This document shows positions 1 to 64,000 of a stretch of DNA of 64,000 nucleotides, one piece after another. Below the pieces are notes generated by a model. The model had not been told where the DNA came from. It worked only from the letters and a program-made list of their open reading frames with translations, and ran no database searches. The stretch spans positions 62,001-126,000 of the forward strand of contig NW_005434576.1 in the NCBI RefSeq assembly GCF_000315625.1. The letters are read 5' to 3'. Made by a program: the position numbers and the translations under genes. Source of the stretch: Guillardia theta CCMP2712 (taxonomy: Eukaryota > Protista > Cryptophyta). Every line of letters begins with the position of its first letter. Positions within the stretch are counted from its first letter, which is position 1.

Positions 1-138
1 TGAGAAGCAGATAGAGAGTTGTCAGGTGCCGAGCCCCCTCGACCTACCGCACGCGAGTCATGCTCCTTCCCCTCTGCTCGCTGCTGTGTTACCGTAGCGC
101 TGTCGAAGCTGGGAGGCACTCATCTCATCGTCCGCCAT
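1..138 (-). CDS. Small repeat protein, 5' part (MADDEMSASQLRQRY/GRGGSAPDNSLSAS...), runs off the window start
   Basis: ATG at 138; a 49-nt GT-AG intron (92-44) splices in frame; the motif D-x-x-S-A-S recurs on both sides of the intron (DEMSASQ, DNSLSAS). Confidence 0.6.
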
Positions 139-2428
139 GTCTCTGGTGTTGGTTGTAGCCTATGAAGAACTCAGGGAGGAAGTTCTGAGCAAACTCAAAG
201 GTTCAGATGAGATGACGATACAAGTAAGGAAGGAGAAAGTGATCATGACTCTAGAAAAGTTCCTTCAAGGAAACAAACGTTCCTCCATCTTCGATCTGCG
301 CATTCCTATCCTGCCAAATTCACCTTTGCCTTACTCTCCCACACCTCTTTCTTCTCGAAGAACAACCACTATCTGGTCAGTCTGTGACGTCATCAAGAAG
401 AGGCCAGCATTGGTTACCGAGAGTCTACCTGACATAACAACCTGAGGGAGAGACTATAGAGATGAGACTTTACTCCTGCCTCTCAACAATCTCCTCTTTC
501 AGGTCGTTACCATCTTCTCACATAGGTGTCACTCTCATCTCAATCTGCCTTTACTCTTTCTCTCATCGACAGCCTCCTCTGCAAGTCAAATCCACATTGC
601 TAGGCCCGTTTCTTGCCCTCCTTCCTCTCCCAGCACCCCTTTATTGCTGCACACACCTGTATCATCCGCTTCACTGACCACATTTCACACAAACCTCGAA
701 ACATGCAGCCACCATCTGCCTATTCATCACGTCTATACCTACTACCTAAACAAATGACACTGTCCCCCCGCTTCCGCTTTTGCACCGCTCGCCTTCGCCG
801 TCACCGTCGCAATCCCCTGCCCCCCCCCCTTCCCCCCACTCTCATTCCTCTCCTCGCCTCTTCCTTCTTCCCCTCTCTTGTCTCCTCCCTCCTCCCTCTC
901 CCTCTCCTTCTGCTCCCTCCTCCTTCCCTTGGCATCCACCAATTTCAGCTTCGTCGTCACGCATTGGTGGTGGGGACCCCACCAAATTGAATATCACCCC
1001 TCATCTCCACACCTCCATATCTCAAAAATTGCTATACCCCTACTAATATCCGTTAGGTACCATACTAAATGAGAGGTACTTTGAGTACCCCATCGACGGA
1101 CTACCCTACTCAGACTCGATACCACCCAATAAAATGTCACAGACCCCTACTACTTCCCCTCACTTGTGGTGGGTGATACTCATCCCCCTCATTCCCCTCT
1201 ACTGCCCCGAACATCTGCCCGATCATCCGGCTCGGCCCGAGTCAGTTCCCGGAGTCTGTTCCGGCATGATGCGGCAACTTGCCGGACTCAAGCACACTGC
1301 CATGTGACTCCGAGCCGCCGGGCCGCTGTGAGTCGGGCCGCCGGGCCGGGTATCCGGGCGGGTCGGCCTCAGTCTCGTCCAGCCCAATGGCGTACTGTAC
1401 CGTACACCGACTCCGCCAAGCCGGGATAGACTCAGTGAGTCATCGGACTGAGAACGTCCTGTGAAAATAAATTTAATGGATTGCGAGCTCCCTTGATCGT
1501 AGGTTTGCCGGCTCAATAGAACATTTGAACTTCAGCTGAAATACTCAAAATCCTGAATTCAAATTTGAAATATTCTTCATTGTCATCTGAAAATCTAAAT
1601 TCTGTACCCCTACATAATCCCAGCGATAACACCGGTAATCGAAAATGCCAGGACCCTCGTGATGCAGTACCCCTATGGCTTAGCGCTTTTGACACCCCTC
1701 CTTTTGCCACTCCCTGCCCCACGCGCCCCTACCCCTACCCCATGTCCCTTCAGGACTACCCCTACTTTGTCGAACCCCATGATTCCGATTTTATCCTGTT
1801 GGCAAGGGGTACGGTAGTGGCAAAATTCGGGGGGCTCCATTAAAAAGCTTCAATGTGAGGAGATTTTATATGTTGTAACTCATTATAAAACTCATATCCT
1901 TCTCTCTTGTCCCTTTTTTCCGCGTCATGATATTCAAGCGGGGGTCCTGCAGTCTTAACGTATCACCCTACCCACCCTATTCATCAACAATAGTACCCCT
2001 ACCCCCTATAGTCTCCCGCTCCTTGCCCTCCCCTCCTGCATCCCTTGCTCCCTCCTACCCTCCCCACGCAGCACCCCCTTCTTACCTCCTCCCGCACTCA
2101 GTCGCCACCTCCTCCCACCTTCCTCCTCCCTCCGACTCGAAGCCAACCCCTCCTTGCTTCTCCTCTCCTCTTCTCTGCTCTCCGCACTTCACCGCTTGTC
2201 CTTCTATGCCCAAATAGCCCGCAGGGGGTGTCCCTTCTGCACCCTATTTGCAGTGAAGTTGCTCAGAAGCATAGCGGCAAATCGACGTGAATTGAACACC
2301 CTCAGCCTGCTGCATAGCAGACGCAAGAGATACCAGCTCGTCTCTCTGCCAGTCGTGCGAAACTGCAGCCCATTCTTGCGGTCAGGAGTTGTGGTGAAGG
2401 GGTGGCTGTCACGTGAGCCGGGAGAAGG

Positions 2429-5400
2429 ATGATGGTCGATAGCAATCACACAGTGTGCGACAAGATGGATGTTGATGCTCCTCCCTCCTTCCTGGCCAAC
2501 GAGATCGACCATGCCGACGAACCCGAGGCGCTGGTGATCGAGCCATGCGGAGATATCATGGAGTATGTGGTCGGGGACGCCAAAGATGATGCTTCCACGG
2601 CCACCGGCAAGCGGGCGAAGGAGGCAAACATCATAGAGCATACCAATGGCGAGGAGCACATGGATGTGAATGGGGCTGTGCCAGCTGGAGACGAGAAGAC
2701 ATCTTCGGACGAAGATGACAAGTCATCTCCTTGCGGCAAGCAAAGAAGCGAATCACAAGAGAAAGCAGAGAGGCAAACTGAAGCAGGTGAACATGATGAT
2801 GATATCTAGACGTCTCATGCAGGGAAACGATTGACATGTCTTTCTCGTGCACAGCAGTGGATGCGAAGGATGCCCCAAGTGAAAGTCATTCATCAGATGC
2901 AGCCAACGCGTCAGTTGAGGTCCGTGCTTTGCGTGATGAGAGATTCTGTTGTGTACTGACCTTGGAGAAGGATGACGGCCCTCAAGAGCTGCATGAAAGT
3001 GCAGATGTCGATCAAGATTCTTCCAAGCAAGTCGAAGGACAAGCCAGAGCCAAACGTAGTGCCACAGACCCTCCTTCCCAAGGAAACCCGTCCTCTGGGG
3101 CTGATGATCAGGAACAAGACACCGGGAAAGCTGCTCAAGGAGAGCAAGGATCGCATGATAGTACTGAAAGGCAAGTCACCCAAGAAGATGTGGAAGAACA
3201 GACTCAGAACGATGGTAAAGAAGGGATGCTGAACAAGAAGGAATCTGCAGGTCTCACCAATGACAAGGATTCCTCCTCCCACTACGCTGGTGACTCCAAG
3301 AAGAATAGTTCGAACTCTGCGTCTGCTGTGACAGAGCATCCTGTACAAGATTCTGAACAAGTAGAGCAGAGGAAGAGCGAGTCCCCGAATGAGGAGGAAT
3401 CGCCGAGGGCAGAGGAAGACACTATCTCTGAAGAGAAGGACGACGATGCGAATCCAGACGATGCTTCAGAGACTGCGTCAAAGACTGTGCAGAAGTCTTC
3501 TTCTCAATGCAAGAATGACAGGGACAATGCCGCGTCAAATCAAGGAGGCAGTCCGAACGACGATGAAGCCGACGATGCTGCAGAAGAGGAAGAGAAGATG
3601 GATGACAATCTGTCTCAGGAAGATCCGATGGACACTGAAGGATCGTTGGCTACCAACTCGCCCATGTTGAAGAGGGAAACATCATCCTTAAAGGATGAGG
3701 AGGAAGAGCGATCTGATACCGAGGCTTTGCAAAGCCAGGAGGAGCTGGGCGAGGCAGGGGTAAGAGCCTATCGTCTTGTTCCCCCCTCATGGCTGACATT
3801 TTATACAGAATGATTCTGGTAAACGAGAAAGGAGTTCAAGCCGCAGGTTCTTTTGTTTTTTCCTCTTGCTGTTGTTGCTGGGTTGCTGAAATGAATGCCA
3901 GGAACACTCGCCCACAGAATCGAAGAGACACGAAGTCAAGTGAGAAGAACCGAAAGAAGAGCAGGAAAGAAGCATCCACACCTTCAGCAGAGAATGATCA
4001 GACACAATTGGAAACGAGTGCAGAGCAATCGAATCAAGACGACGACAACAAGGCGAGTCAATCGACTGTTGGGGACGATGAGGTGAGCGAATGACATGGT
4101 TGGTGTTTCGTTGACTCGATCGCAGGAGAACCTTGTCAAAACTGCAAGGGATCAAGAGGACGATGACTCAAAGATTGGCATTGAAGCGAATGGATCTACT
4201 TCCATGAGCAAGTCGACCTGCCGGAGGAAGCGACCGCGAGCACTCGAGAAGCCTGATGTACCCGCTGTGATCGGCCCCAGAAGGAACGTTCTAACTGCTC
4301 AACTCAGGAGATGGGCGATCCAATCCCTTCACCAAAGTTTCCGTCGTGGGACCCTACCCGACCGCTGCCAACCTGGGTTCCCTCACTAGCGCCCGCTCCG
4401 ACTAGTAGCTGACCATTGTTGCTACAGGCGTTGGACCTTGAGAACACAGAGATCACGGAGGAGGAGAAGCAGGCAGTGCCAGAGTTCTTCTGCGGTCGAC
4501 CAATCAAGACCCCAGAGAGGTTAGTTGAATGAAAGGGAGGGAAAGGAGGGAGGAGCAGTTGCGAGGTGCAGAATGGGGGAGTTGACGCCTATTTCAGGTA
4601 TTTGGATATCAGGAAACATTTGCAGCGCCTGTGGTTGTCGCAGAAGCCAAGATATCTGAAGAAATCAAGGTTTGTGGGAAGCCCTCTCGTTTGCTCGTGA
4701 CCTTCTCCCTTGTGTTTTGCTTCCCCGACTCGTTCCTGACTGGTTCCTCGTCCCCTTCCCTCCTCGTCCCCTCTCCCCCTCTCCCCCAGTCTTGTATAAT
4801 GACCTTTTATCCTTCAGCTGTCTGGGCATCAAGGGAGACGTGAACGCAATCGGAAGAGTTCACGCTTACCTGGAGGTCAGCTCTTGACGCCCCTTCCCTT
4901 GTCCATAACGCGAGCTTGACAGACTATCGGAGTGATCAATGTTGGGCACATCAGCGCGCAGATGGAGAAGGAAGCATCGGCAGCAAACAGAAAAGACTCT
5001 TCGAGGAGAGATCGACCGAAACAAGTGAGAGGAGTCTTGCGGTCTCTTGTGAGGCACAAAGGTGACTTGAAGGCTGTACAGTCAAGCAAGAATCGGAACG
5101 CGCGTAAGGACAAGGATCGTTCCGATGACCAGGTGAGTTGCCTCGCACGTGCCCCCGTCTCCCTTAACCCTCATCAGGCCCGTGATCGAAACAACGAAGC
5201 CGAAGTGAATCCCGACTCCTTCCAGCGCCTCCTCAACAACGTGAGAGCCAACACGCGTCCTCATACCCCAAAACACCTCTCTCCCCATCGTCCCATCCGT
5301 TTTTCTTGGTCTGCTGACGCCACGTGCAGGCATGTTGTCGCGAAGAGCATTCGTTCGACTCCCTGCTAGAGAAGGAACGTCGCAAGAAGAAGGTCTCCTC

Positions 5401-7392
5401 CTGAGAGTCACCAACTCCCTCCTCCTCCTCTGACACAGAGAGCCAGAATCGAACCGAGGCCTGGCTGACATCGAGCTCAAGTGTGGACCAGGTCTTGAAG
5501 CTCACACCGAATGTGTTTCCTCCTCCTTTTTCTGCGCTCCTGTGATGTTCGTTTCATTTCCTCACTTGCCCTCCTGCCTATCCTCATCTCCTTTCCTCAT
5601 CTTCTCTCACTGCACGTTTTCGATGCTCACCTGCTCAACAGAATGGAGGATACCAAGGAGGATCTGGAGTCTGTGTCCTCATGTTGTCACCGGGCGAAGT
5701 CAATCAGGTCAGTACAACAATCTGCTCGGCTCTGCTCTGCTCTGCTCTGCTCGCCTTCCTCTCTCCTCTCACTATTGCTCATGTCACCTTCTGTTCTCAG
5801 AGATTCCGAGTTATGGAGGCTCTTCATCAGCAGCAGATGGAAACGAAGAAGAAGGTTCAGGTACCTCCTCCTCCTCCTCCTCTTCCTCTGATTTTTTCTT
5901 TTCTCCAGCGAAACACCCAATGTCGTCCGGGGGTGAAACCAAATCACTCGAGCGAACGAGTAGAGGAGGTTGAGGGTGAGAAGAAGGTTACCTGTCTCCT
6001 AGTTCTGATGTTGTGTCAAAGGTGACACTGTGGAGGAAGTTTCTTCAAGACAACCACACGAGGTTGTTGCTCTACCTCAGTCTTGATGACTTTAGTTTCT
6101 TTCTTTCTCATCGACCTCCCCTGCTTCCCCCCCATCGCTCCTGTGCGATGTCCTATCTGAACTTCCCATGTCGGCGATTTTCCCGTCTTCCCTGCTTGCT
6201 TCTCTTTCTTGCCTCCCTCTACCTCGTTTTGACCTTCTGCAGATTCTGGCTTCATTGGATCACACGACTCTTAAGAAGTATCGGCGGCAATTCCGCCTCG
6301 ACATGCCCCTGCAGGTCATCCAGCTCTCTCTCCCTCCCTCCCCTCCCTCCCCTCCCTCCCCTCCCTCTTCTGCCTCCACCCTCTCTCCCTCCTCTCCCTC
6401 CTCTCCCTCGGAACTTGTTTGCTGACGCTTTCAGCAGGCGCCTCGTGAAGAGCTTGCCGAGGTGGTGGCGACCCACTTCTCCTCCAACAGGGTCCCAGCA
6501 GAGCATGTGAGGATCTGACGAGTCTCCTGCTGCTCACCACTCACCCGCCCTGGCTCAGATGACAATCATGAAGTTCCTTGAAGTCGTGAAGAAGAGAAAA
6601 GTAGGACAGAAGGGAGGGGGAGGGAGGGAGGCTGACTAGAGTTGGCAGGGGGGAGGAGCCGCTATCATCAACACCCTAGAGAACAAGCGAGCGATGCAGC
6701 GAGCCCTGGTGAGTCGATGTGGAGGTGAAGTAGCTTCCTGTGCTCAAACTTGCTTCAGCAGCAAGAGGAGGACCGCCCTGAAACATCGACCGAGGAAGAG
6801 AGTGAAGTTTACACCATAGAGATGGTGGGCCATTTGGACCCATTCCTCTTCCCCCGTCTCTCCTCCTCTTGTTCCTCGTCCTCCCCATCCTCCTCTGCTG
6901 ACACCCTTCTCGCAGGATGGTCAGCGTATCGAGTTCAACCTCGGAGCGAAGGTGGGAGCGGCAGCAAGGGACTCACTTCTCCTCACCTTCACTCGCAGGT
7001 CACTGTCCTCTATGATGACGGCGAGTGGTACCCGGGCGAGATCTGCTCCTACACCGAAACAACTGGGAAATTTCGCTTCAAGCTTACTGAGGTATCCTCC
7101 TTCCTTGGCTCCCCGCCCCCCTTTCTTGAGACTTACTGACTCCCGTCCTCTACTACCCGACTGCTTCCTCCCGGCCCCCCCCCCCCACCCATGAGATGTC
7201 TGACTCCCGTCCTCTACTACCTGACTGCTTCCTCCCCACACACACACCCATGAGATGTCTGACTCCCGTTCTTCTTACTACCGACTGCTTCCTCCGGCCC
7301 CCCCATCCATGAGATGTCTGCAGGTGATCAAGAGCGCTTCAGACGCGAACCCGAACGCGATCGTGCCTGGAGGACCTCCGGTGAAGGTCTGA
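2429..7392 (+). CDS. Multi-exon chromatin protein: acidic disordered N-terminus, MYSM1-type SWIRM domain, SAP30/Sin3-binding-like segment, C-terminal Tudor-like domain
   Basis: Spliced exons 4428-4950 give [71 protein letters not shown] (SWIRM). ~6243-6600 gives [18 protein letters not shown]...[11 protein letters not shown]...IMKFL. ~7000-7090 gives [18 protein letters not shown]. Last exon ends with TGA at 7390-7392. Confidence 0.75.
7134..7320. repeat. Three copies of a ~60-nt unit (ctgactcccgtcctctactacc...cccatgagatgt) inside the last intron of the SWIRM gene
   Basis: Directly visible imperfect direct repeats. Confidence 0.85.
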
Positions 7393-7764
7393 CGGCAGCC
7401 CTGCCATGCTCCCTCTCACCCCCTTGCAGTCTCGAGCGGAGAAGGAGGTGGAGAAGGAGGAGGCGGCCAAGGCTGCGGCACTCGCGTCGTCAGGCATGCA
7501 GTCTCCCGGTGGGCCAGGAGGTTTGGGTCAAGCTGCAGGAGCTTCCAACGGTAGCAACGCGGGTGGCAGCGCCGTGTGGCAATAGAAGTGTATTGAATAG
7601 CGTAAAGTCAATGAATGCTGTTGTCTGTCCTGTCCTCCTCCCTTTCTCCAGGCTCCTCTCTCCTCGCCCCTCCTGCAAGCTCTCTTCCTTGTCTTCTCTC
7701 AAGCTCTCTTCCATCTCTTCTCTCAAGGCTCGCGCTGCCTTCGGATGACTCATGTCGACTCACT

Positions 7765-8815
7765 TCAAACTTTCTCGTCCTCTTCGTCTTGTCTTGTCCA
7801 TGCCGTTCCCTTGCGGCTGGCCGAGTAGAAGGTGGAGCCATAGAAGGCTTGACGGGAGGAGAGCTCGTAGGGAAGATCGTCGTTACCGGGCTTGAGCACG
7901 AGGGATTGAATGCCTGCATTGCGGAGCACGTTGCTCTTGAGCAGCCCTGCCTCAGAGAGGTTGTTCATGGACAGGTCGAGCACTTTCATCTTCCTCAGTT
8001 TGTTGATGGCCTTGGGGAGATCGACGATCAGGTTCTCGTTGAGGTACAGCTCTCGCATGTGTGAGCATTTGGAGATGGAGTTTGGAATTTCTGCTATCCT
8101 GTTTCCTGTCAAGACAAGCACCTGAATCTTGAGCTCTGAGCTTTCAAACTCAGGCAAAGTCTTGATGCTATTGTGTGACAAGACAATGATTGTCACGCTC
8201 TTCAAGCTCCAGATCCCTGAGGGAAGAGCGTGAATGTCGTTGTTGTTGAGAATGAGGGAGGAAAGAGCTGCAAGATGCTGCGTCGCTTCCGGTATGATCA
8301 CAATCTGATTGTGTCCAACCCTGAGGGTCTGCAGGCTCTTGACCAGGGGAGTCTCCTGTATCTGTGAAGGACCGGCTCCTCGCTTCTTGGTGAAGAGAAA
8401 ATCCATGGCGTCCAGCTGGTTGGCCGAGACTCTGAGGACGTTGACTGAGATCTGTTGTAGGCTTGCAGGAAGAGATCGGAGCCAGTTGCTGCAGCAGTGA
8501 AGCTCTTGCAGAGACGTCATCAGGTCGATCTGGGGAGGAAGCGAGGTGAGTTTGTTCCCATCTAGAAAGACCTTGGTGATCTGACTGAGAACGCTGGCAG
8601 GGAGGACTGACAGACGCAGTTTCAGCACTTGATGACTGTAGCCCCTGTCCCGCACATCGATAGTCTTTGTGAAGACTGATGCTGCGATCCCCATAATGAA
8701 GTGATCAAGGGTTTGATGAGACGAGCATGCTTTTGTTCTTATCGTACCTCCTGAAGTTATGTCCAGAGTTGAAATGCAATCACTTAGAATGTCTTCCTGT
8801 GTTTGATCTGATCCC
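7765..8815 (-). CDS. Leucine-rich repeat protein (LRR exon; further exons probably upstream and downstream)
   Basis: ORF 7765-8694 has repeated LxxLxLxxNxL/IxxLP units; the frame stays open upstream to a TAG near 8816. Confidence 0.85.
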
Positions 8816-9052
8816 TAAGATGGGATAAAGAGCGTCTTCGAACGAGTAATGACATCTGCCAACACAATTCAAAATTCTGCCTGAGATGGAGTTTGAGATA
8901 TCAGACTCCTTCTTGCTTTCTCTGTCAAATTGCAAATCGTTTCAAGAAAACTTCAACTCTCGTTCTCTCATCATCCTAGTCTTTCAAGCATACTCTTCCT
9001 CTTCCCTCCTCTTGCTTCACACATGTGAAACATCATACGCTCCTCCCCCTCC

Positions 9053-9152
9053 NNNNNNNNNNNNNNNNNNNNNNNNNNNNNNNNNNNNNNNNNNNNNNNN
9101 NNNNNNNNNNNNNNNNNNNNNNNNNNNNNNNNNNNNNNNNNNNNNNNNNNNN
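9053..9152. other. Assembly gap (100 N)
   Basis: Run of exactly 100 N flanked by C-rich sequence. Confidence 0.99.
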
Positions 9153-9542
9153 CTTCCCAACCTCCCTGCACTGCCTCATTTCATGTGCATCGGAGCTCCC
9201 ATTGACCGGACCTAATGAATGCAGCAGGTGAACGTAAAACACAGACGAGACGTCGCAGCCGACCTGTCGCTCTCCTCCACGCAGATGACGTTCATTCAAG
9301 CTCTGCTCCTCTAGTGCAGTTGACTCTAATCCCCTCCCCTCCTCCTGTGATCGCGATACTTCCGACTATCCGCGTCTCCTGCTCCAGACGTCCACAGCAT
9401 TTCTGTCTCCTCCTGGTCCTGCTGCTTTAGCTACGATATCTCTTACCCCTCACCTTCCTTTGTTGACAACACTAATGTGCCTCACTTGCTTGTAACGAAC
9501 AAGGAGGGGAAGGAGAATGAAACTGCGACCAAGGCAGAAATC

Positions 9543-10920
9543 TCAAGGCAGCAGCAGTGACTCTGAAGTCAAGATCTGAGATAAGTTCTGTTGTGAGATG
9601 AAGGGGATTGTACTGAAACATTTGAGAACAACTTCTTTGTGGCGTTCTGAAATTTGTTTGCTATCCGAAGCATCACAGATAGTAGCATATATAAGCAATC
9701 TTGCTGTTACCAACGAATGAGAGGAGGAACACAAAGACGATGAGGACGAAAGTATGATTGAATGCCTTTCAAGTATCAGATTTGCTGTGAACGACCTATG
9801 TTGACAGTTCTTGAACATAAATGCATTCCTCAAACCATTTACCATGGTAGACCATGATTCATTCTCAGAGATTAAATTAGCCAACAGCAACCAAATCCTA
9901 GTTTACCTCGTCTAGCTCTTCAACCTCAACTCGAGATGCGCATGGAGGGGATGGAGATAATTTACAGCAGCTTTCAACTTTCAGGCCATGTGGCTCGAGA
10001 TGTTCTATTTACTTCATAAATCTCTTTGCCCACTGTGTCAGAACAATTCACATTGTTTTATCCCCTTTTGAATTATCTACAGGCGTCTACCCCTAATCTC
10101 TTCTCAGCAGCATGTATCATCACTCTTTTCTTTATCGCGTGCTCTTCTCTCCCTCACTTTGGGGAAGGGACGGGGGTTGGAAGAAAAGCTCCAAGGCAGA
10201 CTGCTCTTGCTCTGAGTGGTTCGACCTGTTGCCAAAGTCTTCGAATCGCCTTCCAGCTGCACTGATGCCTAGGGACTACCAATTGCTGGGCTACACACCA
10301 AGTTGCGACATGTTCAATAGGACCGGCAGAACAAGGATAAGGACGCAGGAGATCGAAGAGCGGGTCGCCATTGTGACGATGGTTGGCTTCATTTAAGGCT
10401 GACGGTCGATGACTTCGTTGCCACAACCATCGTCTTCCCGTCATGTTTCATCCCCGTGATCCAATCGCCACGGGAAAGTAGTCCCATTGCAGATATCCTG
10501 CAGCCCTTCCCTATGAATTCTTTAAGCTTGTTAGGATGACCCAATTTACCTTGTTTCCTCCCCTGGATTATGCAGATCGTCTTGAAAGTTGTTCTTCAGA
10601 TTTATGTCCTCTTGTAATCTCGCCTAACCCGTCTGAAACCTGTCTCTAACCTTGAGAGTATCTTTCGGACCGTCGTCTGCTCCACTCAACCATTCGCGCG
10701 TAGTGCCTCTTGACAAAGGACCTTGCGAACTCATCCAAGGCCTTGTGATATTCACTGAGGAGACTGCCGACAGCTTGAGCTTCGTTGCATCCGCATCATT
10801 CACTATCCAGCTTCCTGTCAAGCATGATGATACATTCGCACATTGCCCGAACTTGGTTGACTCATGCATGCACAAGGAGCCAACCTCTCCCTGGATCATG
10901 TTCTCACGAGCAATCAACAT
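9543..10920 (-). CDS. Probable coding exons of unknown function, possibly the N-terminal part of the LRR gene
   Basis: ORFs 9543-9890 and 10624-10920 have protein-like composition on the same strand as the LRR exon; no recognisable motif. Confidence 0.3.
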
Positions 10921-12057
10921 GTTTGATAGGGTGATTTTACTGGTAAAATGAATGACTGATATTTTACTACCCCAACTGCTCTGAGGCGAGCTCTCTTGTA
11001 TTAGGATCTCATCCGGCTCATGTCACCAGTTCAAAAGGTACCAGCTACAAGACTTTTATTTAAAACCATTGTATGGCACCCCACCCAGCCTTGAAACTAC
11101 TCAAATTGGGAAAAGGCAGGGGTTGTAATTCAATAAAAACCTGGGGTGAGAGAGGGTCCTTATCAGTACAGGCACCACCTATCTGTTCTGCCTGCTGACA
11201 AAGGGCCGCGATTGAATTATCGAAAAGGAACGTTTTGGGGTTGATCATTGCTTTTATAATGGAACAGCCACCCCATGTCATGAGCACAAGTACCCCCCTC
11301 CTCCTATCTATGCCACACTAGCGACTGGTTCACGAGGACCATGAACTTGCCTCTTGCAAGGCTTAAATGGACCGGTACTATTAATACCTCACTGGTCACC
11401 ACCCCCTTCACGACCTGTTCTTACCCCAGAAAGCACAACGTTTGATTTACCACCCCCTCCCTCCTCTCAGAATTACGAGGAGGACACGGAGCCATCACGG
11501 ACCCTACCCACCCTCCTCAGTATCACCGGGCATATTGATTACACCCCACCCTCTTGAACGATTCCCCTACTACCGGTCTTTTTCAATTCCTAAGTACCGG
11601 TCATTTTACTTAAAAGATACCCGTGCCCGCATGTATTTTTTGTACCCTACCCCCAGGTCGAAATTTACACCGTCGCCTTCACATTGCACCCACCCACCCC
11701 GATGGTCCACAGCAAACTCAAAATGGACAGAGCCGCATGTTGTCTGCGGCATTGGAGCGTCCAATGACTCGTTCCCTCCCCCTTGTTTGTCTTCTCCCTT
11801 TCCTCCTCTCTTCTTTCTCTCCACTTTAACTGGTTCTGTACATTGTAGTTCGCTCCAGATATCTCCTTCAGGGCTTGAAATCCCAGCAAACTTCACGAGG
11901 GTTGTTTCTACCCCGGAGGATTCTTCCTGTTTGCGTCCATTCTCACCGCAAGAAAAGTTCGGGAAAACGTTTATCTAACAACAATTCGTATTGTCGAACC
12001 TTCAAAGTTGCTGGAACAAAAGAGTAGAGGCGTTGCAGGACTCTGGGAGACAAAGTC

Positions 12058-14655
12058 ATGCTACGATTACTTACGTTGATCCCTACCCAGTTCCTCTACT
12101 TCCTAGCTGTCATCTTGACGTCATTGATTAGCACCAGGCTGGTGTTACCAGAAGTACCATCATGGATGGTGTTCATCTCGCTGTTTCTACAAGTGCTGGT
12201 CAGCATACTTTCGGCCCACAAGTGCATCTCTCATTTGTTGGTGGAACGGGATAGTTTTGAGGAGGTGCAGAAAACGTTCAGGTTGGCCTCGAAATCGCAT
12301 CAGGTCGTCAGCTCATTGATCCCGTCGAATGTCATGACCAAGTTGCGCGACCGAGAGAACTCGGAGGATTTCCTTGGCGCTCCCATATCAAGGTGCACCG
12401 TCATGTTCTGCTCCCTGGAGCCCAAGGAGCTGTTCAGGTCCAGGTCCTCATCAGAGACCTTCGAGCTCCTCGACCAGCTCTTCGAGAAGTTCGACGATGC
12501 AGTGGAGGACTTTGGCATGCACAAGTATCAGCATGTGGGAGATTGGTACATCATCACGTGCCCGAGGGCTGCATCGCCGTTCGACGAGGAAGAGCAGTCT
12601 AGGCTGTATCCAGACTGCTACTACGAGTCCATGGTGATGCTTGCCATCCGGCTGATGCAGATTGCCTCCAAGCACGTCATCGACGGGCAGCAGGTCGGGC
12701 TCAAGGTCGGGCTGCACAGCGGGCCAGCAGCAGGCGCTGTGATAGGAATGATCCGGACCTTCTACTGCGTGTATGGTGACACGACCAACACGGCGGCAAG
12801 GATGTGTAAGTACGCCTCCTTCAACCAGATCCTCTGTACAGAGACGTTTGCTGACTCGATCAAGAAGACGGGGACGAAGAAGGTGCAGGTGAACGACCTG
12901 GGGAAGATTAAGGTGAAGGGAAAGGGGCTCATGAAAGTTTTCTCCCTCGCGCACATAGACTGGTCGGCGTCGTGCAGTCAGCAAGAAATCGAGTCGTTCG
13001 ACTCTTGCTCGTCGTCCGACACTTGCCCGTACGATGAAGAGAACCTCTCCAGCCTCATGCAGTGGAAACTTGTCGACCATGGGCAGACTCAGAGCCGCAG
13101 CCCCTTGAGCTCGCCAGTTGAATCCCAGCAGAAGGTGGAGTGCGTATGGGAGGTTCTAGCAGACCCGCTCTCCGTCTTCAAGCTCAACCTGCATCAGACT
13201 GAAGATCATGCACTCTGCCTCTCGATCGGGCTCCTGCTGCACAAGGCGCTGCTTGTGACTCATCTCATGACGCTCTCAAGGCCCAGCGAGAACATTTACG
13301 CCGACGAGAAGCCGTTGGTCGAGATTGCTCGTTTCTCCTCCATCGCCCTGCACTCCTTGTTTGTCGCGCTCTACTACATGTTCTTCCGCTCATTGTTCTG
13401 GAAGAACCAGCAAGCTCACTCGAAGGTCCTCGAGCTCTGCATGATTGCATTCACGATCGTCTTCACTCTCTTCACCTCTGGTTACTTGGGAGGGAAGCAA
13501 GACGTTGGCGCCGCCGTCTTTTCCCTCAGCTTCTTTGCTATCAACTCCGTTTACCTTCGGATCCCTGCAAAATTTGTGCTCGTCCTGATGGCGTTGATGA
13601 TGATGCTCTCTGTTGTGATCCAGCTTTCCGATATTCAGTCGTACTGGAGATACACGGCGTGGACGGCGCTGTTTGGGACCTTCGTCCTCACTCTGTGGAA
13701 GTCGAAGGATTTGGACAACGGGAGTGACGAGAGGAGTAAGTTCTACAAGACAGTCCACCAGGAGCTTGTCCGCATGAAGGCAATCCTGAGCGATCTGATC
13801 CCAGTCAACATAGCGAACCAGATGGTGAATGGCAACGTGAAGATGCCCTGCGTCATGAAGCGAGCTGTGGTGCTTCAGCTGGACATCTGCAACTTTACAG
13901 CTCTTTCGCAGAAGGTGGACGCGCTGGAGGTGGCTAGCATGATCCATAAGCTCTTCTCCGAGTTCGACAAGGCGGTGATCAAGCTCTCGCTGTTCAAGAT
14001 TGACACCATCGGAGACGCCTACATCGTCGCCGGTTGGCTTCCCTGTGAGTCCGACTGGTTCGCGCAGCCCATGACTAGGAAGGCGTGCCAGTCCATGCTC
14101 TCGCTCTCGCACATGATGCTTGATGCTGTCTCAGCTCACTCTCTGCAAGGAGGTCCAACGCTGCAGTGTAGGATAGGCATCTCTGTGGGGATCGTGGCGT
14201 CGGGGGTGCTTGGGAGGAGGCAGTCGAGGTTCCACGTGGTTGGGCAGACGATGCAGGAGGTCGACAACCTGGAGCAGACCGCGGGGGTCAACACTGTGCA
14301 TGTAAGCGACAAGTTCATCCAAGGCCTCGGACACCTGCATGATATTGGCGAGAACAAGGCCAAGACCGAGGCAACGCGCCGAAGAAGCTCGCTGATCGAG
14401 AAGGATCTGCTTGAGAGGATGAAGGGTAGTACCATCCTGTTGAAGAGCAGGAGGAAGAGCAGCTTGGCAGATAGTAAGATGGAGGAGGAAGAGCTGCCGG
14501 GATGGCACTGCGTCTGCTCGCACGAGGCAGGAAGCGACGTTTGCCTTGGATGCCCGGCAAGTCTAAAGGATGGCACCGTGAAGATCGCGAGGACAAAGAG
14601 TCTAGAGCAGCAAATGCGGAGCAGCTTCGTGTTGGTGCCTTGTGAGAATGGATGA
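12058..14655 (+). CDS. Membrane class III nucleotidyl cyclase with two catalytic domains (TM-C1-TM-C2), probably guanylyl cyclase
   Basis: C1: KYQHVGDWY, KVGLHSGPAAGAVIG, FYCVYGDTTNTAARM, IKVKGKGLM. C2: LQLDICNFT, KIDTIGDAY, CRIGISVG. Hydrophobic helices precede and separate the domains. Confidence 0.92.
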   Translation: MLRLLTLIPTQFLYFLAVILTSLISTRLVLPEVPSWMVFISLFLQVLVSILSAHKCISHLLVERDSFEEVQKTFRLASKSHQVVSSLIPSNVMTKLRDRENSEDFLGAPISRCTVMFCSLEPKELFRSRSSSETFELLDQLFEKFDDAVEDFGMHKYQHVGDWYIITCPRAASPFDEEEQSRLYPDCYYESMVMLAIRLMQIASKHVIDGQQVGLKVGLHSGPAAGAVIGMIRTFYCVYGDTTNTAARMCKYASFNQILCTETFADSIKKTGTKKVQVNDLGKIKVKGKGLMKVFSLAHIDWSASCSQQEIESFDSCSSSDTCPYDEENLSSLMQWKLVDHGQTQSRSPLSSPVESQQKVECVWEVLADPLSVFKLNLHQTEDHALCLSIGLLLHKALLVTHLMTLSRPSENIYADEKPLVEIARFSSIALHSLFVALYYMFFRSLFWKNQQAHSKVLELCMIAFTIVFTLFTSGYLGGKQDVGAAVFSLSFFAINSVYLRIPAKFVLVLMALMMMLSVVIQLSDIQSYWRYTAWTALFGTFVLTLWKSKDLDNGSDERSKFYKTVHQELVRMKAILSDLIPVNIANQMVNGNVKMPCVMKRAVVLQLDICNFTALSQKVDALEVASMIHKLFSEFDKAVIKLSLFKIDTIGDAYIVAGWLPCESDWFAQPMTRKACQSMLSLSHMMLDAVSAHSLQGGPTLQCRIGISVGIVASGVLGRRQSRFHVVGQTMQEVDNLEQTAGVNTVHVSDKFIQGLGHLHDIGENKAKTEATRRRSSLIEKDLLERMKGSTILLKSRRKSSLADSKMEEEELPGWHCVCSHEAGSDVCLGCPASLKDGTVKIARTKSLEQQMRSSFVLVPCENG

Positions 14656-14945
14656 AGGAGGAGGATATCAAGCAATGAAATTCAAATCCTTTATTATGAA
14701 CCACCTGGAAGGAGGCGAGGGAGAGGGTAGGAGGGAGATGGTATGGAGAGAAGGGGAGACTGAGGGGAGAACAGGTCAAGAAGAGGACCGGGGGGGAGGT
14801 TGGTGGTTGGGGAGGGGAGGGAGGGAGGGAGGGAGGGAGGGATGGAAGGGCAAAGGCAGCGAGCAAGGCAAGAGAGCAGAGAGGGGGGAGAGGGAGATAC
14901 AGGTAGCCTGGGAAGTATCTAAGCCGCAACCAATTACTCTTTCAT

Positions 14946-16355
14946 TCACGCTCTCACGATCCTCCTTGCTGCTGCCTCCCCCTCCTCCCCTCCTTCCCTG
15001 TTGCTGGGAGCATGATTGGTGATGGAGAGAAAAGCATCCCAGAAGAAGTTAACAACGTTTTGCGCCACAACACGATACTGCAGGGGAACCATCCCCTGGT
15101 TGACGACCTGGAAAGGGAACCATACCCACACGCCCACTATGAATGTGCTCACCAGCCGCTCCTGCAGCTTCTCCTGCACCTGCTGCATGCTCTGACCCTC
15201 CCAGAAGGAAGTGAGAGCGAAGATGGACATGATGAAGAAGGGGGCTCCGAAGATCTGGTCTGCCACTGCCCTCTTCATCGTCACCCCAAGGCTCTTGCCG
15301 GGGAAGACTTTCTCCAGCACGTTGAACCATACTGAGAGGCAGGGGCCCACCCAGAGGATCCCGACGAGGACGAGACCGATGCATCTCTTTGCTGACTCCT
15401 GCAGCAGGACTTTGCCCTCTCCCTCGCTGCCGTCTACGAGCTGAAGGAAGAGCTCGTACAGCTGGGCAGCAATGTCCGCAAGGCCGTAGGCGATGCCGGT
15501 GACTATGCTCTTGGTCCTGATCGGATAGTCCCTGAGCATCCTGTTGAACCACTCGTTGAAGTTCTCTTTCTTCATCCTCTTCAGCACAACAGCTGCTGCC
15601 TCGAAGCTGTCAAAACTCCCATCAAACTGACGATCTCCTCCTTCCTTCCCTCCTCCATCGCCGCCGCCCCCTCCGCCCCCGCCGCCACGGCTGCGACCGC
15701 CAGTACCACCATTGAGCGAGTCCTCCAATCCTATTCCAACAGTTTCCGACCCCGTCCCACCGAGCAGGGTTGCAGAGCTGTTGAGGTTGAACCCATGTGC
15801 GACCTGCTCCTCCACCACAGCCGACGAAGGCGGGTTGCCCTCTAACGCAGCCTTGAGACGGGCCAGAGAAGTCCTCCTCGTCATCTTGAACTGCACGCAA
15901 GGACTTGCTTGACATGGCTGAAGCTGAACGCCAAAACATGAGCTGAACGGCTCGATCTTCGCTATCCTCAGTGTGCGCCCGCAAATACAAATCTTGGTGG
16001 ACGTCGGCAGATAGCGGGTGTGCGAGTGCATGCTCCGGAAGGGCGGGGAAAGTCCTGAGCTCAGGTAGGAGGACTTCTGTAACTTTGAACAAGAGAAGGA
16101 TGGGATGAAGTTCAAAGCAGGGCTATGTACAATAGAAGAAAGTGAGTTCATCGGCGCCATGGTACAAGGTTGGTTCTGTATAAAGCGTAGCTGGGAGACG
16201 AAGAGACGATTGATCTGGCTCCTCACCGGAGCAGAGGACATGAGGTCAGAGGAGGGAGCAGGAGAGAGAGAAGGGAAGGGGGGAGGGAGGGAGGGAGAGG
16301 AAGACGCAGCAAGAGCCAGTGCAAGGGGCAACAGGATGGGTGCTGCCAAGCCCAT
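14946..16355 (-). CDS. Mpv17/PMP22 family membrane protein with long N-terminal extension
   Basis: YPIRTKSIVTGIAYGLADIAAQ ... DQIFGAP ... VWFPFQVVNQGMVPLQYRVVAQNVVNFFWDAFLS match the family; hydrophobic start and Gly-rich linker upstream. Confidence 0.9.
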   Translation of the reverse strand: MGLAAPILLPLALALAASSSPSLPPPFPSLSPAPSSDLMSSAPVRSQINRLFVSQLRFIQNQPCTMAPMNSLSSIVHSPALNFIPSFSCSKLQKSSYLSSGLSPPFRSMHSHTRYLPTSTKICICGRTLRIAKIEPFSSCFGVQLQPCQASPCVQFKMTRRTSLARLKAALEGNPPSSAVVEEQVAHGFNLNSSATLLGGTGSETVGIGLEDSLNGGTGGRSRGGGGGGGGGDGGGKEGGDRQFDGSFDSFEAAAVVLKRMKKENFNEWFNRMLRDYPIRTKSIVTGIAYGLADIAAQLYELFLQLVDGSEGEGKVLLQESAKRCIGLVLVGILWVGPCLSVWFNVLEKVFPGKSLGVTMKRAVADQIFGAPFFIMSIFALTSFWEGQSMQQVQEKLQERLVSTFIVGVWVWFPFQVVNQGMVPLQYRVVAQNVVNFFWDAFLSITNHAPSNREGGEEGEAAARRIVRA

Positions 16356-17208
16356 GGCACAATGAAGCTGTCGGGGGGGGGGGGAGCGAAGCTTTTACAA
16401 GGGTTTTATAGTGCGCAAAAGGTTTTAATATAGTTTTTTATATATTTCTATTTTTCATGATTCTATAAGGTTTTTAATCCCCGAACGTACCCTCTATTTA
16501 TTTATATAAGTTATTAAAAGAAGCCAAAGTCAAAAAGAAGTGTTATAAAATAGGGGCCTGGATGGGTAAGGGCCACCACCCACCCCATCAGATTTTACAC
16601 TGGACTCAAAATCTTGAAGTACCGTTGGATTAAATTCAAAATTGGAGGGTTCTGGACGTGTAACGAACTCAAAATTATAGAAGGGGTGGGTGGGTATCCA
16701 TGGCTCAAATTGAAGGGGTACCAGAGTTGAATCATGTGGGGATGAATCATGTGCACCGGGATCAGGGTATGGTGGGGTCATTAGCAACGGGTGGGAAAAA
16801 TCAATGAAGGCCAGATGGGTGGTGGGGGTACATAAAAAATTCAGTCAAGATCAAAAGTATACATGTTATAGCTATTTCACTAGTAAGCTCATCGAAGATT
16901 TCTTCGGGTAGCAGTAGTGGAGCAAGTTCACTTCCAAATAGGGGGGTACAACATTGTTCAAGTCTTTCTTGTGAAGGGTGGGGTCGGTGCCAAATGTCGG
17001 ATCAGCGTACATGACGGTACGAGGGCTACTGGGGGAATAAAATAAAAAGTAGTAGAAGTAGTAGTAGAGTTATAAACCAATCCAACTCAACTTGGCAACA
17101 GCCCGCGGCTACGGCGCCGGGCCCTCAGTGCTTGGCGCCGGCGGCCGGGCCGCCGGCTGGGGTCATAGTGGGGATGAGGAGCCGGGGGCCGACAAAGAAG
17201 CCCACAGA

Positions 17209-18659
17209 ATGCTGCTTGCTAGGTGGCTGATAGCAGCGGTCGGGATGGTCGGGATGGCGAGCGGCTTCAATCCAACGAGCTTCTTTCAAGTCGGTAGCGT
17301 GCGAGGATCGTCCTCAGCCTCCTCCAGCCTCTTGTGCCCGACGCCGCCGTTGATCCAGCGTTCAAGCCGGACGCATGCATTGAGCAGTAGGAGGAAGACT
17401 CTGCAAGGCAGAGGAGGGATCCGAGGGCTGAGTGCGATGTTCACAGGGATAGTGGAGGAGATGGGAGCCATCAAAGAAGTCAAGAATGGCTTCAAGGGAT
17501 GGGGAGAGTGGGAGGGATCAGACGGAGGTATGACGCTGAGAGTTGGAGGGGGGAAGGTGCTTGAAGGTTGCTACGAAGGCTGTTCGATCGCTGTGAATGG
17601 CGTCTGCCTGACAGTCACTGAGTTCGACTCAGAGTCCTTCACAGTTGGTGTTGCTCCTGAGACCATCAGGAAGACCAACCTCGGCCTCCTGGGCCAGGGA
17701 AGTCCCGTCAACCTTGAGAGGGCAGCGGCCATGGACGGGAGGAACAGTGGTCATATGGTTCAGGGGCATGTGGACAATGTGGGAGAGATCATAGAGAAAT
17801 GGCAAGACAAAGAATCTCTGTTTGTAAGTTGCTCTGCTACTCTTCCTTCTTCCCTCCTGTGACTAGTGCGATCAGATCAAAGTTAAGGCGCCGCGGGAGT
17901 TAATGCAGTACATTGTTCCTAAGGGGTTCATTGCCATCGATGGGACTTCTCTGACGGTATTCCTTCTTATCGAAGCTAGTCTGTGTGCTCGATGTGTAAG
18001 GAGAACAGGAGGAAGCAAGGAGAAGGACATAACAAGATGGAGGCGATTGAGATGATGGAGATTACAATGAGGAGAAGTTGAGGATGGGGGTGGTGGTGAT
18101 AAGGATAGTGATGTCGCATGTAGATAATGTATACATATTGGTGACAATGATGATGACAATGGTATGCAGGTGTGCGAGACGGACGTTGCTAACGGCTGGT
18201 TCACTTTCATGTTGATCGACTACACACAGCAGCATGTCATCATCCCGAAGAAGCCCATCGGTGACAAGGTTACAGTTCGCCACTCCCTCCTCCTCCTCTT
18301 TCTCGTCCTCCATCAGCCGTTTGATCTCTCATCCTCTATACATCTTTCTTCATTTGTTCCCTCTGCTTCTTCCTTCTCTACGAATCTCCTCGTCTCGTTT
18401 CTGCCATCTACCCTTGTCTTTCCCTGTACCTCGCCTGTCCCTCTCTCTTGATCTAGCCGCCATGTTGAAATGTTCAGCAGGTCAACTTGGAAGTCGACGT
18501 GATCAGCAAGTACGTCGAGCGATCGCTTGGCAACATCAATGATAGATTGTCACGACTTGAGGTCGCCAACGTCCTCCATGTCTTGCGTCTGATCCGTCTG
18601 TTTCGCAGGAGAAAGTTTTCGGCAAGTCGTTTTCTTCCGAGGTGAATCTCAACATCTGA
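17209..18659 (+). CDS. ribE: Riboflavin synthase (alpha chain) with bipartite plastid-targeting presequence
   Basis: MFTGIVEEMG, SIAVNGVCLTV, VNLERA, GHMVQGHVD, KGFIAIDGTSLT/V, VNLEVD. Exons 17209-17823, 17876-17956, 18170-18268, 18481-18561, 18609-18659, all GT-AG. Confidence 0.95.
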
Positions 18660-18690
18660 CGCACTGACGTGTCAATGTTGACCTGAGATC

Positions 18691-21600
18691 TCAGGCGGGA
18701 ACCCGTCTGGACAACCTCGAGCAAACATGGAAGTAGGCGGGCGAGAGATGACAAGGCTCTCTTGAGATCGACTGCTCGTTCTCAAGCCTGCAAGTCAGAG
18801 CGGGAGGAGATAGCGCGAATGGACATTTATTTAGATTTTGATTACAGTTTGTGATGAGATGATGCTGAAGATACTTCATGGACTAGTTTTGACAAGAGAG
18901 CTTCAGTTTGCGACAACTTCATGCGTGTCTCGCTCAGTTCCTAGCAGGATTTTAGCAGGGTAACGCTGCACAGGAACCAAAACTCACCTCATCCTTTCTG
19001 ACAGTCTTCTCCTCCACACCTCTCAGGAACTCTATGATTTGCTTTTCTTTCTCGTGGATCTTCGCAGCAAAATGAGATTCTTGTTTCTTGATCTCCTCCT
19101 GGTAGAACGACACTTTACGCTGTAGATCTTCTACGCGTTCCTTTGACTGTTTGAAAATCAAGTTCATCTCTTCGATTTCAGATTCTCTCGAAGCTATCAA
19201 GTGGGATTGCCCCAACTCTGTCTTCTCCAACGTCCTGACCTGTTGGGAGAGAGCATGGTTTGTTCTCTGCAAGTCCACCATCTGTGCTTCGAGCTGCCTG
19301 TTCCTTTCCAGCGCCTCGAGCAGCACGTGAGCATCGGGGATAAAGCTGCCATGGGGGTCCACACGTTTAAGCTTGGAGATCATCTCCACCAGGTCCTCCC
19401 TCGTGCTCTTCTCTCTCTCGTACTCCTTCTTCAACTTGTCGTGCTCCTGTCTCAGCTGGTTGTGCTCCGCATCCTTCTGCGCCAAAGACTCTTCCAACGA
19501 TCTCAGCTCAGCCCCTAGGATGCCGTGCTCGTCATCGAACCAGTTTGCCAGCAGGTCGTGATGGATGCCCGTCAGTGGTTGGCTCGGCACTTGCTCTTGA
19601 CCTACTGGTCTCTGAGGTTTGTCCAACAGCTGTCGAGGCATCGCAGTCAGAAGGGAGAACTTCCAGCAGAGGTCGTCACCTCCTGCAGCTCGAACCTCTC
19701 GTCCAAGAGTTTGCTGTTCGCCTGCTCTAGCTGTGCTCGGAAGTGATCGAACTCATCCTCGGCGGCACTTTGCTTCCAAATGAACGAGTTCACCTTGTTC
19801 CTCCTTCACCGCTTTCACACAACCTCCTCCTCCTCCCTCACCTCCTGGCACATGCCGATCAGCTCCTCGTTGATCGCCCTCAACGCGTCCGACACGCGCG
19901 GGTCCTCCAGCCTTCGATTCGCCTGCCCCTCCTCGTGACCCTCCAGGTAGTTGTGGATCAGCTGGGCGGGCAGTCAGCCTCAGGCAGCGGCATCAGAGGA
20001 GACTGACTGACCTCGGGCCAGCGTTTCGAGTCTTCCTTGTCCGAGACCTGCCAAGTCCCAAGTCAAACCTGCTCCTCTGCTGTAACCGTGCTCCATTACT
20101 TCTCTCCACAGCACCACATTCTCGCGTTGAGCGTCCGCCAGCTCGGCTTCCAACCTCAGCTTCTCCTTCACCAGCCTGTTGGACTCTAGCTCTCTCTCCA
20201 GCAGCTGGCTCTTCAGGTATTCGTGACTTTCAATGTACTCCTTGCTCAGCTTCTCTGACTCCAGGACCTGTTCGGCTCTCAGACATGTCATGCAACGTGT
20301 CCGGGAGGAAACCTCATTCCAGATCGTCGACAGCTCTTCGCTAACTTCAATCAGCTCTTTATGTATTTTCTGCTTCTCAGACTGAAGCTGAACACACTGA
20401 AATCACAGCTGTCGTCAGGAAACCATTCGGGACTAGAACAACTCACTACCTTCTGCCTCAGCAGAATCACTTCTTGCAGGGATTCTTCCAAATTTCGTTT
20501 GTACATCTCCATATCCGACAGGCTATCAGCAAGCTTACAAAAAGTGTCAGAGATTGGAGCCAGGTTGCAGAACTCCTACACACCTCTCCTCGAAGGATGC
20601 CGACTTCTCTGTTGCTGTTCCTAAGACTCTCTTCAAGGGCTCTCACCTGGTCTTCTCGACCCACGTGATCGCCTCGGAGGTTCTTGTTCTCTTCCTCCAG
20701 GCGTTTGAATCTTTGAAACAAGTCGGTCTGGTTCAAATCCCTCTCGTCCATCGCTCTCGTCCACTTCTGGACTTGATCTTTCAGACTTTGGTTTTCGACC
20801 TGTAGGTCCGAAAGCTCGTGCTTCAGATTGTATTTTTCTTGCAGAAGTTTTGCATGCTGATCAATCTGGCATTTCATCTCTTCAATCTGATCTTTATAGT
20901 CTTCTATTTCTTGTTGGAGCACAAGCTTTTCCGACACAGCCTTGTCTAGTCGCACTGCTTTCAACTTGTACTTCTCAATCTCCTGGGCCTGTGTATCCAT
21001 CTCAAGAACCAGCCTTTCATTCTGTTGTTGGAGGTATTTCAGATTTAGCTGCAACTGATTCTTTTCGTTCACTACTCGTTCCAAGTCATCCCTGACGTCT
21101 TCAAACCTGGTTACGCTGTCCACGCTGCCAATCAGTGAAGCCAGAGTTTCAAGCGTTGTGAACTTCTCGTTTTGTAAGACATTGTTGAAGGAGATGAGGT
21201 CCTCATTAGCACAGTTTGACTCCTGTAGAGCAGCTTTCACTTGCTCCATCTCCTCGCACAACTTGCTCTGCTGCTCTATCAGGTAGTCGTTCTCTCTCTG
21301 CAGGTCGGCCAACTCATCGGAACATCTAGCCGCAAAGTTTGACTCCAAGTCCAAAGAAGCATGCAAATGCTCTGACTGCAGCTCAAGAAACTGGTTTCTG
21401 AGGATCGTAGTCAAGTACACTTCCCTTGCCTCGTCAAGAGAAGCAAGAATTGTGTTCAGAGACACAAAGTTCTTGTTTATCTCATCCTCCTCGGAAGCCA
21501 GTCTAGAAATCATGCGTGTTACAATGTGGGCAAAAGAAGAGAAGGAAAAGGTTGTAATCGTACATGGTCTCCAAAGATGTAAGGTGATGTTCTTTCTTAC

Positions 21601-23370
21601 GAAGCAAATCAGGCATGTTCATGATGACATGTAGAGATTCTTTGAAATCTGATTGGACGGAAAACATCTCCTGGTTGAGCCTGCGGACGATGGGCTCGAC
21701 TTGAGACAAAGTAGAACACAACTGATCTGTCATTAAAAAGAGGGTGAGTTTGAATGAATTGACGAATTCACCGTCAAAGTAGAAAAGCATCAAACGATAC
21801 CATTCGAAGATTGAGCTGCTTGAAGCTTCATCGCAAGCTCATCGGCCTTCATCCTGGTTTCCTGCAAACTGTAGAAGTTCTTCTTGCAATTGACCTCTCG
21901 CACTTGAGCGGCTTTGAGAAATTGTTTGACGACTTGCTTAAGAGAGACGACAATCCTGTGAGGGTTTGCGACAGCACCAGGACTTATCGCGCCATCGGAA
22001 GTGAAAGGATTGAAAGATGACTTGGACTCGAAACTTTCGTTGGGAAGGGATTCACCAAACCCAGAGGAAGTCAGCGAGGCATTCAAAGAATCTTTCATCG
22101 CTGCTTCATCGACTTCATCGAGAATACTTCCATCCTGAGAAGCATGTCTGATGTTGCCTTGTGCCTGCGCATTCCACAAGATTTCTCGGTACGATGTCTC
22201 GATCTCCGTCTTGATCATTTCCACATCTTGCAGTATTTTCTTTTGAAACTCGAGCTCTTGCGAAGTCTTCTTGTTTTGCATCTTCAGGACAGCGAGATTG
22301 TGCGACAATGTTGAGTTCTCTTGTTCCAGGTTGTGCAAACCTTTCAGTATCTGATTCCTTTCCATGGACATCTTCTGGTTCAGTTCTAGCAGAGATCTTT
22401 GCTTCAGCTGGAAGCCTTCTAGTTTCGACATGTTTGCTTTGGAAGCGTTGTAGAACGAACTCGTTAGCTCAAAGACGTGCATGCACTGCTGCTCCAACCG
22501 GGAGACACTCGACGTGAGTTGGAGGATGGCCGGGTCATGTTGCCTGAGTTGCTCATGCAGATGTTGGATCTGATTTTCTTTGCACTTCAGATCCTCGGAG
22601 AGAGAGGAGACCTTCCTCTTCGCTTCACTGTCCCTCTCATGCGACATCAACTCAGTTTGTCTCAGCTTCTCCTGGTTCTGCTTCCACTCGTCGTTCATCG
22701 CCTCCAACTTCTCCTGCAGCATCAAGTTTCTCGATATGATCTCGTCTGTCTGCTTTGTCTTCAACTCAAGCTCAACAATTCTCTTCCTCATCGTTGCCAT
22801 CTCACTAAGCAGCACCTGACGCATGGCAACACACGTCAGGCCAACTAGAGGGGTATTGAGGAGAGACTGTCGTACCGCCGTGTGGCTCTCCGAAGCCGCG
22901 AGCTTTCTTCTCAGAGAATCGATTTCAACTTCATGAGCTTCGTATATGAGAGAGCTCTGCAAGGAAGTCAACCCTCGACCCTCCACCGACCGACCAGTCA
23001 CCGTCAGGCTCGTGTTTCCCATCTTGTTCAGAGAGACACCACTGGGCTGAGGGTCTCTTGATCTCATCTCCCAAAGGTTCACAGAGGTTCCGTTGCTCTC
23101 AAACTCTGATGCTCCAGCAGCACTGGCAAACCTCCCGCCTCCTCCTCCTCCTGCCCCCATCCCCACCACTGCTCCTTCTCCCTTGCGCATCGAATCGCTC
23201 GTCCTTCCTCTTAGTTGAGCTATCAGCGCGTTCTTCTCCTCAGCGAGGGCGGCTGCTCGTCGAGTCATGTATCCTAGGTCTCCCGTATACGACAGCTCGT
23301 TCCCTCTGTCCTCTCCTGTCCCTCCTTCCCTCCCGCCCCATCCCTCCTCCTCTTCCCCCCCTCCCGCCAT
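18691..23370 (-). CDS. Large multi-exon coiled-coil protein
   Basis: Consecutive minus-strand ORFs (21790-23370, 21503-21793, 20467-21513, 19980-20291, 18952-19641) rich in E/K/L/Q heptads, separated by short introns. Start codon uncertain. Confidence 0.75.
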
Positions 23371-23728
23371 TGCTACCGGTTCCCTTCAAAAATTTGTACC
23401 ACGCGAACTCTACCCCCGCTGGGTTTTCAGTACCCCACCCTCTAAATCCCAGTACATGACCCACCAAGTTCTGGGGACATGTGGACCCCTACCCCCTCTG
23501 AGGAACCCTGGAGACGAAGGCGGGTCTACTTGCTAAGCTTCTATGATACATGAAAAGAATAAAGAGAGGAGAGGGGAGGAGCGGCAGACTCAGACTAGCT
23601 CAGCGTCCTTGTCCTCCTCCCACTTGCCCAGCACATTCTTCTGACCCTCCTCGCACACTGAACGCATCACGACGCCTGCGGCTGGAGACCAGCGTCCTTC
23701 TGGCCCCCTCCTTCGCTCCTGCCGCAGA

Positions 23729-25950
23729 CTAAATCAAACTTGCTGCAGAGCAGTTCAACAAGCGTACTTGTTCTTGTTGTTCGGCCCTCTGCCTTTGGTG
23801 ATGACCTGCAGAACTCGTCAGCGATGAGGGAGGGAGGGAGGGAGGGAGGTAAGGATGGGAGGGAGGGAGGGAGGTAAGGATGGGAGGGAGGGAGGGAGGG
23901 AGGTAAGGATGGGAGGGAGGGAGGTAAGGATGGATGGGAGGGAGGGAGGGAAGAGAGGGAGGGGTGGTGGGGGGAACATGCCTTCCACGCGCCGTGGACA
24001 ATCTTCCAGAGCCAGAGGAAGTTGAGACCTGAGCAAAATAAGGGCACAAAGACAGAAGCAGATGGCGACCTGTTAGTCCAAACGAGCACAAGACAAGCAT
24101 GACACGATGAGGCTCCATGATGCTGAGCGAGCAAATGAAGTAAGCAGAGAGACGCTGAGTGAATGGCTGGGTCACCTTCCCTCCAACACTCGCCCTGACA
24201 CTGTCCTGAGCTCCGGGTTCGCAGCTCCTCTGTCGGTTCACTCTGTTAGGGACAGGAGGAAGAGTAGAGGAAAGGCTGACGTGAGTACTGAGATCAACTC
24301 GAGCACGCGAGGCAGAGTCAGCTTGGCGGAGAGGAGGACGCGGAGAATAAATCCTGAGCACATGAGGACCGCAAGCACCTGGCAAGACAATCAAAGGAGG
24401 AATCGTCGACGAGAGGAGGAGCACAATGCTTCTCGAGCCCTTCAGTTGCTTCGCCTTCGCTGCCTGGAAACAAGGCTCAGACCGCCTGGCTGGTGGGCAG
24501 CTAAGGATCCGCACCTGACCGAACGCTACGGGCAGCGCGCAAGTGCATTCGACAGAAGTGAGCATGGTAGCTTCTTCAGTGAACTCTCCTTTGGTCAACA
24601 CCTGACGTCAAAGATCAAGCCTGCTCTACTCTCGACAGCCTCCTGTCACCACTATGAAGGCTGCGACCGCCAGGAAGTGATGCAGCCAAATGTCCTTCCT
24701 GAGGCCCGTCTGGCTTCCCGTGTCAGGCTCGACGTCACTCACCACCGTCATGCTCACTCTGTCTTGAGCGACATTCCTTGCAGCTGCTTTCTCCATAATC
24801 TCTTGCCGTTTTGTCCGGACAATCTGCGAACAAAGGAACATCACAACCTCGCATCCTTCCCTCCCCTCCCCCATCGCGCAAACACAAACCTTGTCATCCG
24901 AATTTTCAAGGACTGCAGACGCACACATGGCAGGGATGGCAATTCCATTGAAGAGCATCTTCGTCGGACAGAGACTTCAGCGATGCAAACAAAACACTGA
25001 ACCCGGGCCATCACCTCGAGAACAAGATGCGAGAATCCGGTTTGCAGGATCAGAGGCTGGAGATCACAACCAAAATCACATCGTGACAACACCGCTAGCG
25101 AGATTGTCTCTTGATGACGTCACCTGGATGTTCATCAAGGTACTCTTGGGATTCCAGGCTGCAGCCAGCGACAAGGACCCTGGCACGCGAATGGGCGAAA
25201 CGAGCAGCACAGGAGAAAAGGTTAGTGCACCTAACAGGCCTAAGAAGCCGACATCCGCCACCTTGCAACAGAGAATGAGATCTTTCTTCTAGCAAGACAC
25301 TATCATTCCACCTTAACAACTGTGTCGCGCATGTAGGGGTTCGAACACCAGCAGATCAGTGCCTTGTTGGCTGGAAACACATGTTGAGATGTCCAGGGAC
25401 GACTGAGATGCCAAATGACCTGCATGCAATCCAGAGATGAAAGTTCCCGGTCCGAGGAGCGAGCAAAGGATCGGGCTCCTTGCTGGGCTCGGCGACTTTG
25501 GGCTCCATGGTCCAAGCTTGAACAACATCAGCATCTTACTGCTGCTTCCTTCGTCACCTCAGCTCGGCGCTGGAAGTTGCCAGCCAAAGGCAGATTAGCA
25601 GGTTTCCAGTTCTGTGACATTCGGATATAAGCCGAAATGAGAGGGAAAAGTGAAGTTTAGCGGACATCAAGAAGGAGGACACATTCCGATTCCACCAAGA
25701 AGAAAAAGATTCCGAGGAGGAGCAAAGGACTGTTCAGAATCGTCAGACTTCTCGATTGCAAGGGCAGAGGCAACAAAGTGGCTGAATTTCTTATGGGAAG
25801 ACAAGATCTCTGTGTGGGTCATCAAGCGGACCTCTTCATTTTCGGCCAGATTTCGTCAGTCTGCAGAACAGAAACGAGACTCAGTGTTCTGAGGAACGAA
25901 TCGCAAAGGATGCGGCTTCAAGAGAGGATCACCGAGACTTCCACACCCTG
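23729..25950 (-). CDS. Multi-exon TLC (TRAM/LAG1/CLN8)-domain membrane protein
   Basis: Exon fragments DIWLHHFLAVAAF, TSVECTCALP and LNFLWLWKIV correspond to the TLC HH, E-x-(S/T)-x-P and LNxxWxxKI motifs; the 5' end is unresolved. Confidence 0.6.
23826..23965. repeat. Intronic (GGAG)n / ggaggtaaggat microsatellite
   Basis: Visible low-complexity repeat. Confidence 0.9.
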
Positions 25951-26371
25951 GGTCTCTGCCCCTAGAATCTCTTTCTCCGTTCCTCTTTCAATCTCCCGGG
26001 ATCTCCCTGCCTCCCTGCCCTTCTTCCCGCTTCCCTTCCTCCTCTCCCTCCTTCCATGGCCTCCCGGCGCACGGGCAAATTGAAGTAACGACCTTCCGAT
26101 ACAAACAAGTCCGCCTCAGCCGAAAGGGGTACTGAGCGGCCCGGGGCCGCCGTGACTCACTCAGCCGGCGCGTCACCCGTCTCAGTGACTCATCAGCCCG
26201 GCGGCCTACCGTACTAGTAGACTCGAAGCTCCTCAGGGCCTAATAGGCTCCCAATCAAACTTCCCTGGCGGTGCTAAGGCGTCTCAGCCTACAGTGAGGG
26301 TGCCGGGCACACTTCAACTCAGATCATCTTAGTCACCGGGTGTCCGACTACTACTTTACTAGGCTAACAGC

Positions 26372-28371
26372 TCACACTGAACCATCATGGTTGCTTGCCG
26401 GCTGGTCGTGCTTCATGTGACCCGCCAGGGGGAGCTCGGCACTGTCACAGTCCTTGACAAAAACGCATTTCTGGCAGGGAGGAAGTTTTGAGCATTGAGG
26501 GCACCATGACGGCATGCGCGAGGTTCCTCTCTTTCTCCGGATGTTGTTGGGAGCCATCAAAAACTGATGTCCGAGTCTGCACTCCCACAAGAGCTTGGTG
26601 TTGGAACCTTTGTACTCCTGTGACAAGCATCGGCCTCCATGCAGCGCTGCCGTCTCATGCATGTCGTGTATCGTCAGCCTCAAATTTTCCTTGCGACATT
26701 CAGGGCACCAGAATCCTCGGAAGATCGTCTCAGCTGTTGCGTTCCATACATGGCCGTCGGAGCATTTCCACATCATCTTGTCCTTCATCTTGACGTACTG
26801 CTCAGACAAGCATGAGCCTCCCCGCGATGAGGCGATCTGCTTGAGCGTGTAGAACCTCTGTAGCTTGTTTCGACTTCCTTTCCTGGCATAATGCCGACCC
26901 CTTCGATGATGTCGTGAAGGTGATCGCGGGGTCGCTTTTTCAACTCAACCTCTGATTCACTTTCCAATCGAATCTCTTCTAGCCGGCTGGCCACGTCTTG
27001 GTCTGTTACGCAACATGATTTGTCCATGGGCATTGCGACAAGTCGGCGAGCAAGATTCCTGGCTTCCTGCTCTATTACACTTGAGCTCATGTGAGATCGA
27101 GACAAGTCTTTGATTTTCTGCACAGTCGCAGAATATTTCAAGGCTGGAATGAGCCTTTTTGCTTCAAATTCGACATGCTCCTTCACCAGCTCTAAGATTT
27201 TCTTGTACTTGGTCTTTAATGCCGCCCGCAAAGTCTCGGATTCATCACCACAGTCCTTCAGAATGGTTTGTAACGAGTCCATTGCGAGGAGAACATGGTC
27301 CAGCTGCTCGATCAGCGGGAGCCTACTGTGCAGCTGCTGCTGAAAGTTACACGCGCTTGAGAGGTAGATACATCTCTTTGCTTCGAGCAGGAGGCCGACC
27401 TTGAAGTGAAGCCTCGAGAACAACGTTGATGTAGTGGAAACGTCCTCGCTTGCGTTGTTGTTCAGCTGCTCTCTGAACTCCTCCAGGTCTTCCTTCAAGC
27501 GGTTGTTCACAAAGGAGAAGAACATAACACACTCCCGCACACTCGGCTTCTGGTCCGACTCCGTCTTGAGGCTCTTGAGAACGCTATGGCTCAGCCAATG
27601 GATCAGAACCTGAAAGTACGTTTCCTCAACGTACATGTCAGTAGTAGTGAAGTAATGCTTCACGCACGAGATGGCCAGGAGAGGCAAAAGAATATCCCGC
27701 TCTCTGTCCATGTTGCCCAGGATCTGCCCTTTCAAATTCACCACCCAATCGTTTATCATCGAGATGTTTTCATGACTTTGGCCAGTGAGCGAGGGGCGCA
27801 AAGACTTGTCCATTTTCAGCCACACGCTGTGCTGTAGCCCCTGTCTGGCAAGCAGAGCAGAGAGTTGGACAAGATGGACATACCATTGTCGCAGCTCGTG
27901 CTGTCTCGAGCTCTCTGCATTCAAAATCTGTTGCGACATGTTGTGAAATCTCTCGGCCGTGAGCTTGCCGACCTTCTCTTTCCTCTTCAAAGTCCTCTGC
28001 TCATGCACTTCCATTATGAGTTCGTTGATTCTCGATAGGCTGGCTTTCTGAGAGTCCAACAAGGCCCGGACAGCTGCCTTGGGGTTCCGCAGAGGACTCC
28101 AAGAACCTGACGTTGAGCCCTGTAGGCCTTCTGATTCATAGCTGAACGTGAAGTTCACTTGTCTTCCTCTAGGTTGACCTGCTGTCACCACTGCCGTGGG
28201 TGCAATGGGGACACTTAGATGGCGAGGTACTGAGCTGGTCAACTTCCGAAAGCAGACATTGGGAGGTGAAGGGAACAAAGGGATGAACGAGTTTGTGCGC
28301 GCAAAATGTGCCACCAGACACAAAGTAGCAAGGCTGACCTTTGCAGATTTCACGGCAAAGGAAGAGACCAT
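26372..28371 (-). CDS. Protein with signal-peptide-like N-terminus, helical (hemerythrin-like?) core and C-terminal tandem zinc ribbons
   Basis: ORF 26785-28620 (ATG 28371) overlaps ORF 26372-26809 in another frame. The latter has two GGxCLSxxY...WxCxxGH...WCPxC repeats, the first starting upstream of any ATG in its frame. Confidence 0.6.
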
Positions 28372-29602
28372 CCTGTGTTCCTGTCTCGCGCTCACTCCCG
28401 CGTTCCGTGGCGCGTGCTCGTCCTCCTCGTCCTCATCCCAACTCAACACCCCAGGCAGCCTCCACCCCAGGCAGCCTCCACCTCCATGTTGCTTGAAAGC
28501 ATACCCGTTATATCCGTTACATTCCTTTACACAGAGGCTGTGCTGCCGATTGCCGTGATCAGAGTTCGGAAGCCTGCCGCCGGGCCCGGCGGCCCGGGCC
28601 CGGCCAGTGAACTTTGGCACTGCCGCAACTTAAGTTAGTGTACCTGGCAGGAATCAGTTAAGTTTGGGATACAGCAATCGGCAGGATGAGGGCTCGGGTT
28701 GGTTCTCGCTGTCTTTCTAAGTTCTCGCCGTATGGCCTGTGCCGCGGGATTAAATTCACAATGAAGCCCCGGGCCTGCGGTCTTTAAAGCCTGATCGACT
28801 GACACTGAAGCTTCACATTTCAGAGGCAAGTTTTTGTACTGATTTCGATATCGAAAAACAACCAGCAAGTCATATATATATATAAAAAACTTGTCCGATC
28901 TTTGCATATTCTAAAGTTATAGCTCCTGAAGATGCCAGGCTGATACTGGCAGGGTGGCAATGCCACCGATTGCCCCCCTGCTGTGTGGTTCTGCACGAAA
29001 TCATCATCGCCATGGAAAGAAGCCCAGAAGGCCAGAGAATCCGATGCCGCCTTCAAGGCTTAGAAACTGCTTCCGAACAAGATTGCAAGCGATAGGCTGC
29101 CCGGCATCATGAGGCAACTGAGTTGTACGTCGACAAGCTCGCTTCACTCGATTAGCAGGTCAGTAACAGGATCTTAGTCGGGCACCCAGGTCACCGGTCT
29201 CGGTTCGGCCGGCAGTTGCTCGTGAAGGGGGTAGGGGTCCATGACCCCAGGTGATATAAGAGAGGGTCTGAAAAGTTTATAAGAGGGGTCCACCAATGCA
29301 GAGAGGGTAGAGGGAGGGTAGGGTCAATACTCGAAATTCGTTGGAAAGCACTTGCTCGCGACAGTGACGATGGGGGTGAGGCTTTGAACGCTTTCTTCCA
29401 GATAGACAAGTGAGAAGAATGAAACAAGACAAGCAATCTTGTCTTGTTTGTTCTGTGAGGCCTTTCTTGCTTGTTTGGAAGTTCTCAAACAAAAGCTTTC
29501 AGCTTGTTCTTTGAAAGTGCATTGGATGTCATGGACTGCTGAGCGCATCACTGACCCATTCTCAGATGCTCCTGGTGCCAAGAGATTGAAAAGGAAGGAG
29601 AG

Positions 29603-32600
29603 ATGGGAGGGGGGGCAAGCAAAGGCCATGCTTCTAGCGTTGCCATCAAGGAATCGTTCGAGCGATCCTCGAAGCTCGAGCAGGTCAGATCATCGATCAT
29701 CGCATGGGATCATGAACTCTGACGCTGCTATGGAATAGGAGGTGCAGCGCTTAGAGCAAGAGAAGCAAGAGCTGGAGCAGCAGCTGAATGAGAGTACGGA
29801 TGCCTCCTCCAACAGGACTGTGAGCTTGACATCCGTGGGCAGAGAACTCCGACATCGAGCAGCTCGGGGAGCTCAACAGGAACCTGGAGAGAGAGAAGGA
29901 AAACTTGGCCAATGAGACGCAGAACTCGGTAGGCCCTGAGAGCGATGGGAGCTGGCATGCAGCTGGAGCCGGCTGTGCTGAGAGAGTTGGCAGATGGAGG
30001 ATCAGAAGTCAGCGGAGAAGAGCATCTCAGAGTTGAAGAAGGAGATGGAGGCGATGCGGGCGCAGTTCTTCCGTCTTGAGGCGGAGCTGCGGGACACGTG
30101 CGAGCTCGTGATGTCGATGATGCTCTTGTGATGAGCGAGTGCAGGAAAGGAGAGCTCAACATTGAAAAGGAAGAGCACGGACACTCTCGTACTGAGATCG
30201 AGCGCGTCGGTAAAATGCTCACAGAAGCGGTAGGTCATAGCAGCTCAACATGTGAATCTTCCTGACCCTCACAAACCATAACGATTTCTGCCAATCAGAT
30301 CTCGGAGAAAGAACAAGTAGAGAACAAGATGAAGTCTATCCAGGAGGAGAAGGATGAAATCGAAGGATTGTTGAGAGCTGCAAAGGAGTCCTCCGACTTG
30401 TATGCTATCCCATGAATGATGCGCTTGTAACTCTTTTATTGCAAGATACAAAGATTTGTCAAGCAAGCTGATGCAGAAGAAGGCTTCGTCAGAAGAGGTC
30501 TTGTTCTGCTAATGAGAAAGTGAGTTGTAATCACCCATTCCATTTCAGGCAAAAGGAAAGGACACTTCATCCTCAATCAAGGAAGAAAGCAAAGATGTTT
30601 CAACTTACAAAAAGGTCGTCGAGAAAGTTGATGTCGACAATCTTGCCATGGTCAAGCCCAAGATGGCTGGAAGGTTCTCGAAGAGTGGGGATGAGCGTGT
30701 CTCAACTTTGATTGCAGGTTGAAGGTTTGTGTCATATCTACATTTGAAGACTTCTTCATGGAACGAGACCTCATTCGCAAGGAAGTCTACGCTAATCTTG
30801 CTGGAGTCTGCGAAGCGAGGAACATAGCGCTTGAACTGGTCGATCTGTGGGAGGGAGTGCACAAGCAAAACGTGTCCACTCTGACACAAAAGTCAGCTGT
30901 GATTGCTTTCTCAACGTTCCTCTGACTTGCCTTTGGCAGCTTCCATGTGGGCTCATTGTACCTCAAGGAGATCGAAGACTCTGACATCGTTGTCATCATG
31001 CTCGGCGAGCGATATGGTCAAGAAATCGGCGAGGAGGTCGGAGCGAAGGAATCAGCTTCCCGTCAATGGCTGCAGAGGTATCGAGCTCAATCCAGCAGCT
31101 ATGGCAGCACGATGCACCTGGCGACCATGTATGCAGCATTCTACTGCGGAAGCGACAACTCTCTTCCGACTTACTTCCAGCCTTGTCGAACTCTTGCTTA
31201 CTTCCGAGATCCAACCTTTATCAATGGCTTGCCTGAGACGATGATCCAGCACTTCGAAGCTGAGAGTGGGAGAAGTGCGAGCAAGCTTACAACTCTGAAG
31301 GAGAAGTTGAAAGAAACAGGAATCGTCCGAGAAGAAGCATATGCTGACCCACAGGTCCTCTCCAACCTGCTGTATGAAGACATCAAAACCATCATCGACA
31401 AATCCTTCCCTGAGTCGTTCACACGATTTGACCGCGACGTCACCGTCAACGAGTCGTTCATGGAGACTCACGCATGGATAGGACAAGGAGGTCGAGGCCT
31501 CCTGCTGCCAGAGGAAGTGAACAGCATGATGGACAGGATCAGACGATACTTCGTGGGGGATGCGGCGCAGCCTCTTGTTATCATCGGGGAGGCAGGTTCC
31601 GGCAGGACCGCCATGATGCACGCCAACATCAAGGCGCTCATGAAACGGTTCCCTCCTCCTGACACGACGCATATCTATCACTTCACAGGGTAGGACGTGG
31701 CCCTCCTGTGGCAGGCGCCTCATGCCTGGTTGACAGGTGCAGCAACGACGCTAAAGATCCTTCCACATGGATTTACAACGTCTGCAAGAAGCTGAAGAGC
31801 GAGACTGGCATCCAGCTGGAGATCTCGCAGAGGCCTGACGAGCTGATCAAAGAGTTCAATCAGGTGCAACAAGACCCACTGAGATCGAGACCTGACGTCT
31901 TTCCCAGTGGCTGGAGGCCGTCAGCTCAACTGGTTTGAAACTTTTCTTGTTCCTCGATGGAGTGGACGCTTGTCAAAACCTCTCCATGAACGAAGATCCC
32001 GTCTGGTTTGTGCCCAAGAATCTTCCGCAGGGTGAGCATGGCTCCTTTGCTTCCTCTAGTCATGCTTCAAGTCACCTCGCCTTGCCTCGCAGGGGTCCGC
32101 ATGCTGCTGTCGACAGGAGCGGGGTCTACCTTGACAAGCTTGGCTCAGCGGGGATGTGGAGCCCTCACCCTGAAGCCGCTGGATGAGAAGCAGAAGCAGA
32201 CGCTGATTGAAGGCTATCTGGCAAGAGAGAACAAGACTGAGTTCGCCAGGAAAGGAATCTCGAGGCTCGTTGGATCCGACAAGACTGGAAACCCTCAGTT
32301 CCTCTGTAATGTACTCGGGGAGATCCACTCGATCGGGGTGCTTGATGGCGTAGCCACCATGGAGCCTGTGCAGTACTTCCTTGAAGCAGACCACCTGCCC
32401 ATGATGATAGAAAAGGTTCTTTACAGATGGGAGAGCAACTACACCGGGAAAGGAGCGAGTACTTCCCTTGTCAGAGATGCGCTCACTTGTATCTGGGCAA
32501 GCCGGTACGGGTTGTTGCGAACGGAGATCGTCAAGATGTTGGATTCTACCCACGTGCACTTGTCGAAGCTGCTGCGGGACTGTTCCTTGCTCATGATCGG

Positions 32601-33781
32601 CCATGCGGGGATGTTCAACTTCCAATCTCAGACCATGTCTCAGGTGATACAGCAGCGGTACATGCCGACTCACGACGGGCAGATGGAGGCCCATCAGTTC
32701 CTTGCCAACTTCTTCGAGGACGAATCGAACTCCAGCCTGACAAGGCGGATTGAAGAGTTACCCTGGCAGCTCATGCAAGCAGGAGACAGCGAAAGGCTCT
32801 GCAAGTGCATCTCGGAGACCAGGATGTTCCTCAAGCTCTGGGATCAAGACTTCCGCCTTGACTGCTGGAGGTATGTCCGCTTCCTAGAGCAGCAGAACGT
32901 CATCCTCAGCCTGGGAATGTACTGCAAGGCCAGCAGCAGCGCCTTCGAGCTGGAAGATCCTAAGCCCGAGCCTGAGGTGATGGCCGAAGCCAAGCTCAAG
33001 TACGGGGCCTTCATGGCTGAGCTGGGATTCATGGAAGTGAGCCTCGAGTTCCTGCTCAAGGCCAACGACACATGGAATGAAATGCATGAGAGCGAAGACG
33101 AACGAGTCGCGCAGACGTTGGAGACTGTGGCTAAGGTGCTGGCAAATCTGAAGTCACCCGAGGCATCGAAATACTTCGAGCGAGCCTTGCAAACAAGTAA
33201 CATGCTTCGGACAAGTAGCATCACACACACTGACCCGTCTTGCAGGAAACAGGCTGTGCAAGAAGACTGGACCGGACACAAAGCTTGCGATGCTGCATAA
33301 CGACTGGGGGCTTCATCTCAAGAGGGAGAGTCAGCACAACGAAGCGATCAGAAACTTCATGCGAGCTTCAGAGATCTGGACGAGGAAGCTCGGAGCCAAT
33401 CACCTCCATGTGTCGACAGCCAATCTCAACATCAGCACCACGTGTTACGCCATGGGGAACATGCAGACAGCATCGGAGCATGCAGCTCTTGCCATGGAAA
33501 TCCGCAAAGAGGCTGTAGGTGTCAACCATCCTCTATACGCTGAGGCGTTGCTCAACTTCGCTGCTGTTGAACTTGGGAAGGAGAAAATGGGAAGAGCCCG
33601 ACGAGAAGCCGAGATTTTAGTCCGTCAAGCCATTGCCATCTTCGAGAGGACTCGGGGTGGGCAACATGCTGACACACTGTGGGCAAGGTCGTTCCTGACT
33701 GAAGGCTTCGGAGCTTCCCTCATAGACGGAGATGACGACACCTCTGATGAAGATGGGGATGACGAGCAAGGAAAGATCTAG
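29603..33781 (+). CDS. Nephrocystin-3-like protein: myristoylation motif, coiled coil, DUF4062-like region, NACHT-type P-loop, TPRs
   Basis: Exon 1 MGGGASK...; coiled-coil exons; ISTFEDFFMERD, LVDLW, MLGERYG; GEAGSGRT (Walker A variant); FLFLDGVD; GNPQFL; EELPWQL; LGANHLHVSTA / VGVNHPLYAEAL TPRs. Confidence 0.8.
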
Positions 33782-34164
33782 CAAATGACTTGCTGTATTG
33801 TAAATATGTATTATTACACAACAATGATCAACAAAACTCATGTGACCAAGACCCCTCGAAAGGATGGCTGCCACTGTGTGGTTCATGCAAAAACTTCGCA
33901 GTCATAACCGCCAAGCCTTGGTCAAACATGTCCTTGTTGTTCATTGACACGGTCGTGAAAACAGCTCACAAGATGATACTCAGATCCGAACGCTGACCTG
34001 CCACTGAGTCGGGGTCTATGCAGAGTTCCTTCGCTATCCTAAGGTAGGTACTGTAAGCCTGGCAAGAGTGATCCAACCACGCCTAGTGAACTCTGACCCG
34101 TCATTCTCATCACCGTCGACATCTTCGCAGCAAATTGCTGCCCCCACGAATCCCAAGAAGGTGC

Positions 34165-34810
34165 CTAGTCCAGTTCGTAACGCAGAAGGGCGTACGACTT
34201 GTTGCTCCTGTTGTCTTTGACCGAACTCTGTGAAAGCTGAAACCCGAGGTACTTAAAAGTAGAAACAACAGGCATGAAGTCCGGTCGCTGACGATCCACG
34301 TACATCCAAACTGTGGTACATTCCAAAGACTCTGCAACCTCCAGAAGGGAGACCAGCGACTGCTTGCTCGAAGCTGAAATGGTTGAGGGTGCCGCAATGT
34401 AAAACTGGGATTTCTCACAGCTGTAGTGAGCACTCCAGTTCGCCAAAACTGTATCTTGCGACGACTTCTTCTCCACCGATTCAACCTTGAACGAGATGAA
34501 GCTCGAGTCCATCAAGGCCTCGGGCACATCCACAATCTCTAGTCCGCTCAGGGGGGCATTGCCATTCTCTCCGACCTCCTTGAAACCAAGGGTGGAGAGT
34601 TTACAGCATACGTCAAACCCACGACGGTGGCCGACCCACCAACGTGGAGCAAGAGCACGCCAGCACCTCGCTAATAGAAAACTGGTCAGTGTCTTGAAAG
34701 GGTTGACCACAACTGTAGCACCTGACGCGCCCAGAGGGAGAGAGTTTCTTGAAAACAGTCATACGACTCTTAGTACTACAAATGTGATTATTATCATTTT
34801 CTAACACCAT
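34165..34810 (-). CDS. OAZ: Ornithine decarboxylase antizyme; ORF1 (34810-34613) + ORF2 (34614-34165) joined by a predicted +1 ribosomal frameshift
   Basis: ORF2 contains SKQSLVSLLEVAESLECTTVWMYVDRQRPDFMPVVSTFKYLGF, the antizyme C-terminal signature. ORF1 ends ...GRPPSW-V-stop (TGG GTT TGA C) and the +1 frame continues D-V. Confidence 0.9.
34556..34621 (-). promoter_or_regulatory. +1 frameshift site UGG-GUU-UGA-C with adjacent 3' stem-loop
   Basis: Stop at 34615-34613. Downstream RNA GUA-UGCUGU-aaa-CUCUCC-ACC-CUUG-guuu-CAAG-ga-GGU-c-GGAGAG-a-AUGGCA-a-UGC pairs as nested stems. Confidence 0.75.
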
Positions 34811-36897
34811 GATAGACAAGATCTATGTAAGCACGTCTGACAAAGTTGAGTTGGAGTAGTTTGGCTGCAAACGCAAGATGTCAGCTCGGACCACTAAGTC
34901 GCATGCCTAGGAAACAAAACACGAAAACAACCAATATACCACGAGACTCAATTCGAACCATCGAAATCATGGAATTGAGTTAGTGGATTCATGTCACTTC
35001 TCAAGTCCTAATCGAAAGAAAACGGCAATACATCGACCGCAAGCTGCCTTTTCTAGAGAGGGAGGGTAGGCGGGAGAGAAGACGAAACAACGCGATATGC
35101 GTCGTAAATCAAGGACAGAATTCCTGTTTCCTTTAGCTCATTCTAATGTATAAACTGGTATTCAAGGATGATGAGAACGCCCTAATGAGGGCGGATAAAA
35201 GTCTGTGGCTCCTTAGAGCTAGGAAGGGAATGTTAGAACAGCATCACAAACTTGCATCTTCAGAATCTCTTCCTGGTTTCACTAAATCATGGATTTCAAG
35301 TCTCGCTCATCGCAAATCGCATCTCTCCTGCATCATCATTTGCTCTGCGCGTTCCCTCATGTTCAGCTGCCGCTCTCTGTCATTCGCTGCATGCTCCTCG
35401 GCTCCACGCCCTCTAACCTCCACCCCACCCCAGCTAGAGACTTTTTCTACCCACCCTACGAGAGCATCACCCTCTACACACACCTCTATCCGTCTTCAAT
35501 ACCTCTTGTTGGCCTCCTCGGCAAGTACCCCTCATAAATCACCCTACGTGAGACCCCCACCCTTTCAAAGAAATTTTCTGTATCATACACCCCGAACTTC
35601 TAGAAGGATTTGACCACAAACGGGTGGGTATTGGAGCCCAAAATTTTCATGTACCCCCATTTTTTACCCACCCATCCTCTTCCCACACCACCCCACCTCC
35701 TGCAAGGTTTCGACATTCAAAGTTTTGATTTGTTTGATGAGCTCCGACCATCCTTCCACTTGGTCTGCACCCACCCACCCCACCCATCGATTTCCAATTC
35801 CTACTACCCCAAATTTTCCATCTGACTACCCCACTTGAACCAGCCTTCTCGAACGGTCCACGTATGCCTACCCCTAAGACGGGGAATACCCCACCATTCA
35901 CAACCTTTCCCCACGTTTCAACTTGATTCCCCACAGGTCCTAATTACTCCCCAATCCAGTACCACCCACCCCTCTTCTAAACTACCACCCTGTTGTACTC
36001 AGGATTCCAACTCGAACCCCTACTACACCGCTTCCTGATTGGGGAGGAGGTGGGGTAGTTCTGAGCACAGTATGCTATGATGTACCCACCTTGGTTAGGA
36101 AAGATTTGGGGAAAAAAGTGGGTGGGTAGGGGGTGTAAGGGACAAGTGAGTAGGGTGGATGTGCTTTAAATACCTTGCACGGGTAGGGTGGTCATGGGAG
36201 CATGACGTTGGGGGTACCGCGTGCTGTTTGTTTGTGAGTTGAGTCAATAAAGAGGAGGGGTAGGTGATTGAAACTCACAGAGAGGGTTAATTTGATGTTT
36301 CATGAAGGGGTGGCGGACATGGTGGGTGGGTAGGGGGTCAGGGTAGGCTGCAACAAGGAGAAGTGATGCCAGAAGGGTGGGGTGGCTCCCTGCAGCCTTT
36401 CCTGAAGAAAGACAATTAGCTATCCCTGTTTCGGGAAGCAAGGCGAGGGGGGCTCGGTAATAAAGTATTGACTAAACGTTTTGCAGCTGGTGCGGAGAGA
36501 CATGCAGTGCTGTTGACGAAGGGGCGGTCTAGTTAGTCAACGAGACTAGGGGGGGTTGCATAGCAAGACCGCTATGAAGAAGGAAATATTGGATTATCAC
36601 ATGAATAGGAGGGTGATGATACAGACGGATGAAAGAGGTTAAGGCAGGCATGCAGGAAGCCAGATTGGCATGTTTTGTAAGCAATGCGGACGAGAGACTT
36701 GGTTTGAGGCAGATAGTCTTCACGAATAGGAACAGTATCCTTAAAACCAGGATGACAGGAGAATTTGGTTCATAGTAGGAAATTAGACGATAGAATTTTG
36801 AGTGAAGATGAATTGATGTATTGGTAAGTCTCTTGAATACAGCTATGCCGTTAGGCAGGTTGATCGTAGAAACGACACAGGAAGGAACATAGTTGTA

Positions 36898-38202
36898 TCA
36901 AGTCAGAAGGATAGTCGCTTTCAAATTCATACAAGTTGACACCGCACGAAAAGGGATGTTCCACGGACTCCTCAAATCCATACAGAAGTGACCCGACTTA
37001 ATATTCCACTGAGGTATTTCCAGGGATGCTTCAGACGCTTTCTCAAGTAGCACGTCCCGGACCTCTGAAGAAGAGGGCCATTCGTCCGGCAAGAGCAATG
37101 ATGCTCGGTGGGATGTGGGATGCCGATGTGCAGAGCGAATGGAGAGATAGCTGCGCTGGATTCTGTGGAACCGACGATCCACACACACAAATCTGAAAAA
37201 TGTAGTGATTCAAGAAGCTGACATCAGGTTAACCTTATTATGTGTAATCATTATGGTAGAAAGAACATTATATAAAATGAAGAAAGGCATGCGACGCCAT
37301 GAATAATACGCTATTAACTGTATTGTAATTTGTTCAGAAGATCGGCGTGAGCATCTTTGAATCCCTGAGGAAACGTTGAGAAAACGTGTCAGGGTCGTCT
37401 TGTAGAACAACTTTGCATCGAATCTCACTTCAATCCTTGAGCGAGCATTTGCGCACGCTCTGGTATGCACAGCTATATCACGCTTGCTGATTTCCCTCTC
37501 GTGCTGAAAGCAGAAACGAAAAAATGTCACAAAGAAAACATAGTGATCAAATCAAAATACAGGGAAGTCATTACCATTTGTGCTTGATACTCTCTATTCG
37601 CTTTCGCTAATGTTCCCATGAGTTCTTGCTTCATTGATTTTTCAAATTCCAGAACTCTCTTCGCTTCCAAGCGCTCTTGGGAAAGGATTAAAAGTTCTGT
37701 TTCCAAGTTCTCCACCTCGCGGCTTAGGCTTTGTACTTCATGATCGCGATTAAGGAAACTCTCATTCAGACGTCTTGATCGAATTTCCATTTCTAAAGCT
37801 TCATCGGCTAATCTTCTATGATCATTTCTGAATTGCTGTACGATTTTCCTGTTCAAAGAGCAAATCATTGAACAAGTGATGAAATCGCGAAAAACAAAAA
37901 AGTTTGACAAGAAGCACAATACTTCATTCGATATTGGTTTCATTGCAGATACAAGGACAGAGCACGCAACAAAGTGTCTTTTGACATAAATGAGAAGCAT
38001 GCCACTTATCAAGACTCGAATACCTTTCTTTAGCAAGGGAATGGCGAGCTGCTACAACATCATTTTCGAGGCTTCTCCGAGCTTTAGCGAGATTTTCCAA
38101 TTCTTCAACCATCTGCATAAGATCCTTTCCTAGAGATGAGAGATCCTCTCCCTCCTTTTCCATAGTCTCCTCCTCGCCGTGATCCAGATGCTGCTTGGAC
38201 AT
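36898..38202 (-). CDS. Multi-exon coiled-coil protein of unknown function
   Basis: ORFs 37924-38214, 37527-38036 and 37210-37530 contain heptad-rich segments separated by AT-rich short introns; 3' end uncertain. Confidence 0.6.
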
Positions 38203-38249
38203 TGCCGTTGACACAATTTGTCCACATCCCCTCTCTGACCAGTTGACAG

Positions 38250-38930
38250 TGACCGGGTTAACGCACCGGGGGTTAACGCCGCCGGGTGCAGGATCGGATC
38301 GGACCGGGTGCTGGCCGATCGTACGGTACGGTCGGATCGGACCGTACGGTCGGACGGCCGCGCTGTGACCGCCCGCGGCCGGTCCGCGGCCGCCCGGCCC
38401 CGGGCCCGGCCGACCTGCCCGGAGTCTGGCCCTGACTCAGCCTGTGAGCGCGCGGGCGCCCGGCGGCCCGGGCTCGGAGGCTCCGAGCAGGCCGCCCGCC
38501 GGCCCAGGGGGCCGGGGCCGGGGCGCGCACGGTTCCGAAGTTCCGAAGTTCCGAAGTTCCGAAGTTCCGGGAACTGCGGCAGCGGCCCGGGCCCGGCCGG
38601 CCCGGGCCGCGCCGCCGAGCCCAGGCTGTGTGGCCCGCCGCGCCCGCCGGCAGCCGGCCGGGCCCGGGCCCTGAGTCCCCGCGCGGCCCCGGCGCCGGGC
38701 CGCCCGGCCAGCGGGCCGCGGCGGGCCCGGGCCCTCAGCGCGACCGTCGAACTTGAGGTCCGGCGATCCGATGCCATGATCCGAGCCCGCCGGGCCGAGC
38801 CTGAGTTGATCGATCACTCGGCGAACTCACGGTACGGTCCGACCCGATCCGCGGATCCGAACTTGCCGCGGCGGCCGGAACTCCCGGACCCCCGGCCGGG
38901 CCCCACCCCACCTTTAGAGTCAGCGACTCA
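38250..38930. promoter_or_regulatory. Very GC-rich, palindrome-rich island between divergent genes, containing (GTTCCGAA)x4 at 38532-38569
   Basis: Abrupt composition change; recurring ccgggcccgg, cggatcgg, ccgtacgg and gactca words; lies between the 5' ends of two divergent genes. Confidence 0.5.
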
Positions 38931-39570
38931 GATGATAAAATTGACCGTTCCCGCCAAAATAAAAGTTTGTGGGTTGATAAATCCGATGGCGGCAGGGTTG
39001 GATAGAATGTCCGCGGGTATATTGCTTTGCACGTCTTGAACAGGATGTGCGATGATCTTTTATCTTGTATTTCAACTGATCCTTGATTGCTGATTGTTAC
39101 ATTCAAGTTGTGATCTCTGTCTTCTCCACTTTTTTCGGTGGAATCCTTTTCCAGTCAGCTTCTATTTCAACTCTCTGCTGCAAATGCGGTAGGGATTCAT
39201 GTTCTTAATGGGATACTAAAAACATGTGGCAGGGTTGAATACGTTGAATAGTATCGCTTCTTTATCGACAGTAAATATTTCTTTGGCTTTTCTTGATGTA
39301 TACACCGACACTTTATGTTTTGCAATATGACACCTGAAGGAAACAAGAAATCTTTCTCTCCGATACAGATCATAATATTCTAATCCAAGACTTCGAATTT
39401 TGTTGAAGGACCTGAATATGTTTCCGTGTAAGAGTTGTTTTGCTTGAAAGATTCCAGTTCTGATGTTGCTGAGTGTGACCGGGCTGTGTAGAACTTCTAA
39501 ATCCTGAAGGACAGAATATTTCATTCTTAAAGCAAAAGATCTTCTCAAGAAGCCATTCGTCATATTTGAG

Positions 39571-41813
39571 ATGCAACAGCAACAGCAGCAGCGTCAATTG
39601 TTTGCCGGAAATTCAAGCCTACAACGAAGGACGAATCAATTCTCGCAAAGGCCCCCGAATCAAACTTTGTCAGGCAACGCTCAGCAAAAGCAACTACTTG
39701 CAGCCCCACAATCCACAGCACAAATTCTGGAAAATTTGAACTCCTATGTCGTTTCACAGCAACAGCAGCATGAAAATAGTGAACAGCTCAAAAAGCAAAA
39801 CCGCAAACAAGCTGAAGTGATTGAGCATCAAAAACGAGATCTAGAGGTACTGAGATATCTTGTAGAAATTCAACAAAACTAATTCTTGTATGATCCAAGC
39901 AACTTCGATATGAGCGAGCCAGTATTGCCGAAAAGCTTAGGCAGCACGAAGCTGTTGTTGAAGGGCTTGAGATCAGCACCAAATCCTTCAGTGACAATTT
40001 TGAAATTAATCAGAAACATGTCTTGGATGCCAAGGTACATTCAAGTTCCTTAAATTGTTGAACAACAGGCTAATCCCTCCTCGTGTTGCAGAAGAAGCTT
40101 GACTTTGGAGAAAAGAAATATGATGCTTTCATTGATTGGAAAGTGCAAATGGAATCGAGAATAACACAAATTGAGGAGAAGTATCATTCTAAGCATCAAT
40201 TACTTGTGGAGCAGCTGTCAAAGTCTCAGGATGACAACTCAAGTTTGGAGAAAAAGCATCAGGAGCTGTCTCAAGAAATCAAAGCTCTCTCTGAACAAAA
40301 TTCAGTACTTCAAAATGAATTGAAGGAAAAAACATGCTCTCTCGACGATCTTCGAAGCAAACATGCCGACATTTCCGCAAAATTCAATACGTTGCTGAAA
40401 GAAAAGCGCTTGTTGGAGAAGGAATCAACCAGGGAAAAAGAAGAAAAGGTTCTCATTGCAAAATCTTTAGAGGATCAGAAAACCAGATTAATCGAGGCTG
40501 AATTGCATCTCAAAAATGTTCAAATGCAACTTACAGAGCAAAAGGAAAAACATTGCGAAGCACAACAGAATCTGGAGAGGAACTATGAATCGAAGATCCT
40601 CGAAATGAAAGAAATGGCTAAAAATCAAAAGAAAGCATACAGCACTGAAATCGAATCGATCAAATCTTCTCAGAAGCAACAAGAAACAGAATTGCAGCTT
40701 GTCAAAGATCTAAACTTAAAGTTGAATGACTTGTACAAGAAGGCATCAAGCGACAACAAAGTCTTTGAAAATGAGTTGACTATAATAGAGGACATAGTAT
40801 CTAGTTTTCAAAGCTTTGATGACACGCTCGGACAAGTGTTGCATTGCTCAAGACTAAGAAATGAGAATGTTTTCATAGAAAAGCAAAGGTACGCCGACTT
40901 GTACGAAAAGAATCAGGAATATCTCCGTGGACAAGAAAATGACTTGAACATTTTAGACAGAAACCTATCTCAGTTGGACTCCATTCTCACAAATACCATG
41001 ACTCAAAAACAAGCTCAGAGTGACAGACTTTTCAATCTTTCTGCACAGGTGTCATTTCTTGAGGATCAGATTGCCGAAAAAGATAATCAACATCAAAATA
41101 AGACGATGTCGAATTTGAAGGAAATGGAAGAGCATTTGAAAAAAGTCATGTGTGATGTGAAGCGCGATCATGAAATGGAAATGAAAGCCCTGTCGGAAGA
41201 ACATGAGCAGAAAGTAAAACAGTTGGAAACAAAGCTTGCTCAATCGGAATCTTTCCAAGAAAAATTCCATGTGCAAAGTGTGGAGCAACAGAGAATCTTG
41301 GAAGAATTATCCTGTGCCAAAACTCTAATCAAGAATTTGAGAGATGTGGAAAGTAACCTCAAGGGAGACATAGAACAGCCTAAAACAGCAGGGCCTTCGG
41401 CACCGTCCAAACAGCCAACAAAGTCTTGGAACGCATTACAGCAAGAAACTTACGTAGGAGAATCCAGAGGAGGTTCCTCCAGGGACGTGAATCAAAAACA
41501 GTTTTCAAAGTGCGACAGATTTTTGTCAACACCAGAGAGGCAGATTCCAGCCCAGGACCTGACACCTGCTACCAATGTCAAGAGCACGAACAAACGCAGG
41601 AGGGGATACTTGGATGTCAGCAAGAAGAATCTCAAGGAGGACATCTGCAGTGAAGTCGTAACCAAAAAAATGCCCATGACGACTAAAGCCATTGCCACAA
41701 AGCCTACAAATGTTGCTCCGATCGGTCGCCGTTACACTCGCAGACGAAACAAGGTTGAGCATCATTCTAGCGGAAGTCAGGACTCATTCAACATTTTCGA
41801 CAACGACTGCTGA
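39571..41813 (+). CDS. Long coiled-coil protein (~710 aa or more) with basic, T-P-containing C-terminal tail
   Basis: Exons 39571-39846, 39900-40034 and 40092-41813 splice in frame via 53- and 57-nt GT-AG introns; additional 5' exons possible. Confidence 0.8.
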
Positions 41814-42000
41814 TGGATAGCCTTGAAGCAGTGGTTCTGAAATATTTGCTCTAGTGAATAGAAGTATGCAAGTGAAATATCAATGCAAAAAAAAATGATA
41901 GTTGGTAGTTGTATTGATCTCAATGAAAGATGTCACATCTATGAATTCTACAAATAATACAATATCTCGGACTATGATTTTTCAACGGAAGCAGTTCTGA

Positions 42001-45000
42001 TCACAGACCGAGGTCTTTCTTGTACTTAATGAATCTTGGCAGGTTTTGTTTCACCTAGAAAAGCGTGAGGTCCATTAGATTCTCGAGTTTTGATTCGTCA
42101 CCTCTTTCAATCTGTCTGCAGCGTTTCTCATCTGGAATCAACGTCACAAGCTCTCTCTTCGGAGATCGATCGCTCGGACCTGTGGGTCTTGTCTTATCTT
42201 CGCCTTGTTGTCAGCAAGCCATTGCTTCATGGCAGCAACAAACATCGCTTGCATCTCTTGCAGACATTCAATGATCTGTCACAAATTCAACGGAAAACGA
42301 TCGAGCCCACCAAACGTGATCACTCGCAAGGGACGGAGGACAAGCTCGTTGAGGTCATCTTCCGCGTACACGTCAAACATAGCGTTGACAGCCTCGGCCA
42401 CCACGAGGATGGATCTCGCAGATTGTGCACTCTGACAAGAGAAGTCAATGGAGTCATGGACAGACTGCCTGCTGCCAACCTTGACCAAGATTTTTCCAAT
42501 GCTCGTGTTGCTCTCTGTGAAAGCTGTCAGCAAGAAGAGATGTTCAACGATGAGATATGCCGAGATCTCTGAAGCTCTTGCCCAGCAAAGCAAGCGCGTT
42601 CATAGCGTTGATCCTGATCTCATCTGTGTGACATAGCGAGGTGAGTAGGAGGAAGCAGAGCTTCAAGACTTGCACCTGTCGCCCCTTGCTCGGCCCACAC
42701 AGCCAATGCTTCCTACGAGGAGGTTCAGAGGAGAGAAGACCTTGGAGGAAGAGCCGCGCAAAGTCCTCCTGTTCTCACCTGGAGCTCACTGGGTAGGACG
42801 AGAATTGTGCGAATCTCAAGCTCGAGAGCCTTTTCGAGGAGGACGAAGAGAGTTGCAGAAAGACATTCCTCCATCTCAACCTGCGCGAGAAAAGAAGTTT
42901 AGGGGAGGCAGATGAGGGAAAGACGGGGTAGCAGGGTAAATCAGGCACCTTGCCCTGTTCAGAAGATTGCAGGACCGACAAGACGTTGGGCAAGATGATT
43001 TCATCCCTCACTTCTCATCAAATTTCAGTGATATCGACGCAACCCGGGCCACTGAGAGCAAGAGAACCTTGTTGTAAGGCGATCTGACTGCCGGGAGGAC
43101 AGGACAGGATCCAGTTTGACATGCACTCGATGGCTGAGATCTGCGAGGACCGAGCAAGGTGAGAGAAGTCAGCAGGAGAGCGAGAGTCGCTGACCTGCAT
43201 GTCTATGAGGGCTAGAGGAATGTATCGCACGTCGTCGTAATAGCAGGTCGCCAGAGCTTCCTTGAGGTTTGCGCTGAGCCCCTTCGTTCGCAGCACAACA
43301 AGATCGAGCAGACTGCTCAACAAGAGTCACGTCAAGGAAAGTGAAAAGTAGAGGCAGAGCAGAGCAGAGCAGAGCAGAGCAGAGCAGAGCAGAGCAGAGC
43401 AGAGCAGAGCAGAGCAGAGCAGGGAAGGGAAGGGAAGGGCAGGGCAGGAAGGGAGGGTAGGGAGGGGAGGGGAAGGAAGGGTAGGGGAAAGGAGGGGAAA
43501 GTACAATTTCTCACTTTTCTCTTACTAGCCAGCTCGCAAATTCGGTCTGTCCAATCGGAAGCTTTGCGGAAGGAAGACTGTGCTCCTGCACATTCGCCTC
43601 CTCTAGCATCTCGCTCCCTTCCTCCTCCTCGTCTGCTGATTGCCAGCTGCAAGGTACATGTCAGACCTTCAGGAGCTCTGACCATCGCAGATCTACCCCT
43701 CCTCCTCCTCCTCGTCCTCCTTGTCGTCTGGGACCATCAAATTCGAAATGATCTCGAGAGCGAGCTGCGTTTCGGCTACTTCATCCTGCCAGCAGTCAGA
43801 GGGGATCAACTTGCGGTGCAGGAGGGGAAGGGGAACATGAGGCAATGGGACGAACAGTCAGGTCAGGCCAGGTAAGGTGAAAGAGGAGGAGAGAAGAGGA
43901 GAAAATCTCACCCGCCATGCTGAGTATTTGTTATGGAAGGTCGACGCGATCCCCTCCGTGTGCAAGAACTGTTCCTGCGAGAGAGGATGAGGAGGGAGGG
44001 AGGAAGACAAACAACGTCGTACATGGAAGACACCATGAGTGATCGGTTTGATGCTCGGTCTCTTCCCCTGCTTTTCTTGCGCATGACCACCAGATTCTTC
44101 TTCCATCGTCTGCTGCCCTCCCTCGCCATTCTCCGGCGGCTTCAAGTCTGCATCCCGGCAGCATGTCAGGACGAGGCAGCAAGGCAGTAGAGGGCCACCT
44201 ATGATGGCCTTGATCATCGTCTCCTGATGATCGCACGACAGTACCCTCCCAAAAATTCTCCTCATGGCCTGCGCAAACTCCGGAGGCTGCGGGTTCAGAG
44301 TGAGAGAGTGAGGAGGAGGGAGGGAGAGAGGGAGAGAGAGAGAGAGAGAGAGAGGGTGGGGGAGAGGGAGGGAGGGTGGGGGAGAGGGAGGGAGGGGGAG
44401 GGAGGGAGGGAACGAGCTCCTTCACCTGTGCATGCTGCCCGATGTTGATGAGGATCCCCACACTCAACACGGCGACCATGGAGCTGTATCCCTCTTCCAT
44501 GACTGCCCTCTGGATCGCAAGAAGGGCCTCGGGGTGCCCTGCGAGCATGGAAGAGATGGGAGGGTTGTCCTCAGACAGAACGCTGATGCAGTTTGCCGCT
44601 GAGCAAGCGATGCGCACAGCGATAGGAAGAGGAGCAGCAGGGGAGGGAGCGCCAAGAGCCAGGCACCTACACAAGGCAGGCAGCAGCCCCGCTGCCGCAT
44701 CGTTGACTCGCTTCACTGCTTGACTGCTGACCTCACAAGTCTCCCACAGGAGGTCCAGTAGCTCACAGAGCAGCTCGTCTCTCCCTGCTGCCCCCGGAGT
44801 CCCGCTCATCCTCACATGAGACGCTATGCTGGACAGAAGAGGAGTCATGAGATCCCCCCGCACTGCTGCTTCATACGCAGCTTCCCCCCCGGACCCGCAG
44901 CATGCTCTGAGAGCGATCGCTGCAGCTTCCTTTACTTCCTCCGAGGAGTCACATAACAAACTTGTGAGCTTTGCTGTCACCCCTCGCTCCTGCAAGATTC

Positions 45001-45235
45001 TCGCCCCCCTCTTTGTCCTCCCGATCCCTCCTGCCAGATCTGCAGCCCTCGACCTATCCTGCGGCTGGAAGCTCCTCATACCTGCGAGGAGCTCATCGAT
45101 CCCTCCATCCTCGGCCTCGTCCGGCTCGTCGCCAGCTGAAGCAGCGATCATCTCCTCTACTTTCCCCTCCTCTCGCTTCAGAGGGTCGGCTCGGTGACTC
45201 CCTCGCCCCCTCCGCGTCCTCCCGAGTTTGCCCAT
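42001..45235 (-). CDS. HEATR3: HEAT/ARM-repeat protein HEATR3/Syo1 (ribosomal protein uL5/uL18 import adaptor)
   Basis: N-terminus MGKLGRTRR...RADPL, ARM-type repeats (AANCISVLSEDNP), late AEAVNAMFDVYAEDD and terminal NLPRFIKYKK match the family. Confidence 0.8.
43353..43421. repeat. Intronic (GCAGA)n microsatellite followed by a GA-rich tract
   Basis: Directly visible. Confidence 0.95.
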
Positions 45236-45614
45236 GATGGCACGTGAAGGTCGTCGGGGAGGGACAATGAACGCATGGGACTGAGGGGGGATGCGGTTGA
45301 GAGCCTGAACGCCGCCGGGCCGCCGGCGGCCCGGCGGCGCGTCGGCGCGGCACTGCGGCAATGCCGCAGTGCGGTCGCCGGCCGTGACTACTGACTCAGC
45401 AGAGCCGCTGAGCCTCGGAGTCTAAAGTGCTTTACTCAAAGTTAAGTTAAAAATCAGGACGAGGACAATCAGGAGAGTCGAAGAGGCTTCGGCCCCTGCC
45501 AGCCTGACAATGTTCAACGGCACTGCGGGCGCACTGATTTAATTTGACAAACTTTATTGTGGAAGGTACTTGGCGGCGATGGCTTCAAACTCTTTTCTCG
45601 CCTTGCGGAGACTC

Positions 45615-48142
45615 TCAAGGTCTCGATGCTTCAATTACCATCAAAGTCAGAAGTCTCAAGGCACATAAACTTGTGACGTCTACCTTGCTCTTGGGCTTCG
45701 ACGAGGAGCTCTCTTTCCCGTGTTCAGCCCCCTTGTTCTTCTCCAACGATCGTGTCGGCGTCATTGCGGGCAGGTCGTGACGACCGTTGGCAGGCCCGTT
45801 CAGGCTCGACGAGTCATGGCTTCTGGAAAACTCCCTGCCAGGGGAGCTTGAGGCCCAGTGGGCAGGATCGTCGGAGCTGGAGGAATCGGAGGTTGACTGC
45901 GACTTTTCCGCACGGGTCAAACTTGACCTCGAGGTCTGATTGGGCATCAGGTACGCCTGTAGCTCTGAGGTCTTGTCCTTCAAGTTCTGATCTAGCTGAA
46001 AGTCTCGGAGTTGGTAGGTCTTGTCCTTCAAGTTCTGATCTAGCTGAAAGTCTCGGAGTTGGTAGGTCTCGTCCTTCAAGTTCTGATCTAGCTGGAGGTC
46101 TCGGAGTTGGTGCCTCAAGTCGACGATCATTTCGTTGCCCAACCTCTCACGAAGTTTGGATTCCTCCAGCCATCTCTTGGTCCGCTCGAGCTCCTTGCGG
46201 ACTGAAACAGGAGCAGTGCAGGAGTCAGTCGCTGCCCCTGAGAGGCGAGTCAACTCACGCTCGTCGAAGGAGTCGAACGGGTCGTCTAACTCGTCTCCCA
46301 ATACTCGATGTATCTTCCTCGACGACTTGTCTCTCCTCCATCGATCTCTCTAATCAGCGCAACCTTTATAACCCGCAGAAACATTCTTTTGCTCCTGACC
46401 TGATTCCAAAGTGCTGATGATTCCAGTACCTCTCGGATCTCTTCTATACACGTCTTGACATCTACAATCAGTCTTGAACTCAATTGACTTGCACGCGATT
46501 CCCGTCCAGCTGCATCAAACTCCTGAAGTTTTGCGTCACTCAAATTCAAGGCGTCAGGAAAGAATTCAAAGACCTTTCGCCCCTTGGATTGTTGAGCAAG
46601 TGAAAGTTTCATGTTGGTCAGTTCAGCTTGCATCTGTTCTAATTTTTCCTTGGTATCATCATAGTTCTTCTTGAGGCGCTCGTTTTGAATGCAGTGAGAT
46701 TTCCAAGATTGTAAAACACTATCTTCTGATCTTTCTGCCTTTTCCCTTCTCTTCACTTCTTCTTCTAATGCAGACGAAACCCTTTGCAGCTGTTTTTGCA
46801 TCGATGAGTTTTCATGCTCGAGCTTCTGCAACACGGATTGCAGATTTGAAACTTTCTGTGCTTCTTATCAACTTTGAAAACGACAGATCGATTCAAGAGA
46901 CCTTGTGATAATCTTCTGCTGCCTTCGTCGAAGTGTCGCCAAGGCTGGACTGGAGATAACTTGAGCCCATGGGCCCTGAGTATCCACATCAGGATCATCT
47001 CTCAACAGAGCAAGACATTCCTAAAAAATCTCGTTTGACAGGTGAGGATGAAATCACTGTTGCTCGCTGCTCAGGGCTTCTACTGACCCGTCGGGAATTC
47101 GTTGCGCGCTGTCGAGACATCATCGAGACGAATTCACTTGCAAGATCTCACCATGGAAGCTGGAGTGCCGTTCAGTATCCTGCAAGGATTGTCACACTCC
47201 TGTTTTGAAGCTTCGCTATGCAAGTCATGCTCACGTGTTGTGCCCGTAGACAAAGTCATTCGCCATGTGGTGATGCGAGTGTTGGAGAGAAGTTCTGCAT
47301 AATAGTGAGCATCAAGTGCCAGAGCATCAAAGTCGTTACCTGCTCCCTTCAGACCCATTGAGAGCCTTCGATGCTGACCCTTCGTCCTCCCGAGCCTCGC
47401 TGTCTATGGTTGATAGATGTGCTTGTTCCGACGCCTGTACCTGCTGCTTCTTCCGCTCAGGAGTTCTGCACTGCATCAACCAGGAGAGGTTTCGCTCCTC
47501 TCGGCTGGATTCATGCGTGGAAATGCTTTGCACGTCATCAAAGCTCGAACCTTGAAGGTGATCCACAATCGCTGACTCCTGCAAATGGGACAAGGCAAGA
47601 GCGTCCGTATTAGGGACATGCTCTAAGGAAGATCCTTGCTTCTTCAATTGAGAGTTGCTGGACGAAGAGCTATGTGATTCTTCCCGCTTTCGTATCCTCT
47701 GTCTCATTTCAATCATTTTCTCTTCCCACCTCCTTCTCCATTTCTTTTCAGATTCGCTCATTTCCCTTTCTGGTTCTCGGCGATCCTCTGGAGATGCGAA
47801 AACACCATGCTTTTCGAGTATGATAGATGAGGCACCTTGTTCTGCTGTAGAATTCAAGCTTTCTCCAACCGAAACAATATTCTTTTCGCTCGAATGATTT
47901 CCCCCATGCTCATCATTTGTGCTTGACCAAGTTCCATCGAAGCCTCGTCCCTTCACATTCTGAGTCCCCTGACATACAGAATTTTTGGGAAGGATGATTT
48001 CTACTCTCTGCGCTGGGACTTGATGAATGTTCTGCCGCTCATGCCTGTCATTGTCCGCTCCTTCCATTTCAACCATGTCCTCCTCCTTGCTGAAACTTTT
48101 GTCCCACGCATGAAGCCTCTCCCTTCCCCTTGCCACCAGCAT
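45615..48142 (-). CDS. Multi-exon coiled-coil/disordered protein of unknown function
   Basis: Same-strand ORFs 47336-48142, 47134-47358, 46286-46834 and 45615-46301 with coiled-coil segments. Confidence 0.6.
45969..46111 (-). repeat. Coding tandem repeat, 48 nt x ~3 (QLRD[L/F]QLDQNLKD[E/K]TY)
   Basis: Near-identical 48-nt units visible. Confidence 0.9.
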
Positions 48143-48653
48143 TCCACAAACGTCTCAACTCGAGTGACCACCACCCCAGGGTACCAACAAAACCCTACGG
48201 CCTACCCACCCCATCCACATAGCTCAATGGTGACATTTTCACCCCCATTTTCCCCCCTCTGCACCCCTTCAATGGTGCTACAGCACACCACCCACCTCCA
48301 GCCCCCCCTCACATAAGTTCTATAACGCCACCCCCTCCCACAGTTTGTCCGATCACTCGGACTGTAACTGTGCTAGGTCAGCCATCATGTGTGGTTCCAT
48401 TCCTTGTGGTCAGCCATCATCTGCAGTTTCACTTGCGGCCGACCCATGGGGGAAATCTGAAGAGGAAATGCAGAATCGGCGGCAGATTTGGCGAAGAGTG
48501 AAGGAGAGCGCAGAGCAAGTGCAAGGGTAGAGAGACGAGTAGCAGGAGAAGGAAGAGAATGGATGAGAAGGATGAGACGTGGTTGAAGCAGCAGGAGCAG
48601 CACTCGATACAATCTCTTTGTTTGCCGCTGGATGAATGAAGTTTCAGGTGAGG

Positions 48654-50045
<1,392 letters not shown>

Positions 50046-50340
50046 CCGAGGGCTGCAGGGCCTGAGAGCGCTGCTCACTGAGCTTGTAGTGAACACCTCG
50101 AGTGAAGGATGCGAGGATTCTGAAGCGACAGCCAGCAGGAGAGGATCGGCAAACGAAGACGAGAACCGAAGGTGAGGTCTGTGAGGATTCAATTACATGT
50201 GGCTCAAGAGATCGGGCAGGAAAGGGAAACAGCAAAGTAGAGGAAGAGGCAGGGGGCGACGCTGATCTTTTAAACTGTTAACAAGCTGATCGCCAGCCCG
50301 AAAATTCCCAGAATTGACATGTCCACAATTTCACAAGTAT

Positions 50341-52195
50341 CTATTTGGTTTGTTTCGTCTTCTTGGAAAGTTTTTGCGTCAGATCGTCAATCTTAGCTTT
50401 AGCTTCATCGTAGGTTTCCTTTGAAACCATCTGAGACATCTGATTTTCTAGAGTCTTTACCTGATAGGGAGTTAGTGACTTGAAGAAGGCCGAAGGGTTG
50501 TACCTTCTCCATTAGTGTCTTCGCCAGCTTCTTCGAAGCTTCTAGTTTGTTCTGATTCTTGTGGTCATCTTCCTCTGCGTCGGCTCCGTCAGTTGCGTGT
50601 TTCTCCCCATTTTCTGGTGTCTTGTTCGGCTGGGACTCGGTCGACTTTTGCAGCTTCGAGTTCAGAGCAGTGACATCTGATTTCAGGCTCGAGTTTTCTG
50701 GTGTGGAAAAGCAGCATTCAAAAGAGTCGCAACAGGCACACTCGTATCGGACCTTGCTTCAGCTTATCGTTGAGATCTCTCAGCTGCTTCACCTCCAACA
50801 TCATCGATTCTTCGCTTCGCGTCAGCTCATGTCATCGGAGTTCATCTCACCCTTACCATGTGCAGTTTTGTCTTGCTTTGATCTCTGTGTTGAGCTCTGA
50901 CTCAAGAGTTCAATCTCACACACAAATAAGTGATCGTCTCGTCAACCTCAAGGTCACTCTTGGCTTTCTGGAGATCTCCCTCCTTTTGCTTCAGCTGGTC
51001 GTTTGCCTTCTTCAGCTCAGCCTCCAGCTGGGAAACTCGTTGACTCATCTGGTTGCTCTCTTTGACACTAGGTGCTGCGACGCTGGGAGCCTGAGCAGCT
51101 TTTGGCTCATTAGAGCCTTTCAAAATCTCTTCTTGCACACGACGAATGCGCGCTGCAACTTCTGCTTCAGCAAAAGCAGTTCTGATGCAAAAATCTTGGA
51201 ACTGATGAGCGAGGACGTTCAACTGACCCTGAAGGTCGAACCCGGGCCTTCGTGAAGCTTCTCTCAATCCATGAATCATCTGCAGCATTTGATCCACAGC
51301 TCCGATCCTTGAAACATCCTGCCTGACGATCTCGACAACAATCGGATGCCCTTGTCGGATGATCTTGAGATGAACTTTGGCCTGGAGCATCGTCAGCAAG
51401 AGCTCTACCCTACAACATCCTCTTCACCCCAGTGAAGTTAGCTTGCTGTAGCCTTGCAATGACTTCTTGACTTGCAACTCTGATGCCGTTGATCTCCTCA
51501 ATTATGTCACCTGGGAAAAGTCGCCCGTACGCAGTCGATCCGGGAGTCACTCCCAAGATTTCGTTTGTTCTTCTTTCCTTTCCATTGCCCAACAGAATCC
51601 CCAAGCTTGCCTTGCTTCCAATCTTGAAGAAATCTTTGAGCTCTCCGTTCTCGAGAACCAATCTCTTGGCGTCTTCAAGCCCCATCTCCAATTCCTGTAA
51701 CACATCATTCCAGTCAATCAAAGCGGTCTCAAGTTTCGTGGACGGTTCACAGACACGGGAGAGATCGAATCAGATCCTTCTACTCTCTCATTCGTCTCTG
51801 TCATATCACTCTTCTCGTTTCAAGTGAAAACGCTTCTAACCTTCATCTTCTTTGTGATACCTGTGTCTCCGATTGCATGTTACTATCAGGAAAACTCGAG
51901 GAGTCTGACTGTGTCTTGTTGGAGAAGAATCTGTCATCCTATTTCGGAAGGTCCAACTTTCTCTTTTCTTGCTCTACAGCTCTTCCAGTCCTGACACGCG
52001 TTCTACATCTCCTCTCGCAAACCTTGGACATACGAAATTTAATTCATCTCTGAATTGTGCAGACTGATTCAAGACACCTCTGCTTCGACTCTTAAGCTGA
52101 AATCTGCCGGCAATGGAACCCTCTCCTGTCCTTTCTGGTACGCATGGATTCTCTCTTCCCCTCGCTCCCTCCGATCCCCTTGCTCTGTCCTCCAT
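50341..52195 (-). CDS. PDZ-domain plus coiled-coil protein
   Basis: SLGILL...ILGVTPGSTAYGRLFPGDIIEEINGI (PDZ), followed by coiled-coil exons; stop at 50341-50343; start uncertain. Confidence 0.75.
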
Positions 52196-53336
52196 TCTTG
52201 TTCGAGTCCACGTCGCAATTTCTTTATCCGGCGCTTATGATTGGGGACCACCCCACCCCTCCTCGACCTCAACAATATGCATAAAATAACGGGTACAGGA
52301 GCATCTCATTGTGACCCCCACCCAATCCAAAATTCTCTCTCGTGCCATGATCCTGCCTACCACCCACCCCTTCGTCATCTGCCTTGTACCCTCCTCTGAT
52401 ACCCACCTACCCCCTTGTTTCCATGTTCCCTCCTGTGCCGTTGCCCCTCCTCTACCCTACCCCACCCCTGAGTCAAAGCAATCAGCACCCCCCCCCTTCC
52501 CCCCCCCCTAGTGCCGAATCCGTTCTACCCTACCATCCCAGAGCCAACACTCCCTTTAGGTGTGATAAGGCTAGGGGTGGGGGGTTCACTCCTCAAGTAG
52601 GGGTGGTAGCAGGTACGGTTTATACTGGTAGAAACCATAAAACCGGTACAGGGTCCATGTCATGAGGGGGTAGTAGGGTAGTACATATATGGTATTTTGA
52701 GGGTGGGGTAGGGCCACCCCTGCTTTCCAATTGCATAGAAAACGTGGGGTGGAGACGAACGATCAGTACAGAACTGGCTTCCATTTGAAAACGATTATTT
52801 ATAACTATCTATACATTTCAAATTTACTATCATATTTACAAACTTTGATGGACATGCCTGAAAACTGGAGAAAGGAGGAGGCCTACTATGGGTCGCATAA
52901 TCTTTTCATTCGAATTATGAAAATTTCAAATTTGAGAAAAGAATTTCTAGAATAATTGAAGGCAAAGTGGTCGACAGTTGGGAACGGAAACCAGGACAAT
53001 GCACATCAGCGGCGCCGTGTGAGGAACGAGACAGAGGAAGAGGAGGAAGGAAGAGGAGAAGAGACAGCAGAATTTCTATGGAGAGAAGGGAGGAGGGAGG
53101 AGAGGCTAGTCAGCTCGACCATGACAAGGAGCGTTTGTGAGAGGTGTTGTTGTCTGTACATCTGAGGTTAAAGAGAAGCAGTGATGTGAGAGACGAGGAG
53201 GAGTTTATTACGTGTAAGCGAGATAACAAAGGCAGCAAGATGAAGTTATTCTAAGAATTTGTTTCAATCCTTCCATAAAATGATTGTGATTTTTCAGGGT
53301 TTCATGTGATTGCACCTCAACGTGGGTCTTTTCGCA

Positions 53337-55010
53337 ATGACGATGAATCATTCTGGTCCTCGAACAGCGGGAAACAAAAGTCTCGTCTCGTACAGATCAG
53401 GTCAAGTCATTTCTCTTGCATGCTTGAAAGACCTGCCGGCTGATCCATCTACATCAGGATATGGCATCGTGGGATACGCAGGCTACACGCCTTCGTCGGA
53501 GTGCATCCCTATACCAGTCAAAACGGGACCGAGCACATTTGAAGGTGCTGCATGGTGAGAGGAAAAGCATCCTGACTGTCTCTCAGAACGGATGGAGATC
53601 AAGGAAGCGAATCAAACCTACACCAAGGAATACTTGAATAATGGGGGATACAGCAGCTTGTACGGGAGTACTCTAGGGCTGATCAAACCGCTGGCGGACA
53701 ATTCCAATGAGGTGCCCGAGGAGCAGGCAGGGTGGGGTTATGCCTGTTGACCTTGACTTGAGCATCATGTGACTGCGTGGTCCTTGCAGCGAGAGTGTTC
53801 GATCAGAAGCAGCTGACGAGCGAGAATTCCAATCCAAACCGTTCTTGGCATCCTCATTGTACTTGAACGACTTCAAAGTTCATCAGAAACCTCAGCGGAT
53901 AGGTGGGGTTGTATGATCGTGCCTCAGACGCTGATGAGACCTGTCGTAGCGCTGATGGGAGTCAAAAGATATTCTGCACAAGGGACAACGTATTCAGACT
54001 CCTTCGAGCTTGCAGCCGACTTGAAGTACGGACAGAACTGGCTCGAGGAGAAGAGCCTCAGGCCCAAGACCTACGTCAAGTCAGTTGTCTTGTGTGTCTG
54101 ATGTGACATTCTTTCTGCTAACTTCACGATGCCCTTCATGTAGTGAGAAGCCGAAATGGAGAGACGTCGACCTGAAGCCAAGGCCGATGAGCAGTCAGTA
54201 CATGAATGACTTCGCCATGAAATCGGGAGAGATCATGAAGCAGCCTGGAGGTGAATGGCCGTCGATCTGTCTCTTCTGATGCTTCTCCCAGACATCTGCG
54301 ACAAAGCGAGCAGCAAGGAGCTTTTCCAGGGCACCACCAAGTTCTTCCGATTAGTCCCCAACTACTACGGGTTCATTCCCGCCTCAGAGGCGAATCAGCA
54401 TGCCCTTTCTCAGGTGAGACAGCCGAAGGTCTTCGACGAGCTTGACGGCCCTTTGACAGGTCAGCCGCATGGACCTCAAGCCCGACTCAAAGAAGTTCCG
54501 CCTCTTCACCCTCCAGCAATATTCTCTCAACGTTCCTGGATGTGCCAAGTTCCGCCCCAGCACAGCGTACAACTTGTCACGGTTGCATCAGGATATTCCC
54601 AGTGCGGCGTGAGCATGTTCTTCCTCCCTCATCTGAAGTTTTCGGCAGCCACAAGTTTGTCAACGAAGTCCGTGGGCGATTTCTTGTCATCGCCATCAGC
54701 CGAGGAGATGCTAAAGAGTACGAGCACGAGGTAACGACTAAGTCAGTGAGGAAATATCGCTCAACTGCTGCAGGAACAAAGGCATCCTCGGTTTTTTCCA
54801 GAGTGGAGAAGTTAGCCAGAGCTCGAACGGCATCCACAACGCACAGGGGTTCTACAAGCTCCTCCGTCCATACGAGGGTCTTCCTCGGGTTATGTGGCCT
54901 TCGTCGAGATCGGAGTCAGGGTGAGAGATGTTCTGGTAAATGACAAGGCTTCTTTGACTTCATCTTTCTTGTTCTCTCTACAGCTATCGATTCTCCAAGG
55001 TATGAGGCAC
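53337..55010 (+). CDS. Multi-exon protein with IVGYAGYTP and VPNYYGFIP motifs; candidate ciliary microtubule-associated protein
   Basis: Short exons separated by ~50-nt introns; motifs resemble the PYG/GYxGxxP repeats of FAM166-type microtubule inner proteins; 3' end approximate. Confidence 0.5.
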
Positions 55011-55085
55011 GCCAATGGAAGACGTCATCGGAGACTCATTTCTCCAGCCATTGAGATGTTTCCTAAAGCAGCAAGTCATCATGAA

Positions 55086-56383
55086 TCAGTCAAGAATCTC
55101 AAGAAGAATGTAGAGCATGAAAGTTGTTACCCTCAGGAAATTAATGAATTGCTTGTTCTGATCTTGTGAAATAGACTTGCCATGAATAGTTAGCAGCATT
55201 CGTGTTGACAGAGTTGCAATTACTTCCATCAGATAGGCGAGCACATCCTTAGAGAGGTGCTTCTTTACTGTGTTCAGGATCGCGTCCTGCGAGCGAGAGC
55301 GAAATCATCAGATTAGCGCGAGACGAGAATCGAGCAAGCATCAACGCTGCAGCGGCTCTTACTTGCACTGGTGGGTTCAAATCCACAAAGTGCTTCAAGG
55401 TCGTCGTTTCAAGCTGAGAAGTCGTGAGGGAAGGGGAAAAACTCACAGCAGACAAGTCGTCACCTCGTCGTCATCTGCTTCTCGCTCCGTTCTTCCAACA
55501 ACGGGGAGTCAGTACCTGAGAGCAACTCCCCAGGGCTTTCACCTTAAGTTGCTGTACACGGAGTAGAGACCATTGGTCGTCCCATGCAGGTTTACAACAT
55601 GACCTGCGGGATTGATTCCAAGAGCAGCGCCAACTATGCGTATGCCTTCCGCCGAGAAGAAAAGTTCCAAGAGAAGGGGCTGCCGAATAGTCAGTGTTTG
55701 ACTAGTAGACCGAGAAGAGGTGACCAGGTCTTTCCCTTTCCTCTCAATGGCTAGCAACAGAGAGACTCCGAATTCTTCCTCCTTGTCGTCTTCTTCATCG
55801 TCCTCGAAATCGTCATCCTCTTCATCGATTTCGTCCATGTCCACTATAGACTGAGAGCAACACAGGATCAGCCAAACCACACAAGCCCAATGAGAAATCA
55901 GATTACCGTCGAGGATGTCAAGATAATGAATGAAAACTCTCCCTCTGTTTTGGTCAACACATAATACAAAGCTTCTCCAGGGGACAAGTACTTGTCCATA
56001 TCCAGTCTGCTCCATCCCGCAGGTACTGTGAGATCCCTGAATTTATGCTTGAGGAGAACGGAATGTTGGAGGGCCAACATCCGAGACAGAGAAAGCTTCG
56101 CAGGAGCAGGCGCCTTTGGTTTTGGTTTCGACTTGCTCATCATCCTCTTCTGCAAAAAGTTGATGCTCCTACCGTTGCCCTGGTGCTGACGAGCTTGACT
56201 CGTGGCAGATTGCGGGAGGAATGGGGAGGGTGCGAAGCATAGCTTGTGGGAGCAGGTATAGGAAGGAGGGGCTGGAGTGTTCGAGAGAAGGGGGAGGAGA
56301 GGAGAGAGACGGGCGCCCTGCTGACTTCCTACCGCAACGCGCGCTGCTCTGCCGAGCAGCCGCAGCATGGCACGCGGGGCCAT
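55086..56383 (-). CDS. Mitochondrial acidic matrix protein, MAM33/C1QBP family
   Basis: Arg/Ala/Leu-rich presequence (MAPRAMLRLLGRAAR), acidic loop, C-terminal FVDLNPPVQ/DAILNTV...LAYLME...FINFL pattern. Confidence 0.6.
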
Positions 56384-56865
56384 AGTAAATGAGGAGTATT
56401 AAATCAAAAAGGTTTATAAGAAAACTACCAATTATCAATATTTAATAAATTTATATGATGAAATCAATATAGTGCACCTGCATACTACTATGTTAATCCC
56501 TGTAGATCAGTAGTGAGCAACTCAGTAATGAAAAATATTTTGTACCGAAGTTATTAATTAAAATTCCACAGGAAAGCTGGCTTCACACCGGTGGTAGAAT
56601 ATAAGATGAAAAGGGAGAGATGGGGGTAGGGGTCGATCACATTGCGACCCGCCTCTCTCTCCCATTTGTAAGAGACCCAGCTGGTTGGAGGAGGAGGAGG
56701 GACCCAGCTGGTTGGAGGAGGAGGAGGGCGAGGAGGAGGGGGAGGGGGAGGGGGAGGAGGGGGGGGGGGGAGGGGAGGAGGTGGAGGGGCACGACATTAC
56801 ATAGAAAAGAAATGCCTCGACATTACATAGATTTTACATCACAACTCGGGATGAGCACGAGTAGC

Positions 56866-59616
56866 CTATCCTTTGATGCAGATGACGGGTCTGAGCTTCA
56901 CGCACTTCCTTGAGATGCCAGCTGCATGGCACGTCTCGATGACCTGCCTGCCATTGAGCGGCCAAGACAACGTCGAAGATCTCTCACCTCGCTAACATCC
57001 TTGTAGCTTTGTGGCGCCTCCTCCGCTACCAACTTCTTGGTCGCGACCCTCGCTGTACATCCTCGATCCTGGCAGGCAGATCTTCAGCCCTCGTAGCACA
57101 GTTGTGGAGTTGAGGTCACCTCCACCTCCTTCAAAACAGCCCTGGAGTCAAGGCTTCGCATCGCTGCCTCCAACTCTCAGGTCGTTTGCAGGCTTCAAGC
57201 AACCAGACAGCACCTTGTGATCGGCTCATCGCTCTTCCAGCTCCATGGCAGGTCGAGCCGAACGTGCTCTCCATGGCCTTGGCCGTCCCCGTGAGGACGT
57301 AGCTGCACGTTCCCATGGAGCCACCGACGAGGACGGGTTGTCCGATGCTCCGATACTTGTCACAGATCTCTGGAGATCCAGGGCCGAAGGCCCTCGTCGC
57401 CCCTGCAGGAGGCGATGACAAGAAGGAGAGAAGCTTCGGTCAACCAACCTTTGCGGTGCACCAGGACCTTCTTTTTGACTCCATCCACCATGTGCTCCTG
57501 CGTGCCAAGCACGTGATTCGAAGCCGGTCCTCTAGGCGAAGAGAAAGTTCGGCGGAGACCTGGGGCGGGGGGTAGGAGAGGGGGTTGGGGTTGGCAGGAT
57601 CGAGAGAGTTCAAGAGGACGAGACAGGGAAGAGACAAACACTAAGATGGTATCGATTCTTACCTCAACCTTCGCAATGTTGTGGGATACATCGTAAACTG
57701 TGCTCATTCCGAGTTCCTTCTCGTCCCTCTCAAAGATTGTTGCGAAGCTTTGCCGGACAGCTTTTGCCATCAGACATCGATTGACAAACGCGAAATTCGC
57801 TGCTGCTCGCATGGCAGCAAGGTACTTCTGTCCCTCCTTGGACTGAAAATACATCAAACAGCATTTCAGAGCTGTAGACACGATAAGGAACAAACTACCT
57901 TGATACGACAGCAAGCCAACTGCCTGTCTACTACCGAGATCCCCTAAGCGTAAAGGTCAAGGGAAGCAGCCATGGGGTGGGCAGATTGAGTCACTTGTTG
58001 CTTCATAACCTTCTCTGCCTCGGCCACGGCATCCGTACAGACCTTGAGGCATTTCAACAAACGAACAGATTGAGAAGCTGCAGCTACCTGATGCCCAAGA
58101 CCTCTGCTTCCACTATGCAGCATGATACAAACAGTGCCAAGTTTGAGACCCATCGCGGAAGCTGCTTCTTCATCGTATACTTCCTCCACCACTTGAACCT
58201 CTGCGTAGTGATTGCCGGAACCTGCAAACATACCCGATGGTAAGAGTCAAATGCAGAACCTTCGCTTTGCACACCAAGTGACCCGCATTGATTTCTTCCT
58301 CGCGCTTTCGCACGGTCACTCACAGCATCTGGGTCTGCGCCTTCGAAAGATCCTCTCTCTTCGACCCTGTCATTCATGATAATCACTCCCGAACTCATCA
58401 AACTTGTTTCCTTGCTTACACTTCCCGATCTTCCGGCCAACACAAATTCCTCTCCTCAGCCCACGCCATTCCTCGCCGGAGGATATCATCAAGCTCCTGT
58501 GCATACAGACTCAACTCCCTCCAAGCTCTCCGTGTTGCTGAAACCTTGCCGTCCGCTTGACCCAACACACTTCCTTCACCCTGCGATGCAGTGAATGTCA
58601 CAACAGTAGCGCAGGACTGGCGCATGGAAACTCACAACTCCCACTGGGATGTTCTTGAAGAGGAGATCTGCAAGCCGATTCTTCAATGCAGCATCACCTA
58701 TCACATCGCGCTCGTGAAGGTTTGTACGCAGCAACCGAACCCCGCAGTTGATATCGAAGCCGACACCGCCTGCAAGAGATTGAGATGTGTGGACGTTTAT
58801 CTGCTGCCAACCTGGAGAGACGACAGAATCATCATCATCCATGTCAACAGCCGCGACATTTCCTATCGCAAATCCATATCCGCTATGGATGTCGGGCATG
58901 CCTATAGAGCTCGACACCACTCCAGGTAGCGTTGCTACGTTGGAAAGCTGCTGGATGGCGGACAGAAAGCCTCCCTTGCTCCCATTTGCCTGGTTCTCAA
59001 GCATCTCCTTCAACACCTGCTTCAAGAGAGGCTTGTTGGCATAGAAACTCGCACTCGATCTCATCCCCTCAATGTGTCCTTTGGGTATCGTAAATAGCTG
59101 GTTGCCGTCCCATTGGATGTACGGCGCCGACTTGAGCATGCTCTCGATGCTGGTATCGTCGATCTCAATACTTTTCCTTGCACGATCATCACTCAATCCA
59201 CCTCCCCGCAGATGCCAGTTTCCTCTTTTCGACATTTTCTCTTCATCCTGGTTATTGGCGCGGGCTTTGGGTTTCCTCGAGAACAAGTTGCTAAGTAGCC
59301 TTGCTGGATATTTGTACAACCAGGCCTCTCCAACAGCAATCTTCTTCCTTATCGTGCTAAGAATTTGCATTCCTCCTCTCTCCGTGCCCTTGCTCTCCCT
59401 CGAACTTCGCCATAGCCCTCCTCCTCTCAGACGGAGCGGCTCGGCTCCTAATGCACCCAGGCTCCCGTAAGAGGCTGTGCATGTGTGAGAGGCAGGAGCG
59501 GAGCCGTGGGAACAGCAGACGACGGCAGAGAGCGCAAGGAGGAAGAGGAAGAGAAGGCTGGAGCATGGCGAGGATGGCCGGTGGCGGCGCCTGTGGGCGC
59601 CTGGTAGGATAGCCAT
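56866..59616 (-). CDS. rtcB: RtcB family RNA/tRNA-splicing ligase with N-terminal signal peptide and LRGG-containing extension
   Basis: [88 protein letters not shown]-stop. Confidence 0.95.
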
Positions 59617-60095
59617 GATGTGCCTGTTAGCTGGAATTTCAATGTTCATACAGTAATTTCATACCACCCCACCGTTTGTAAGCTTTCATATCTGTCAGAA
59701 ACGGGAGTCGATACAATAATTTCAAATATCATTTCCTTGATTTCAAATTTTACAACTCAATTTAAACTTTACTCAAATACCCAGAACTTCGTACGAACGA
59801 AGGTGAGTGGGAAAGGGTGGGGTATCTATTTTGTTTCGGAGGGGTGGGGTAAATGAGGGGCTCCTGGGCGGGGGAAATGCGGAAGTGCGAAAAGAGTAGC
59901 GGTGATAGTGTGAGCAAGTAGGAGGAGAGAGCTGGTAGAGAAGGAGGAGAGAGTTGGTAGAGAAGAAGCATAAGGTTTGTTCGTTCTCAGCCTGAAAGAG
60001 AGGAGAACGCTCTCCATCCACTCCTCGACCACACTCGTTGCCCTCCCTGCGCATCGGGAATTTTGAGTTGGAAGTTTTTTTAGCCGAGCAGGAGG

Positions 60096-61632
60096 ATGGG
60101 CATCAAGGGACTGCGACAGGCCGTAGCGGCACACATGAGGGAGGGACATGTCAAGGAGATTGCCGGCAAGACTGTGGTGTGCGATGGACACGCATGGCTG
60201 CACAAGGCGGCGTTTGGATGCGCTTTTGACATTGCCATGGGCAAACCGACTGACAAGTACATCGAGTACTGCATGCACCTTGTGAACATGCTCAAGTTCT
60301 ATGGCGTCACCCCCATTATCGTGTTGGACGGGCGTTCTCTTCCCGGAAAGGCTCGCGTCAACAGCGAGCGAAATGCAAGGAGGGAGAGCCAGCGGGCGCT
60401 GGGCATGGAGCTGCTGCGCCGCGGGGATCGTTCAGGAGCCTTGAAGTGCTTGCAGCAGTCCATCCATGTGACGGCAGAGATGGCACATGCGTTCCATGCG
60501 CGCCTGCAGAGCGAGAAAGTGACATGCATCGTGTCGCCGTACGAGGCCGATGCACAGATGTCGTACATGGTGAGAAAGGGGATGGCTCAGGCTGTGATCT
60601 CGGAGGACAGCGACATGGTTCCCTTTGGGGTTGACATGATACTCTACAAGATGGACACGAGCGGGAGCTGCTGCATCTTCGAGAACAAGCCTCTCGGGGA
60701 GGGGAACAAGAAGTCAATGGACGTCAGCAAGCTGAGCGGAGACGCGAGGATCCATATGTGTATCCTTGCTGGGTGCGACTATCTACAGAGCATCCCAGGG
60801 ATTGGCATCCAGAAGGCCTACGGGCTGATCAGGGAGCACGGGGACGGAAAAAAGGCGATAGAGGCTCTGAGAAAGCATCCCAAGATGAAGGAGAAGGTAC
60901 CGGATGGGTACGAGGACGCGTTCGAGCGAGCGGAGAAGCTTTTCAAACACCAGTGGGTCTACGATATGGAGGAGAGGAAGTTGGTCAACATGACGCAAGT
61001 CCCGGAGGATCACGACGCTGCGCAGCTCGAGGAGATTATCGGGCAGAGGATGTCTGACGAGGACGCGTACAAGGTGTGCGAGGCAGGGACCCATCACCAC
61101 AAGACCCTCCAGCCCTTCTCCTCCTCCTCCTCCTCCACCAATACCACCTCGACCTCCTCTTCTTCCTCCAACAAACACGCTGCCCCCTCATCCTCTACCA
61201 CTTCCTCTCTGTCCTCCTTCTTCAAACCTGCAGGGACAGCAGGGAAAGAATCTAGTGCTGCCAACGGGGGGCAGATGAAGGAGCAGGGAAGGGCTCAAAA
61301 CGTTTCCTCCAAGGCAACAGGAAAGAAGAATACCTCCTCTCCTCCGAAACTCTTCAGACCCAAAACGCCGAACGCAGGAACAAATTCAACCTCCTTCTCC
61401 TCCGAGCTGCTGGCGATCATGCCAGACAAGCTTGACGATCCCCCGAGCAGCCTTGCGCAGGAGGATGGGCAAGCAGAGCTGCCTGAGGCTGATGATGACG
61501 TGGATCGTTCGAAATTTGAAGGAGCGGAGGAGGAGAATATGGAAAAGATGGAAACGGAGGAGTACAGCCATCAGGATATGGACCAGGAGGATGGGGAGGA
61601 GGAAGGAACCAAGAAGGCTCAAGAGGGTGCAA

Positions 61633-61704
<72 letters not shown>

Positions 61705-62237
61705 AAGTCAAGGAGCAGGAGCAGGAGAAGGAGAGGGAGAAGGAAGAACCCGTGGAGGCTTCGCTGGAGCATGGGGAGATGGAGGTGGATGTGATCGACC
61801 TCCTGCACTGCGAGGAGGTGAAGCGAGTGAAGCAAAAGGGAAGGCGATCTCCCTTGCAGAAAAGAACGGGAACAGGGTCGAGCAAGAAGATTTCGACACC
61901 TCCTACCGTCAGGAAACGGCAGGACGTGCTGAAGAACTTGTTCGCCAGGCCTGGCCAGCGGGACAAGGCGGAGGAGGGGAAGGCGGAGCAGAAGGAACAG
62001 AAAGGAGAAGCAAACACGGGAGGACAAGAGAAGAGTGTAGGGGACGACAGCGAAGTTACCTGCCGCGACAAGGAGGAGGCAGCAGTGGTTAGGATGAAGC
62101 CTTTGCATGCAAGGGCGGACAAAAGGACTGCAAGCAGGCCCGCGGCTGAGAGGTCGAGGAAGAAGCTCAGGAAGGAGGTGAAGGTGACGAGTGGGAAGGG
62201 ACCCATGGACGCCTTCCTGGTCGCCATGAACAAGTGA
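60096..62237 (+). CDS. EXO1: Exonuclease 1 (XPG/Rad2 family)
   Basis: MGIKGL, DGHAWLHK, VLDG, SPYEADAQ, ISEDSD, AGCDY..IPGIG, FKHQWVYD; long disordered tail ending MDAFL. Confidence 0.93.
61636..61726 (+). repeat. (GAGCAG)n coding repeat giving poly-(EQ) in EXO1
   Basis: Directly visible. Confidence 0.95.
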
Positions 62238-62344
62238 AGACAGCGCTTGTCAACAATGAATATCTTACAGACTGAATCATCACAATACCTTCTCCTCCCC
62301 TCTTACTCCTTCCTCTTTCCTTTCTCCTGCTCCTCCCTCCACCC

Positions 62345-64000
62345 CTACTCTTGCTCCTGCTCCTGCTCCTGCTCTTTCTCGTCGAAGCTGAACCAGTTAA
62401 ACACCCTTGGCCTTTCCCCCTCCTCCTGATGCTTCAAGAGGTCTCGTCCTGCCCTGTCCTTCATGGCCACTTGAAGCTCGCTTCGTTGAGCACGACGTCT
62501 TCCGCAGTTAGAAATCTCAACACGTAGGGCGTGCCAGGTGCAGCTCGCAGCATCAAGTTTGCCTGCAATCTTCGTCATCCTCCTCCTCCTCCTCCTCCTC
62601 CTCCTCCTCCTCCTCCCTATCATCATCATCATCATCTTCACCACCACCATCCTCCTCCTCTATCCTCTTCTATCTCGACCTTCCTCTACCTCCCCTCCGC
62701 TCTTTTCCCGCTCCTCCTCTCGCAACTCACATGCTTGTTGCGATTCAATGTGATAGTCTGCTTCCCCGACGATCGCACGTTCTGATTCTCTCCGATCTTG
62801 ATGCTCCCTTGGGGCTCGGCGAGAGACGCTCCCTTCCTGTACAGACCGATCCACATGCCGCTCGAGGCTGCCGCTGCGGGCTGAACGTCCCACTCCACGT
62901 CCACCTGCAACTTCAGAGTCAAATCGCTCTCGAGGACCTTCAATGTCTTTCGCCTTCCTTCTCCTTCCTCCCCCTGGGTTGCGATCCCTGAACTCACCTC
63001 CCTGCGCCCCCTCCACGCTAACCATATTCATCTGCTCCTCTCCTACTCTCCGCTCTATCCCCACTCCCTCCTCCTGCTCCTGCGCCTCCCTGCCATCACC
63101 TCGAGCAACTTGGCATTGTAGCGATAGGCGTATTTCATGGAAACAGAGCCCACAACAACCTCAGCCGTCGCCTGCACCTTTCCGAGTGCCACCATGCCTG
63201 CAAGAAGGTTTCAGGAGGAGGAGTGCAAGAAATGTGTGAGAGAGAGCAGGCTGGGTGAAGGAGGGGAGGCCAGGACGAGGAAAGAGAGCAGAACAAGAAG
63301 AGAGGAGAGGAGGGAGGGAGGGAGGGAGGGAGGGAGGGAGGGAAGGAGGGAGAGAGGTGGGAGGGAGAGAGGTGGCAAGACCTAGAGTGTACGTTGCCGA
63401 TGGGATACCCGAGACGTCCAACGTCACGATCCCTTCCCGCTGACCCTCAACTGTCCCGAGCTTGTACCACGAGTCTCGCTGCTCGTTTTGGAAGAGACCG
63501 AACTCCTGAGAAGCAATGAGACCAGATGAGGGCAAGAAAGGAGACGAAGACGGAGGAGCAGAAAGGAGAGGAGGGTGAGGAGGAAGGGGGTTCTGGAGGA
63601 CTTGGAGGGGGAAGGGGAGGAGGGGAGGAGTAGACGGAGAAGGAGTAGGCGAAGGAGGAGAGGAGGAGGAGAAGGACAAACCTTGGAAGAAGGCGGGTTC
63701 GAGTCCTGCTCGAGAGGCATGCTAAACTCAGCCCTCAAAGTGCTGAAGCACAGGTGGGGAGCGACTAGCCGGACGGGCTGGGGTGTTGTGACGGTCTTGG
63801 CCGCCTCCTCTGCCTGCTGATTGTGCTTTGCCCGCAGCTTCTTCGCCTCTTCCTCGTCTTGCCATCGCTGAGCAAAACGTGTCCTCGATTCGGCAATGAA
63901 CTGAGCCGACAGAAGGTCAGCACTTCTACAACAGGAGGAGGAGGACAGAGGGGGGAGAAGAGGGTGGTGGTGGTGGTGGTGGTGGTGGTGGTGGTGGTGG
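62345..64000 (-). CDS. 3' part of a multi-exon gene of unknown function, runs off the window end
   Basis: Exon fragments (SWYKLGTVEGQREGIVTLDVSGIP; VDVEWDVQP...MWIGLYRKG) separated by microsatellite-rich introns. Confidence 0.45.

Follow-up and report, generated by a model that had tools for sequence, protein, structure and literature searches.

Guillardia theta very probably has a single antizyme gene, in which a 48-codon ORF1 is followed by a 149-codon ORF2 in the +1 frame and the 197-residue product arises only through a +1 shift of the ribosome at a GUU-UGA-C site. The analysis demonstrates the two-frame architecture of the gene, the retention of the stop codon in spliced RNA, and the conservation of both the site and the frame switch among relatives. 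The gene lies on the minus strand of the stretch of DNA that we analysed, which is 64,000 nucleotides long (hereafter the window, to which all positions refer unless a contig is named). The initial annotation had taken the source of the window to be probably a cryptophyte, and it is indeed G. theta.

Re-reading the sequence gave the same picture of the two frames as had been described at the outset. On the minus strand, the frame that starts at ATG 34810 reads to ...CCA CCG TCG TGG GTT TGA C, with GTT at 34618-34616 and TGA at 34615-34613. ORF2 (34165-34614) is open in the +1 frame for 149 codons, from GAC 34614 to the stop at 34167-34165. The putative shift site covers 34612-34618: with GUU in the P site and UGA in the A site, U 34615 would be skipped and GAC (34614-34612) read next. 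The ORF2 frame contains a GTG (34710) as its sole start-like codon 5' of the junction, and its first ATG, at 34512, lies 34 codons 3' of it, close to the figure of about 35 given earlier. We thus find a short ORF1 with a UGA end that overlaps a longer +1 ORF2 whose start codon is not conserved. The N-terminus of ORF1, M-[VMI]-[LI]-E-x-N, is common to the orthologues and lies in a region covered by RNA contigs; a Pfam search with ORF1 gave no significant match.

The structure of the transcript was obtained by aligning four sequencing runs (X1, X5, X15 and X23) to positions 33600-35500 of the window. Two RNA-type contigs from two studies, X1 (1315 nt, depth 952) and X5 (1043 nt), both skip exactly 34671-34721, a stretch whose ends read CT..AC on the plus strand and GT..AG on the strand of the gene. 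The DNA-type contig X15 keeps this stretch, being collinear with the genome across it, and X1 and X5 are therefore spliced RNA. The 51-nt intron is in frame (codons 30-46 of the genomic reading), which is why ORF1 looks unbroken in the genome. Its removal joins a first coding part (34722-34810; 29 codons plus 2 nt) to a second one (34613-34670), which ends with the conserved peptide SEVLACSCSTLVGRPPSWV and the TGA stop. The spliced junction reads ...GGG CGC GTC AG/C GAG GTG... (the slash marks the splice) and encodes SGRVSEVLAC, and the orthologues encode SGRVSE(V/T/L)LAC without the 17 extra codons. Since the intron is spliced out, the mRNA has an ORF1 of 48 codons, and a full frameshift product would comprise 197 residues; the 65 codons first reported for ORF1 are correct as a genomic count but not for the messenger.

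Where the same two contigs cross GTT TGA and the whole of 34579-34618, they match the genome without a single changed letter or gap. The main mature mRNA thus retains both the stop and the frame offset, as the check proposed for RNA across 34579-34620 had sought to establish; this statement concerns the main form, which is what assembled contigs represent, and a rare spliced isoform could escape them. The start of X5 sets the minimum extent of the 5' UTR (34811-34866). The 3' UTR (33779-34164) is about 375-385 nt long and ends at two poly(A) sites near 33790 and 33779. These were placed with the raw reads of X23, a 3'-biased run with essentially no depth over 34240-34815, so that it informs on the poly(A) sites only: its reads pile at 33792-34111, and their loose ends are T runs before 33790 in 110 reads and before 33779 in 25 reads.

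The RNA data also touch the neighbouring genes. X1 extends to 35394, perhaps joined to an upstream transcript, and a small 3'-biased pile of RNA reads in the antizyme orientation lies at 35136-35455 on the minus strand. This pile is probably the 3' end of a same-strand upstream gene that was fused in X1, rather than a 580-nt 5' UTR. On the other side, plus-strand reads of opposite orientation (33600-33860) stop beside the antizyme poly(A) sites 33779/33790, which suggests a convergent gene with a 3' end adjoining or overlapping the 3' UTR of the antizyme gene. A close relative, L039, has a TPR_12 gene downstream of its antizyme gene, on the other strand.

A protein search returned 32 homologues, and their contigs together with a metagenome scan provided 23 distinct relatives (the comparative DNA set omits the more distant homologues P0026 and P0032). 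The frame switch is conserved in 22 of these 23: ORF1 ends in ...PP(S/P)WV, GTT TGA C follows, and ORF2 continues in the +1 frame, which bears out the expectation of a conserved stop and +1 offset in orthologues. None of the 22 frameshifted relatives departs from the heptamer GTT TGA C, despite the availability of synonymous codons for Val and Asp, and the codons before it do vary synonymously (GGG/GGA/GGT, CGG/AGG/CGA, CCA/CCC, CCG/CCA, TCG/TCT). Nucleotide diversity peaks at the third codon position, in the ORF1 frame before the site and in the ORF2 frame after it. Identity between ORF2 and its homologues is 44-67% over the whole length that follows the junction, of which the first 12 codons show the conserved pattern D-[VI]-x-x-[KR]-L-x-x-[LI]-G-[YF]-[KR].

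Some relatives depart from the common pattern. L034 (positions 199-640) is a near-twin of L031 in which the ORF2 frame is lost after ...WTAFF, through an assembly indel or as a decayed copy; the L031/L034 lineage has DWPPPWV in place of GRPPSWV and has lost the otherwise invariant Cys99. L013 (1100-1500), like L014 and L030 (genomic contigs of at most 38.6 kb), has an intron of about 165 nt where G. theta has the 51-nt one, and in L013 another intron follows immediately on ...GGCTACAAG, 36 nt 3' of the stop. Both introns are lacking in the L001-type relatives. The presence of introns therefore varies around a fixed shift site.

The protein encoded by ORF2 matches the Pfam family PF02100 (ODC_AZ) with E 2.6e-10 and 40.6 bits, above the cut-off of 24.2, in agreement with the antizyme C-terminal signature recognised at first sight. 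The core of the domain lies at 34222-34407 (residues 102-163 of the 181-aa reading from 34710). ORF2 also weakly matches the solved chains of antizyme 1 (E 0.006), including the human chain 4zgy_B. A six-frame search of the G. theta assembly (87,145,349 bases, 669 contigs) found PF02100 at one place only, with 41 bits. Judging from these matches, the locus is a genuine ornithine decarboxylase (ODC) antizyme gene.

The assembly also encodes the expected target of such a protein. It has at least three eukaryote-type ODC genes, three long frames matching PF02784 with E about 1e-77, and one of them, compared with the human and trypanosome ODCs, gave E about 3e-110, far better than with diaminopimelate decarboxylase; the antizyme target is therefore present in the genome. 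The three frames (L035-L037) are intron-free and separate, encode 500-526 aa, and were located at C106:96070-96774, C191:56508-57212 and C43:264993-265694; PF02784 also has two weaker matches, on C190 and C36. By sequence matches, G. theta thus seems to have at least three ODC paralogues for a single antizyme gene. A predicted complex of that ODC with residues 30-149 of ORF2 gave weak support, scoring 0.47 against 0.00 for the best control. The mark reached by this score is attained by 51 of 78 solved pairs and 2 of 108 mismatched pairs, and passes at or below 0.60 are mostly wrong unless the pairing is likely beforehand. The runs agreed in at least 69% of contacts, with a partner pLDDT of at least 72. 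Because a similar ODC-antizyme complex has already been solved, the prediction shows likeness at most and is not taken here as evidence for binding.

The two frames could in principle be used without any frameshift, ORF2 being translated alone through leaky scanning or reinitiation at ATG 34512, or from a non-ATG start, and ORF1 serving as a regulatory uORF. This is the model that gene callers give, since the public protein sets (JGI/IMG, MMETSP) contain only a 115-aa piece of ORF2 starting at ATG 34512, the kind of truncated product that gene finders had been predicted to report; and the Tetrahymena antizyme is apparently made without a frameshift (Ivanov and Atkins, PMC1874602). The comparison with relatives nevertheless makes it improbable, and we rejected it. 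ATG 34512 is not conserved, relatives having EAILDS or EAIAGN at that place, which argues against an independent initiation of ORF2. The 34 codons between the junction and this ATG are conserved as protein from GAC on, and the ORF1 stop always overlaps ORF2 at one place, at the invariant heptamer. Finally, one natural variant joins both frames at exactly the shift point.

This variant, L029 (positions 1048-1629 of the metagenome contig Ga0315899_10037227), has one continuous ORF, ...VRPPWVDAKSK..., and its DNA differs from the usual sequence by the absence of a Ser codon and of one T. Its W-V-D junction has the sequence that a +1 shift at GUU-U-GAC would be expected to give. L029 is changed at six otherwise invariant positions of ORF2, and the metagenome from which it comes also has a copy with the usual frameshift, L025. 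L029 may be under relaxed constraint or in decay, or it may be a frameshift-independent paralogue. Continuous ORFs in orthologues had been named as an observation that would count against the frameshift, and this derived, in-frame copy is the one such case; one among 23 does not refute the frameshift reading.

The junction of L029 also bears on the direction of the shift. The same frame would be reached by a -2 movement, with tRNA-Val slipping back from GUU to GGG to give W-V-F-D; only the junction peptide would tell this from +1, and a mammalian antizyme cassette placed in S. cerevisiae shifts -2 more than +1 (PMC1874602). We consider this very unlikely in G. theta, given that the natural in-frame junction is W-V-D without an extra residue and that the +1 shift of mammalian antizyme was demonstrated by protein sequencing (PMC1874602).

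A frameshift would be unnecessary altogether if a 40-nt intron at 34618-34579 were spliced out, joining W to E in frame. The GT and the AG exist as had been described, the removal of 40 nt restores the frame, the genome uses very short introns (the 51-nt one lies only 53 nt upstream), and the AG coincides exactly with a real exon-intron boundary of L013. Yet both spliced RNA contigs that remove the 51-nt intron keep this stretch, no splicing of 34618-34579 being seen in either, and its 12 codons encode, in the +1 frame, a protein sequence that relatives conserve. The equivalent GT..AG of L004 and L011 spans 39 nt, so that its removal does not restore the frame. The true intron of L013 starts just after the 12 conserved codons and not at GTT, which explains the AG/G of G. 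theta as an old exon boundary. L039, from an independent environmental metagenome assembly, shares 98% identity with the window. Between the two there are 8 differences in the 51 nt of the real intron, 0 in the 40 nt of the supposed one, and 6, mostly synonymous, in about 597 nt of coding sequence. The one-sided hypergeometric probability that all 8 differences fall in the 51-nt rather than the 40-nt stretch, calculated from these counts, is about 0.0075. Splicing of the 40 nt is thus largely refuted by the spliced contigs, the conserved codons and the L039 pattern, and we rejected it as most unlikely.

A one-base break of the frame would also be expected from an error of sequencing or assembly, or from a 1-nt insertion that had turned the gene into a pseudogene. 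This explanation has practically no chance of being right and was rejected because the shift site is conserved. The DNA-type contig, the two RNA-type contigs (from other studies) and L039, which has the same GGGTTTGAC, all show the site unchanged, so that the extra T, named at the outset as a possible assembly error, is none; GTT TGA C recurs at the same codon in 22 distinct relatives with ORF2 identities of only 44-67%; and the gene is expressed, polyadenylated and the sole antizyme locus of the genome.

Two elements around the frameshift site are candidates for stimulating it. The first is a 3' stem-loop at 34556-34611 (minus strand), in whose inner helix (about 34599-34567) Leu-Ser codons would pair with Gly-Glu codons. 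Folded alone, it has a minimum free energy of -20.8 kcal/mol and a z of -3.2, and it is the most structured 56-nt window of the antizyme mRNA (0 of 72 others were better). Over 22 relatives, many of them closely related, the mean z at this place is -2.67, against medians near -0.3 elsewhere; among these relatives folded singly, the stem-loop was missing in L004, L011, L012 and L031. The inner 12-bp helix, which begins 13 nt after the stop, pairs in 79.6% of cells, compared with 40-56% when the partners are slid. Its covariation score was reached by just 7 of 500 shuffles, a figure biased in its favour since the helix was derived from the same sequences. With 14 relatives as input, RNAalifold yielded no convincing common fold (-5.15 kcal/mol, little covariation) and did not find the helix; the stem-loop emerged only from single-sequence folding and from the counting of a named helix. 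We thus regard it as a candidate stimulator with moderate comparative support.

The second candidate is the C-terminal peptide of ORF1, ...LACSCSTxxGRPPSWV, whose amino acids are conserved right up to the P-site codon and include a Pro-Pro pair. By analogy with the nascent peptide of mushroom antizymes (PMC4505036, PMC1874602) it could stimulate the shift, although its conservation may equally reflect a role in the mature protein. One may speculate further, in a version that we regard as doubtful, that the cryptophyte peptide (...SEVLACSCSTxxGRPPSWV) acts as a nascent-peptide sensor within the exit tunnel, dependent on polyamines or eIF5A, and makes the ribosome stall on GUU-UGA-C. If so, it would, together with the stem-loop, represent a second independently evolved nascent-peptide stimulator of frameshifting beside that of mushrooms, and L029 would be a natural escape from such control.

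The model that we propose for G. theta is as follows. Removal of the 51-nt intron yields an mRNA with a 48-codon ORF1 ending in GUU UGA C, on which the ribosome would hold peptidyl-tRNA-Val on GUU with the poorly terminating UGA-C in the A site. By moving one base forward it would read GAC and complete the antizyme of 197 aa, with the predicted junction ...PPSWV-DVCCK.... The P-site codon is a known shifty one of the antizyme family: GUU is one of its seven P-site codons and is listed for protists (Table 1 in PMC1874602). The shift may take place by re-pairing of the tRNA from GUU to UUU or by occlusion of the first A-site base, with the ORF1 peptide and the 3' stem-loop as putative stimulators. 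As in the rest of the family, polyamines would be expected to stimulate the shift, and the antizyme to bind ODC and send it to degradation, closing a negative feedback on polyamine synthesis.

The use of GUU-UGA by cryptomonad antizymes is already known. Ivanov and Atkins, who surveyed about 300 antizyme genes in 2007 (PMC1874602), reported such shift sites in 'two representatives of Cryptomonas algae', so that the G. theta case is well supported but not a discovery, and the gene may itself be one of the two. Beyond that survey, the literature searched contained no link of antizyme to the Guillardia nuclear genome or to cryptophytes: a 2016 review (PMC5009743) does not mention the two species, and the one paper joining antizyme and Guillardia concerns the nucleomorph genome, where no antizyme is expected. 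The mRNAs of 2007 belong to the same family and the same algal group and have the same two-ORF +1 layout, the same GUU P-site codon and UGA. They were known from ESTs, whereas the gene is described here with its genomic structure. What is added is the 51-nt intron of ORF1, over 20 further relatives, the conserved peptide at the end of ORF1, the candidate 3' stem-loop and the in-frame variant. The gene model of G. theta, of which automatic annotation leaves a 115-aa fragment, is now fully resolved, including the ORF1 intron, the shift site and the poly(A) sites. The relatives, the peptide, the stem-loop and the in-frame copy are useful material on the evolution of +1 shift signals. With the response to polyamines presumed by analogy, the case would confirm an antizyme-frameshift feedback circuit in cryptophyte algae, far from animals and fungi.

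The gene resembles mammalian OAZ1 in having a short ORF1 ending in UGA, a +1 ORF2 without a functional start of its own, a C-terminal ODC_AZ domain and an ODC target in the genome. They differ in the P-site codon (GUU in G. theta, UCC in the UCC-UGA-U of OAZ1) and in the base after the stop (C instead of U), and the identity of ORF2 to human OAZ1 is very low (E 0.006). OAZ1 has a 3' pseudoknot, whereas in G. theta none was found and there is at most a simple stem-loop, whose conserved helix, starting 13 nt after the stop, lies further from it than does the mammalian pseudoknot. The agaricomycete antizyme, which has a nascent-peptide stimulator (Yordanova et al. 2015, PMC4505036) with the peptide ...SGGP(G/E)WRF (PMC1874602), is similar in that the end of ORF1 is conserved as amino acids up to the shift site, with synonymous codon variation, and has Gly/Pro and a Trp near its terminus. 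The cryptophyte peptide is nonetheless a different one, its P-site codon is GUU and not UUU, and its stimulatory effect is putative. The same GUU-UGA core is found in the antizymes of Cryptococcus neoformans, Aureobasidium pullulans and the shore crab, which belong to unrelated lineages (PMC1874602), and this site has been argued to have arisen several times independently (PMC1874602).

Follow-up and report, generated by a model that had tools for sequence, protein, structure and literature searches.

The minus strand of the window (64,000 nucleotides of Guillardia theta CCMP2712, contig NW_005434576.1, positions 62,001 to 126,000) carries an ornithine decarboxylase (ODC) antizyme gene comprised of two reading frames, ORF1 and ORF2; all features described below lie on this strand and are given in window coordinates. 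The first part of the ORF1 exon (34722..34810) starts with an AUG at 34810-34808, encodes a peptide matching those of the orthologues and is covered by RNA contigs. It is followed by an in-frame GT..AG intron of 51 nt (34671..34721), whose removal is seen as the joint 34670/34722 in contigs from three runs of three studies, and ORF1 with this intron removed corresponds to the sequence conserved among orthologues. ORF2 (34165..34614) is placed in the +1 frame, with GAC (34614-34612) as its first codon and its stop codon at 34167-34165; its product belongs to the Pfam family ODC_AZ (PF02100; E-value 1.6e-10, 41.3 bits versus a cut-off of 24.2), a domain common to ORF2 and 37 homologues. The antizyme gene is single-copy, a second copy being absent from the genome searched (87 Mb, 669 contigs). 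The antizyme mRNA is polyadenylated at 33779..33790, as judged from loose T runs in the 3'-biased RNA reads of run X23. At the other end of the transcript, the spliced contig of run X1 reaches approximately 580 nt 5' of the ORF1 AUG (34866-35394) and the contig of run X2 stops near 34866, a difference that points to a long alternative 5' leader or to upstream read-through. A search of the literature on antizyme in Guillardia returned only an entry on the nucleomorph, from which antizyme is absent.

For comparison, 32 antizyme loci were gathered from a metagenome scan and by look-up of contigs encoding homologues, and a tree was built from the ORF2 body with the region under test excluded. The sequences were assigned to clade A (Guillardia type: the window and L029, with 96% protein identity), clade B (Geminigera cryophila type, 18 sequences), clade C (Chroomonas type: L018, L025 and L030), clade D (Rhodomonas salina type: L020 and L023), clade E (Proteomonas sulcata type: L024), clade F (L016) and clade G (L026-L028, having a UUU-UGA-C site); the order among clades A to F is not fixed by this tree. 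The hairpins were compared over approximately 25 orthologues and the pattern of pairing was analysed on 16 sequences of clades A and B; in folding and in the codon alignment, the window, L016 and L030 were entered in spliced form.

The +1 shift site GUU-UGA-C is located at 34612..34618, with GUU (34618-34616) as the P-site codon and UGA (34615-34613) as the stop codon. The organization fits a programmed +1 frameshift of the antizyme type: the short ORF1 terminates at UGA, the +1 frame of ORF2 stays open through this stop, and the P-site codon is among those known to be prone to shifting. GUU-UGA-C is invariant across the frameshifting orthologues, the UUU-UGA-C group excepted, and the UGA together with the sequence just before it is invariant across clades. 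In the accessible part of a survey of antizyme genes (Ivanov and Atkins 2007, PMC1874602), GUU-UGA is given, based on ESTs, as the site of the antizyme shift in two cryptomonad algae, as well as in Cryptococcus and crabs, and a 3' element is not described there for the cryptomonad antizymes. As far as this source goes, the predicted +1 frameshift of cryptophyte antizymes is thus already known, and the hairpin located downstream of the shift site is the new question. The first codons after the stop (34612-34603 in the window, and their counterparts in the orthologues) are fixed at synonymous sites, and the GUA codon (7% of the Val codons in the gene body) and the AGC codon that follow the stop are invariant in clades A and B. 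This synonymous fixation may be due to stop-codon context no less than to pairing.

It was also considered whether ORF1 and ORF2 could be connected through the excision of a 40-nt intron (34618-34579), and not by ribosomal frameshifting, as its GT and AG are correctly placed, its length is of the form 3n+1, and genuine introns follow the same CAAG in L016 and L030. From 34670 to 34029 the contigs of the three studies follow the DNA letter by letter, with zero insertions or deletions. Since these contigs lack the 51-nt intron they come from spliced RNA, so that the mature mRNA retains the UGA and the entire hairpin, and the 40-nt candidate intron stays in. At the level of contigs the stop codon is therefore kept in the mature mRNA, with no splicing, editing or slippage; the raw reads of run X23 are 3' tags, located away from the shift site, and this splicing test is a contig-level one that is blind to rare isoforms. 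The same 40 nt are kept in contigs of orthologues that have no ORF1 intron, the UGA and the sequence preceding it are invariant between clades, and the cryptomonad frameshift had been published earlier from ESTs, according to the accessible part of PMC1874602. The 40-nt intron is essentially refuted by the spliced RNA contigs, and joining of the two frames by splicing is in our view very improbable. The first-pass annotation had argued against this intron on the grounds that the stem spans its acceptor: the conclusion stands, since the contigs keep the 40 nt, but the argument was weak in its logic. The introns of L016 (83 nt) and L030 (213 nt) are inserted at the same point, after GGCUAYAAG, which corresponds to the border between loop and 3' strand of the conserved hairpin and to the acceptor of the would-be 40-nt intron of the window; the 213-nt intron of L030 can be read through in the ORF2 frame, and the contig retains it.

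Downstream of the shift site lies a 56-nt stem-loop (34556..34611), in which an outer stem (34611-34603 with 34565-34556) surrounds a core. The nested pairings that had been read from the sequence by eye were reproduced exactly by the minimum free energy fold of 34556-34611 (-20.8 kcal/mol; 9 + 13 = 22 pairs with the loop GUUU), and pairing indeed begins at 34611, 2 nt after the TGA at 34615-34613. Dinucleotide shuffles of the stem-loop gave -12.3 +/- 2.7 kcal/mol versus the -20.8 kcal/mol observed (z -3.16), with 1 of 200 shuffles being as stable. Folding was also compared with codon-shuffled controls, in which synonymous codons were permuted within ORF2 so that protein and codon usage were unchanged, and the 66 nt after the stop passed this check as well (-21.9 versus -14.2 +/- 2.9 kcal/mol, z -2.7, p 0.017); this segment ranks first in stability among 127 sliding windows of ORF2. 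When 161 nt including upstream sequence were folded, only the inner part of the stem-loop persisted (z -0.67), and 2.3% of random 56-nt segments of the 64-kb window are at least as stable, so that the stem-loop is notable for its location and not for exceptional stability. In the 161-nt fold the 5' strand of the outer stem was paired with upstream ORF1 sequence, a long-range pairing that was discarded: it is missing from the clade consensus fold, and it is impossible with a ribosome on the shift site. An Rfam scan of 33500-35500, with E-values up to 10, returned no antizyme element but only chance matches to snoRNAs and lncRNAs. To look for pseudoknots, the loop was compared with the following 84 nt for complementary runs of at least five bases, and none was found at a conserved place; a CAAG/CUUG pairing was rejected because the loop G changes to A and its partner remains C.

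The part of the stem-loop that is conserved is a core hairpin, P2 (34567..34599), formed by CUCUCC (34599-34594) with GGAGAG (34572-34567) and CCUU (34592-34589) with GAGG (34578-34575), and closed by the loop 34587-34579. Its consensus in clades A and B is CUCUCC-N-(A)CCUY / GAGG(U)-N-GGRGAG with a 9-nt loop; it begins 13 nt after the stop, has 10-12 bp (12 uninterrupted pairs in several clade B members), and 93.8% of the cells of its alignment are paired. The apical pairs ACC/GGU and CUUG/CAAG of the first-pass annotation did not hold up outside the window: L029 has GCCUC/GAGGU instead, the register common to clade B, and in the window this conserved register is less stable than the fold with the apical pairs by only 2 kcal/mol (-18.7 versus -20.8 kcal/mol). 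The outer stem of the window is shared only with L029, where it is identical and thus uninformative on conservation, and clade B pairs with a non-homologous 3' partner. In clade B an alternative outer stem can form between GUAAGC, which likewise starts 2 nt after the stop, and a more distal GCUUGC; the GCUUGC segment competes through a local AGCAR/UUGCU hairpin, which is preferred by RNAalifold, and the conserved rare codons CUU and GCU of this clade fit either the GUAAGC/GCUUGC stem or the AGCAR/UUGCU hairpin.

Against codon-permuted controls, the nearest relative L029 showed a z of -2.9 and rank 1/127, and z values down to -3.5 were found for members of clade B. Clade C displays another hairpin (GCUG.CG with CG.CAGC), whose start is equally far from the stop (z of -1.2 to -2.5; L025 -2.5, L018 -1.9). 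In clades D to G (the Rhodomonas type, the Proteomonas type, L016 and L026) the shift site is kept and a significant 3' hairpin is absent. The earlier proposal of a lineage-specific structure is partly supported: the core is kept in clades A and B, whereas the apical pairs are lost even in L029, the outer stem is uninformative, and several clades with the same shift site have no such hairpin.

In the ORF2 body, 0.33-0.41 of the codons are the same in clades A and B at degenerate sites, which is near saturation, and the two clades can thus be taken as near-independent samples. In each of them all third codon positions of the P2 stem (7/7) are compatible with pairing, the chance of which, calculated from the codon usage of the body, is approximately 0.02 per clade. 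Over the 16 sequences of clades A and B, the stem third positions require a minimum of nine changes on the tree, eight of which preserve pairing (C/U opposite G, A/G opposite U), and the four unpaired third positions have undergone 13 changes. The Gly codon located in the stem is only GGA or GGG, GGA representing 6% of the Gly codons in the body, and the Gly codon located in the loop is found in all four forms. Substitutions in the stem thus keep the pairing, the loops vary, and the stability exceeds that of codon-preserving controls in several members (z -2.7 to -3.5). Covariation among orthologues, proposed earlier as a check on this element, did not appear: double compensatory changes were absent from the 3' hairpin, the signal of one pair in two cells equalled that of shuffles, and the only two-sided change is at 20:40, a position mismatched in most sequences. 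The ratio of observed to expected synonymous changes over the 3' hairpin is 0.8-1.1 in 7-codon windows, and is not reduced. Moreover, the 3' strand of P2 encodes E-V-G-E, within a conserved peptide motif shared by all clades, non-frameshifting sequences included, so that half of the helix is held by the protein.

Two sequences nested in clade B, L014 and L015, have lost the frameshift. They read GGGUUGAC in place of GGGUUUGAC, one U being missing at the shift site, so that both ORFs form a single reading frame and frameshifting is unneeded. These fused genes (L014:1389-1526, L015:1419-1556) were found in freshwater metagenomes, on several contigs from several sources. The energy of P2 is -12.3 kcal/mol in L014 and -8.1 kcal/mol in L015, versus -15.6 to -22.3 kcal/mol in the frameshifting clade B sequences other than L017, with z values of -0.7 and +0.7; pair-breaking changes are present, and the outer stem of clade B has lost its 5' strand. 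Both the 5' element described below and the 3' hairpin diverge faster in these two sequences. Judged from sequence comparison, and resting on one loss event, the decay of P2 ties the structure to frameshifting.

A competing explanation regards the hairpin as a by-product of coding, since the codons for L-S-x-L ... E-V-G-E are near reverse complements of each other (CUC/GAG, UCC/GGA). Codon-permuted controls alone do reach -14 to -23 kcal/mol, the LGYKEVGE motif occurs in all clades, also where there is no frameshift, and neither the windowed synonymous rates, which are ordinary, nor the missing double compensatory changes would contradict a coding origin. Such an origin does not account for third positions that obey the pairing rule in two mutually saturated clades, at a chance of approximately 0.02 in each, for the 8/9 pair-preserving stem changes next to loop sites that are free to vary, for the retention of the rare GGA codon in the stem, or for pair-breaking changes that build up only after the frameshift was lost. 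We consider a pure coding by-product unlikely, and lean, with little more than even confidence, towards the view that selection maintains the P2 core as an RNA structure in both clades A and B.

A second hairpin, of 11 bp, is located in ORF1 (34654..34731), its 5' strand being 34731-34722 plus 34670, its loop 34669-34665 and its 3' strand 34664-34654. Predicted by RNAalifold as GGCGCGUCAGC, loop GAGGU and GCUGGCGUGCU, it ends 35 nt before the shift-site codon. The 51-nt intron interrupts its 5' strand, and the hairpin thus forms only in spliced RNA; for the window, the intron-free contig of L029 was used in the alignment of this element. Its covariation score is 0.170 versus 0.113 +/- 0.015, a value matched by 1 of 500 shuffles. 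Double changes occur at two pairs, and the covariation includes CG to GC in clade D, CG to UA in L018 and GC to UA in L014. The ratio of observed to expected synonymous changes is 0.16-0.3 over this element and 0.16-0.6 over the last 22 codons of ORF1, with a minimum at both ends; at the end of ORF1, 13 of 16 codons are identical between saturated clades, a constraint that is relaxed in L014 and L015. A 7-bp version of the 5' hairpin with a longer loop (CGCCAAC/GUUGGCG) was observed in L026-L028. On this comparative evidence the 5' hairpin has better support than any other RNA structure of the cassette, the 3' hairpin included, and it may be the main recoding signal.

The role that we would assign to the 3' hairpin, with confidence just above the midpoint, is that of modulating from the 3' side, and probably stimulating, the polyamine-sensing +1 shift at GUU-UGA-C. 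In such a mechanism, clades A and B would each extend P2 by an outer stem of their own, the base of which would then lie 2 nt after the stop. A ribosome nearing GUU-UGA-C would open the outer stem and, with the UGA in its A site, would meet the remaining stable helix at or just past the mRNA entrance; by analogy with the mammalian pseudoknot, this helix would favour the +1 shift over termination. The 3' hairpin would probably act in concert with the 5' hairpin, which is much more strongly conserved, and with the sequence immediately preceding the shift site.

From ribosome geometry, P2 would start approximately 7 nt past the expected mRNA contact of a ribosome with the UGA in its A site, which leaves room for a role other than direct stimulation. 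The structure could have been selected to slow the ribosome after the shift, to tune termination at the UGA, or for mRNA stability: P2, at 13 nt after the stop, lies past the contact point of a ribosome on the shift site, the much stronger constraint sits 5' of this site, and the fungal antizyme stem-loops at 17-41 nt, as given in the accessible part of PMC1874602, raise the same puzzle. Nevertheless, the structure decays along with the loss of frameshifting, and the outer stems of both clades start 2 nt after the stop, similar to the mammalian pseudoknot and, in the accessible part of the source, to the stem proposed for beetles. Selection for one of these other roles seems a minor prospect, slightly below that of a coding by-product. 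The stimulatory reading is retained as follows: the hairpin is real and present in the mature mRNA, it probably helps the ribosome to change reading frame, and its designation as a lineage-specific 3' stimulator is plausible. More tentatively, and with clearly less confidence, a two-part cryptophyte signal can be envisaged, in which the 11-bp 5' hairpin and the post-stop hairpin, with the invariant sequence between them, would set, and perhaps sense, polyamine-dependent +1 frameshifting, both parts decaying in the ORF-fused freshwater sub-lineage. If this two-part reading is true, the L014/L015 lineage represents a natural knock-out of recoding.

Antizyme frameshifting is a textbook example of a cellular sensor within translation, whose stimulatory RNA signals vary by lineage, and to our knowledge frameshifting is nearly universal in the antizyme gene family. 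The pseudoknot located 3' of the mammalian antizyme 1 shift site (RF00381, Antizyme_FSE) begins 3 nt after the ORF1 UGA and stimulates the +1 shift, and the outer stem of the window begins at 2 nt. The window element gave no match to RF00381 at E-values up to 10 and has no sequence similarity to it; in contrast to this H-type pseudoknot, it is a hairpin with internal loops, for which a conserved pairing of the loop with downstream sequence was not found. The stem-loop of the HIV-1 gag-pol -1 frameshift is likewise a stable hairpin 3' of the shift site that is unwound by the ribosome, but the direction of the shift is opposite. For such -1 stimulators the spacer after the heptanucleotide slippery site is 5-9 nt, and the A site holds no stop codon.

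Closer in form are the antizymes of beetles and of Priapulus/Rhodnius, for which, in the accessible part of the survey, simple stem-loops like the window element, and not pseudoknots, were proposed from phylogenetic conservation and not from experiment (Ivanov and Atkins 2007, PMC1874602). The beetle stem is described there as located 1 nt after the stop, G-C rich, with 7-8 bp, a loop of 5-7 nt and two covariations (PMC1874602), whereas the cryptophyte core has 10-12 bp, a 9-nt loop, changes of the wobble type only, and a lineage-specific outer extension. The 3' stem-loops of mushrooms (Agaricomycetes), according to the same portion of PMC1874602, start 17 nt after the stop, compared with 13 nt here, and both are clade-restricted and lie inside the ORF2 coding sequence; the mushroom element stacks two helices and has an AAAU motif and six compensatory covariations, whereas here there is one core helix and double compensation is absent. 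Cryptophyte antizymes were previously known, within the literature accessible to us, only for their GUU-UGA site. The present analysis adds a 3' hairpin that can be tested, a 5' hairpin with better support and, for comparison, a related lineage that does not frameshift. The general picture of antizyme frameshifting is unchanged by these additions, the putative 3' signal being a lineage-specific form of a known kind.

What the first reader, a model, noticed from the sequence alone, without database searches (positions are those of the whole stretch)
59197..59616. RtcB with a signal peptide and two ubiquitin-tail mimics (LRLRGG, HLRGG): candidate periplastid/nucleomorph tRNA ligase
Seen: the N-terminus has a hydrophobic core [15 protein letters not shown] with no Phe after the likely cleavage region, then LRLRGG (59436-59419), a basic spacer and WHLRGG (59217-59200) before the catalytically intact RtcB body. 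Established: LRLRGG is the ubiquitin C-terminus cut by deubiquitinases; RtcB is normally cytosolic/nuclear; in complex red plastids, bipartite leaders lacking +1 Phe go to the periplastid compartment through the ERAD-derived SELMA route; cryptophyte nucleomorph tRNAs include intron-containing genes. Inference: a host-encoded ligase imported to splice nucleomorph tRNAs, with its leader removed by a DUB-like protease at LRGG.
Basis: partly seen in the sequence, partly recalled or inferred. Interest (0 to 1): 0.7.

Follow-up and report, generated by a model that had tools for sequence, protein, structure and literature searches.

The report
Periplastid-targeted RtcB with ubiquitin-tail leader
The alga Guillardia theta has a second, intact RNA-ligase (RtcB) gene whose product starts with a secretion signal and a conserved ubiquitin-tail motif (LRLRGG); this leader type heads well over a hundred genes for cytosol-type and starch proteins, so the ligase is very probably sent into the relict red-algal cytoplasm, where nucleomorph tRNAs have to be spliced.

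Summary
The minus-strand gene (CDS 59616 to 56866, 14 exons) is Guillardia theta RtcB XP_005824233.1. It carries a basic N-terminus, the hydrophobic core [21 protein letters not shown] at 59436-59419 and WHLRGG at 59217-59200, followed by a catalytically intact RtcB body.

Spliced RNA contigs cover the hydrophobic segment and the start codon. A second, leaderless, human-like RtcB lies on contig C6.

The motif is not chance:
- It is the only conserved island in the leaders of 10 orthologues.
- About 73 of the first 100 genome-wide pattern hits encode true LRLRGG, against 32 expected.
- 38 of 60 sampled hits lie about 40 residues behind a Met plus hydrophobic segment, against 1 of 20 for the reversed peptide.

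Cargo of such leaders includes eEF1A, ribosomal eL22, HAT1, an RRM protein, starch phosphorylase and a starch-binding module, which fits the periplastid compartment. The only archease gene found has a similar leader ending in HLRGGG.

Import and cleavage were not tested. The diatom periplastid deubiquitinase clade is reported absent from cryptophytes. A red-algal origin is not shown: the gene groups with a chlorophyte RtcB paralogue clade.

Earlier follow-ups of this scan reported the same LRGG leader class on other DNA of this genome. I found no paper describing the motif or a periplastid RtcB.

The parts
56792..59694 (-). Transcribed span of the RtcB paralogue gene (14 exons, 13 GT..AG introns of 42-165 nt)
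   Evidence: Spliced contigs from three independent runs (X1 to 59694, X3 to 59626, X2 to 59588) with 13 identical joints. Exons as reported, boundaries within 2 nt: 58811-59694, 58635-58768, 58544-58579, 58419-58495, 58273-58365, 58086-58219, 57994-58040, 57899-57942, 57662-57842, 57448-57496, 57214-57401, 57119-57163, 56986-57067, 56792-56941.
56866..59616 (-). Coding region: ATG of MAILPG at 59616-59614 to stop TAG at 56868-56866
   Evidence: tblastn of P0349 (XP_005824233.1, 669 aa) on the window; sequence reading. The RNA-derived product P0002 covers it from MQILS onward.
59647..59649 (-). Upstream in-frame ATG ([17 protein letters not shown]), an alternative start that would only lengthen the n-region
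   Evidence: ORF 58576..59649. Only the X1 contig reaches it.
59503..59616 (-). Signal-peptide-like segment (residues 1-38): basic n-region, h-region [15 protein letters not shown] (59512-59556), small residues at CCS/SHG
   Evidence: mean hydropathy 2.97, n-region charge +4. Heuristic only.
59437..59502 (-). Ser/Thr/Ala/Gly-rich spacer ([22 protein letters not shown]), transit-peptide-like, no aromatic residue at its start
   Evidence: 6 S/T, 0 K/R, 1 D/E.
59419..59436 (-). Motif 1, LRLRGG (ubiquitin C-terminal hexapeptide), residues 61-66
   Evidence: L63, R64 and G65 are the only invariant or near-invariant leader columns among 10 orthologues. The distance from Met is typical of the genome-wide class.
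59218..59418 (-). Basic linker between the motifs (20 K/R against 8 D/E in the 84-residue stretch 59167-59418 counted, which runs on past motif 2; includes RKKIAV, SRKPKAR, KMSKRG). Function unknown; possibly a second sorting element
   Evidence: In the orthologues this position holds the conserved GWLSKAA..AASAAASLVSP segment.
59200..59217 (-). Motif 2, WHLRGG, residues 134-139, about 15-20 residues before homology to canonical RtcB begins
   Evidence: Loosely matched in orthologues (SLRGGEG, RPRGGGV, PPRGGRG).
56869..59199 (-). RtcB ligase body (exon 1 remainder to exon 14) with intact metal-binding and GMP-histidine motifs
   Evidence: Pfam PF01139 exon hits. End-to-end alignment to RTCB structures 9i8v and 7p3b. 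Motif positions.

Best explanation
This is a nucleus-encoded second RtcB (3'-phosphate/5'-hydroxyl RNA ligase) of Guillardia theta that is made with a bipartite leader.

Proposed route (inferred):
1. A signal peptide takes the protein into the ER lumen around the complex plastid.
2. A transit-peptide-like stretch without an aromatic first residue takes it across the periplastid membrane into the periplastid compartment (PPC), the remnant red-algal cytoplasm.
3. There, or in the nucleomorph, it joins the 2',3'-cyclic-phosphate and 5'-OH tRNA halves left by the nucleomorph-encoded splicing endonuclease.
4. An archease made with a similar leader assists it.

The leader belongs to a large G. theta class in which LRLRGG or LRGG lies about 40 residues from the start and sometimes abuts the mature domain. 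It most likely marks where the leader is cut off, by a protease specific for the ubiquitin tail that has not been identified. In RtcB a second copy of the motif sits next to the catalytic body.

Shown here: gene structure, transcription of the leader, intact catalytic motifs, existence of the paralogue, conservation of the motif, and its genome-wide association with signal-peptide-like segments and PPC-type cargo.

Inferred: localisation, substrate, and cleavage at GG.
For: - Spliced RNA contigs include the hydrophobic segment and the ATG at 59616.
- The leaderless canonical copy on C6 starts MVVRTYEEECKY. It groups with the Baffinella canonical RtcB (99*), while the window protein forms a separate clade (96*) with six leader-bearing environmental orthologues.
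- Those orthologues keep the order signal peptide, spacer, (L/M)RLRG(G/A)G, while the rest of the leader drifts.
- Genome-wide the pattern gives 353 hits against 255 for the backwards control. 73 of the first 100 encode true LRLRGG, against 32 expected.
- 38 of 60 sampled hits have an upstream Met plus hydrophobic segment, against 1 of 20 for GGRLRL (Fisher p=3.6e-6). The median distance from Met to the motif is about 41 residues.
- Cargo behind such leaders: eEF1A (motif directly abuts GKEK...), carbohydrate phosphorylase (36), CBM20, HAT1_N, RRM and ribosomal eL22 (67), a methyltransferase (36) and a RETICULATA-like protein (37).
- The only archease gene found has the leader MGSTGVLLVLHLQALSSSLVS...RARHLRGGGG.
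- Literature: nucleomorph tRNA introns are excised in vivo (PMC4090602); candidate endonucleases are nucleomorph-encoded and no ligase is listed (PMC6559170).
- No Trl1-type ligase domain was found in the genome (a weak negative).
Against: - No localisation or N-terminal protein data exist.
- The signal peptide was judged by hydropathy rules only.
- The RNA evidence comes from assembled contigs, which cannot show the transcription start or exclude a shorter minor isoform starting at MQILS or MSKRG. The one raw-read run gave only 4 reads.
- The deubiquitinase known from diatom PPCs (ptDUP) has no cryptophyte member (PMC12412216), and deubiquitinases normally need the ubiquitin fold, which is absent here.
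- The spacer before motif 1 has no Lys or Arg, which is unusual for a transit-peptide-like region.
- After a cut at motif 1 an extension of roughly 100 residues (about 85-110 across the orthologues) would remain, and its role is unknown.
- The orthologues are unnamed environmental sequences, so their cryptophyte origin is inferred.
Confidence: 0.62

Rival explanations
1. The protein does go to the PPC, but LRLRGG is not a deubiquitinase-type cleavage site. It could be a sorting or recognition element, for instance read by the ERAD-derived SELMA machinery or a ubiquitin-tail-binding factor. It could also be cut by an unrelated protease, for example after Arg.
For: - The motif is conserved and enriched, but no data bear on cleavage.
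- The ptDUP clade is absent from Cryptophyta (PMC12412216).
- There is no ubiquitin fold upstream: only RtcB is found in the ORF and the spacer is 22 residues.
- In RtcB orthologues a conserved segment (GWLSKAA...) follows the motif directly, as if motif and segment formed one element.
Against: - In the eEF1A paralogue the motif ends exactly where mature eEF1A begins (GKEK...).
- The residue after GG varies (S, G, M, Q, E...), as expected for a site defined by its upstream side, like ubiquitin precursors.
Confidence: 0.25
2. The leader sends RtcB elsewhere: to the plastid stroma, the ER lumen or secretory route, or mitochondria. It would then have nothing to do with nucleomorph tRNAs.
For: - A signal-peptide-like N-terminus alone does not name the compartment.
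- One class member is RETICULATA-like, a family of plastid-envelope proteins in plants.
Against: - No aromatic residue follows the likely signal-peptide cut. Such a residue is the established stromal mark in cryptophytes (PMC3017844 background).
- Cargo of the same leader class is cytosolic, nuclear or starch-related: eEF1A, eL22, HAT1, RRM, phosphorylase.
- By established knowledge, organellar tRNA introns are self-splicing group I/II introns, so no RtcB substrate is known in the stroma or the ER lumen.
- The h-region is too hydrophobic for a mitochondrial presequence.
Confidence: 0.08
3. The leader is mostly not translated. The functional product starts at an internal Met (MQILS or MSKRG) and is a second cytosolic or nuclear RtcB; the motifs are then chance or relics.
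For: Database ORF calls from partial transcripts start at MQILS (P0001, P0002). Contigs cannot exclude a minor shorter mRNA.
Against: - Three RNA assemblies run through the hydrophobic segment, and two of them through the ATG at 59616.
- The frame is open from that ATG.
- Orthologues keep a signal peptide plus the motif.
- Shuffles give p about 2e-4 for the motifs.
Confidence: 0.05

Closest known systems
Eukaryotic RTCB/HSPC117 tRNA ligase (human RTCB, PDB 7p3b, 9i8v)
   Same: The same fold-length alignment (E about 1e-177, roughly 55-57% identity). All metal-binding residues and the GMP-histidine motif are kept. It is expected to join 2',3'-cyclic-phosphate and 5'-OH ends with archease as cofactor.
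   Different: It carries an N-terminal leader of about 150 residues with a signal peptide and two LRGG motifs. It belongs to a paralogue clade separate from the canonical clade, which also holds G. theta's own second copy.
Bipartite targeting signals of nucleus-encoded periplastid proteins in cryptophytes and diatoms (Gould et al. 2006; SELMA import)
   Same: A signal peptide followed by a transit-peptide-like stretch that lacks the aromatic +1 residue, placed on a cytosol-type housekeeping enzyme that also has a leaderless host paralogue.
   Different: A sharply conserved LRLRGG/LRGG motif inside or ending the leader is not part of the published description, as far as four full-text searches show. 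The spacer before it has no basic residues.
Ubiquitin precursors and their C-terminal LRLRGG cut by deubiquitinases; LXGG sites of viral papain-like proteases
   Same: An identical hexapeptide. A variable residue follows GG. In one class member the motif abuts the mature N-terminus.
   Different: No ubiquitin fold precedes the motif. The diatom periplastid deubiquitinase ptDUP has no cryptophyte orthologue (PMC12412216). Cleavage has not been observed.
Chlorophyte second RtcB paralogues (Trebouxia, Tetradesmus, Caulerpa, Hariotina)
   Same: Nearest named relatives in the tree (18-row clade, 95*), at 58-60% identity, with N-terminal extensions.
   Different: Their extensions are acidic, with no signal peptide and no LRGG. 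Their function is unknown.

Membership tests
RtcB (Pfam PF01139) RNA ligase | Match to the family profile above its curated cut-off | tested here: met
   The first exons alone score 77.7 bits (cut-off 27). Four further exon hits are over the cut-off.
RtcB (Pfam PF01139) RNA ligase | Conserved Asp/Cys/His metal ligands and the histidine that is guanylylated | tested here: met
   FDINCG, GNHY, HSGSRG, SHN and CHGAGR are all present and aligned to RTCB 9i8v.
RtcB (Pfam PF01139) RNA ligase | RNA 3'-P/5'-OH ligase activity | not testable with these tools
   Needs an enzyme assay.
Periplastid-targeted proteins with a bipartite leader (cryptophyte) | N-terminal ER signal peptide | tested here: inconclusive
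   Basic n-region (+4), a 15-residue h-region with mean hydropathy 2.97, and small residues at -3/-1. No trained predictor was available.
Periplastid-targeted proteins with a bipartite leader (cryptophyte) | Transit-peptide-like region without an aromatic residue at +1 | tested here: met
   His or Ser follows the plausible cuts CCS| and SHG|. The cut position itself is only predicted.
Periplastid-targeted proteins with a bipartite leader (cryptophyte) | Localisation in the PPC or nucleomorph | not testable with these tools
   Indirect only: the same leader class carries eEF1A, eL22, HAT1, starch phosphorylase and CBM20.
Ubiquitin / ubiquitin-fusion proteins | Ubiquitin fold preceding LRLRGG | tested here: not met
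   No ubiquitin family hit in the ORF. Only 22 low-complexity residues lie between the signal peptide and the motif.
Deubiquitinase-type cleavage substrates | Cleavage directly after Gly-Gly | not testable with these tools
   Only positional hints: LRLRGG|GKEK in the eEF1A paralogue, and motif 2 lying 15-20 residues before the RtcB body.

The most novel reading that the evidence does not exclude
Cryptophytes mature their periplastid-imported proteins at a ubiquitin-tail motif (LRLRGG/LRGG) with a ubiquitin-type protease. The ERAD-derived import system would then also supply presequence removal. RtcB and archease, both carrying this leader, would be the missing imported ligation half of nucleomorph tRNA splicing, whose endonuclease half is nucleomorph-encoded.
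Probability: 0.33. Interest if true: 0.85.

Novelty: new variant of a known kind. Interest (0 to 1): 0.68.

Why it matters
Nucleomorph tRNA genes carry odd introns that are known to be removed, yet no ligase for them has been named. This gene, together with the archease gene, is a concrete and testable candidate.

Beyond this gene, the LRLRGG leader gives a simple sequence mark for the periplastid proteome of cryptophytes. From my sample I estimate about 160 genes with the exact hexapeptide. The motif also points to an unknown processing or sorting step tied to the ubiquitin machinery of SELMA import, in the one lineage where the known periplastid deubiquitinase is missing.

It would improve targeting predictors, which now rely on the absence of an aromatic residue. 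It would also make the presequence protease findable, using leader peptides as bait or substrate.

Tried and rejected
- Red-algal origin: the tree (quick search, SH-aLRT support only) puts the gene with chlorophyte paralogues. The one red alga sampled (Cyanidiococcus) sits in the canonical clade. Origin is left open, not rejected.
- Testing the leader on known nucleus-encoded SELMA parts:
  - zf-NPL4 found only the leaderless host copy.
  - Three E1 genes were found, but their N-termini could not be resolved within the flanks. Inconclusive.
- A Trl1-type ligase search (PF09511) found nothing, but the controls were silent too, so this is only a weak negative.
- The raw-read RNA run X17 laid only 4 reads, so no transcription start could be mapped.
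- Curtis et al. 2012, with its predicted PPC proteome, is not held. I could not check whether this RtcB is on their list.
- The search of protein representatives returned nameless hits at 50% clustering. I used them only for outgroups and long relatives.
- Papers on transit-peptide borders and diatom PPC proteins hold no LRGG information.
- The hypothesis that the leader is a degenerate ubiquitin is rejected: no fold, and the spacer is only 22 residues.
- Recent duplication as the source of the two motifs is rejected: their codons differ.
The full-length protein was handled through the database proteins P0002 and P0349 and by exon-wise references.
Full report
**What is there**

The window is part of contig C98 of an 87.1-Mb assembly in 669 contigs. 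The protein encoded at the finding is in public databases as XP_005824233.1 / EKX37253.1, '3'-phosphate RNA ligase RtcB [Guillardia theta CCMP2712]', 669 aa (P0349).

On the minus strand the reading frame opens at ATG 59649 and again at ATG 59616 (the annotated start). It reads [72 protein letters not shown]...[49 protein letters not shown], and the RtcB body follows. Both are the 6-mer LRGGGL, written in different codons, so they are not a recent duplication.

**Gene model and expression**

Contigs from three public runs of different studies are spliced at 13 identical GT..AG introns, so they derive from mRNA. They run without a break from exon 2 through the whole leader: X1 to 59694, X3 to 59626 and X2 to 59588.

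Contigs cannot show the true start or exclude a rare short isoform, and the one raw-read run gave only 4 reads.

I built no joined-exon sequence. The RNA-derived database protein P0002 (581 aa, from MQILS) and the RefSeq model P0349 served as references. They differ at four internal indels, and the RNA joints agree with P0002.

P0002 aligns end to end with solved animal RTCB structures (E 2.5e-177). It keeps the metal-binding and guanylyl-histidine motifs FDINCG, GNHY, HSGSRG, SHN and CHGAGR. 'Catalytically intact' holds.

**A second copy**

A Pfam RtcB search of the whole genome finds exactly two loci. One is this gene. The other is on C6, and its first exon starts MVVRTYEEECKYVKQVDGTCYRIDKGF..., the canonical leaderless N-terminus.

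In a 58-row tree (quick search, SH-aLRT support only):
- The C6 copy pairs with the canonical RtcB of the cryptophyte Baffinella (99*). Both sit inside the canonical clade (100*) with animals, green algae and the red alga Cyanidiococcus.
- The window protein forms a clade (96*) with six leader-bearing environmental orthologues.
- That clade lies inside an 18-row clade (95*) whose named members are chlorophytes: Trebouxia, Tetradesmus, Caulerpa and Hariotina.

So the gene is not a recent duplicate of the host gene, and a red-algal origin is not shown.

**The leader in orthologues**

Ten related sequences have long N-terminal extensions. They are unnamed environmental or transcriptome proteins, taken as cryptophytes by orthology only. 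Where the N-terminus is complete they show:
1. A hydrophobic signal-peptide-like segment.
2. A non-conserved spacer.
3. The motif: AMRLRGGGW, TLRLRGGGW, VMRLRGAGW, VLRLRGAGW, ALRLRGGV / ALRLKGGV, HHLRGGGW, VLRLRGGGI or VVMRGGG.

In the alignment the only invariant or near-invariant columns before the RtcB body are L63, R64 and G65 of the G. theta protein.

A second RGG-type site nearer the body recurs only loosely (SLRGGEG, RPRGGGV, PPRGGRG). In most orthologues motif 1 is followed by a conserved segment GWLSKAA..AASAAASLVSP, which G. theta replaces with a basic linker. The role of this region is unexplained.

**Is the motif more than chance?**

Within the gene, shuffling the 155-residue leader gives p=1.7e-4 for two LRGG, 2.4e-4 for LRLRGG and 1.3e-3 for any repeated 6-mer.

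Genome-wide:
- The degenerate DNA pattern for LRLRGG has 353 hits, against 255 for the tool's backwards control.
- Of the first 100 listed, 73 use only Leu and Arg codons, where 32 are expected from the degeneracy of the pattern.
- The reversed peptide GGRLRL has 193 pattern hits, of which about a quarter are true.

I fetched 60 true LRLRGG sites from the 17 largest contigs. 38 have, in frame and without a stop, an upstream Met followed within 30 residues by an 11-mer of mean hydropathy 2.0 or more. For GGRLRL sites the figure is 1 of 20 (Fisher p=3.6e-6). The motif lies 22-109 residues from that Met, median about 41. None of the 60 is ubiquitin.

Scaling up (353 x 0.73 x 0.63) suggests about 160 genes with the exact hexapeptide, before counting variants such as HLRGG.

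A further example lies 11 kb beyond the window's end: MAPARTVMHMGLATLALLLPSIGC...GDLW-LRLRGG.

**What the class carries**

Pfam scans of exon-sized open stretches behind 39 such leaders named ten of them:

| Cargo | Note |
|---|---|
| eEF1A | leader ends ...SPSM-LRLRGG-GKEKHHCSIVVIGHVDSGKS, exactly at the mature eEF1A N-terminus |
| Carbohydrate phosphorylase | |
| Methyltransferase | |
| RETICULATA-like protein | |
| CBM20 starch-binding module | |
| Group-1 glycosyltransferase | weak hit |
| HAT1 histone acetyltransferase | in the same open frame as the leader |
| RRM protein | |
| Ribosomal protein eL22 | in the same open frame as the leader |

These are proteins of a eukaryotic cytosol and nucleus plus starch metabolism. 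In cryptophytes starch lies in the periplastid space (established knowledge), so the class fits the periplastid compartment and nucleomorph.

None of the leaders I read has an aromatic residue after the hydrophobic segment. That residue is the published stromal mark (background in PMC3017844).

**Functional context**

[quoted passage not shown] 2005, as reviewed in PMC4090602).
- All four sequenced cryptophyte nucleomorphs encode candidate splicing endonucleases. No ligase is mentioned (PMC6559170).
- RtcB joins exactly the ends such endonucleases leave (established knowledge).
- The RtcB cofactor archease has a single detectable gene in the genome (C88). Its first exon reads MGSTGVLLVLHLQALSSSLVSKPLMSMDPNS...GRARHLRGGGGEVK...YEYLDHTADV. 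That is a hydrophobic N-terminus plus HLRGGG, with internal Met residues that could also give a leaderless form.
- No Trl1-type ligase domain was detected (a weak negative).

**Mechanism: shown and inferred**

Shown:
- A transcribed, intact RtcB paralogue.
- A leader whose only conserved element is the ubiquitin-tail motif.
- Strong genome-wide coupling of that motif to signal-peptide-like segments and PPC-type cargo.

Inferred:
- Import by the ER and then SELMA.
- Action on nucleomorph tRNA halves.
- Cleavage after GG.

The cleavage idea is favoured by the eEF1A junction and by the variable residue after GG. Three points count against a classical deubiquitinase: there is no ubiquitin fold, the ptDUP clade is absent from Cryptophyta (PMC12412216), and no protein data exist. 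A sorting role, or an unrelated protease, remains a live rival.

**Novelty**

Four full-text searches (LRGG with periplastid; LRLRGG with Guillardia; 'lrgg' anywhere with 'cryptoph'; Guillardia with PPC and tRNA ligase) found nothing relevant. The three papers that mention both RtcB and nucleomorphs do not link them. The library lacks most subscription papers and Curtis et al. 2012, so prior mention cannot be excluded.

Earlier follow-ups of this same scan (s1-431643, s1-431668, s1-437043, s1-437025) reported the LRGG leader class on other DNA of this genome. My counts, control and cargo list are independent of them.

Added here are RtcB and archease as members of the class, and the link to nucleomorph tRNA splicing.

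Noticed in passing
G000:C88:64326-64844 (L110:1252-1770, + strand): The only archease (PF01951) gene found in the genome starts with a hydrophobic segment and a leader ending in HLRGGG, before the archease domain. Internal Met residues (MSM) after the hydrophobic part could give a leaderless form, which hints at dual targeting of the single cofactor gene.
   Followed up: partly
window 56866-59616 (-), P0349 against P0002: The RefSeq model XP_005824233.1 differs from the RNA-supported splicing at four internal places. It has 16 and 5 extra residues, and 10 and 5 residues are missing. The RNA-derived form aligns to human RTCB with only a 3-residue and a 1-residue gap.
   Followed up: yes
G000:C3:1063500-1065500 (L097, - strand): An eEF1A paralogue whose leader ends ...SPSM-LRLRGG directly before GKEKHH..., the canonical mature N-terminus. 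This is the cleanest positional hint for a cut after GG.
   Followed up: partly
G000:C98:135500-138500 (L135, - strand), about 11 kb beyond the window's end: Another gene with a signal-peptide-like start and LRLRGG (MAPARTVMHMGLATLALLLPSIGC...GDLW-LRLRGG-SGQ). Its cargo was not identified.
   Followed up: partly
window 60096-62237 (+): An Exo1/XPG-type nuclease gene (XPG_N and XPG_I) lies head to head with RtcB. Its RNA contig begins near 60011, so the two genes share a divergent promoter region of about 320 bp. Its C-terminal half is low-complexity, with a long (EQ)n run.
   Followed up: no
window 56700-56800: A C/T-rich low-complexity tract with a 24-nt direct repeat (cctcctcctccaaccagctgggtc, twice) lies just past the 3' end of the RtcB transcript. 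The reads tool skipped it as a repeat.
   Followed up: no
proteins P0008, P0012, P0124, P0125, P0127 (Trebouxia, Tetradesmus, Caulerpa, Hariotina): Chlorophyte green algae have a second RtcB paralogue clade with acidic N-terminal extensions, distinct from their canonical RtcB. It is the nearest named relative of the cryptophyte leader-bearing RtcB, and its function is unknown.
   Followed up: partly
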